DNA from: Dicyema japonicum
Lineage: Eukaryota; Animalia; Dicyemida
Assembly: GCA_011109175.1 (NCBI GenBank)
Contig: RDEW01000012.1
Coordinates: 773,222-826,522, forward strand
Length of the DNA: 53,301 nucleotides
Direction: 5' to 3'
Part shown: positions 1-53,301 of the stretch, in pieces
Layout of the letters: each line of letters starts with the position of its first letter
Position numbering within the stretch: position 1 is the first letter of the stretch
Made by a program: the position numbers and the translations under genes
Notes under the pieces: model-generated
What the model saw: only the letters and a program-made list of their open reading frames with translations
What the model was told of the DNA's origin: nothing
The model's database searches: none

Positions 1-170
1 TGTAAGCAATTTAAAAAATACAAACATCATACTAAGGTTTTGGCCTCCGTAATGTTTAACGGTAATAAATCTGCGTAGTTCATTAAACTAACACATTCAA
101 AATTTTTTGGTGTATCGTATTATTGCTTCGGAAAAACATTTGTCTTTGATGTAATGCTCAGAGATAATTT

Positions 171-478
171 AAAAACTTTATTAATTGGATAATAAAGATA
201 ATACATAATATATAACTGACTTTCCAAGATGAGAAATCTCCTCAAAATCTGGAGAATGTGAATCTGTGGTTGGAATAAATTGGGAAAATATTAATGAAAA
301 TTAAATAATTAATTGTTAAAATTCAAAAACTTTATTGATTGGATAATAAAGATAATACATAATATATAACTGACTTTCCAAGATGAGAAATCTCCTCAAA
401 ATCTGGAGAATGTGAATCTGTGGTTGGAATAAATTGTGAAAATATTAATGAAAATTAAATAATTAATTGTTAAAAAAA
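171..478. repeat. Tandem duplication, 154-bp unit x2
   Basis: TTTCCAAGATGAGAAATCTCC at 221 and 375 (period 154); near-identical units. Confidence 0.85.
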
Positions 479-553
479 TAGAAAACAGTGATGATTGAAA
501 ATCCTGTGGATGGCATTATTCTCTAAAATAATCTTTACTGCATTGTCAATGGA

Positions 554-890
554 TAAACGAAATTATAAAGAATAGCATTTGATAAATTAGCCGCGTGGCG
601 CCATGAGGTCATAAATTATTTTCTTTCCTTCCGATGACGTCATTGGATCCACTTTACTGTAAAAGACGACCAATGGCTGGCCGGTATCAAGAGGATCCAC
701 TATTCTTCCCAGGGAACANACTGCATTGTAAACGAAATTATAAAGAATAGCATTTGATAAATTAGCCGCGTGGCGCCATGAGGTCATAAATTATTTTCTT
801 TCCTTCCGATGACGTCATTGGATCCACTTTACTGTAAAAGACGACCAAAGGCTGGCCGGTATCAAGAGGATCCACTATTCTTCCCAGGGG
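554..890. repeat. Apparent tandem duplication, 175-bp unit x2 (possible assembly overlap)
   Basis: TAAACGAAATTATAAAG at 554 and 729; a single n at 719 near the junction. Confidence 0.65.
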
Positions 891-1319
891 ACAATGTCGT
901 TACCTGGAGACAAGTTCTGGACTGAAGAAAAGAGTCAGGATCAAGGAGTTAGTTAGTTTGGTTACCCTTGGTCTTTGGAATAATTTTAATTTAATAACAA
1001 CTTCAGTCAAGACCCGCAGTTGTGGGAATATTTTTAACGAATGATCCAACCATGGCTGGGTAGGCAAATAATAGTTTTTGATCCAATCCAGGCACTGCTT
1101 GGCTCCTGAGACTGGTGGATCACGTGACACTACCCTAATTTAACGAACAATGGACAGAGCATGTGAAGAGAATCTTTCACCGAGGAGCCAATAGGAGTAA
1201 TAGAACCCAATATCATCCCATGCATTAAACTACAAATAACCAACACTTTAGGTTATTCGAAATTATTAATTTTTATTCGTAATAAGCTTAATAATAAATT
1301 TAAAATAATCCAACAAATT

Positions 1320-1973
1320 TTTAAGGATTCCAATTTTAGTAAAAAATTAAATAATTAAGCTTTTGCAGATAGATTTGCATATACGTTTCCACGTAGTTCT
1401 GGCTCAATCCCGACTAGTAGCCACAACGATTTGCGGGGTTCTTTTTTTCGGCTAGCTAGTTTCACTCCTATTTCTTTCAGAAAAGCCGCAGTGAGGGTAA
1501 ATCTGTATCGGTCTCCAATGGCCAAATACTCTTTTATATTTCCACGATCCAGTCCAACTGGCTCAAGTTGAGCTGGGAAGCTTACTCCTTTGAAAGTTCG
1601 CAGATTAACATTATTCAATGCGGCGTAACGAGGTAAGCGACTTGCACTCCTTTTCCAAGACAAAGGATGTAGCACTCTTTTTGCCTTTGGTGTCAACTGC
1701 TCATCACACAGCATCTGTGTTTCTGGTAGACCTCAAGTGCCAATCGTTGTGATATTCCGATTCTCATACAGTCGTCGTCCATAAGAGTTCCGAAAGAAGG
1801 GCATGGAAATGCATGGAGCCATGCAGCAGATAGCAAACAGGAAAGCCGGTGTTAGTTCGACTCTTACTTTAGGATATCAACAATAGCCTTGTAGGAGATT
1901 GCGTCCCATTTTTTCTGATTCAAGACATAAACTGGTATTGGAAATTCTGTGTCCCCCCACTGTAAGCAAGCTT
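1320..1973 (-). mobile_element. 5'-truncated, internally deleted CRE-like (RLE) non-LTR retrotransposon
   Basis: Frameshifted AAWLHAFPCPSFGTLMDDDCMRIGI, zinc-knuckle remnant (HPLSWKRS) and FPAQLEPVGLDRG. 8-bp TSD AACAAATT at 1312-1319 and 1974-1981. The site is empty in the paralogous block. Confidence 0.75.
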
Positions 1974-2357
1974 AACAAATTGATTGCATTAATTGTAATG
2001 AAAATGAAATGGAATAAGTTTTTCATGTATATTTCACTTAAATACTCCTACCACCTACACAAATGTCTGACTGATTTCTGGGAGTATCCGTTGTTAATTG
2101 TTACCTCCACCGGATTCTCTTTAAAAGAAAGATCAAATAAATGAACTACACACATAAGCATACAACTAAAATTATTGAGGAATTTGAATGCGTGATATTA
2201 TAACTCAAAAATATATTATCAAAGTAGAATTTTAATGACTAACTAATTATTATCGAGTACACACCTCGAATTTGCCACGCCCATTTGAGAATTCAAAATT
2301 ACAAAAATACCACAAACTCAAAGATAGTTAATTCAGAAAATTATAAATTAAGTTAGT

Positions 2358-2509
2358 TTAAAGCTCACAAATGAATCGCTCCAACAGTTTCCTGACATAT
2401 GAGACCCCATTATTGACGACCTGGGTGACCTCATCTCCGTCGACAAAATTTTCAACCTCTTCCGAATCGACAAATTTGTTAGAAACGACTGACATATCCA
2501 CCACTTTCA
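2358..2509 (-). CDS. PNP: Purine nucleoside phosphorylase copy 1, last exon only (rest in N gap)
   Basis: [49 protein letters not shown], about 95% nt identical to the last exon of copy 2; retains Asn243. Confidence 0.9.
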
Positions 2510-3232
2510 NNNNNNNNNNNNNNNNNNNNNNNNNNNNNNNNNNNNNNNNNNNNNNNNNNNNNNNNNNNNNNNNNNNNNNNNNNNNNNNNNNNNNNNNNNN
2601 NNNNNNNNNNNNNNNNNNNNNNNNNNNNNNNNNNNNNNNNNNNNNNNNNNNNNNNNNNNNNNNNNNNNNNNNNNNNNNNNNNNNNNNNNNNNNNNNNNNN
2701 NNNNNNNNNNNNNNNNNNNNNNNNNNNNNNNNNNNNNNNNNNNNNNNNNNNNNNNNNNNNNNNNNNNNNNNNNNNNNNNNNNNNNNNNNNNNNNNNNNNN
2801 NNNNNNNNNNNNNNNNNNNNNNNNNNNNNNNNNNNNNNNNNNNNNNNNNNNNNNNNNNNNNNNNNNNNNNNNNNNNNNNNNNNNNNNNNNNNNNNNNNNN
2901 NNNNNNNNNNNNNNNNNNNNNNNNNNNNNNNNNNNNNNNNNNNNNNNNNNNNNNNNNNNNNNNNNNNNNNNNNNNNNNNNNNNNNNNNNNNNNNNNNNNN
3001 NNNNNNNNNNNNNNNNNNNNNNNNNNNNNNNNNNNNNNNNNNNNNNNNNNNNNNNNNNNNNNNNNNNNNNNNNNNNNNNNNNNNNNNNNNNNNNNNNNNN
3101 NNNNNNNNNNNNNNNNNNNNNNNNNNNNNNNNNNNNNNNNNNNNNNNNNNNNNNNNNNNNNNNNNNNNNNNNNNNNNNNNNNNNNNNNNNNNNNNNNNNN
3201 NNNNNNNNNNNNNNNNNNNNNNNNNNNNNNNN
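2510..3232. other. Assembly gap (723 N)
   Basis: Run of N; hides most of PNP copy 1. Confidence 1.
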
Positions 3233-3500
3233 CTACAATTGCAAATGCTTGTTCTGTCTGGATATTTGCCGTTCCCTCTACGGAGATCGAGCGTATAAAC
3301 TCTCTCAAAATTAAAACCGCACAGCTCATTCAGGCAGACAACTCATCCATTACCAGCTTCTTTTCCGAAGAGGCGACGATGAGAAATAGTCAGAATTTCC
3401 AATGTTTCTGCAAGTTGCGAGGAAACCTATTTGGAGAAAAGATTGCTCATGCATGAAAATTCTGATCTACCATAAAAGTCGTAGGCGTAGGCTTTAACAC
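3233..3500 (-). other. Unidentified coding-like segment upstream of PNP copy 1
   Basis: AYDFYG, LAETLE and GNGKY motifs shared with 12040-12240; several differences are synonymous in the minus frame. Confidence 0.35.
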
Positions 3501-3713
3501 AATATGCCTGGGTGAATTCCTTGGGGGATAACACATTATTTTATGATGCACTTGATTATTTAATACAAGATTTTTTAATATTATAAAATAGTAAATTTAT
3601 GTATCTTTTTTTCACAGTGCAGCTAATACTCGCAAACTTGGAATTCTTAGTTCCTTATATTTTTATGGACAATTTTTAAAAATAATGTCAATAATTATGA
3701 ACAATTAAATAAT

Positions 3714-4276
3714 TGTCGCATCCATCGTCTCTGGCCGTGCCATCATGTCCAGCCAAATTCTCTAAATTAAACATCCCACGACCGATTTTTAAATTATTTT
3801 CTCGACTTGTGTAAAGTTCACAAATAGCGTCACAGAAAAATGCTGATACATTTAGAATAAAAAATTACCCAAAAGGTCATAGTAACATTAAGCAATATTG
3901 ACTACAAATCAATGATAATATAACATCATAATACATTTGTATAAATTAAATCCCTAGCCCAAACCACTAAATCTAATCCCTAACCATAACCACCAACCCT
4001 AATCCTAGCCCCATACCCTAATCCAGAGTCTAATCCCTATCCCTAACCCAATCCTGACTTTAATCCCTAACCATAATATTAACCCTAACCCTAATGTGGG
4101 CGGGCCGAAGTTCATGTATACATATTCCAGTTAAAAAATTAATCATTTAAATCTAATATTATTAAAAATAAAAATAAAAAAAATCGATTTTTACTTAGTG
4201 ATTATACATTGGTGAGATGTTCAAAAAAAGAATTTACTCGGACATAATGCCACGGCCGGACGCGATGGATGCGACA
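3714..4276. mobile_element. Non-autonomous TIR element (MITE-like, TGT...ACA ends)
   Basis: Imperfect TIRs TGTCGCATCCATCG(TC/CG)TC(T/C)GGCCGTG(C/G)CAT(C/T)ATGTCC at 3714 and (rc) 4276; candidate 5-bp TSD ATAAT at 3709-3713 and 4277-4281. Confidence 0.7.
3951..4094 (+). repeat. Degenerate (CCCTAA)n telomere-like tract inside the MITE
   Basis: About 7 perfect CCCTAA hexamers among variants (CCCTAG, CCATAA, TCCTAG). Confidence 0.8.
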
Positions 4277-4399
4277 ATAATTTTTATAAAGATTTTTAAA
4301 TAAAAAAGAAACATATTTTAGATTTATTAAATTTAATTGTTGTTCTTTGCCTCGACTTTGTACTTTCTTATTTAATAGTTTCTTCAATCCATTGGATGA

Positions 4400-5012
4400 C
4401 TATTTCGCCCCTTGGCAGTGAGTTCCGGCATCGAACTCAGATTTCCGGACAATGTGCTTTGAATCACTGAGTTTAAGGATTGTTTCGTGTAGCGAAACAC
4501 TGGTAAAACCGTGTCCAGCAGTCTTCGAGCTAAGAAATCATTTGCTCTACTTTTGAACACCTCAACTTAACGCTGCCTGGAGATCTCCCTATATTTTCCC
4601 TCACCGAAAACGAAGTAATACGAGGAATAATGTCGTTTGCACGCAACAGTAGCGGAGGTTTGGACGGACTGAGCCCAAACCATGTAAAAGATTTAATTTA
4701 AAAGGCTACTCTGAGACGGGCAGAACTTTGATCACGTCTATCACCGCTGCTCGTTCGAATATTTAATGGAGTCATTCCCATATCTTTTTTGCGGAAATCT
4801 ATTTGCATTTCAAAAAGATGATGGAGTTCGCCCAATTGCGATCGGAAATAAAGGATAGCTGTTAAAATCGCGGCCTGGAGAATCTAGTTTAGGGTCGACG
4901 AAGAGCTCTCCCAGACTCGACTTCGTGTGGATGTAGCCAGTGGATAGGACGTAACAATGCACGCAACAAGGAGTTACTTCAGTGGGAATAATCCTCAATT
5001 CCAATGTAAACG
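4400..5012 (+). mobile_element. CRE-like element fragment (pre-RT to early RT)
   Basis: SFARNSSGGLDGLSPNHVKDLI and FAFQKDDGVRPIAIGN, with stops and frameshifts. Confidence 0.7.
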
Positions 5013-6640
5013 TTATGATTTAACATTAGCAACGTTTATGATTTCACATTTATAAGGGTTCGGTTCCAACCCAAGTGCCTCAAGTGCAGAGATGGCGGAC
5101 TCAACTTCCGCCATCACAAGTTCCCAATTACCTCCGACGGTCGAGTCATCTAGGTACCATAGGTTCAATGGAGTTCGCATCGCCGATGTTGCACAGTCGA
5201 TACCCAAGGCAAAGAGCAGGGGGCCAAGGGGGTCACCTTGTTGAGCTCCAGTCTTGGATTCGATGATGTGTTGCCCGAATATCAGAATACATGGGGAACC
5301 ATATGCAAGTTTCACCATCCTGCTGATTTCCGGGATCTTGGAGATGCTAGCTTCTATTATTCTGTCTGCGAATGCTATTGAAAGCATTGGGGATGTCCAG
5401 TTTGACTATTATAGCATTTGTAGTGTCTGGCGGACTGGCAGTGAAGTTCTTGATAGAGTGGATTACTGCCTCGTATCCATGAGGAATTCCAACCCCTAGT
5501 TGGGTAGGGCTCAGTTAGGGACTTAGAGTCTTGCTTGCTGCTCATGCAGTAATCTTCGCCGTCAGGCGCCTGAATACTTTGCCTACAGCGATGGGTCTTA
5601 ACCCACCACAAGGCTTTCTGAAGGCAATCAGTTTGATGCGGAAAGGAGTCCTCTGGCATAGTCAGGGATGTCAGCCCGAAGAATGTGGTCCGTAAGTGTA
5701 TTATTAAATTAATGACGGAGTTCCCCATATCGGCGATCGTGGAAGAAATGAGGTCTTTCATATGGCTCGGACGTAGGCCATCCAAGCCAGTACTGCTGCT
5801 TCCTGGGAAAGATGAAATAGCAGATCGTATATCATCTGTGGTGGTTGCCAAATGTGGGGTGTTTATCCCAATTTCTGTCTCGCTAGGTTCGACTGGGCAG
5901 GTGGATGTTTTTGGGTGATGAGCTCAAGGGTTTTTTTAAGTTGGTGAAAGAACCTTGTCATTGCTGAAGAGCATACGCAGGGCACTCAGAATGTCTCCGA
6001 CCATGACCTTCTTATTCATTTCTTTGCGTATATTCCACTTGTCTTTCTTGATCCTGGAGAATGAGGGCGAATGATCAGCAATCGTATTTCTCCTTAGTCC
6101 AGTCTCCAGGTTAACAGTTTCGTATTTAGAGGCATTTCTCTTGATGATTGAATCGAGGTTCCCTTCTTTCAGTTCGGTTGAATGTGATCCGAGGACAAGA
6201 GGTGCACAACAGAGAAGGCGTATCCAGGAATCTTGAGTATTGTCATCGACTGCCCTGGTACTTATCTTTGAAAGACAGGAGGCAGCTGTCAGACGTGCCG
6301 ACCTTGAGATCCTGAGTGGGATAATCCTCTCCGACTCAAGACGATTCAAACGGCGTAGGCATTCATCCGTGTTAGAAAAGTCAAGGACAAGTCCAGGGGA
6401 GGGCTCCCTCCTTCGGCATGAGAGGCATGACCAATTTGGCAGAGATTGTGCGCTCCTTGTTAGCCTATAGCACCCAAGCTGTCCAAAATTAGGCCAACGG
6501 GAACATTGAATACCGAATTTCCTCTTGTTTGCTTTGCCACAGATTAGGAATAGATGAGACATGCGAGAAACATGGCTTATTAAGTCCACTTTCAGTTCAT
6601 TGTCGTTCGTTCTTGCAGTGAGGTTTACCATTTTAAATCG
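5013..6640 (-). mobile_element. CRE-like element 5' portion: degenerate PHD finger plus RT
   Basis: FLIC-x11-CSRW-x4-QLGC-x12-WSCLSC; GLDGLRPSHMKDLI; GAQQGDPLGPLLF; WYLDD; KCEII. Confidence 0.85.
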
Positions 6641-6659
6641 AGTGCGGCCTATTAGAATG

Positions 6660-7590
6660 ATTTTCTACGGACAGCCCCATGTTTCACGGACATGAACTTT
6701 TTAAGAGCCATCGACGAAAGGTTGAGGACTGCAGTTGAAGAAACACTCAACATTTGTTTTGATAAAACTGGCTGGATCCATTGTTAACTACCTTTTCGCT
6801 ACGAAGAAATCGGAATACGCTCACCACTAGAACTCACCATCCCGGCCTTCCTATCTTCAACATATGTTTCCACTCACACGCCAGATCCTAAGCTACTTTA
6901 ACGGATCGGACGCTGAACCAGTGGTATGCACGGCTCGGGAAGTCTGGATGCGACTAGATGTTGAATAAACAACGAGAATGGAATGCTCAAAAATCATAGA
7001 AGAGATAAAATTTGTGCTTGGTCAGCATCGTCGGGCTTCTGCATCGACAAACGTGAGTGGAGCCTGGATCAGAGCATTATCATGTACCTCAATTGGGACA
7101 CTATTGGATTACGACGCGACGAGGATTGAGGTTTTCGTCCGCCTCGGAATGGATGTTTGCTAGACCCATCGGTGTAGATGTAGAGGAATAGTCGACGCGA
7201 AAGGTCTTCACGCTCTTTCCTACCGGAAGAGGCTGGAAGAAGTCCTAGACACGCCGCAATCAATGGAGTCATTGCTTGGGGAATTGAGGCTGCCGGATTT
7301 CCTGTCCAATTGGAGCCGCTTAGACTTGCTCCAGCAAACGAAAGACCGGACGGAATTACTCTCTTCCCATGGAAGAGTGATAAATACCTTGCCTGGGACG
7401 CCACCTGTGTGGATTGCCTCTCTCCTTTCAACCCTGCGACAGCAGCAACTAACCCAGGCTATGCTTCGGAGAAGGCTAACACCCTAAAGTTAATTGGGAA
7501 CGCATTTCCTTGCAATTCTTCAGGGGAAATGCGTTACCAATTATAAGAGCATCCAGTAGTTGTTAACTAATTTTTTACATTAAATAATTG
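6660..7590 (+). mobile_element. CRE-like element 3' portion (post-RT, zinc knuckle, RLE)
   Basis: FLRTAPCF, LPFRYEEIGIRS, GAWIRALSCTSIGTLLD, RPDGITLFPWKSDKYLAWDATCVD, and an ISLAILQGNA-like end across a frameshift. Confidence 0.85.
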
Positions 7591-7769
7591 TGTATTTGTA
7601 AAAAACTAGTTTTAATCGACCATTGATTCATCAATGATGAGCCATCATGGACTTTTCTTTTATTTGGTCACTTTTTTTTGGGTTATCGACCAAACTGGTT
7701 GGAAACTTTAGAGACATACCTTTCAGAGAAAATGTTTCAGTCCTGTATCATGAATTGATTATTCGTTTC

Positions 7770-8933
7770 TGAATTTATCAAATGAGGAGCTCAATATTGG
7801 TTTTGAGCTACAATCCTATTATGAGAATATTATTGATAAATTTTCTTTGTCTTTGGCTCAGATATTCCGAACAAATCAAAATATGGAATACAAACATGAG
7901 TGTATAATATATTATTAGGTTTGTCACTAAATTTCTACCAAACTGCGTGAATAAAATCACCCCCTATTCTATTCAATCTATTTCTGATAACACCATGATT
8001 TTTACATATTCGGACATATAATGGAGACCAATGCGTCCAGATAGCATCCAGATATCTGTAAGACATGCTCAACGTCCTAAGCAGATGGATAGAAACACAC
8101 CTTTAGTGATTAATGATCTTTAATAAAAAATCTGTCTCTTTAACATGAATTTAATGATTAAACAAGAAGCAATATTCGAATATGGCTCAAAACCCTTGTC
8201 ATAAGTATTAAAAGAACATTGGCAAGAATAATTTGTACGGTGGATTCAAGAAAATATGAAAAGAATGGATAGAGTGGTCGACCATTGGGTGACTATGGTT
8301 TTCAAAATTTTTTACGTCCTCTTTCAGCGACCCGGTTATTTATGGAAGTATTCCCATATTTTTGCAGAGATATTGAGAAAAGTACATTCCGACCCCGGAT
8401 TGTGGCAATTTAAAAATTCAGTTTTATTTTCCTATTTTTTTCTAATTTGTAAATATTTAAAAATTCATTATTGTGATATTTTAAATTTATATTTAAATTA
8501 GTAAACTAAAGTTTCAAATCATCGAACTGTAAACCTTTGTCCAAAAAACAAATATCAAAAAAGTATAAAATTAGCAAAAGTAAATTGTACATTTAGGAAT
8601 GATTTCATGCATCAAAGAAAAATTTTGCTTGATTGTCAGAATTTGCTATGTTCAATCTGATTAACTCTCCTACGATGGGGATTGTCAGTTACTTTCAATT
8701 AGTTACAAAGTTAGACACTCATGTTTATGAGTTTTTATGAAAGCAAAGAGGATTTTTTCAATATCTAATGCCTTTTTGAAAAATATTGGTTTAAGAATTA
8801 CTATCAAAATGAACTACGGAGACGTGATTCAAGATATTAGCGGTTAAAACTCTTTGCATGCTACTTTATAAACAATTTTTTAATACAAAAATCATATTAA
8901 ACTATATTGATTGGAAAATACATTTTAAACTGA
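7770..8933 (+). pseudogene. Possible decayed gene of unknown identity
   Basis: One frame from 7920 to 8930 has 13 internal stops in about 337 codons (roughly half the AT-rich expectation); candidate tiny introns at 7900-7918 and 8058-8084; no family recognised. Confidence 0.35.
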
Positions 8934-9713
8934 CTTTCCAAGATGAGAAATTTTTTCAAAATCTGCAAAAACAGATAATTTCTGTGGTTAGAATAACTTG
9001 GGGGAATATTAGTGAAAATTAAGTAATGAATTGTTAAAAGAAAATAGAAAATAGATAAGCGATGACTGAAAATCCTGTGGATGACATTATTCTCTTGACT
9101 ACATTGTCACAAAAGGGATGATATTTTATTTAATTTATTAATTTATTAATTTTAATTTTAATTTAATTTTTTAATTTTAATTTTTTTAATTTTAACAAAA
9201 AGGATGATATGACAATTTAAGAGGAAAATAATGGTTTAATATAATTTTTATAAATTAAAACAAGTTGTCCGTAAAATATCATCAAACGGTTTATAACGAG
9301 TTGCTACATAATAGGAAAATTACTAGCTACTTTATGACAGGTCTCCATTATGGTCTGAAGGCATAGCACGCAATGGGAGTTACCTCTCATAATTGCGAAC
9401 CCAATGTTCTGGAAAAACCATTGCGTCATTCTAAGTTCGACCTTCCTCTCAAGCCGTACGATTAACTTAATAAAATTAGACGTGCTAGGGCCAAAAACGC
9501 AAGACGTCTCAAAAGAGATCGGAAAATAAACCGGTCCACGATGCCGTGGTACTTCTTCCTGTTCATATATTCATCGGTGCTCGCTGTGGAACCCACGTGC
9601 AACTATGACTTAATAAATTAATGGACAGAGCATTGGGAGATAACTTTTTACCGAAGAGCCAAAGGAGGAATCAAACCGAATATCATCCAAAGCATAAAAA
9701 CACTTTAAGTTAA

Positions 9714-10368
9714 AAGATTTTATTAAGGAAAGAAAAAAGAGTAAACGGTTATATAGCGGCTGCCCTGACTGCGTGGCTATTTCCTCTCAGGATGCGAGCG
9801 AGATTCACTCAAATAACCATCAGCGCTCACGAGGATCTCCTGTTCGTGTAGCGATCTGATTCCCTAGACGACTCAAGAATTCCATCGTCGCAGGCGCAAG
9901 GGAACTAGACATCTCAACGGCGAGTGATACAAACAAAAAATCCTTGGGTAGGACCGAGTACTTTTCCCGTTTCATCTTTGGCCTTCTCAGTGGCAGAACA
10001 GGCTCCAGAGGCACTCTGGAGTAAATTGCAAGAGGCAAACGTGTCGGTGCAGGTTACGTCTCAGACAAAAGGTTTCCCGGCTTCAAAAGGTAAGATTTTC
10101 ATCCCATCTTGTCGTTTCTCATTGCGACTGGGATTAGAAGTCTGTGTTCACATCCTACCGATGCGAAGACGAGATCGACTGTTTTGGCCTACACCCTCTC
10201 TCCTGCAGGAAGAGTGAAAACAGATTTCCCAGACACATGGCCTTGAACGAAGTCGTTAGGCGACCTTTGGACGCTGCCAGACACCCCTCCATGCTCAAAC
10301 CAGTCGGCCTTTGCAGGTGAGACGGGAAACGATCAGATGGGATGACAATCTTCCCTTTTGAAACCGGG
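9714..10368 (-). mobile_element. 5'-truncated CRE-like insertion with inverted 5' segment
   Basis: Minus 10118-9714 encodes the RLE and 3' end with AATAAA; plus 10117-10368 encodes the upstream knuckle-to-DGKRSDG segment; 15-bp TSD AACACTTTAAGTTAA at 9699-9713 and 10369-10383; same family as 24005-24790. Confidence 0.85.
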
Positions 10369-10731
10369 AACACTTTAAGTTAATCGAAATTAATACTTTT
10401 TATTTGTAATAAGCTTAATAAGAAATATGAAATTAAATCTAAAAATTGATGGCATTGATTGTAATAAAACCACAATGGAATGACTTTTTCGTGTATATTT
10501 CACTTGATAATCATATCACCTACTGAATGATTTTTGGGATCGTCCGCTTTGTTTGCTACCTCTCTATTAGCCACCAGTTTCTTTTTTAAGAGAAATGAGA
10601 TTGAATAAACTACACACACTTAAGCATTCCGACTAAAATTATTGAGGAATTTGAATGCGTGATATTATAACTCAAAAATATATTATCAAAGTAGAATTTT
10701 AATGACTAACTAATTATTATCGAGTACACAC

Positions 10732-10903
10732 CTCGAATTTGCCACGCCCATTTGAGAATTCAAAATTACAAAAATACCACAAACACAAAGATAGTTAATT
10801 CCGAAAATTATAAATTACTCGAATTTGCCACGCCCATTTGAAAATTCAAAATTACAAAAATACCACAAACTCAAAGATGGTTAATTCAGAAAATAATAAA
10901 TTA
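10732..10903. repeat. 86-bp tandem duplication just downstream of PNP copy 2
   Basis: CTCGAATTTGCCACGCCC at 10732 and 10818; single copy downstream of PNP copy 1. Confidence 0.85.
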
Positions 10904-10910
10904 AGTTAGT

Positions 10911-11876
10911 TTAAAGCTCACTAATGAATCGCTCCAACAGTTTCCTGACATATGAGACCCCATTATTGACGACCTGAGTGACCTCATCACCGTCGACAAA
11001 ATTTTCAGCCTCTTCCGAATCGACAAATTTGTTAGAAACGACTGACATAGCCACCACTTTTAGGCCAATATGAGCTCCACAAATAGCTTCTCCAGAAGTG
11101 CTCATTCCTAAATTCAGTGAAAGGACTAACCGACAGCATCACAGCCGTTCTTCAAAAGGAATCTCATATCAAAAATAGTTTCATAGTGGGGCCCTGCCAC
11201 CGAAGCATAGATCCCATGTCTAACGAAATCCATTCCCAAATGCTCCGCACATTTGAGCATTTTCTTACGAAGTTCTCTGTCGTATAAATTATATATAGGA
11301 GGAAATCTCTCCCCAAATCTGTAATCAGTCTACCGAACAATCACCTTTTTTCATTTGGACCCACCAGAGGACTATTCCCGGCAAAACCAGGAAAATATAT
11401 GTGATCTTTAATCACCATGATGTCTCCAAATGAATAGGACTGGTTAAGTCCTCCTGCAGCGTTGGTGAGAATTAAGGTTTTGACTCCCATGAGCTTCATC
11501 ATTCGAATTGGAGCCACAATCTATAGTTATGAGAATTTATTACTATTGATTGATCATGTCCTTCGTAGAAATGGTACCTCCCTTGCTGAACCATGACTTC
11601 TTTTCCACAAGGCAATCTTCCAAAGACAAACTGGCCAGCATGGGAAGTGACTGATTATTACTAATTCTTACCAGTTGTTTGAGGAAGGTTTGGAATATCA
11701 GAAAACTTGACAATTTCTTTATCGTTGATCACCTCATTAATTCCTCCGAGTCCAGTTCCACACACAATTCCTACTGTAGGTCTGATGGTCGTTTTTGATT
11801 GAACAAATTCAACCATTTCTTGAATATCTTCATAGACAATTTTTCTATATATTATCCCAAAGTCATACTTTGACAT
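10911..11876 (-). CDS. PNP: Purine nucleoside phosphorylase copy 2 (trimeric, mammalian-type), intact
   Basis: GT-AG introns at 11651-11671 (21 nt), 11521-11543 (23), 11319-11344 (26), 11108-11130 (23), plus a probable in-frame intron at 11845-11868 (24). The spliced ORF is open (290 aa, or 282 aa with the fifth intron). Motifs [37 protein letters not shown]. Confidence 0.96.
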
Positions 11877-12039
11877 TTTTGAATCTAATAGTTATTAATT
11901 TAAATTATTTTAATTTTATTTCGTTTTAGGTCAAAATCATTAATTATTAGTAAATACAATTGATTTTTAATATTATTAAATAAGTTAAATTCAAGATTTT
12001 TATTTAGACTAATTTCATCATTTTATCTTAATTTTTACG

Positions 12040-12240
12040 ACAATTATATATGTTTGTTATTTCTTGATATTTGCCATTCCCTTTTCAAAGATCTTCATAT
12101 TAAAACCATACGTCTCATAAAAGCCGACTGAGAGAAATAAATTCCAACGTTTCAGCAAGAAATTAAGGAACCTATTCAGAGAATGGGTGATTCATTCTGA
12201 GAATTCCAATTGACCATAAAAGTCGTAAGCGCAACAAAAT
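12040..12240 (-). pseudogene. Degraded paralog of the coding-like segment at 3233-3500
   Basis: AYDFYGQLEFS, LAETLEF, KGNGKY with in-frame stops. Confidence 0.3.
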
Positions 12241-12719
12241 CCCCATTTTTAATTTTCTCATCACTCTTCGTAGACTTTGACTTAAGCGCAGTTTTAGTTG
12301 GCGGATGATATTTTGTTAAATCTTCAAAATAGTTTTTTTTTTAAAGATTATTATTTTTTTGATATCGTCTTTCGAAACACGTGTTAGAATCTTTCAGCTG
12401 ACATGAAATAACATCATTCTTAATAATTCACAATTTGAGTTGTTTTATGATAAGTAATGCGAGTGTTGCGTTTAGGAGAATGACTTAGAGACAGAAATTT
12501 CACTTTCCCAAAATGCAGTTATGTATTAATTCGAAATTTCTGCTGAGTAAATGTAGATTTGTTAAAATGGTACTGAGCCGCAGATGGCAGGTTGTGTGTA
12601 AATCGAAAGCTTATAAATTCATTAAAGTTTAAATTGGTAATTACTTAATTTCGAAACAAAAAGGATTCGAGCTACCTACTTATCAGAATTGTATTTGATC
12701 TTTTTTTGTTTTAACTAGC

Positions 12720-13229
12720 ACATCTAAAATTTCCGCAATAAACCACTGCGATAACCAAATTTCTTCGTGCATCATCAAGTCACCCAAACACAAGCATGAT
12801 GCCGCCTTTTATCTTAAAGAAACATTTATTTATTTGAGATTAATGTTTTAGGGGTGTTCCTCTCCTTGTTACCTCTTTCCAGAATACGAAAGAATTTCAA
12901 CAAACTTATTGTAAAGTCTATTAAAGATATCAAGTTCAACGATATAATTGATACAAGCCTTTTTTACTTGTGGGCATCGACTTAACCTCTGTGGACATTT
13001 TTTAATAACCTACATGCAGCACAATCCTCATCACATTATTCTTTGGGATTACTGTAAATCAGTTTTGGATGAGAATATTCTTGGAGGATTGAGAAGTTGG
13101 TCGGCAGCCTAACTCCCTCTGATCTATAAATTGAAGAAAAAAGCCAAAATAAATTACAAATCACCCTTTTAAAAATAAACGACTAACAGGCATTTCCTAG
13201 GCATCCATACACAAGTAAAGGCAAAATGA
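12720..13229 (+). pseudogene. Possible decayed ORF of unknown identity
   Basis: 170 codons in one frame interrupted only by TAG 12849 and TAA 12912, 12945, 13110, 13170, 13176; intron-like GT..AG at 12454-12475 and 12691-12718. Confidence 0.25.
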
Positions 13230-13559
13230 TTGCCCGAAAGATTGAGAGAAAATAATATCCATAAGAGATTTCTGAGATGTGAAATTGTCTGGACGACTCT
13301 CTTCCTCAAATATTTGAAGTGATTTTTAGCTGAGTCATTTTCAAACGAAAAGGATTATTTTTAATAGTCTATGGTCATGCCATAAGTTTTATCCACGTGA
13401 AGCTAATTAGACATTTTGTACAATGAAATGAATTTATTCCAGGACCAACAGTAAACCCAAACTAGCGAATCCCGTTATCCTAACATGTTCCAGTAGAACC
13501 CACATCCAAGAATAGTAATCCAGAAGATATTGTCTGGGAAACTGAGGTTGACGCCAGGA

Positions 13560-14030
13560 TTCGTTATCAGGAAGCGAAATTGTGTGCATTTAAGAGGATT
13601 AGACAACATGCGTAAAACCATAATAGTTGTAATTTCACTCGTGCAGCATTCGAAACAATCTTCCGAATTAACCTCCTCGATCGTAAGAGAGTTTCCTCAA
13701 CTCGTCTAGATCGTCACCACTTTTTAGAATTTTGTTTATAAGCTTTAGATATCCACCCAGTGTTTCTGGTAGTGTAACACGCCGACGTCCACGGAAACAC
13801 GGTCCTTGTCTCATGAAGTAATCCTCCATTGCTATGTTATCTGGACCACCCAAGTCCATTCGTAGGATATGTCCAAATAGCCTTCAACGCATATCAACAA
13901 TTTCGAGACTCAGTGGACCGTAAAACATCTCTTATATAGTGATTCCTTGTTTATTCTTGTTAGACAGTTCAGTCCTAGTAAAGATCTAAGTTTCTTCGAT
14001 GGAAAGAATCTATTTAAAGTTGCTCCGTTT
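13560..14030 (-). mobile_element. RTE-like LINE 3' fragment
   Basis: GHILRMD...IAMEDYF...RGRRRVTLP...DDLDELRKLSYDRGG C-terminus typical of RTE. Confidence 0.75.
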
Positions 14031-14700
14031 TGAACGTCCCCCAGGTCGATGATTTGTATATTAGGATCGGTTTAAAAAAGCTTCATATAGTCTCAAACGA
14101 AGTGATGTGCAGGATCGTCGTTTGTCAATCCACTCTTCAACGATTTTCGCGGTGTTCATTTCGAGGAACCATCTGTTATGCTCAGCAGGTGCTACCTCGA
14201 GGAGTCGAAATAGGTTTACCACTTATAAAAGACAGATATGTGTCGAACCAAAAATACTTATGAAGAACGAGGCCATTCCTATTAACAAAACACCGAGGAT
14301 TATGGGAGTCATCTTTGATCAGGGACTCTCCTTCATCAGACATGTTGAGAACAAAGTAACTTTTCTCTGAAGAGAACGATAATTTTAAAAGTGTTCTCAA
14401 AAACACTAAAGACCAAACAGGAACCTTGCCACGGTTTATGAACAATTTATCCTACCCACGATTACATATGCAAGTCCTTCGTGGGCAATGCAGATTTCAA
14501 GATTCTTATCACTGAAACTATCCGCAATCGAGGAGACTGCAATAAGGTTAATTGGACCAGGATACAAAATCCAGAATCAGGATCTAAGAATTGTTCCAGT
14601 ATCCTGAGTATACCACTGCGGACCGTGTCAAAGGCCCAATAGAGGTCTATTCCCAGGACTGTTGTTGCACTTTTGAATCTCTGTTCGTTAAGAAGATTAT
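14030..14700 (+). mobile_element. Ingi/Vingi-like LINE fragment (late RT/thumb)
   Basis: IPINKTPRIMGVIFDQGLSF and YEQFILPTITYASPSW; highly similar to 36730-36890. Confidence 0.75.
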
Positions 14701-14959
14701 CTTAATAGGGAAATGTCAAAAATGATCACAACTGAATGTGTAGGATTTCTAAAAATAGTCTTATGTCTCCTATTAACGGTTTAGTCATTTTTATTACATT
14801 TTAGTGCTATCTGATTGAGATTCTGTCTCATGCAAATTGAAATAGTTTGGGATTATCATCTCAGTATTGTTAGACATCGCATGTATTCTGGGGTTAATTT
14901 TTGAAGATAAATGTCCTCACCAATAAGTTCATGTAAAGTTTATAAGAAATACAATTCCA

Positions 14960-17900
14960 AGGTGTGACCTTACATGAAGTTAGTTGGTTGGTTATTAACA
15001 CCGACCTTGCTACCTTGTAGGAGGCAGGCTGTCCTCAGGCGTTTAGGAGCTAGTGCAGGACGGTTCCACAGGTCTCTGGTATTCACCGGAGGTCCCAGGC
15101 AGGAGAAAGCTTCTTTAAGAATCAATGATAACTTGTCCGGTGGAAGGAGCCAAGAGTCCAATTCGTCTTTTAGGAGGAAGTGTCCAGAGCGTAATTGTGC
15201 TAGGGTCCTCCTCATTTCTCTGTCTGGATAGTCTCCTAGTCATCCACCAAAAGGGGAGGGCCATCCAGTATATTGTTCCAACCCAGACTTCGGATTACTT
15301 TAGATGTGGTCGTGTATTGTCTTTGACTTGGATTTATCAGATGTGGCAGAGAAATCTTTACCAGTTCGCGTAACAGGTTCGCTTCGGTCGGAATTATCAT
15401 ACGGCAGTTTTTCGTGAGTCAGATTTTGGTAAGGATGTTCTGGTTCCGTGATTTCATTTAAGAATTCGAAATTCCTGATGCAAAGATAATCTTCCATTTG
15501 GAGGATAGCAGTTTCCTAGTGGAGGAGGTCAACCGGTGTGAATTTATCACATCCAATAATTGTTCAAAGAGCTCTATTTTGCACTATGAAGTTTTTTGAT
15601 GTTGCAGGCCGTGAGGGATGTGGGGGCTCATAATTCAAGGTGGTCCTGTGTAGATTGTTCTGAGGGTTTCCTTGTCCTGGCTAAGATGGATCCAGTCACC
15701 GCGCTTAGGGGGTATATCACTCCAGGATTTTCAGGGGTTTTTGAGATAGCGAAGACCTATTTTAAGCTCTTCGTATTTAGGTGTCGTCGGTCGGAGGTGA
15801 ATAATGTGACGCTGGACTTGAAGGGGGGGAAGGAGAGGTGGTTGTTAATAACTAGGACTCTAGAGAATCCTAATGTGTTCGGAGGTGGTCAGAGGCGGAA
15901 TTACCATCTTCTTGGTCTTTTTTATTCTTAGTTTCCTCCTCTTCCCAGATAAGGTCTTCTTTTGTCCCATCGAGAGCGTTGGAAATGCAGCATCTCTTAA
16001 AGGAGCGTTGCACAGTAGACAGCGACACATCATCCCACGACTGTTTAATCCATCCTGTTATTATTTCTAACGGAGGTGCTTTCATGGCTCCCCCTTTAGT
16101 AAACTGCTTCTCGCCTTCTATTATCCAATTACTCCAATTTCCTCTCAATCTGTCTTAGAACGGTTTGTTCAAAGAAACATCAAGTGGCTGCACAACACTT
16201 GTTACTCCACCAGGAATAACAGCGACATCAGTGTTGTTGCATTTAAATTTTCTTTTGACGGAGTCCAATAGATTGGCTTTGAAAGAATCCCATGCAAAAA
16301 GACTTTTCTTTAACATTCCTCCAGGTCGAGAGTTCCATACTTTTTATATGTAGATTATTCTGCTCTTACTGGCTAATAACTTTTCTGTGAAGAGTGTAGT
16401 AATTACCATAACATTTGAAGCGATGAATATCAAGTTGACTTTCATGGTGTATAAGTCGAGGTCGATTTTTAGATCGATTTTTGATCGAAAAAGATCGACT
16501 TGTACTTTTTATCCCGACCCGCAAAGATCGAGTCGTCTCCGTATGGAGGACCAGTGTGTCTTCCAGTTCGGGCATGCTAATAAGGTGGAGGTTGAAAAAT
16601 GCAGGAGAGAGGAAGAGCCTTGTGGGACTCCGTTTGGAAGGTAACAAAAAACAGGTTTTTTGGCATAAACAGGGTACGTCCCAGTCTGTGAGAAAGGAAT
16701 GACTTCAGGAATACTCTTAGTGGTAATCTTTTTGAAAACAACGTGCCAAGAGGTCATGTCTAAGTCCTTGGAAATGTCAATGGAGGACAGGACAGTGTGG
16801 AGTGGCGGTTTATGGTTGTCGAACCCATCCTCAATATAGTCGGTTAACTTGGGAAGGGTGGGTTGACGTTGAATGCTTGACGCAGAAGCCGTGCTGAGAG
16901 TTGGTTTAGGTGATAGTATATATATAGTTGAGAATGTTCTCTGAGGATTTTTGATTCAGTTAAGAGAAGGTAAATTAGGCGAAAGGATCCTGTGTCATGA
17001 TGGTCCCTGTTAGGTTTGAGAGTCGGGATTATTGTGGATTGTTTACAGAGCATAGACACAAATCCCGAATTCAAAAAAGTTTGATAAATGTCCGTGATAA
17101 CCTGATTCTTTTTGGGCCACTATTTTTAGTGATATATGCATATTCCGTCTTCGCCATTTTCGGGGGAGTTTTTCGCATTCATCATCAAGACATGTGTATC
17201 TAACCGGTCTGTTTTGATTGGAGGAATACTCTGTGACGAAGGGAGATTCAGTTTGCAGACACGATTTGATTAATATTGGTCTGCCAAATGTTGTTGTAAT
17301 GGGCCATTAGGTCGTCTGCTTGTTCTTGAAATGATTTAGTATGGTGACGTTTGTTTGTTCCATATTCGTTGGAGGTTGTATGTAGCGTCCTTCGTGACGA
17401 ATTGAATATCAGCTTGTTCCTAAACTCTGTTGGCGTTGTCCAATGGACCAGACGTGAGAAAAACTACTTCCACCTTAACCTTTTGTTTTGGAGAATGTGG
17501 TCAGAGATCTCCGGTTAATGCAAGATAGTCTGCAGGCTAAGTTGATGTTCCGGACGCCACTACTTTTTATATCGGACCTCTCTTTTATGAGTTCGTTGAT
17601 TTCCTTGATGAAGAGAGGTTCTTTCCAGCAATGAATCCCTTAGGAACGTATTTTCGGTTAGTTGTGAGTATGCTTTGTTGAAGTATTTGACTGAAAATCA
17701 ATCGAGCAATGTTTGGGGAGCAAATGGAAATATCGGGTGAAGTATTGGATTTGTCTGGTCGTTAAGCTGTACGTTTGTGTTGGAGAGGGTCATTTAAGTC
17801 GACGAGGCGGCAATCTGAGACGAGATATACTACCCTAGTTGATTCAGTTTCCCATCGACAGACCAAGAGGATTCCCGGCGTTAAAGTCCTCGCACACGAT

Positions 17901-18600
17901 TATGTTTTCAGGGACGAGATCCACAAGAGATCAGGTTGGTATCCTTTTGAGCAACTTTGAGGAGGGGAATATGTAGATTATCAGCAATGTGATTATCTCC
18001 AAATAGGCATCAAGTAGAAATGTGGAGAGTGTTGATTCGTTTGTGTTTGTAAAGAGGATACTGTCACGAATAAGTGAATAACCCCCACTTCCCATTTGTT
18101 CCATTAGGACGGTCCATGCGAATGGATGAGTATCCCTTGAATTGAGGAATACGACGTGGTGGTGGCAATCTGGTTTCATGTATTAATGCAATTTCCACGA
18201 AGAGGACAAAAATTCCATCAGAGATCCCGTAAATGCTTATTTGCAGAAATATTGTGTATTCAGATGAACCCGGGTTAAGTTCGACGTCTCCGGAGAAAGG
18301 AACGGACTCGTCAAAGGGGCTGANCCATTAGGACGGTCCATGCGAATGGATGAGTATCCCTTGAATTGAGGAATACGACGTGGTGGTGGCAATCTGGTTT
18401 CATGTATTAATGCAATTTCCACGAAGAGGACAAAAATTCCATCAGAGATCCCGTAAATGCTTATTTACAGAAATATTGTGTATTCAGATGAACCCGGGTT
18501 AAGTTCGACGTCTCCGGAGAAAGGAACGGACTCGTCAAAGGGGCTGAATGTCCCCTTGAAGACAGTCAAAGGGATCTCATTGAGGGGAAGATCCCATAGG
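14960..18600 (-). mobile_element. Ingi/Vingi-like LINE (2A-like motif, APE, RT, C-terminal domain), decayed and interrupted by a pogo element
   Basis: SGDVELNPGS at 18489-18518; IALIHETRL (APE); NGVPQGSS; KSSVTLFT; RRTLAQLRSGH. Confidence 0.8.
15870..16510 (-). mobile_element. pogo/Tigger-like transposon remnant (DDE_1 C-half)
   Basis: WDSFKAN...VAVIPGGVTSVVQPLDVSLNKPF and WIKQSWDDVS...SFKRCCISNALDG; subterminal TATAAGTCGA motif near 16450. Confidence 0.8.
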
Positions 18601-19274
18601 TGATTAATTGTGAATCATTTAGTCGTTATGATTATATAAAGTCCAATTTCCCCCGCGAGGAGATAACCCAATTCTAAAGTCTTGATGAGTGATTAAAAGT
18701 GGCTTTTATTTATGGTAGATACGTCACACTTATGTTTTAATGATGAATTGAGATAGTTGAATCACTTTTTGAAAGATCGAAATTCTGTGACAATTTTGTT
18801 AAAAAGTGTAACGTATTGTTCTGAATACTCAGATATAACGAATATATTGGAAAAATCTATTAAATAGTTATGGTTTATTTGGCTCAGGAAACTCCGGAAT
18901 CAAGGAAACTCGAGATGTTTTTGTAGTTTTATTTATGTCAATACCTCTCATAGTCTTCGTATTATGCCTTTACTGATTACACATATTGGAGATCTCCCTA
19001 TAATACTTTATTAGGATATAAGAAGTTCCGGAGCCATTAAGCATCAACACTAAATGCTCCAAGTTTGAATCTAGCTGGCACATTAGTGGGGGAACTTGAC
19101 AAAACTGTATTTCCTCATTATTTACCTTCTATATCATCCCTCATTGCAAATTTTAAAAGCATGACAGTATTCGATATCAAAACTTAAAATTTACATTAAT
19201 TATTCACATAAACTGTCGCTTGACACTTCAAAAAATAATTAAGACAAAAATGAATTCCCTGAAAGCTAATTAGT

Positions 19275-20240
19275 TTAAAGTTCGGAGATAAATTGTTCCA
19301 AAAGTTCTCTGATGTGGACGACCCTCTTATTGACGACTATTGGGACCTCATCCCCGTCGACAAAGTTTTCATACTCTTCCGAATCGACATACTTGTCGGA
19401 AATGACTGACATAGCCACCACCTTCAGTCCACCGTGAACTGCACAAATAGCCTCCCCGGCCGTGCTCATTCCTACACTCAACAAAAAACCAAACCGACGG
19501 CATCACAACCGTTCCTCAGCAAAAATTTCATCTCAAAGTTAGTCTCAAAGTGAGGTCCCGCAACAGAAGCATAGATCCCATGTCTAACGAAATCCATTCC
19601 CAATTGCTCGGCGCATTTGAGCATCTTCTTACGAAGTTCTTTGTCGTATAAATTATATATGGGAAGAAATCTCTCCCCAAATCTGTAATCAGTCTACCGA
19701 ACAATCACCTTTTGTCATTTGGACCCACCAGAGGACTATTCCCGGTAAAACCAGGGAAATATATGTGATCCTTGATCACCATGATGTCTCCCAATGAATA
19801 GGACTGGTTAAGCCCCCCTGCAGCGTTGGTGAGAATTAAGGTTTTGACTCCCATGAGCTTCATCATTCGAATTGGAGCCACAATCTATAGTTATGAGAAT
19901 TTATTACTATTGATTGATCATGTCCTTCGTAGAAATGGTACCTCCCTTGCTGAACCATGACTTCTTTTCCACAAGGCAATCTTCCAAAGACAAACTGGCC
20001 AGCATGGGAAGTGACTGATTATTACTAATTCTTACCAGTTGTTTGAGGAAGGTTTTGAATATCAGAAAACTTGATAATTACTTTATCGTTGATTATCTCA
20101 TTAATTTCTCCGAGTCCAGATCCACATACAATTCCAATTGTTGGCCTGATAGTTGTTATTGATCGTACAGAATCAACCATTTTTTGAATATCTTCATAGA
20201 CAATTTTTCTACACATTAACCCAAAATCATGCCCCGACAT
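19275..20240 (-). CDS. PNP: Purine nucleoside phosphorylase copy 3, intact, Asp at position 243
   Basis: Collinear with copy 2 with no indel (offset 8364). Introns 20015-20035, 19885-19907, 19683-19708, 19472-19494, plus a probable GC-AG intron at 20209-20232. Motifs [31 protein letters not shown]. Confidence 0.96.
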
Positions 20241-21329
20241 TTAACCACGCTCGACAAACTTGATTCAATTTTATTTTATTTTTTCTGATGTCTAAATTAT
20301 TATTAATTAATATTTTAGTTTTAATATTATTAATTTAATTTATTCACCCCAAATACAACGAGAAAAAAGTTATTTATTTATTAACCCCGGATACACCGAG
20401 AAAGAAGTGAAATAAACAATTAGTTAAGTGTATCCAGTTTCCACTTCTACAGAAAGAGACTCCATCTGGAATCAGCATAAAAGGAAAAAGACGTCCATTA
20501 ATTGCAGTTGCGGGAACCCCTCTAGTGAATGTGGGATAGCATATGATCCTTTTTCGCGCCGGTCTGGCAATGGGCGCCACCAAGACAGGTAGATCACATG
20601 ACGCCACTCTAATAGTTAAAGAAGGAGAAGGAACAGACAAAACAAGCACATTAAATTTATCTAGACTCGATTAATTTTTTTGTCATTTAGATTTGTCCAA
20701 ATTTTACTTTTTTCTTAGAAAATTGATCACGCCACATTGGTGACCTTCACGTGATGTACAGTCATTTCTGTGGTTACCCTTGCCGTTTGTCGAATCAATG
20801 TCCTTTATTCTTTTGCACGACTTTTGTAATTTCTTGTATTATTATTTCAGCAGGTTATTCTATATTTTTATGTCGAATTGAGATTTGGAGATTCTCTCTG
20901 CCAGTTTTCTATATTTCAATTACTTTTCTTAAAAATGTGGTAAAATAGGCCAGTTATTGGTTAATAGGTAGGATGGTTAAGCTAATGACGTTGCTCTGAT
21001 GCACTATGACGTACTTCTTTTGATGTCTTAGATGACATCTGATGTGAGGACTTTCGGATACAAACAAGCCTCGGATACACAAACCTCTGGATTCAAGTCT
21101 CGTCTGTCCAAAATTGGAGGAACTTGAATAAGTATGTCTTGAGGTGGAACACGTGATTTATTGATTAGATATTAATTAAAATTTCCAAAAAAATTTAACT
21201 CTGAAGGGGTAACAACGATAAAAAAGTTAGACCAACTAATTAAGTGATCTCCGTAATCCTCAACAATCTCATGAGGTTTTTACAGTTCTCCTCCATAGTT
21301 CCCACTTTTATGCTACCAACATTTGGAGT

Positions 21330-21880
21330 GGAAAGATCTTCGAGAAAAAGATAATAATGTTGGAGATAATGGAGATCCTTGAGTTCCCACGGGGGTCTAT
21401 ACTAAGTCCAATATTAATGAACATCTTTATGGCTAGTTGACCTATAATACTGATAAACTACTATTCTAATGGATATGTCCAATAATTCGGTGATCTTGGA
21501 AAGGACACTGAATGAATCTATCATTAAAGAACGGTGTAATATGATAGGGTTAAAACTCTCATGTAAAAGTCCAACACACAACGCATCAGTCGAGTCAAGA
21601 AGCAACTACTACAAGAATACACACTTCAAGTGAAAAATGTGCATTCGTTACATTACTTGGGGGTGGATATTGACCGTAACGGACTCTAAGAAAGACAGAA
21701 TCATATCACTACTAGAAAGGATGAAAATGAAAAGCATTAACTTGGCTTTGGGAAGAAGACTGATGGATGTAATATCCGAGGAGGAAGATAAACTCCTGGT
21801 ACCAATTAAGTGTGTGGCCGAGAATAGGATAGGAGGTTTCACGATGAGAAACTCGAAACTCGTACGTACAGATGAGGCTT
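21330..21880 (+). mobile_element. Highly decayed non-LTR RT remnant, clade unclear
   Basis: PRGSILSPILMNIFM and HYLGVDID. Confidence 0.45.
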
Positions 21881-22869
21881 AACCAAAGAGGAGAGGGAAA
21901 CTGGAGAAATATCCAAGTTTAGTAGTAGGACTAAATTACTATGCTCTCCAACTAACTCATAATTTTTTGTTACAAATAAAAATTTCATGGTATACATTAT
22001 AAAACGCTGTAGTTCAATGATTTTAGCAGGGATCCCATTTATACTGATTTTGGCAATAATCAAAGCTGGTCTTGGATTGGGATCGTCTGGAATATAAAAA
22101 AACTACATCACTCAGGCCTCAAGAAAAAGAGATAAGGGGATTATGGTTATTTTCCATATCTAATGTGAACGCCACCCTAACATTGGTGAGGCACATGATT
22201 TAATCCTATTTTTATAATTATCACAAAATTACAATCATTAAAGAGACTTTTTGGTGATAAAATGAAGACTATTTAGGATAAATTGACTTGTTATAAAAGT
22301 TGGCTGATCATGTACTCATTTGATCAATAAAATGTTTTATTATCGTGTAACTCTTACCAGTTAAGTGGTTAATTGGTCACAGTCTAAGAAAGAGATATTA
22401 TATGTTTTCCAGATATTCTTTCTTGTCTATCGAGCTGCCCTCTGTTCCAGACACTATTAAAATATCTAAAATCATACAGAAAGTTTGAACCAATGTCATG
22501 TCAGATGAGAATTAGAGAATTAGTTAATACTATAAATATATTATTATTATTCTCCACGTGGTAATCATTTAGTGGATTAACTTTATTTGTGCACTAGCTA
22601 TATAGGAAATTTCCATGATTACTACATTAATATAGACCTGCTGGCATAGTTGGTAATGTCTAGAATATTTGTAGGTTGAACTACTTTTTTCGTCAAAGTT
22701 CGAGTCCAGAGATGTATTCCTTTGAGGATTCCCAGGTCGTGAGGGTGGTACCGGCTGATTCACTAGTCCGCGATATTGACCGGGCAACATTGTCTTTGGA
22801 GACTATGAATTAGATTTCCTTGTTTTTTTCCTCTACCACTGCAAGCCTAGGAAATCTATTCAGTGGGAA

Positions 22870-23790
22870 TCTTTCTCTTTTTTCCCTCTCAAGAGTCCTT
22901 ATCATAGAAACCAAAGGGTTTCTCTTTGGAATGTGTTTGCTGCCACGCTAATGGATGGAGAAGTCCGGTCAGCAGTTATGACATTGTCTTTAACCGAGAC
23001 CGTCCTCTTGGTCACTGCTGAAGTCATTTCAACTTTGAAGAATAAACATTCTCTCTCTTTCGATCTGAGAGAATTTTCAATGCCATTGTACTGCCCCCTC
23101 CTCGTTTTATTTACTGAATCTTGGCTATGATCAAATCTTCTCACCAGGAGAAGCGGGGGTTTGGATGATTTACGCCATGAGCATATCAGAAAACTTTCGT
23201 CATTTTTAACTTTTGAGGCGGGAGCACACCTTGTATCATCGTTTACCAAACTCACAGACCTGTTTGCATCATTCTCATCTTCGCTCGTGAATTCTTTTTT
23301 CAGCCTTTTAGCCTTATTGTTTCCCTTCTCAAAGCCCGAAGGTCATGTTGCGAACCTTGCATACGGTGCTCCAACTCATCTCGTTATTGGTGATGGACAT
23401 ATTAACTTATCGACTGGGATCCAACAAGGTGATCCTCTTGGTCCACTTCTTTTTAGTATAGCAGTTGAAGAAGTTGCCCGTGCATGTGACATGGCTTACA
23501 ATTGTTGGTATTTAGACGATGATACCATCGGCGGATTAACTGAATTGGCTATGAAAAGTCTTTCCTCATCCGTTTCGTTGTGGATTCGTTGAGGAGAGAA
23601 AGGGTTTCATTAACTCTCTTGCCGTCTCAGGAGTATCCGGTTCTCTGAGGTATTTCGCCATTGTGAAGCGTTTTGGTGAATAAACATTCTCCCTCTCCGA
23701 AACGAACGTCAAGAAACCGAGTAGCTGTTCCACAGGATTTCTCTGGCAGTTGTGAGAGAAGCAATCACTCAATTATATCAGCTAGATTAT
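22870..23790 (+). mobile_element. CRE-like element, internally deleted RT region
   Basis: GEVRSAV...RSGGLDDLRHEH; GIQQGDPLGPLLF; WYLDD. Confidence 0.8.
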
Positions 23791-24004
23791 TTTGATTGTT
23801 TTGTTACGTAATAAATTGCTATCATTGAAAAAATTAAATATTTGTCTTGTGACTCGTTGTGTAACAACAACAATAATGATTTATTAAAGAAAGAGTTAAG
23901 AAGTTTTCTGGAGGGTATTACATCTGAGTCCTACCATAAGGTTTCTCCACACCTGGACCCTTCCGCCTTTTTTTAATTTTTTTCAAGACGTTTCTCTCAG
24001 CTTT

Positions 24005-26600
24005 ATATATGTGCAAATGTGTCGGTGCAGGTAACGTCCCAGACAAGAGGTTTCCCGGCTTCAAAAGGGAAGATTGTCATCCCATCTGGTCGTTTCCCGT
24101 CCCGCCTGCAAAGACCGACAGGTTCGAGCATGGAGGAGTGTCCGGCGGCGTCCAAAGCTCGCCTAACGACTTAGTTCAAGGCCATTTTTTTCTGGGAAAT
24201 CTTCCTGCAGTAGAGAGGGTGTAAGCCAAAGCTGTCGATCTGGTCTCCGCATCGGGACGGATGTGGAACACATACTTTTAATCCCAGTCGAAATGAGATC
24301 CCAATTCGGACGCATTCATCATCCAGGACGGTGCCCAGAACTCCATTGGGAATGGCGTTGAGAAGACGCCCCCCGACAACAAACAGACACGGGAATGATG
24401 ACACTAGCAAATCTTTGAAAAAATTCCACCATATAGCATCGTCCAGCCCCGCTGAGAGAACCAGGAAGGAAGGGAAAACTGATCAGTGCGGCTCCAGGCC
24501 TCACGAGCATGGTCGGCGTCCTTGTCAATAGAGAATTCAGCTAGAGAGTGTAGAATCCTCTTTACATGTGAGTTACAGGCCACTAGCGATAATAGGTATG
24601 AAGGGAGAGAAAAGTCCACAGGGTTCCGAATTCCAAATCTTCCGAGTCTCACTGGCAGCGTGGCTTGCTTCCATGAGTAATCCTCGAACCGGAAGTTAAA
24701 GATACGTTCCGCTGTCGTATGGAAGATCATACAGGGTTAAATAGGGAGCAGTCTTCAGGACGAATACAAGCCTTTGTATGTTGTTACTGTTTTTCAGGAG
24801 GAATAATGCTGTATGAATGTCAAATAGACACAAGCGGTTCATATTCTTTCCGAGTAACAGTAGTTTCACTCGTCACTCGGTTTGACGAGTGACACCGTCA
24901 TCAGTGGATACTCACTGCGGAACTGGATTTTCTAGAAAGGACTCAAACACAAGAAAAAGAAGTGAAGATCATTCTTTGGTTCTACGATTAGTTAGAATTA
25001 ACTATTCTTTATTTAAATAAAGTGTGTGTCCTGCCTATGCGGAGCTATAAATATTATGGCTCTCGTGAAAAGGCTGTTATTATTATTAACAGTCGTTTTT
25101 TACGTATAGCTCTTCCCATTGCATTTATGGTGATTGGGGATCCGAGGAATATAAGTTTTTCATCGGGAGTGGAAATACTTCCAGGCAGTAAATTTCCGAA
25201 ACATGACAAAGCTTTTGAATACTTCTCTTCTGAAAGTCCGCAACTGTAGATTTCGCATTTAGTGTAATTTAATTCCAGTCCTGCTTCCAACAGTGCTGGA
25301 ATTATCACTTCCAAATCCCAGAAAATAGTATCCGGGGGTCCTCCGAGGACCGCATCAACCAGATGCCATATGTTGATGGGCGAGCACAGAGGTTTGGTGA
25401 TTTTCTCTATTGCAAGACAAACAATAGGAGTCCAAGGAGATCTCCCTGCTGGACTCCAAAATAGGAATGGATTAAGTAGTCCACGAAAAGTAAGGATGAA
25501 GGTAGGCTGTATGACTGATTCACAAATTCGAAAATATTAGGACATCTCTCAACACACGCCTCCAGGATATTGTCTCTCCTTAGACTATTGAAGGCAAACT
25601 TAATGTCCAGTTTTACCAGGACATGTCTCCGGGAATCTTCTATACTGCGGTTTATGAATGTCCTTACTGAATGGACAGCGGCCTCGCATCCCAAGCGAAT
25701 ACCGACGCCTACTTGAGGGGGATTCAATAATTTTGTAACGAGTGGAATATAATGTCTGGAAGCGACTTTAGCAGCCAGTCTTCTGAAGACAAACTCGACC
25801 GCAACTAGTCGCACTCCGCTTTCCTTCTTATCAAAGGCTATCAAATTGGCTGAGAACAGGATATAGCGGATAACTTCGGGAAGAATTCGAGACATGATCC
25901 GATTCATAAGTGAAATAATTGAATTCGTTAGGCGAAGTCATGGTTTCCTACGGACAAAGAGGTTAGATCCTTCAGGTAGCCAGGTCTCATTCCGTCGAGC
26001 CCGCCACTGCTACTAGGGACAAAATTACGACTTGCGAGGAGAACTTCATCGTTTGATGCAATCAGAGGACTCACTCCGGATGGGGGAACGACTTGACGTA
26101 CGTTTTGGGGTGCCAGTGGATGCTTGTTCAGTAAAATATTGTAGGCGTCTAGAGTCGGTTTTCGTCGTCCAGTCAAGGAAAGTGCCCTGATGGCTGCGCG
26201 GGTGCCACCTTGGATTAACTTCAACCGGACAGTTCTCTTGAGACGGATCACTTAGACTTTCTCGTTATGACCACGTATCTCCCTCGTGCGGTTAGAAGCC
26301 ATGGGACAACTTGGGATGTAAATACCTCCCAAAAAAGGCGTGGGAAACCTCCCCAAATAGGCTGAGACATGGCTGGCAGTGCCATACTCCAAACACGCTC
26401 GCTGTGGCTTGGTATGACTTGATACACCCGAGGTGGAAGAAATCTCCACAAGCAAAGCAGGAAATCCCACGCTTCCGAGTTCTGACAAGCCGACAGGACG
26501 AACACATCTCAATTGACTTGGCTGGTACCTTTTCTTCGAAGTGCGAACATTCTTTTCAGGTGCTTTTCTCACAACAGGCATAATCACAACAACGAACTTC
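24005..26600 (-). mobile_element. Near-full-length CRE-like RLE retrotransposon with N-terminal PHD finger (decayed, split by a SINE)
   Basis: PHD C4HC3 at 26367-26504; SSGGLDGMRP; VKLDIKFAFNS; GVQQGD; FLGSPI; WKQATLPVRLG; zinc knuckle; DGKRPDG...WDVTC RLE. Reads on continuously across the SINE. Confidence 0.9.
24867..25086 (+). mobile_element. 5'-truncated SINE copy
   Basis: Homologous to about 44195-44450; TSD TAACAGT(A/C)GTTT at 24855-24866 and 25087-25098; (TTA)n tail. Confidence 0.7.
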
Positions 26601-27049
26601 CATGCTAAAGAACAGAAAAATCTTTAAAAAAGCAATATATAGTGAGTTTATAAGAAAGATGGGAAATCGCATCCAATCATGTACTGCGTTAGTCCGGAGG
26701 ACATATAATGAGTTTATAAGAAAGATGGGAAATCATTATAACTCATATGTCCTTATCGAATCATCATATAAAACATTCAAGTTCATCTTTAATGTATGCC
26801 ATGATCCGAAATTGGCAATATTATGTTACTTTCCGGATTGACCAAAATGTTTCAAAATGGCCACTAAAGAAAGTACAAGCAACGCTTAAGAAAAACGTGT
26901 ATTAAAAAACTTATATTCCACTAAAGAAAGTACAAGCAAGATTTAAATATTAAATCAAATAATTTATTAAAATAATTAATATTTTTACTAATTCATTCAT
27001 TTTTGGTTCAATAAAATTAAATTAATCTCATTCCTTAGGAAAACTCTAG

Positions 27050-27650
27050 CCAATGCTGCGTTATATAAACTGAAGAATTTATGGCTCAATCAAAATGGCA
27101 TCGACACGAAAATGAGAATCCTATTATACGACTCATTCATAAAACCCGTACTTTTATATAACGCTAGAACTTGGGCGACCTTATCAGCGGATATGGAAAA
27201 ACTAGACTCGTTCCACAGAGGTCAGCTGAGAAAAATAACAGGAAATACTTGGCCTGCGAGAATATCGAGGAACGCTTTATACAAGAGATGCAGCACTAGA
27301 CCTATCAGCTGAGAAGTACTGGAATCCCGATGGAGGCTCTTCGGACACGTGCTGAGGATGGAATTACATCCCCACCGAACATATCTATGGAAACATACTA
27401 TGTTAGTCAAGAAGGCCGCTATCGTGGAAGACCAAGAACAACACTGCCAATAGTCTTACAAAAAGACCTGGTCAAAATCAAAAAAAAATCTAATAAATGC
27501 CGACGACCTGGACAGCATGAGAGCCTTAGCTATGAACAGGGGAGCATGGAAAAGGATGACATCTAACCTTGTTTCTTTTGCTGCACATGCAGCAATTGGA
27601 TCTCGTGAAGTGCTTATAATTAATATGGCTCTCGTGAAGTGCTTAAATAC
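27050..27650 (+). mobile_element. RTE-like LINE 3' fragment
   Basis: YDSFIKPVLLYNARTW; FHRGQLRKI; RWRLFGHVLRM; RGRPRTTLP. Confidence 0.8.
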
Positions 27651-27759
27651 TAATCTCATTCCTTGAAATTTCAACAGAGGAGGATTATGTTTAAAGAGAT
27701 ATGAACAAGTTGATAAAATTATATACTAAAATTTCACACAAAGAGCACATGAAGTCTGA

Positions 27760-29075
27760 TACACTACCATCACTTAGGAAACTAGAGACTATCAGAACCA
27801 CTCTTTTTTCGGAGAGAGGTGAGGGATACAATACATTTCGCAAAAACGACATACTCTCGTGGACCAGACAACATTCCTGTTACTTTATTAAAAAATCTTC
27901 GAGACAGGGGAGTCATTTTTCTAACGTCGATTTTCAACTACTCGATTAACCAGAATGTGATACCATTATTATGGAAACAGGCACTAATACGGCCAATACT
28001 AAAACCAAAAAGACTGAGAGATGACCCAGCATTTTTTGACCAGTGTCACTACTATGTTCCATGTCAAAAATCCTGGAGAGGCTTGTGCTCGGGAGAATAA
28101 GAGGCTTTTTCAAAATGGATTCAAAAATGAGAGATCCACATTTACATAACTAAAAACATTCACCGACTTTATTCGAGTCGAATTCACAACCAAGCCGAGA
28201 CACTTTAAGACAATGCTCTGCTCGATTGACATACATAAAGCTTTTGACTCAGTCTCGAGGAAGATTTTATCGAGAAAAATATTTCAATCGGAGATCCCAG
28301 GGAAGCTAAAGTTTTTGATCACCAACTTCCTAAGGAAACGTGTTTGCCTCGGAGGTCTGAAATTAATCTCACGGCTCCTCCTCAACGGAGTCCCTCAAGG
28401 ATCTGTTTTATCCCCTGCTATTTTTAACCTCTTTCTGGCTGATCTCCCGAATCTTGAATTAATTAATGATGTTCTACTTTCTTATGCGGATGATATTGTG
28501 TTGGCTTCGCGAGATCAGGACATCCAGAAGGCCACAGAGAGAATACAAATTAATCTTGACTGGCTTAATGCCTGGATTATGAAAAACCGGCTCGTGGTGA
28601 ATGCAGAAAAGTCGTCTACGTTACTATTTACTTCTGACAAAAAATTGGGAAGAAACACAGTCACCTTGAAGTTAAACAAGGTCGGCATCCCTTTCAACAG
28701 ATGTCAAAGGATCTTGGTTGTGACAATTGATATGCATCTCTTATAACACCTCACGTAGAAAACATTCTATTGAAATGCGAAAAGAAACTGAACGTATTGA
28801 ATAGTTTATCAGGAATATGGAAGAATGGTACTCACCCAGTCTTGATGAACGTGTACAGACAGTACATCGAGCCATGTTTCTCATATGCATGTATAAGACT
28901 AGACTCCAGATCACGGGAAAGTGGCCCTGAAAATTCAGGCAGCCGTCCTGTACGTTCATGCGCGGGCACGAACGAGGAACATCAGGAAAAGATGAGGTCT
29001 CTGTTAGAATGCATCGCGATCACGTGATAATTAGTTTGGTTTTACCGTGGTCTTGGGTTAAAAATAAAATAAATC
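27760..29075 (+). mobile_element. Ingi/Vingi-like LINE RT fragment
   Basis: IDIHKAFDSV; NGVPQGSVLSPAIFNLF; SYADD; YRQYIEPCFSYA. Confidence 0.8.
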
Positions 29076-29229
29076 TCATTTCCTTGGTCTTTGGAATAAT
29101 TTTAATTTAATTTATCTCATTCGACAAGGATGCTACAGACTTAGAACTGGATGTTCATGAAATGCCTTTACAGATTTGGGATTCCGGAGGCTTTGGAGAA
29201 AAGTCTTTTCCAGAAATCCACTTTTCCAT

Positions 29230-30920
29230 AATTTTGAATTTTTTTCTAATTAGCTTCTTTTTGTGAAGATAGGTTGAGGTGTTGACGTACCTCTCTTGCA
29301 CAAGATCTCTTTTTCATGCATTCAATCTTCCTTGTTCACCATTGGATCATCCAATGTGAGAGGACTAGCATCATACGTAAAACGACAACACTTATGTGCG
29401 GACCTCCAACGATATGGAATATCTGTATGCTGTCTCCAGGAAACTAAAGTCTCCAATGGTCTGGATGAAACAATGAACGGGCATCGACTGCTCCTGTTGC
29501 CGTCAGACTGCCGACATTATGGGATGGGGTTCGCTATACGCGTGGACACAGCTGTGATGGATCATAGAGCATGGAGTATCAACGACAGGATTGCCATCCT
29601 CCAACTACGCCTCGGAAACAACCGTAATACTACTCTGTCGATTATCAATGTATGTGCACCCACCACAGTTAGGGTATCCGTTAAAACAGAGGAACTTGAC
29701 AATTTCTACTCGTCTTTATCATCGGATTACTCTTCCGTGTCAAGCTCCTTCATACTTTTTATAGCGGGAGACTGGAATTCAAAAGTGGGGGAAAAGCGGG
29801 AAGAATCAAATTGCTTGGCCAGCCACTCTCGAGGGATCAGAAATCTGTCCGGGGAGACCCTTATACACTTCTACGAGTCATTTAAACTGTTCCTTTGAAA
29901 CACGGGTTTCCGACATGCAGCGAGACATGTTACGACGTGGACAGGGCAGAGGAGAGACTCCTGTGATATTCGCGTCAATATATTTAACCAAATCGAAAAC
30001 ACAGAGGAGGATACTCACGGACTCCTGTACGTACAATGGCATAATGACCTCGAATGATCACAGGCTACTATAAAGCGTATCATTCTAAAGCGACGCTTTG
30101 GAATCGACGGAGCACTGGTAGCTCGTACGCGGAGCAGGACCTTGGCTCTGGAGGCTCTACGTGCTTCCGACAATACCCGTAAAAATACGGCGATAAAATA
30201 TCGACCTGTTGGAAATGTCGACACGAATATGTCACCCGGGCTGCTATAGAAGAATATTTCTATCAGAGTCAGTCTGGCAGCTGGAAATCGTCCAGGAGGT
30301 TCAAGGGAACTTTTGACAAAAAAATAGAACTGTCAAAAAACCAAAGTAAATTCAAACTTTTAATCGAGTCGTCAAACTCGACAAGTCTCACTGACTCTTT
30401 TAAACGAGAACGTAACTGAATCAAATAAAAATAAAGAGAAGATTAAGGGAGCTAACTTGGCATACACTGGATAACTTGAAACATGGTGCAAGAATGTTTG
30501 CTGCGGTTAAACAATTATCCCGCAATACCGGAAAGAATCACAGTCCTTGATGATACAGGAAAAGTAATAATCAACGGACAGGAATCAGCAAATAAAATTG
30601 CCGCTTTCTACAATAGCGACTATATCTCAATGAACACATTTGGAATTGTTCGAAGGAATTCCCAGAGACTTGAATCAGAGTATCACGCATTACGGAGTCG
30701 TTTCAGCCTTGGGTAAGCTCAAGAATGGCAGAGCCCCTGGACTGGACAACGTGAATGCAGAATTATTGAAATATGCGCCAGACAGGGTGGCTGAGTTAAT
30801 CTGCACAGTCCTGAACAGAACGTACAAATGTCACAGTCCATTTGATGCGGGAATGGCACTTTGATCCCAATTCACAAACCTGGAAAGGAAAGAGGCAATC
30901 TAAACAGCCTACGCCCGATT
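29230..30920 (+). mobile_element. RTE-like LINE, APE domain to start of RT
   Basis: SNVRGL, CCLQETK, AGDWNSKVG, NQI; LKNGRAPGLDNVNAELLKY; LRPIT. Confidence 0.8.
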
Positions 30921-30929
30921 ACAATAATT

Positions 30930-33770
30930 TTTATTTATTTATTAAAACCAAAAATCATCGACAAATAAATAACTACATAGCCGTCAGGTGATTCCGGCAG
31001 CCTCGACTAGCCATCTCATTTTTGCTCGGTGTTCCTCCCGAGTTCCAACGCATTTCCGGATTGGGCGGGGGTTTCTGACTTTTTAAGGCGTAGTAGGGCT
31101 CCGGATTTCCTCACTAATTTCTCAAATGGTATAGGGTTTAGAGGTGTCTCGGAAAATTTTTGCAGAGCCTTACTTGCCATTTTTTGGAATGTATTGATTT
31201 TTTCCATATTCTCGTTTGATAGGTTGGCTCCCCATAGCACACCCGTATGTTAAAGACGGTTGAATATACTGCACGTAGAGCGAGTCCAAGTTTGAGTTGA
31301 AACACCACTTATATTGTCCAAGGAGTGTTTTAACAAAATTTAGCTTTTGTTGTGCCGAGATGACGTTGTCGATATGTTTGCTGAAGGTCAAAAGTGAGTC
31401 GTAAGTTACGCCCAGTATCTTGACCGAGTTGGTCACGGGGATTGAGTTTCCATTTATGGTCACACATAGAGCGGAGTTTGTTAATCTTCTGTTTGTTGTG
31501 AAAATTGTTGTATAAGACTTTTCGAGTCCTGTATGTAGAATGTTCTTAACGAGCCAACAGTTCAGATCGTCCAATGTAGCTTGTATCCGGTATACAGCAG
31601 TATGAACCCACTGATCTTTGACTGCGACGATTATATCATCTGCATATGTCAGAACCAGAGTATCGTCACTGGTAAGGGAGGGCATATCATTTAGGAATAG
31701 GTTGAACAGGTGTGCTGACAGTGGAGATCCTTGAGGGACCCCATTTGGAAACAACTTGGTCATTGACCTAGTTTTTCGAGTAGTTACTATTCCTCCTCTT
31801 CCATTTAGGAAATTAGCAATCCAGATTTTCAGGTTGTTTGGGATTTTTGACGTAAAGATTTTTTTTATCAAAAGCTTTCTTGTCAAAAGTGTCGAAAGCT
31901 TTTTCTATATCGATGGAGCATAACAATGACTTCTGATGAGATTTGCGTTTTAGGCTATCCTTGAGAAATTTGTAAGGCATGTAAGATGCGTTTCTGTGGA
32001 GTTCCCTTTTCTGAATCCGTGTTGAAAAAGTGCATCAGGAAGGTATGGTTTGATTAGTTCAAGAATCAGCTTTTCCAAAAGTTTTGATGTAACACATAGG
32101 AGAGATATTGGTCTGTATGAAACTGGTGATCCCTTTGGTCTCCCAGGTTTTAGAATAGGTCCTATGTTTGATATCTTCCATATGGAATAAATACAATTTT
32201 CGATAATTGAAAAGTTGAAAATTTTGATGAGGGCTATGTTTTTCAGAACTATTGCAGGGATTACGTCTGGACCGCAGTAATAAGTCGAATTTTGACCCTT
32301 AACCATCTTCTGCACGTTCTCCACATAGAGGACAACCGGTTAGGTAGTTTTTTTAGGTGTGAGAGCTAGGATGAATGGACCTTTGAATTTCTTGTGAGGG
32401 ATGAAACTCGTGGAGGAGTAGTACTTCATAAGTTTGTTTAGGAAGATCTTGTTATCCATTTCTTCACGTGCGGCAGGGTTGTCAGCGGTAATAAAGCTTC
32501 TAAGTGTTTTCCACATTTTTGTAAAGGAGTTCTGCTTGTTTAGATTGGACCTGAGGTTTTTCCAAACTTTCTCTTGTTTCTTTGCATTGTTCCTGATCTC
32601 TCTTTCTAATGTACGAATTCTCAATCTTGTTTCCCAGGATTGTTTTTGGAGGCTTTTTAGGTAATTTCTTTCTTTTATGAGTGGATCGGCTGTGGAAGAA
32701 GGCATCTTTCTTGAGATCAGTGGCCTTCTTTTAATACAAATTTTCATTCCCGCGCGTACCACTCTTAAAAAATAGTGTAGTGCTTTATCGATGTTGAAAT
32801 TGGATAAATGAAAGTCAAGTAGATAATAGTCGACAAAATTTGAGAACTTTTCCCTGTCGACATTTTTGTAGTCGGTAAATAAAACAGGTTTCTTTACAAT
32901 CGACACTCTTCCTTCAAACGTAATCATAACGAGATTATGGTCATTGCTGGTCTCGTATAGCACTGTCCATTTAGTTAATGTTGCGATGTTTGGTGAGGCA
33001 AGAGTGAGATCGGGGTCCTGTCATTCGCTCTGTAGGGAAAATAGGGCTGTTTAATATTACCATGTCATCCAGATTTGAGAAAAATTGGTTTCCTCTGACA
33101 TCGCATGGTTGGTTCTTGAACCATGTCGAATGCTTTGCGTTTAGGTTTTTGATTTGTCGACTTCTGACAGGGAGAAACTGAATTCCTTGGGGTGTGAGTT
33201 AGGTGGAGGTACATACACATTCAATATGTTTGTGTTTCCGATACTTGTTATAACTGAAATACCAGTATATTCGACGGGAGACATGAGGTTGACAAAAGTT
33301 TCGTTTGCGTACGGAATTTCTTTTTTGATAAGGGTAAGAAGTCCATCACCCCGCCCAGCTGGGCGGTCACGCCTGATGACGTGATAGATTGGGAAGACGG
33401 AAGTGGAAGAAGACGGAGTTAGTCTTGTTTCTTGGAGTAGGCAAATGTCAGTATTATACTTTTTTAATAGGTTTCTGATTTGGAGGATTTTCCCCTTCAC
33501 TCCATTTATGTTTAGTTGAATCAAAAAAGGGGTTTTGGAGGTCCAGGATTAGGGTTTACATCGCCGGAAAGCATTAGGTGGGCTTCCATCAAGACAGGAG
33601 AGAGAGGCCAGTGGGGCGACCGTCCAAGAAGAACATTCCTCTTGGATTGGACGTAGTGCATGGTTCTTTTGTTTGGGATATATAGTCCACAATTTACGTT
33701 ACCAAAAACGGCGAACCACATGACGAAGATATTAAGCCCAATGAATAAGGAAAATATTCTCCCTTGTTGT
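30930..33770 (-). mobile_element. Ingi/Vingi-like LINE, nearly full ORF (2A-like motif, APE, RT), frameshifted
   Basis: LMLSGDVNPNPGP; LNINGVKGK...LLQETRL; YRPISLL; NGVPQGSPLS; TYADD; ILGVTYD. Confidence 0.88.
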
Positions 33771-34980
33771 GCTGGATCGTATTTCAGGCCCTGTAAATGA
33801 GTTCTTGAACCCAAGTCAAAGTGGATTCAGACCTGGAAGGTCGACGGCAGACGTTGTATGGAGCCACATGTGGATATGTGCAATGTGTCAGGAACACAAA
33901 GAAGAAATCTCAATCCTTGGAATTGATTTATCCCATGCTTTCGACACTATCAATCGTAAAAAGCTAATGAACGTATTGGAGAGTATTCTAGAAGAGGATG
34001 TATCACGAATGATCAGATTTTTACTCTCCAACACATCGCTATCAGTGCTCGTGGGAAATTACAACTCAACAAGATTTAAAAACGACACTGGCGCACCACA
34101 GGGAGACTCGTTATCCCTGTCCTATTCATAATATACCTGGAGGCAGCTCTAAGACCTCTCCGGTAAAAGAATTGTTTCTCTAACGTGATGGAAGTAATAT
34201 ACGTCGATGATATTGATTTCGTCTGCCGGGATAGGGATACGCTAGAAACTATACTAAAAGTGATCCTTCAAGGCCTGGAGGACTGATCCCTGGTAGTAAA
34301 CCCATACAAAACGGAAAAAAACTAGCAGATACTGGTGCACAACCAGAAACGAAAAAAAGTGGAGAACATGCAAGAAAGTTGGATCTCTACTCGGGGACTC
34401 GGAGGACGTTATTCACAGGAAAGTTCTGGCGGTTGCTTCTTATAAACAATTGTGGGCGATCTGGATGCGACGAAAGTACATAGGCACTCGCCTTCGAATT
34501 CGATTGTAAAACTCCTTTATCGAACCAATTCTACTCTATAACACGGGAACCTGGGACCTAACCACCAAAGAACTGGAAAACTTAAACTCTTTCCACATAA
34601 AACAACTGCTACTTCTTCTGGGAGTCTACTGACCAAACCGGATGACCAACAACGAGCTATATAGAATTGGGAATAAAGTTACTTGGGCGAAATGGCAGTT
34701 CTTTGGACATATTCTAAAAGTTTCGGTACTGGCACCGGCCAAACAGGCCATGGAATCATATTTTTCTGTAACAAAGCAAAGTATCGAGGTCGACAAAGAA
34801 CTCTCTTTGATAGGAAGAAGACTGAAAACAGCAGAGGATCTGGATGATCTAAGGGCGGATGCGAGAAACAGGGGAGGATAGAAACGACTCACAGCGCATA
34901 TCCAGAGATGCATGGCAAAAGTAGAATCTCAAATTAGTTAACTTTTCTGGGTCTGCGGATATTGCTGTTAATAATAATAA
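33770..34980 (+). mobile_element. RTE-like LINE, RT to 3' end
   Basis: SQSGFRPGRSTAD; GIDLSHAFDT; GAPQGDSLS; YVDD; WQFFGHIL; (TAA)n tail near 34970-34980. Confidence 0.85.
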
Positions 34981-35039
34981 TTGTGAAGATAAACAAAGTA
35001 ACAAACACAAGAGACAACGAAACCCGATATCTCCCACCG

Positions 35040-37360
35040 TTGAGTTCCTGCTCTTCCAGTGCTCCCAGATTGACTTTTTTTCACATCACTGAAGGATGTG
35101 ATTATGTGTGGTGACTTTAATCCGAAGCACCCACTGTGGCTGACAGGACAAACTTATGACAAAAGAGGGAAGATGATAATATAAGACCTCCACAGCCTAT
35201 GTATACTCAACGATTTTGCATCCCATACAAGAACACCAACTTGATGTAACGATAAACCTTCTTCTATCGACATCTCACTGTCATCACCGTCCTTGGCCCC
35301 TCTCATTGACTGGTCAGTAAATATGACCACGATCCAATATTTTTGGAGGTCAAAAGAGGTCATTGATAAAAGGACAATGTCCAACGATAACTAATTACAG
35401 CCTTGCGAATTGGAGAGAATTCAAGAATTACGTCGATAATTGCATTGGACTACTAAATTTCCCCACTCCTCCTTCCGTCGAACAATTAGTGAAATGGTTC
35501 AACTCCACCATAAACGCTGCGAAAAGGAAGTACATTCCTATGGGGAGGCAACCTACGTCATCAAAACGTTTCAACACAACGACGAAACATAATCAGAGAA
35601 CAAAATAATCTGAAGATAATAAAATTGCCAACAGAAGAGAACATCAGAAAAATACGAGAATTGAACAAAGAGATCGACAATAACATAAAGGCAGAAATTG
35701 CAAATAGATGGACGAGACTATCAAAGGCTCTCTGCAACTCCCCAATGCAGAGAGTGTGGAAGTGGATCAAGAACATCAAAAGATCCTCCCCAGAGAGAAA
35801 AGTCTACATCTACATAAAAGCAGACACTCTGATAAAATATTATACGTCTATCTCCTACAAGATTTCAAAAGAACACCAAGTATTCCTGAAAAAGATTGAA
35901 CCGAAACGCTCCGATGACTGGATCCTATTTACTAGTCAGAATGATCGCAGAGCCATATCCAAAGCCAATAACTCAGAGACCAAAGTACCAGACAACATAA
36001 CCACATGTGAACAGAAGCACCTAGGCCATCGATCCCTGGAACTATTAGCCTATATCTTCAACCTATCCATTAACAAGAATACAAATTCTGAAATATGGAA
36101 GAAGTCTCTTATCAAACCTATTCGAAAACCCAACAAACCAATAAATGAACCATCTTTCTACAATATCTATTCTGAGTCCGGTCTCAAGGATCCTTGAAAG
36201 GCTTGTTTTGGAAAAAGTACAAGACTCAATCTCAATACCTTCGACCCAGCACGGTTTCCGGGGTAACCATCGACCAAACACACCTCACACAATTCATTAC
36301 GGAAGGATTTAACTCCCCAAACCCAATCAGAGGACAGTACTTATATCCGTGGACATCACAAAACGTTCGACTCAGTCCCTAGGAAACTCCTTAGAAAGAA
36401 AATATTTGGAACCAACATCCATCCGAACCTGAATCTTTGGCTTGGAAACTTCTTAAATGGAAGACGAGCACAAGTACTCTGAAATAACATCAAATCAAGA
36501 TCTCGCTATTTCCCAAGTAGAGTCCCTCAAGGCTCCCCATTATCACCCCAACTCTTCAATCTCTACATAAACGAACCTGTTATGAAAACTGCCTAATCCT
36601 TTCCTATGCCGACGATATTATTCTTGTATCCAAAAACAGAAGCATTCAATCAGCGACTCAGTGCGTTCAACAAATGCTTGACAAACTGGAACTATGCTTT
36701 CGAAGCGGAGACTCGACATATCAGCAACAAAGTCCTCTGTCACGTTGTTACCACTTACAAGAGACAGCTCTGTATCGAACCAAAAATCTTTATGAAGAAC
36801 AAAGCTATTCCTATTAACAAAACACCGAAGATTCTGGGAGTAACCTTTGATCAGGGACTCACCTTTATCCGGCATGTTGAAAACAAAGCAACNGTCTTAA
36901 AAAATCTTCTGGTATTGTATTATTTATTAAAAAATCAAGAATATTCTTATACTCCTGATCATCCTTTACAATGTTGGCAAATCTCATTCCGATTGAGTCG
37001 ATAATTGTCAAGAGCTTAATTGAAGGTTAAATTCAAGGTCACAGCGTTTCACTTTAGGCACGCGTTTCATTTATGGCGCGTGACATTAACCCATCAATTG
37101 ATTAAAAAATTAATCACGTGTTTTTGTCTCAAGTTTTGGTGAATCATCTATTCCAGCTGCCTTCTATTCCAAATACTATCGAATTATCTACAATCATACA
37201 GAAATTTTGAGCCGATGCCATGTCCAATGAGAAAAGCTGTTCAGGATTCTCGACCCCGCCGGACTCGTCCTCACCTTTGTCGGTCTGGGATCACTTAGTT
37301 AGATGAGAACTTTTATTTCTTTCTCTTTGACCCAGTGATCCTGGGGATAATAATAATAAT
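35040..37360 (+). mobile_element. Ingi/Vingi-like LINE (APE C-half, RT), decayed; 3' part uncertain beyond the n at 36894
   Basis: MCGDFNPKHPLW; SRVPQGSPLSPQLFNLY; YADD; ILGVTFDQGL; possible 3' end with (TAA)n near 37348-37360. Confidence 0.7.
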
Positions 37361-38099
37361 TACAGATCAGAAAATTAGCCGCCCATGACACTTTTTCCTT
37401 AATGACAAAGTCAAAATGGATTTCTGCCCAAGTGGATTCCTGTAGATTGTAGAATTTGTCTCAGTAGATAAGGAGATGAATAAAACCAAGATATTATGCC
37501 AAGTTCTTTTTTAGATAAAGAAATTCTATCAACTCGAACCTGATAGTTTCCCGAAGTGTTCTTACCAACACGTTTGAAATTCTTGCTCGCTGACATAAGT
37601 CAGGAAAAAATCAAACTACTCTTATTTAGTGTTTAGTTAGTCCTGCTTCCTGAGAGATGTATTACCTACTAATCTATATCTGAGCAAAAACAGAATCTGA
37701 GCAAAAACAGAAACCCTACCTAAAATTTAGTAACCATTATTCCTTCGATTTTTAGAAGGTCGTTTAGGAAAAGAAATCTCGTTTGCCATTCCAGAAAAAA
37801 ATCGATCGGGTTCCTCAGAGGGAACTGGTTTGGAATCACCAATAACAGATTCTCAAATAGTGTTGATTTGTATTGAAAAATAATAAGCTCTGTTTAAAAA
37901 AGGAATAACTGTTTTGTATTAATTAACTTAGGTCAATTTTAGAATCAGGAGCATTCTATAACTTTTTTAAAAAGTTATTATTATTTGAATAAAGACCTTT
38001 AAATAAATTAATAAAAATGTTACCCTGCATTGACAAATTAAACTCATTTTAAAATGTTTAAAAAATCGGCAAGATAATACATTTTCAACTTGACAAAGA

Positions 38100-38520
38100 G
38101 TTTAGAAAATTCGATGATTAAGTGCAGAAGATCGAATATAGTTTATCACTTTTACAATAGTGTTTAGTGTTTCTCTCAACGACAAACACATAGTTTTTAA
38201 CAAAGTCCATATTTGTGCAATGCACAATGTCTTGTAACAATATCAGGAACGAAATCCTCAATACGAGTAGCAAGTCCAGATTGATGACAATCATCGCAGG
38301 TGCACCATCAGTACATATAAATCTAACTTTATGACATTGGATTTTATTCGTCGTCATAAAATTGTCATAAATATTAAAGATGTCCTTTCCATGAGGGTGT
38401 CCATCCATCTCCAAACAAAATAAAAACTCACCAACAATATTCACATGATAAACAAGGCGAACATAGGACACAAGCTGACAGAAGTTAGAAATGTCAGTTG
38501 ACTCGTTTAATTGGATACTA
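38100..38520 (-). mobile_element. hAT (Charlie/Buster-like) transposase remnant
   Basis: DISNFCQLVSYVR...EFLFC...GKDIF...ICTDGAPAM...VHC. Confidence 0.8.
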
Positions 38521-38707
38521 CTTAAGGAACGAAAGGCAGTCAGCTACTAGCCGCCGAGAGAATTGAGAAACTGTTCCCCCTAAGTACGGCTGTTGAGACA
38601 CGCTCAAAAAGCCGACTGAGCTCGCGGGGCTCGTTTCTAATTTTCCCGAGATGGCGGCCTCTCTCGGTGAGGAAACGTAGCGTTGATGGTCCTAGATTGG
38701 ATACTTA

Positions 38708-38821
38708 TCCTGCATTTACTTTTATTGATTCGTTTAATTAATTGCTCCAGGATATCACATGATAATTCTGAAATTCTACGGGAAATTGAATCGTTGGATA
38801 ATCAATAAAATAAATGCAGGA
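38708..38821. repeat. 114-bp imperfect palindrome (mini-MITE or hairpin)
   Basis: TCCTGCATTTA(C)TTTTATTGATT arms at both ends; central TATCA-CA-TGATA. Confidence 0.6.
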
Positions 38822-38829
38822 ATGGTCTT

Positions 38830-39240
38830 AAGCTTGGTAACTGCATTTGGACCAAATAAAATTCGAGCCATTTCAAGAGCCGCTAGTTAATTAACTTTTC
38901 CCCAGAATTATGTGTAGCTTTGTTTTTTGCAATAATCATTGAGACCTACAACAAAAACACTTGAAAAATTAGTTGAGTCAATGAAAAAAAAGGTGTTGGG
39001 AGATCTATTCAGAAACAGGAGGTTATTCTACACATTAATCTCACGATAACCAAATTTTATGTCAATGAAAGTCGTTGTTTTTTTCCAAATTTCTTAGACA
39101 AAATTTCAAAATTTAAATAATTAAATTAATTTTTATCAATTTATCAGATTTTAAAATATCTCGGAAGAAAAAATTAAATCATTCTTTGTATAAATTAAGT
39201 AAGTTGATGATTCACCAATATTTATGTCGAGGGGTGTATT
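38830..39240 (+). mobile_element. Tc1-like 3' remnant
   Basis: LEKLVESMKKRCWEIYSETGGYSTH*; TIR end TGTCGAGGGGTG+TA like that at 49090. Confidence 0.65.
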
Positions 39241-39912
39241 TGTTTTGGATGTAAATTAAAATTACAGCATAGGATGCTTCTAATCTCGGTTTATCTTGGA
39301 TTATTAAACCATTAAATCTCTGGCTGTGAATCAAATTTCGTTCTTTTGTTTACACTACACCTATTACACACATAAAAACCTTTCTCTCAAAGATTCTGGG
39401 ACTTTTGTGTTGAAAAACTGATATCGGGGCTCTTCTTCTCGACTCATTGGACCACTAGTTGTTAGAAAGGCAGATTTACTTTGAGCAGGCTCGTCTTGCC
39501 TCTTCTCTGACATATGAGGGCTTCATATCGATTCCCCTGCCTATTCTACGGACTGTGAAGAACTCTCCTCGGATGTCCTCCACGGTTGTCTTGGCGCATC
39601 CTTTGACTCCTTCATCTGTCATGTCCACCAATATCTGAGGTTGTTGATCGTTAGTACCTCGATTTCGGCTCCGGATTCTATTGTAGGTGGCTCTGTATTC
39701 TCATCTGGCAGTACGGCAGCTCGAATAATTCTATTTTGTGGTGGATAATCCGCTATTTGGGGTATAGAAGTGGCATTACTTGTCAAATGAGACTACAATG
39801 CTATCCTTTGAAATGCTCTTAACCCAAATGTTGGGTTGGATGGCAACTTCGACTTCGAATAAACCAACAAGTTCATTAAACGACATAACAAGACGTTAGT
39901 AACTATACCAAA

Positions 39913-40012
39913 ACAACTTCAATTTTTATAATTTGCAACCTCAATTTTATAATCGGCAACTTCAATTTTATAATTGGCAACTTCAATTTTTATAATCCGC
40001 AACTTCAATTTT
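39913..40012. repeat. Minisatellite, about 21-22 bp x5
   Basis: GCAACTTCAATTTTATAAT(C/T)(G/C) repeated. Confidence 0.85.
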
Positions 40013-40399
40013 GTTTATTTATCAAATAGACTATATTTTAAATTATCTAATTAGGAGTCCAGATCGTCAGTGATTTCCCTTCTTTGCTTGGAAGAAGAGT
40101 TTGCCATAAACTTCCTTTCATTTTCTATTTCAGCGTCAAGGATTTTATTCAACTGAGTGTCCTCGCGGCATGCCAGCTCCGCAAGTTGATTGGCGGCAGA
40201 GGCGTACTCTTCGTTGTCTACCTTCATCCCATGTCTGTGTTCGATGAGCATACTCTCCAGCGTCCTCTTTAGCACAACCTCGTTCCTTCTTCAATGGATA
40301 ACTTTGTCCATATGACTTTAAAGAACTTTGAGACAACTCCATCTTATGTCAAGACTACCGGGATAATTTTATTTTTGTTTTATAGAGAACCGACAGTTT

Positions 40400-42440
40400 A
40401 TTTGCAAGCAGATCATATTTGTTAAATTTCTTAACTTCAACTTGCTTTAAAACGGTTTTGCGAAGTAATGCCTACTGCGATCAAAGTTATTTCTTTCTTG
40501 TCGTAAACAAAAATGTCGGGTTTATTGAATTGAACTCTCGTTTTAGTCATAAATGACGTGTCAACTCTGATTTCGATATTTTTGGTAGACATTATTGACA
40601 CAGCCGAAATCCCTTTCAAATTTCCTGCCTCTTCTGATTCCGTGTATGCAAAGAACAAATTCCTATTCAGCTTTATTTTTGGCAGCATAGTTATCCTTTT
40701 CATACCTTTCTCCAGTATGAAATCCATAAGTTTATTTTTGAGAACATTACTTCCGCCATTTTCAGTTTGGGAAACATGGAGTTAAGCATCCTGCTTAAGG
40801 GTCCATCGCCATAACGAATAGCAGCGGGGACAAAGAATCTCCTTGGAGTATTCCCCGGCCTAACTTTACTTTCCAATTCTTTTCCCATCGATATGTAAGT
40901 TACTGTCCACTTCTTGACTATGCTCTTTACAAAGTTGAGGATCCAATGTGGTATTCCAGAACAATCCAATACGTGGAACAAGAATTCGTGATCAACTGAG
41001 TCAAATGCCTTCTTGACATCGACCAAGCAGAATAGAGGCCATTTCCATACTCCTTATTTAAGCATTGGTTAATGAAGGCTTGCTCTTTGGCGCCTTGACA
41101 TTGCTTCCTCGTCCCAAGCTGGTTATCTGAGATTAAGCCAAATGCCTCGACGAAATCGGCCATTTTGGCATTAATACATTTGGTGACAAGTTTATAAAAA
41201 GTCGGCATACAATTTATAGGGCGTAAGTCCTTTGGGGTCTCACAATCACGTTTTTTAGGGATCAAGTAAGTTACCCCAGTGTAAAACCAGCTATCAGGCG
41301 TGTACTCTCCGTTAATTATTCGGACTATCTCTTTACACAGAAACCCATGCAAAGAATCCATCTTCTTATGAAAAAGTTATACGTTCCGTCACATCCGCAT
41401 GCCTTCCAGTCAGGTGCATATTTGAGCATATCCATAATAAAATCACTTGTGAATTGAGGTCGCATAGTTTCACCCCCAGTAGACCTCACATCCACAAAAT
41501 CATAAACTACGGGCCCCATATTTTTCTTGCTCCAGACATCTTCCCAAAATGACAAGCACTCCCCATCACCAAACCCATATAGGGTGGCTTCATTGCTCGA
41601 AGATAAGTTTCGATAAAATCTTCTGCGGTTTAATTCAAAACACGCATTGTCTTACGGAAATCCTTCCTCGAGGTATGAATAGATATCTGTTTCTTTTTTA
41701 TTCTAATTAGATCATTCAAAAGAGTCTCAATTCTGATTAGCTCCCCCTTCTTAGACTTCTTATATCCGTAGCGACAAAGAACATCCATTGCCTGTTGCTT
41801 TTCTGCCTGAGGCAAGGTTTGTCTGGAGAAGGAACCAACTATGTCAATTTCAGCTGCTAATTTAGAGATTTTTCTTTGCGTGTTTTCCAACCATGTGCTC
41901 TGGCTCTCGTAGTTAAAGCCAGATAAGCACACTGTGCAGCATATAGAATATCGGTAATTCGATTAATATCTTGGGGCGGATTATCTTTTGTAATATGATA
42001 AATTGCAGAGTTTAATCCAGCCAGGATGTCAGTTTTGACCATCCTTCGCTGCACCTTTGGGGTTGGCTTTCGAGAGTCGCTTTCTGCGACGACGTTATCN
42101 NNNNNNNNNNNNNNNNNNNNNNNNNNNNNNNNNNNNNNNNNNNNNNNNNNNNNNNNNNNNNNNNNNNNNNNNNNNNNNNNNNNNNNNNNNNNNNNNNNNN
42201 NNNNNNNNNNNNNNNNNNNNNNNNNNNNNNNNNNNNNNNNNNNNNNNNNNNNNNNNNNNNNNNNNNNNNNNNNNNNNNNNNNNNNNNNNNNNNNNNNNNN
42301 NNNNNNNCCATTGAAATTCCCAATGATCGCAGAAAGAGAATGCAAGTTATTTAGCAGCATCACCAACAAGATCTTTATTAACACAATTAGCTCTTGTGGC
42401 ATTATGAGGTGCCACAGACGACGGTCCTATCTTTTTTAAA
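40400..42440 (-). mobile_element. R4/Dong-like RLE non-LTR retrotransposon, internally deleted
   Basis: WKACGCDG; TYLIPKK...DLRPINCMPTFYKL; NQLG...GAKEQ; DVKKAFDSVDH; GILQGDSLSPLLF; NKPDIFVYD RLE. Confidence 0.85.
42100..42307. other. Assembly gap (208 N)
   Basis: Run of N. Confidence 1.
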
Positions 42441-43604
42441 CTATTTTTATCTGCAGGAAGGCCCATAGGTTTCGTTTTCCTTACCTTATATAATCTTACA
42501 GTATTACATTAAGTAAGTAGATTAAACTCAAAGACTCGTGACAACCCCAAGTCGCGAGCCTCCGACGTGAAATGACGACTATCCACGTATTAAAATGGAT
42601 TACGACGTAGAGAATGCGGGTAGTATATTATGCAAAGTGCGATAGAAATTAAATATATTAACAAGACACGATTTGAACCCGGAAACATGCCAAAAGAACC
42701 AAAAAAACTCAGAAGACGATAAGAAGTTAAGAAATCAAAAACTCCGCCAAGTCAAAGCACTCACCGCGGAGCAAGACGACTCAGCTGGCATTGAGTGTGG
42801 TCTCCAGTGTAAGTACTCCCAAATAATCCTTCTAATGAGAATATTTACCTAACATTTCAGGAAGATACTCAGTCGAAAAGTGCCCCGATGTAGAGTCTTA
42901 ATGTGTAGTCCTAGTCCCCAATCAACAAGCAATAGACGACACTCCAGTTATTTCTTTGCTCGATTTGGACTTAGAGTAAATTAGGACATTTGGTCGATGA
43001 GTTTGTCCAGACTGAGCTGATTTATGTCAAAAAACTGCAACTTCTCCAGGAAGTTGTGTCTCCCTGAGAACTCTAGGGGTACTACAAAACAATCAAGACA
43101 GACCCAGAAATACAAAAAAACATCCCCGAGAAAGACATTGCCGACATTTTTTCCATCTGAGCAGCATTACAACCTCCACAACAGAATTCATTTCCAGAGT
43201 TGACAGAATGCTCAAAGAAGCCGTACGTGGGTCCCTGCTGACCCTTAGAGTGGAAGACATTGCATTTGGACAACTCTTCAAACNCTCCTTGGCGTTGCTG
43301 GTTTTAATAAAGTTGACATTAGATGGAATCTTGAATTTGTCAGACCTGTTTGACTTATAATATTTATACCTTGTAAGATAATCTCGTATTGCTTTTACTA
43401 ATAAATGTGGATTTACATCTTTTCCACTAATAGAATGACATTGTTCCATATTCTATCACAAAGAAAAAATACTGCACGTTAATTTATTGTTTATATATTT
43501 TATATAAGATAGTATTTATATATCATAATTAATATATGAATTAACTATTTTTTAATAAGGTTTTCCCCACTTTTTCAAAATATAATTTTAAATATAATTT
43601 TTTT

Positions 43605-44078
43605 GCTTGAACTTGCTTGAACCCACTGGGATCGACCGGGGGGACGGGAAAAGGCCTGACGGATCACTGTGTTCCCCTTCAACAGGGGAAGCCTCTTACC
43701 TGGGATGCCACGTGTGTGGACTCATTCTCGCCTCAGAACCTGCTGACGTCCGCATCCGCCCCTGGATCAATCGCCACAACTGCGAATGCAAAGATGCTGA
43801 AGTACTCTTCACTTGTGGAGAGATACCAATTCCTTCCATTCGCAGTTGAGACATTCGGTTACTTGGGAAGAAAGGCAATCAGTTTCGTTCAGGAGATTGG
43901 GTCTCAGATGTCCACATCCATAGGCGACGCCCGCGAATCGAAATGGTTTTTGAGCGGATATCCCTTGCGATAGTACGCTCTAACTTTTTCTCGATCGCGT
44001 CAGCCTCTCGCCCGCCCAATTAATCAACTTTAATTTTGTATTTTGGATTAATAAAAAAAAAACAAAAAACAAAAAAAA
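43605..44078 (+). mobile_element. 5'-truncated CRE-like 3' end with A-rich tail
   Basis: LEPTGIDRGDGKRPDG; WDATCVD; PFAVETFG; tail AATAAAAAAAAAACAAAAAAC... Confidence 0.85.
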
Positions 44079-44087
44079 TTTTTTTTT

Positions 44088-45370
44088 TAATATCCCACTA
44101 TCAAAACACCAGGTAGCCGAACGGTTGAACACCCGTAATCAAAAATCTAATGGTTCCGGGTTCGATTCCCAGAGGCTGCCTGTGCCGGAAGCTCCGTTCG
44201 GGTTGACGAGTGACGCCGTCATGGACATCTCATCAAACACGGACTCCGCATCGAACGGATCTCGGATGGGATGTCGAGCTTCCTACTGTCTTGAAAGGAC
44301 TCACACGCAAGAAAAATAAAGATTAAGCGAAGAACATTGGCCTTTCCTACGATTAATCAGAATTTACTGTTCTTTACTTAAAATAAAGTGTGTGTCTTGC
44401 CTATGCGGGGTCATAAAGTACTATGGCTCTCGTGACAAGGCTAATAATAATATCAAACACCCCACTGTTCTCGGACTAACCTTCGACCCAACGATGTCCT
44501 TCAACAAACATGTCTCGAAGATCTCTGACAAGGCTAACAGGCGTACAAATATTCTAAAAGCAATAAGTGGTCGCATCACTGGTGCGCAGAAACCACTTCT
44601 CAAACGAGTCTACAAACAATACATTCGCCCTGTCCTAAGCTACGCGAGTCCGAGTTGGGCTCCCTGTCTATCTATGAGCTCCTCTGTGGCACTCCAATCA
44701 GTTCAAAACAAGGCTATGCGCATTATATCCGGGTGTCTGAAATCAACACCCATCGACCACCTGCACTGTGAAACCAACCTTCTCCCGATAGAAGAACATC
44801 TAAATATGAGAGGAGCACAATTCCTATTCGCTTCGCGTAAATCCTACCACCCTTGCACTGCCCTAAACACGCTAAATGACAACGGCCGTGCACTGAAGAA
44901 CACGCCTGCCAAACTATACTCCCGGGTACTTGCCAAAATCAATGGCCTAAACCAATGTTCACAGCCAATGAAAAAAATCACGACTTCATTTCAACGTCGT
45001 CCATTCTAAGGCTGACGCCTAACTCTGTCCTCAACAAACTTCCTCCGGAAGTTCACCCCTCCGAAATGCTTCTGGAGCGTTCCGCTCAGATCAACCTTGC
45101 TCGTTTCCGCTCGGGCCATCACCGCTCACTAAACTCCTACGCTCATTCATTGAACGACGTGATCTCCCTTTATGTAACCTCTGCTGTGTTGACGATCACT
45201 CAACCGATCACCTTTTCCGCTGCCCTGTTCTCTTCGCTATCCGCAGAAAATTTGCTGTCCACTCCCCGAGGTCCTTTGGGAGCAACTCGCGAAGGCGCTG
45301 TTGTTTCTGCTAGCCGCCGGTCTCATACCCTAATGTGAGACCGGGGTTATGCAACAACAACAACAACAAT
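44088..45370 (+). mobile_element. 5'-truncated Vingi-like LINE with (CAA)n tail, split by a SINE
   Basis: PTVLGLTFD; YKQYIRPVLSYASPSW; LARFRSGH; GCAACAACAACAACAAC at 45350-45366. Confidence 0.85.
44111..44450 (+). mobile_element. tRNA-derived SINE, full length
   Basis: A-box-like TAGCCGAACGG, B-box GGTTCGATTCCC; (TAA)n tail; TSD TATCAAA(A)CACC; second copy at 24867-25086. Confidence 0.75.
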
Positions 45371-45990
45371 ATCAAGCAAATAAGATATGGTGAATACGTC
45401 AATATCTACAACCAAATAGATTATATCATTTGCAGACAAAGAAAAACATCCATTTCTGGATGCCAGGTCTTACGGTGGGCACTTACACTGAGGGACCACA
45501 AAGTCATTGTGGACCGATTGTGAAAGAGTGAAATTTTTTTTGGATCGCCCTGTTCCAACAGAGAATGAATCAAACCAGATAAAATATTCTGTGGGAAAAC
45601 TGATTACATCAGATGCTATGAGGGAAAATTACTCCCGAGAAATCATCGAAAACCTACCAGTCAGAGACGGGGAAAGACCCAAACAAAAAGTGGGACACAT
45701 TTAAAGAACATGTTTACAAGGCTGTAGAGGAATTTATTGGAACGTATGCATGTAAAAATGAGTCAAAAGTGTTGAATCCAAATACTACCGAGATGGAAAA
45801 AGAACACAAGGCCATCCAACTGAAACTGAAGGTGAGGAACGTCAGAGTTGTGGAGGAGTCACTCTGTGAACTTATTGTGCTCGAGTTGCACACGACTGCT
45901 GGCTGGCTAGCCGTCAGAGTTTCTAAGGCACTATCCAAATGTTGTTGAGACGTTCTTTGAGGAAAATTGCCTGACAATCATATCACAGCA
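45370..45990 (+). mobile_element. RTE-like LINE fragment (APE C-terminus and linker)
   Basis: YNQIDYIICRQR...DHKVIV. Confidence 0.55.
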
Positions 45991-47597
45991 TCTTAATGCA
46001 AAAAGGCTACAAACATGGATGGAGCTGTCCGTGAAGACTTAGCCAGTGGCTTGGGCTTTTCGGTCTTTTCTTCGCAAGAACTGAATCATTATACAGACAG
46101 AGGCAGGGCTGATCGCTTGGGTCTCTTTCTATGCTCGGCGTAATCAGTCCCTTATGCAACATACCGAGGTTGGAAGCGGACATTGGCTCTGACCATGTAC
46201 CGCAAACGATGTGGATAAAGATGAGTATGAATGTTACGGAGGACTTGTTCATTGGTTACAACCTCGCAAATATGAACTGGAGTTTATTTGAATCATCTAT
46301 GCGGGAGTCTCTTCGAACCGTCATGCTCCAGCCCCTGGGATGCAAAGATGATATCGACAATCTCGACGATCACCTTAGATCGTCAATCATAAAATTCCTG
46401 GACGCATATGCTGAGAAGAATGTATGGAGACATAAAGGAACGTAAAAGCATCAACTGAATCCGAAACTTGTTACTCTGATCAGAACGAAAGGTACTCTGG
46501 AGAATCGCAGAAGAATATGTCGGGTCGAGTCAATTAAATGCCGCCTGAAAATAGAGACTGACAAGATCAAATCTATTATTGCAAAAACGGTCAAAGTTGG
46601 AGTCGAAAGTAAATGGAGGTCAGAATGCCAAAAACTGGATAAGCGAAATCCTAACTCCTGGAAAGCATACCAATGCCTTAGCAGAAATGATGCTAAAGGA
46701 ATTGAAATTTCACTCAAAAGACCAGATGGAAAATACATCTACTCTGATCATGTCCCTGATGCACTCAGGAACCAACTCAGTCAGGTTCAAGAGGTCGAAT
46801 CTACCGTTTCACGAAGGACCTATGACAGGATTGTGAAGAAACTTGACTCTTCGCAGTTGTTGGAGGGACCGTAGTGTGGGGAGATAACACAGGGAGAAGG
46901 CGAAACGGCAATTGCTGGGTTGAAGAATAAGGCATCTGGTTTCGACTACATCCCCCAGATATTGTTAAAGAAGGCCCCTGAACTTCTGATACAAGCACTG
47001 ACTATGATGTTTGACGCTAGCTGTATGTTTGGAAACCTTCCATCACTGTGGAAACATAAGATTGTTCGAATGATACCAAAATCGGGTACATCGACACTGC
47101 TAGCAGCGAACTATCGGCCAATTAGCCTCATTTGTGCTTTCTCTAAAACCGGGGTCGGCAAAACGCGGCCCGCGAGGATTTAAAAATGGCCCGCCAACAA
47201 ATTTTATAATACTAAAGGAAATTGGCCCGCCAACAAAATTTTCCAACTAACATGGCCCGCGGGCAAATTTAGTAAAGTATTTATATATAAATTTTATCTA
47301 TTATTAAAAATTAAATACATTTCTAAACGTGTTAATAAGTTTGTGTGGTGAATTTGAAAAAGAATTAAAGATCTTCAAACCCGTACGTTTAATCCAGATT
47401 GGACTCATTAATATTTCTTTATTGAGGATAATGGAAAACCTACACACAAAATGGAAAACCTACCCTACCGAATGGAAAACCTACCCTCGACAAAAAAATC
47501 CGGACATTTAATAAATAGTCATTTTTATTATCAAAATTAAAAAAAACAACCTTTGAGCATAATATTTTTTTTCTATATTTTTATATTTTAAAACATA

Positions 47598-49090
47598 CAC
47601 TCCTCGACAAAAAAAATGATTCAAATTCAATTTTGCCTTTTTCTTTGAAATTTGATGAATATAATAATTTCGAAAAACTTAGTAGATTAGTTATGATCAA
47701 TATTATTTAATTTTAATAAAATATTAGATAATTACAGACATTTTAAAGAATTAAAAGCATGACATACAATATGTTAGTGACAAAAAAAATGATTCAAAAT
47801 TAAAGCCTTTGTAATTAATATCTTGTATGTCCTCCTTTTGCCATAAAAATTTCCCAACATCGTTTTTTCATGGATAGAATAAGTTTTTCAATATAATGTT
47901 TAGGAATATTTCCCCAAATATGAAGAAGTTCCTGCTTTAATTCGTCAACATTTTTCAAGTCGATTTTACGGAGTTCCGCTTTCATATGAGCCCATAAATG
48001 CTCAATTGGATTTAGATCAGGTGACTGGGATGGCCAGTCTAGTGTTTTTATATTTTCTTTATCAAAATAATTCATGATTAACTTCGCTGTATGACACGGT
48101 GCATTATCCTGTTGAAAAACGAAGTCATCAAGTCCCATTTTTGCAACTGATCTCGGTAGCCTGTTGACTAAAAGGTTTAAATATTTCGCAGAATTCAATG
48201 TTCCGTCAACAAAAACCAATTCTCCAACGCCGTTAAAAGAAAACATCCCCATACCATGATTTTCCCTATTTTTTGTTTAATAAAATTTAAATCCAAATCA
48301 ACCTGTTCCAAAATTCACTGTTGTTAAAATATTTTTGGAATTAAGTTGTTCACTGCTTTTCCTATAAACTATTTTTCGTTAATTGTTTGGAATCACGTGA
48401 AAAATGCATTCATCCGAGAAAATTGTGCTTTTCCATTTTTCATCAGATATGGTAAGAAATCTTTTCGTTATTTCTAATCTTTTTTCAGTGTGTCTTATAT
48501 TCAAAAATGGCTTAATTTTGCGATACGTCCAAATATACCATTTTCGTTAAGATTTTTTATAATTGTTCTTGAGGAAATTGTTTTATTTGTTAGTTTCGTC
48601 ATTTCATTTGAGATCTTTTTCGATGTTTTTGTTGGATTTTCTTCGGAATACTTTATTAATTCTTTCAAATCATTTTCGTGAACTACATATTTCAGCAAGA
48701 CAATGCCCCATGTCATACTTCCAATGCAACAATGGAATATTTTTCTGCAAATAAAATTAATTTACTCGATTGGCCGACACAATCTCCGGACATGAATCCA
48801 ATTGAACACATTTGGGCTAAAATAAAATATGAATTATCGAAGGAAAATATAGAAAATCGACCAAAAAATAGAGAACAACAAAAAAATAAAATACTCGAAA
48901 TTTGGAATCAAATTACAATGGACTATATTAAAAAATTGATAAATTCGATGAAAAATCGTAGTTTAGAATTATTCAAATCAAAAGGAAAACATATCCCGTA
49001 CTAATATTTTATTTTTTTGACTTTTGTCCGGAATTTTTTGTCATAAAAGATTGTTTTCTGCTTTAATCTCAACTTTTTTGTCGAGGGGTG
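47598..49090. mobile_element. Hybrid Tc1 element made of two divergent transposase 3' halves
   Basis: 17-bp TIRs CAC(T/C)CCTCGACAAAAAA, TA on both sides; minus transposase about 48680-47815 (FSDE, QQDNAPCH, SPDLNPIE); plus half 48678-49004 (QQDNAPCH, SPDMNPIE). Confidence 0.9.
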
Positions 49091-49375
49091 TATATGCTTA
49101 ATATGCTTCGAAAAAGTTGATGTCAAAAACTTTATAACATCAAGCGACATTATGAAACTCGTCATTACGAAAAATTCAACAAGTTTTCAGGAGAATCTCG
49201 CTTAAAAGAAATTAAGAACCTCGAACAAAATTACCGAAAGCAAACAACATTTTTTAATAATTGGAGATGTAAAAAAGATGATATCACACGTACAAATTAC
49301 GAAATTTCAAAGATAATTGCGAAACGAATGAAACCATTTTCAGACGGAGAATTTATAAAAGAATGCTTAATGGCA

Positions 49376-49834
49376 CTTATTATTATTATTAAAACACATT
49401 CCGTGGGAACATAATCAAAGTTATAATCCCACACGTGTTACAAGCGAGGCGATCTTCTGAACCATCCTAGTCCAGCCCCCTCTGATGTGGGCGAGAGCCC
49501 GTAGGGAGTCCAGGTCGTCTTCGTTTTGTAATTTCTTACCAACGGAGGTGAGATCCTTTCCCAAAACTCCCGGGAGGGTAGATCTCGGTCGTCCACGATA
49601 TTTTTCACCATACTCCATGAAGTATTCCTGCATTGCGAGATTTGCGGGAGTGGCTGGGCTCAGTCTCAAAATGTGCCCGAATAGTTTCCAGCGGCCTGCC
49701 ACAATTTCTGCAGACAGCGGTGTAGCGTTGTAGTGTTTATAGAGTGACTGATTATTGATTTTGGATGGCCAGTGAAGCCCGTGTAGAAGTCGCAGCTGCT
49801 TGCGGTGGAAGGAGTCTATAGTTTATAGTCTATA
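49376..49834 (-). mobile_element. 5'-truncated RTE-like LINE
   Basis: RWKLFGHILRL...RGRPRSTLP; (TAA)n tail; 11-bp TSD GCTTAATGGCA at 49365-49375 and 49835-49845. Confidence 0.88.
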
Positions 49835-50647
49835 GCTTAATGGCAGTAGCTGAAAATCTATTCCCTACAAAAAAGCATTTTTGAATCTATCTGTTTATCT
49901 CCAAGAACAGTGACAAGAAGAGTAGAAGAAATGTCATTCGATTTAAATCTCTCTTTAAAAAACGTTTTTGGGAATTTCAAATATTTTTCTATCGCATTGG
50001 ATACTAGTACTGACATAATTTTTCTTGAGGAAAAGAATTATGATGCTTCATATTTCCGAAATACCACTAATATTTCCAAATTGGCATTTTTGGTAGACAT
50101 AACTTCACATCTAAATGACTTAAATTTGAAACTGCAGGGAAGTAATCAATTTATACACCAAATGTATGCCGAAATCACTGCTTTCGAAAATAAATTGAAG
50201 TTGTGGGAATTACAGTTACAAAAAGGAAATATGACGCATTTTGTGAATTTTCTTTCTACGAATCCGAACATAGTTATGGAATTGAGATCAGAATTTTCAT
50301 CACGTTTTATGGATTTAAGAGTAAAATGCTTATATATATTTAGGTTCATAAAAATCGTTTCAACATTTTTTCAATCCCATTTGATGTTGAAATTGAGACA
50401 GTACCAGGTTGTTCAGTTGAAATTCAATGCGACACTACACTTAAATCAAAATATTTTTCTGAATTGGATATTTTGAGCTTCTACAAAAATTTTGTATGTG
50501 TCAAAAAATATCCACAATTAACCGACAATGCTAAGAAAATGGCTTGTATATTTGGAAGCACATTTTTATGTGAACAGTTATTCTCCAAAATGAATAATGT
50601 AAAAAATTGTCTGAAAACGAGGATGACCGATTCACATCTTCACGATA

Positions 50648-51838
50648 CAGTCCGACCCCGGTTTGGGGCGCCAAAATTTTCAATTTGCCCCAAAATGCGG
50701 GGGTGCCCCGGAAAGTGAGGGTATTTTAAACATGCTTTTATTTTTACTATTTTATTTCACTTCTACCAAATTGTTTATACCATTTCAGGTTCAAAGTGGG
50801 TCTTACCAAAAGCAAAGTGGTACTTACCAAAAGCAAAGTGGGTCTTACCAAAAGCAAAGTGGTACTTACCAAAAGCAAAGTGGTACTTACCAAAAGCAAA
50901 GTGGTACTTACCAAAAGCAAAGTGGTACTTACCAAAAGCAAAGTGGAACAAAAAATTATTATTGTTTTTTTTAAACAAAGGGTGAAGATTATAGGGTTTT
51001 TCACTAAAGAAGAAATTTCTCTACCACGATTCAAAAGAGAATTTGTTACCCATGACTTTGAATAGGTGTATGATTAAGCAAAAAGTGACTAAGAAACATT
51101 AAAAAGTGTCGAGATCAATTGCAACCGTGACTAACCATAAACCTATATATTTTTATGTCTGCGCAAATATTTCATTTTTCATTCGTATGCCTGCGCAAAT
51201 AAAAAAGTCTGAGGCTGCAATTAAGAAAAATCTTATTATCGAGGTCTATGAGGGAGATGGTGACTGGAAGGAACTTGCAAAATCTCTCGATGTTCCGAAA
51301 ACTACTACTTATCGTTGGTTGAGAAACAAGGACAAACCTGATCAGCGAGGGGGATCAAAAGCAAAAAAATTCCACTTGGACGGTGCCTGTTATTCTTTGA
51401 AAGATATCCGGTATGAACCAGAGAAAGGCAATAGTCAATTAAATAAAGAAAAAAGAAAAAATTTTATTACTTCATTATTGGAATATCAAGTAAATAATTT
51501 ACCCAACCTTTACTCGTGTTGTACTTTTTAGCAATTTCACGTTGGGATAAGAAATTTTCGGTCAAATCTTTAATAATTTTAGATTTTATATCTTTAGTGA
51601 GAGAGTGCATACTCACAAGAAATAAACTAACGTGGTAATAAAAATAATTTGACAAAAATGCTTTAAAATTAAAAAAATTATTTAATTTTTTGCCCCAATT
51701 CGAGGTTTAAAATTTGTTAGGGACTATGAAAATAGCATTTATTACTGGCATGGACCAAAATGCGAGGGTGCCCCAACAACTCCTCACAAAGTGAGGGTGC
51801 CCCAAAAGCGGGGTCTGGCTTGGGGCGGGGTCGGACTG
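50648..51838. mobile_element. IS630/Tc1/pogo-superfamily TIR element, non-autonomous composite
   Basis: 13-bp TIR CAGTCCGACCCCG, TA flanks; plus HTH ORF remnant (DWKELAKSLDVPKTTTYRW...YSLKDIRYEPE); minus psq-type HTH (SQREIAKKYNTSK). Confidence 0.8.
50792..50946. repeat. 21-bp minisatellite, 7 full units plus a partial
   Basis: CAAAGTGG(TA/GT)CTTACCAAAAG. Confidence 0.95.
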
Positions 51839-52204
51839 TATTACGTTTAGCAACTAGTCAGATTAATGAGTAAAATAAATTCACTTCTTTGTAATCATTT
51901 TTAACTAATAAATCTGCAAGCGTTTCCCTGGAACAGTTAGTTCCCGGCAAACAGTTAGTTTGTGCGTCACCGCTTACAAGTGCAAACGATGGCTCTGTCT
52001 CAGCCAAGAGGATTCTCGTATATCCTTATTTTTGCGACCGATAAGGATTTTTCTCGTTTGGCCCGAATCGCATACAAAATAAAATTTTGTCCCGCGAAAA
52101 CAAAAATCCTGCCGACTCCTGCTCTAAAACAATGGAAAAGATTGTCTTTAACAGACTTTCTCATTATGTAGAATCACAAACGCTAAATAATAAAATCCAG
52201 CTGG

Positions 52205-52610
52205 ACATGATCCATTATTGGTCTATAAAAAAATAACACTAAAAGATGCAATTTACTACATTGATTTTGCCTGGAATAAAATTGGCGAAAGCAGGATCCT
52301 GAATTGTTTCAGACATGCAAAATGGATTTCCAATCAAGATGTTCAGCCAATTGTAAATATTAATATCGAATCTTATGATGATATTAAAGAAAAAATGAAG
52401 ATTAATGATCTTTTAACAATAGAGGAATAGGTTGAATTTCAATTTACAGAAAACGATGAATTAATAGAATTTTTCCAAGAAGAAAACAATGAGGATGAGT
52501 TAATTAATTTCGAAAATGCAAAAGAATTTGAAGAACCAAAAGAAATTCAGGCAATAGATGCATTCCAAGGATTGGAAAACATTAGAAAATATTTACAATT
52601 TTTTAAGTAA
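52205..52610 (+). mobile_element. pogo/Tigger-like C-terminal remnant
   Basis: ITLKDAIYYIDFAWNKI...ILNCFRHA followed by an acidic tail. Confidence 0.65.
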
Positions 52611-52919
52611 AAATGTTTCCCGAATCCGCCGATTTTTGCCAGGAACCAAAATCGGCGGATTCGAGAGACATTACTGTATGTCGCTGTGGAGAGTTTAGAG
52701 AAACCCACGCAAGGCTTGGAGATTAAGCGTATCGTTAACATGAGTTAGAATGAATCCTTCTATGATTTTTGGGATAGTAGAGAAGCAAAATAGGCCGAAT
52801 TGAAAAATTGACTTCAACAATTATATTATTTGATAGACAATTTAATAAAGTAATAAGGTTTTTATATCAAATGAAAACGTGGTATTTATTTAAATACATT
52901 TTTTTAATTCAATTACCTT

Positions 52920-53301
52920 ATGTGTAAAGTTGGGAAAAATTTGATTAATTTAAAAGAGACAAAACGTATTAATACTAAACAGGACATTATTAGAATTGTA
53001 AGATATAATGGTTTAGTATATTTTTATTTTATTATAGTCGACGGAAACTATTGTTTATCTGGAGGAGATAAGTCGGTAAAATTGTGGAATCCAAACGATG
53101 AGTATCATGTCAAGTCATACATTGGTCACTCAGCAGATGTCTTGGGGGTGGATAGTTCCTGTGATAATTCTTGTATAACCACATGTTCAGCAGACAGAAG
53201 TGTAATTTTATGGGATGTCATCACCGGAAAAATAATGCAAAAATATCGCGAACATGCAGGTAGGCAATATTAATTTTCATGCGACTTTACATAGGTCCCG
53301 T
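52920..53301 (+). CDS. WDR83: WD-repeat protein 83 (MORG1), 5' part, truncated by window end
   Basis: RIVRYN|VDGNYCLSGGDKSVKLWNP...YIGH...DRSVILWDV...EHA|GPV aligns with human RAVRFNVDGNYCLTCGSDKTLKLWNP...GHAGKV; introns 53011-53037 (27 nt) and 53260-53294 (35 nt). Confidence 0.9.

Follow-up and report, generated by a model that had tools for sequence, protein, structure and literature searches.

In trimeric PNPs, the textbook case of a single residue that sets purine specificity is the Asn243-to-Asp switch, most of what is known about it coming so far from mutagenesis. In the canonical PNP, O6/N7 of hypoxanthine or guanine would receive a hydrogen bond from the carboxamide of Asn243; with a carboxylate at position 243, a bond would instead be accepted from N6 of adenine, and N7 would be protonated, as is the case for MTAP and hexameric PNPs. 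For human PNP, two reports cite an increase of about 5000-fold in the kcat for adenosine upon Asn243Asp replacement (PMC6128611, PMC5074518). The N256D derivative of K. lactis PNP works best on adenosine, at a kcat/KM of 2.2e6, above that for inosine, the inosine efficiency being down tenfold (PMC5074518). The converse replacement, D204N in the adenosine phosphorylase of B. cereus, moves the preference to inosine, as cited in the same report (PMC5074518). Our literature searches turned up no description of a eukaryotic PNP of the trimeric type in which Asp occurs naturally at the 243 site, and neither the D. japonicum genome paper with its supplements nor the Dicyema sp. paper contains anything on purine salvage or PNP.

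We show here that one of three tandem PNP genes of the dicyemid Dicyema japonicum, a parasite of octopus, has Asp at this site and that the same residue is present in the PNP of a second dicyemid. On balance, we consider it probable, as far as sequence comparison can tell, that this gene (copy 3) represents, in D. japonicum, an Asp243 form of the trimeric (low-molecular-mass) PNP which exists throughout the dicyemids, and that its product should phosphorolyse adenosine.

The PNP array and its codon 243

The window, i.e. the whole stretch of 53,301 nt that was analysed, contains three loci of the trimeric PNP type in tandem, all on the minus strand; a tblastn search of the window with the spliced copy 3 protein returned exactly these three. 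Among database proteins, the closest is UniProt B9ZYX1 (BAH29734.1), a 'nucleoside phosphorylase' from D. japonicum; copy 2 is 97% identical to it and the window is therefore D. japonicum DNA. Copy 3 (Asp243 type, 19275..20240) and copy 2 (Asn243 type, 10911..11876) are complete and have the same exon-intron structure. Copy 1 (2361..2509; tblastn match at 2361-2507) is a 3' fragment limited to the last 49 codons, the remainder being lost in the abutting assembly gap (Ns at 2510-3232). Around the array, ORF fragments for the reverse transcriptase and endonuclease (Exo_endo_phos) of non-LTR retrotransposons are found at 25407-31886, 18064-18422 and 47812-49043, and a 223-bp tandem duplicate lies nearby, at 18101-18547.

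As worked out from the sequence, copy 3 has exons at 20240-20233, 20208-20036, 20014-19908, 19884-19709, 19682-19495 and 19471-19275 (stop included), separated by introns of 24, 21, 23, 26 and 23 nt. Ultra-short introns are known in dicyemids. The PNP introns in the window (21-26 nt) all have GT-AG ends, save the first one of copy 3 (20209-20232; GCATGA...TAG), which has a GC donor where its copy 2 equivalent has GT. This additional 24-nt in-frame intron, situated after codon 3, is revealed by the N-terminus of B9ZYX1; if left unspliced in copy 3, it would add 8 in-frame residues near the N-terminus (290-aa alternative). When it is removed, as in B9ZYX1, the proteins of copies 2 and 3 each have 282 aa and the Asp is residue 243. 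The number given to it in the preliminary description is therefore correct; our numbering coincides with that of human PNP from residue 187 on and equals the human number plus 1 between about 75 and 186. The spliced coding sequence of copy 3 is open over its 282 codons, as initially claimed, and all its splice sites are usable. B9ZYX1 has family, length (282 aa) and intron positions in common with the D. japonicum copies and is of the Asn243 type; the Asp243 paralogue is absent from the database proteins covered by the homologue search.

The bases at codon 243 were read directly at the three loci, and the GAC versus AAC difference noted at the outset is there. In the SVISDKY segment of copy 3, the plus strand has GTC at 19395-19397, so that the minus-strand codon is GAC (Asp); the plus strand has GTT at 2478-2480 in copy 1 and at 11031-11033 in copy 2, i.e. 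AAC (Asn), within SVVSNKF. In HMMER alignments, the Asp of copy 3 falls on Asn243 of human PNP and on Asn245 of S. mansoni PNP2. Logan contigs from runs X2 and X3, which come from a single sample, span 19346-19463 and agree with the window throughout, and at codon 243 these two runs gave no report of another base at 10% or more; the sample is possibly the assembly's own source, so this check of the base in reads rules out a consensus error and does not imply independence. A sequencing error at GAC was rejected on the ground that the Logan contigs carry GAC, in two haplotypes. A minor read contig, of roughly one quarter the depth, retains Asp243 and shows three changes, all non-synonymous (G231C, V240I and E250K in the 282-aa numbering); it represents either a second haplotype or an additional Asp-type copy. 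A Lys-to-Glu read variant at 19845 matches B9ZYX1. There may be PNP copies or alleles beyond those present in the assembly.

Four runs were found in the run searches, their kind being unstated and none being flagged as RNA. In three of them (X1-X3), introns are present in the Logan contigs, and X2 and X3 are free of splice joints; these runs are therefore most likely DNA. Run X5, from a different sample, gave a contig with a loose end at 20015, the 12 letters of which are the end of the upstream exon: this is a spliced exon-exon junction, which falls within the stretch where copies 2 and 3 are identical. The X5 contigs spanning 20045-20157 have 1-2 differences from copy 3, where copy 2 would give 7-11. 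The Asp exon is without coverage in this run, and the whole amounts to a hint, no more, that copy 3 is transcribed.

Asp243 among animals and in a second dicyemid

The distribution of residues at column 243 was drawn from a one-profile alignment of the 259 animal PNP domains that cover it (vertebrates, arthropods, an echinoderm, a cnidarian and others, with copy 3 and the second dicyemid included): Asn is found in 255 and Asp in 4. The four with Asp are copy 3, the second dicyemid, Callosobruchus analis CAI5848494.1 and a 215-aa metagenome protein. The C. analis domain (residues 128-395) belongs to a gene model in which tandem PNP repeats are fused, and has kept His257 alongside Asp; its closest relatives, from C. 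maculatus and Acanthoscelides, have Asn. The gene for the 215-aa protein, at 1094-1741 of locus L002, comes from a set of AT-rich metagenome scaffolds (27% GC, sample SAMEA6872858). Natural Asp variants do exist in animals, but they are sporadic. Since about a third of the codons of the Asp exon differ between copies 2 and 3, a single-codon difference between them is unremarkable; what is non-random is the composition of the column and the presence of Asp, again, in the second dicyemid.

The second-closest protein in the databases is annotated as a low-quality 'Octopus sinensis' PNP and is encoded on the 1.03-Mb contig VCDQ01002408.1 of GCA_006345805.1. The gene has introns of 23-32 nt, read through in the octopus annotation ('LOW QUALITY PROTEIN'), and in a tree it forms with the D. 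japonicum copies a 100/100 clade, far from the molluscs and other animals. From the ultra-short introns and this clade, VCDQ01002408.1 appears to be DNA of another, distant dicyemid living in the sequenced octopus; the contig is a probable case of parasite contamination of a host genome assembly. The region retained (VCDQ01002408.1 694037-714799, hereafter L001) carries the PNP gene at 10001-10954, with no further PNP within 10 kb on either side and with retrotransposon-type elements in its flanks similar to those of the window. By tblastx, the only matches between L001 and the window are PNP and transposon-like sequence. The last exon of copy 3, used as a homologue query, gave no candidates and no exon-sized fragments from other dicyemids.

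Once spliced, the second dicyemid PNP is 282 aa long and has Asp243 (GAT, L001 10832-10834) within STISDVY, as well as Phe200 and Tyr245. It is 64% identical to copy 3 at the amino acid level; with respect to the D. japonicum copies, its synonymous sites are saturated and dN is 0.26. The Asp type therefore predates D. japonicum, and the description of copy 3 as newly evolved is contradicted, the same Asp243, F200 and Y245 being found at such a divergence. It may also be that the D. japonicum orthologue of the second dicyemid gene is a fourth gene, not seen here.

The two species differ in their introns as well. The 26-nt intron between GPNDKR and FGERF (19683-19708 in copy 3, 11319-11344 in copy 2) is identical in copies 2 and 3 and absent from the second dicyemid (L001 10530-10550), and the first intron is 32 nt in the latter versus 24 nt in D. 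japonicum. Since the intron between GPNDKR and FGERF exists in one species only, ultra-short introns turn over, by presence or absence, between dicyemids.

Constraint, gene conversion and history of the two types

The proteins of copies 2 and 3 are 85% identical and the overall dN/dS between the two genes is 0.24, with marked variation along the sequence: dS is 0.25 and dN/dS 0.50 for the 5' exon, 0.08 and 0.16 for the middle part, 0.62 and 0.10 for the second-last exon, and 0.89 and 0.20 for the last exon. With an overall ratio of about 0.2, it is concluded that both the Asp and the Asn types are under purifying selection. That the Asp/Asn difference is functionally unimportant, or that copy 3 is silent or decaying in an array which would be a mere gene-dosage amplification, is accordingly very improbable. 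A few features go in that direction, namely the GC donor of the first intron, the three non-synonymous changes within 118 bp on the minor haplotype, the 3' exon that is without copy-specific RNA support and the repeats and retrotransposons that surround the array. They have to be set against an intact 282-codon ORF with usable splice sites throughout and a dN/dS of 0.2, against an Asp conserved in a second species across saturated synonymous divergence, and against the X5 contigs, which are copy-3-like over the 5' exon (1-2 differences versus 7-11 for copy 2) and come from a run that also shows a spliced junction. Copy 3 was also considered as a pseudogene, and this was rejected in view of its open 282-codon ORF and of its dN/dS of about 0.2.

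Copy 3 (19817..20055) and copy 2 (11453-11691) have in common a 239-bp run of perfect identity, two introns included. None of 20,000 permutations reached 239 bp, the longest run being 41 bp on the average and 105 bp at most. By contrast, the 3' exons, with residues 200-245, are 25-35% divergent between the two copies. The identical run therefore reflects gene conversion between the Asp and Asn types, which has not erased the 3' exons. Copies 1 and 2 differ by a dS of 0.06 and have their 3' flanks in common, copy 3 sharing the gene body only; copies 1 and 2 are a recent duplicate.

Conversion complicates the reading of the trees. The full-length tree, which is biased by the conversion tract, has the topology (second dicyemid,(copy 3,(copy 2,B9ZYX1))) with a support of 89/80. 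When residues 156-282 are used, copy 3 pairs with the second dicyemid, weakly (81/60) and without rejection of the alternatives (AU p 0.34 and 0.12); with the short N-terminal part, it is copy 2 that pairs with the second dicyemid instead. At the level of individual residues, copy 3 and the second dicyemid have in common, versus copy 2, F200, N203, E205, A232, V233, I241, D243 and Y245, which are grouped around the base pocket. In the last exon, the divergence between copies 2 and 3 is about half that of either copy from the second dicyemid.

From these data, and given both the rarity of Asn-to-Asp changes and the last-exon divergences, three histories can be weighed. The one that comes first, although it falls slightly short of being probable, is that Asp is ancestral in dicyemids and that the Asn copies of D. 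japonicum arose by duplication and reversal; along this route, tandem duplication would have been followed by the Asp-to-Asn reversal and by pocket changes (Y200, F245 and others) in the Asn copies. A quite possible second one is that of an old Asp/Asn pair partly homogenised by gene conversion, which would have spared the 3' specificity exons. The third, in which Asn changed to Asp twice in parallel, is unlikely.

A more specific version of the third history has Asn as the ancestral state, copy 3 gaining both Asp and its adenosine activity after a recent tandem duplication within D. japonicum, and the Asp of the other dicyemid being a parallel event. All outgroup animal PNPs do have Asn, the full-length tree does join copies 2 and 3 to the exclusion of the second dicyemid (89/80), and under that topology two parallel gains require as many steps as a gain and a reversal; the last-exon divergence of copies 2 and 3, at about half that to the second dicyemid, is also in keeping with it. 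Nevertheless, we hold it to be rather improbable. The change is rare (two other cases in about 255 animal domains) and two gains in one small clade are for that reason unlikely; besides Asp243 itself, copy 3 and the second dicyemid have seven residues (F200, N203, E205, A232, V233, I241 and Y245) in common as against copy 2; and the conversion tract exaggerates the full-length grouping, whereas the unconverted C-terminal part joins copy 3 to the second dicyemid.

Active site, predicted activity and known enzymes

For the full-length family and PDB searches, B9ZYX1, the Asn paralogue, was used as a proxy for copy 3. It scores 155 bits with PF01048, 277 bits with NF006054 (cut-off 218) and 266 bits with TIGR01697 (cut-off 197), falls under the TIGR01700 equivalog cut-off (265 versus 293 bits) and reaches only 65 bits with the MTAP model TIGR01694, whose cut-off is 275. 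Against human PNP in the PDB, its E value is 4e-73. Copy 3 itself was scanned through its four larger exons (those other than the first exon, of 8 nt, and the exon of 36 aa): for each, the top model is of the PNP family and not MTAP, for which the scores are also lower. Copy 3 can be firmly assigned, from these profile scores, to the trimeric PNP subfamily (TIGR01697, PNPH-PUNA-XAPA) of the NP-I phosphorylase superfamily, and not to MTAP.

Most of the active site is conserved. H64, R84, H86, Y88, N115, A116, A117, G118, F159, E201, V217, G218, M219 and S220 are found in all dicyemid copies, which confirms for copy 3 the retention of R84, H86, E201, M219 and S220 announced in the preliminary description. 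By aligned position, copy 3 has all the phosphate and ribose ligands Ser33, His64, Arg84, His86, Tyr88, Ala116, Ser220, Met219 and Phe159, position 33 being Thr in copy 2 and in the second dicyemid. The pocket differences likewise stand: position 200 is Phe in copy 3 and the second dicyemid versus Tyr in copy 2, and position 245 is Tyr in the former two versus Phe in copy 2. Position 242 is Ser throughout the dicyemid copies. Position 243 sorts them into Asp (copy 3 and the second dicyemid) and Asn (copies 1 and 2), and position 257 is Gly in all D. japonicum copies (window 19430-19432 in copy 3, and equivalents) and Val in the second dicyemid. Of the features of a 6-oxopurine-specific PNP (EC 2.4.2.1), Asn243 is lacking in copy 3 and in the second dicyemid, and His257 in all copies.

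His257 is the ligand of the ribose 5'-OH in mammalian PNP. Its loss in dicyemid PNPs might loosen the recognition of the 5' position. The Asp type could act mainly on 5'-modified adenosines such as 5'-methylthioadenosine (MTA), and the combination of Asp243 with the loss of His257 would allow it to replace MTAP in a reduced genome. In line with this are the Gly or Val present at position 257 in the two species and the fact that, among PDB sequences, the best-scoring one for B9ZYX1 is a human PNP chain, 2a0w, which has Gly at 257. MTAP also has Asp at the equivalent base-contact site, the MTAP of S. mansoni has adenosine phosphorylase activity as well (PMC5147791), and D. japonicum has only 5,012 genes and thinned metabolic pathways (PMC6736024). 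We regard this as unlikely all the same: the Asn copies are without His257 too, so that the Asp type is not alone in having lost it, and the models place the gene in the PNP family, far under the MTAP cut-offs (65 versus 275 bits).

To return to adenosine as the expected substrate of copy 3, the prediction relies on the gain of 6-aminopurine activity by the human and K. lactis enzymes upon Asn-to-Asp replacement, and on the conservation of Glu201 and of the phosphate and ribose ligands; that engineered N243D confers adenosine phosphorolysis had been put forward from the start and is borne out by these two mutants (PMC6128611, PMC5074518). Copy 3 would convert adenosine, probably alongside inosine, into adenine and ribose-1-phosphate, and copies 1 and 2, with Asn243, would be its partners of the 6-oxopurine type in the tandem array. 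Most likely, by analogy with the mutants, copy 3 has a broad or adenosine-preferring phosphorolytic activity and copies 1 and 2 are 6-oxopurine enzymes; the substrate preferences, the split of roles between the copies and the direction of the change are all deduced from sequence. The dicyemid pocket, with Ser242 and no His257, is not that in which N243D was assayed. Copies 1 and 2 need not be inactive on adenosine, since SmPNP2 shows adenosine activity while retaining Asn. Adenosine cleavage had initially been presented as a salvage route that animals normally lack, which is overstated: S. mansoni cleaves adenosine by both MTAP and PNP2 (PMC5147791, PMC6128611).

Tentatively, these elements may be assembled as follows. 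Dicyemids might have swapped an Asn243 PNP for an Asp243, His257-less enzyme salvaging adenosine, perhaps MTA, from cephalopod urine; in D. japonicum, tandem duplication with Asp-to-Asn reversal might then have brought back a 6-oxopurine enzyme, gene conversion homogenising the catalytic core while being excluded from the specificity exons. If true, nature would have replayed a classic engineered specificity switch, and would have done so in both directions. The Asp243 switch is here natural in an animal and conserved in two species, with Asn paralogues adjoining it in one of them, which makes the PNP array a natural experiment on the evolution of specificity after duplication and on its survival under gene conversion. 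Copy 3 may also point to adenosine-to-adenine salvage in an animal whose genome is among the most reduced in metazoans. No medical use of an Asp243 PNP is obvious, and the drug-target value suggested earlier is moot, D. japonicum being a cephalopod kidney symbiont.

The closest counterparts of copy 3 are the engineered human PNP mutants N243D and E201Q:N243D and the K. lactis mutant N256D, which have in common with it a trimeric scaffold and the Asn-to-Asp change and which gain efficient adenosine phosphorolysis; like the single mutants, copy 3 retains Glu201 (PMC6128611, PMC5074518, PMC2799393). It differs from them in that its Asp is natural, present in two species and maintained under purifying selection, in that its pocket has Ser242, Tyr245 and no His257, and in that its activity is a prediction only. 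MTAP, the hexameric PNP of E. coli and B. cereus AdoP (Asp204) have Asp at the equivalent site and accept 6-aminopurine nucleosides (PMC5147791, PMC5074518). MTAP and the hexameric enzymes, however, belong to other subfamilies, copy 3 and its paralogue being far under the MTAP cut-offs and well over the PNP ones. SmPNP2 (PDB 5CXS) gives the best PDB match to the last exon of copy 3; it occurs naturally as a second PNP paralogue in a spiralian parasite and has an altered nucleoside selectivity (adenosine, inosine and cytidine; PMC6128611). It keeps Asn245 and owes its selectivity to neighbouring substitutions, whereas the dicyemid enzyme alters the Asn itself. To conclude, the Asp243 PNP is best seen, by analogy with these enzymes, as a natural, conserved and probably adenosine-accepting variant of a well-known enzyme.
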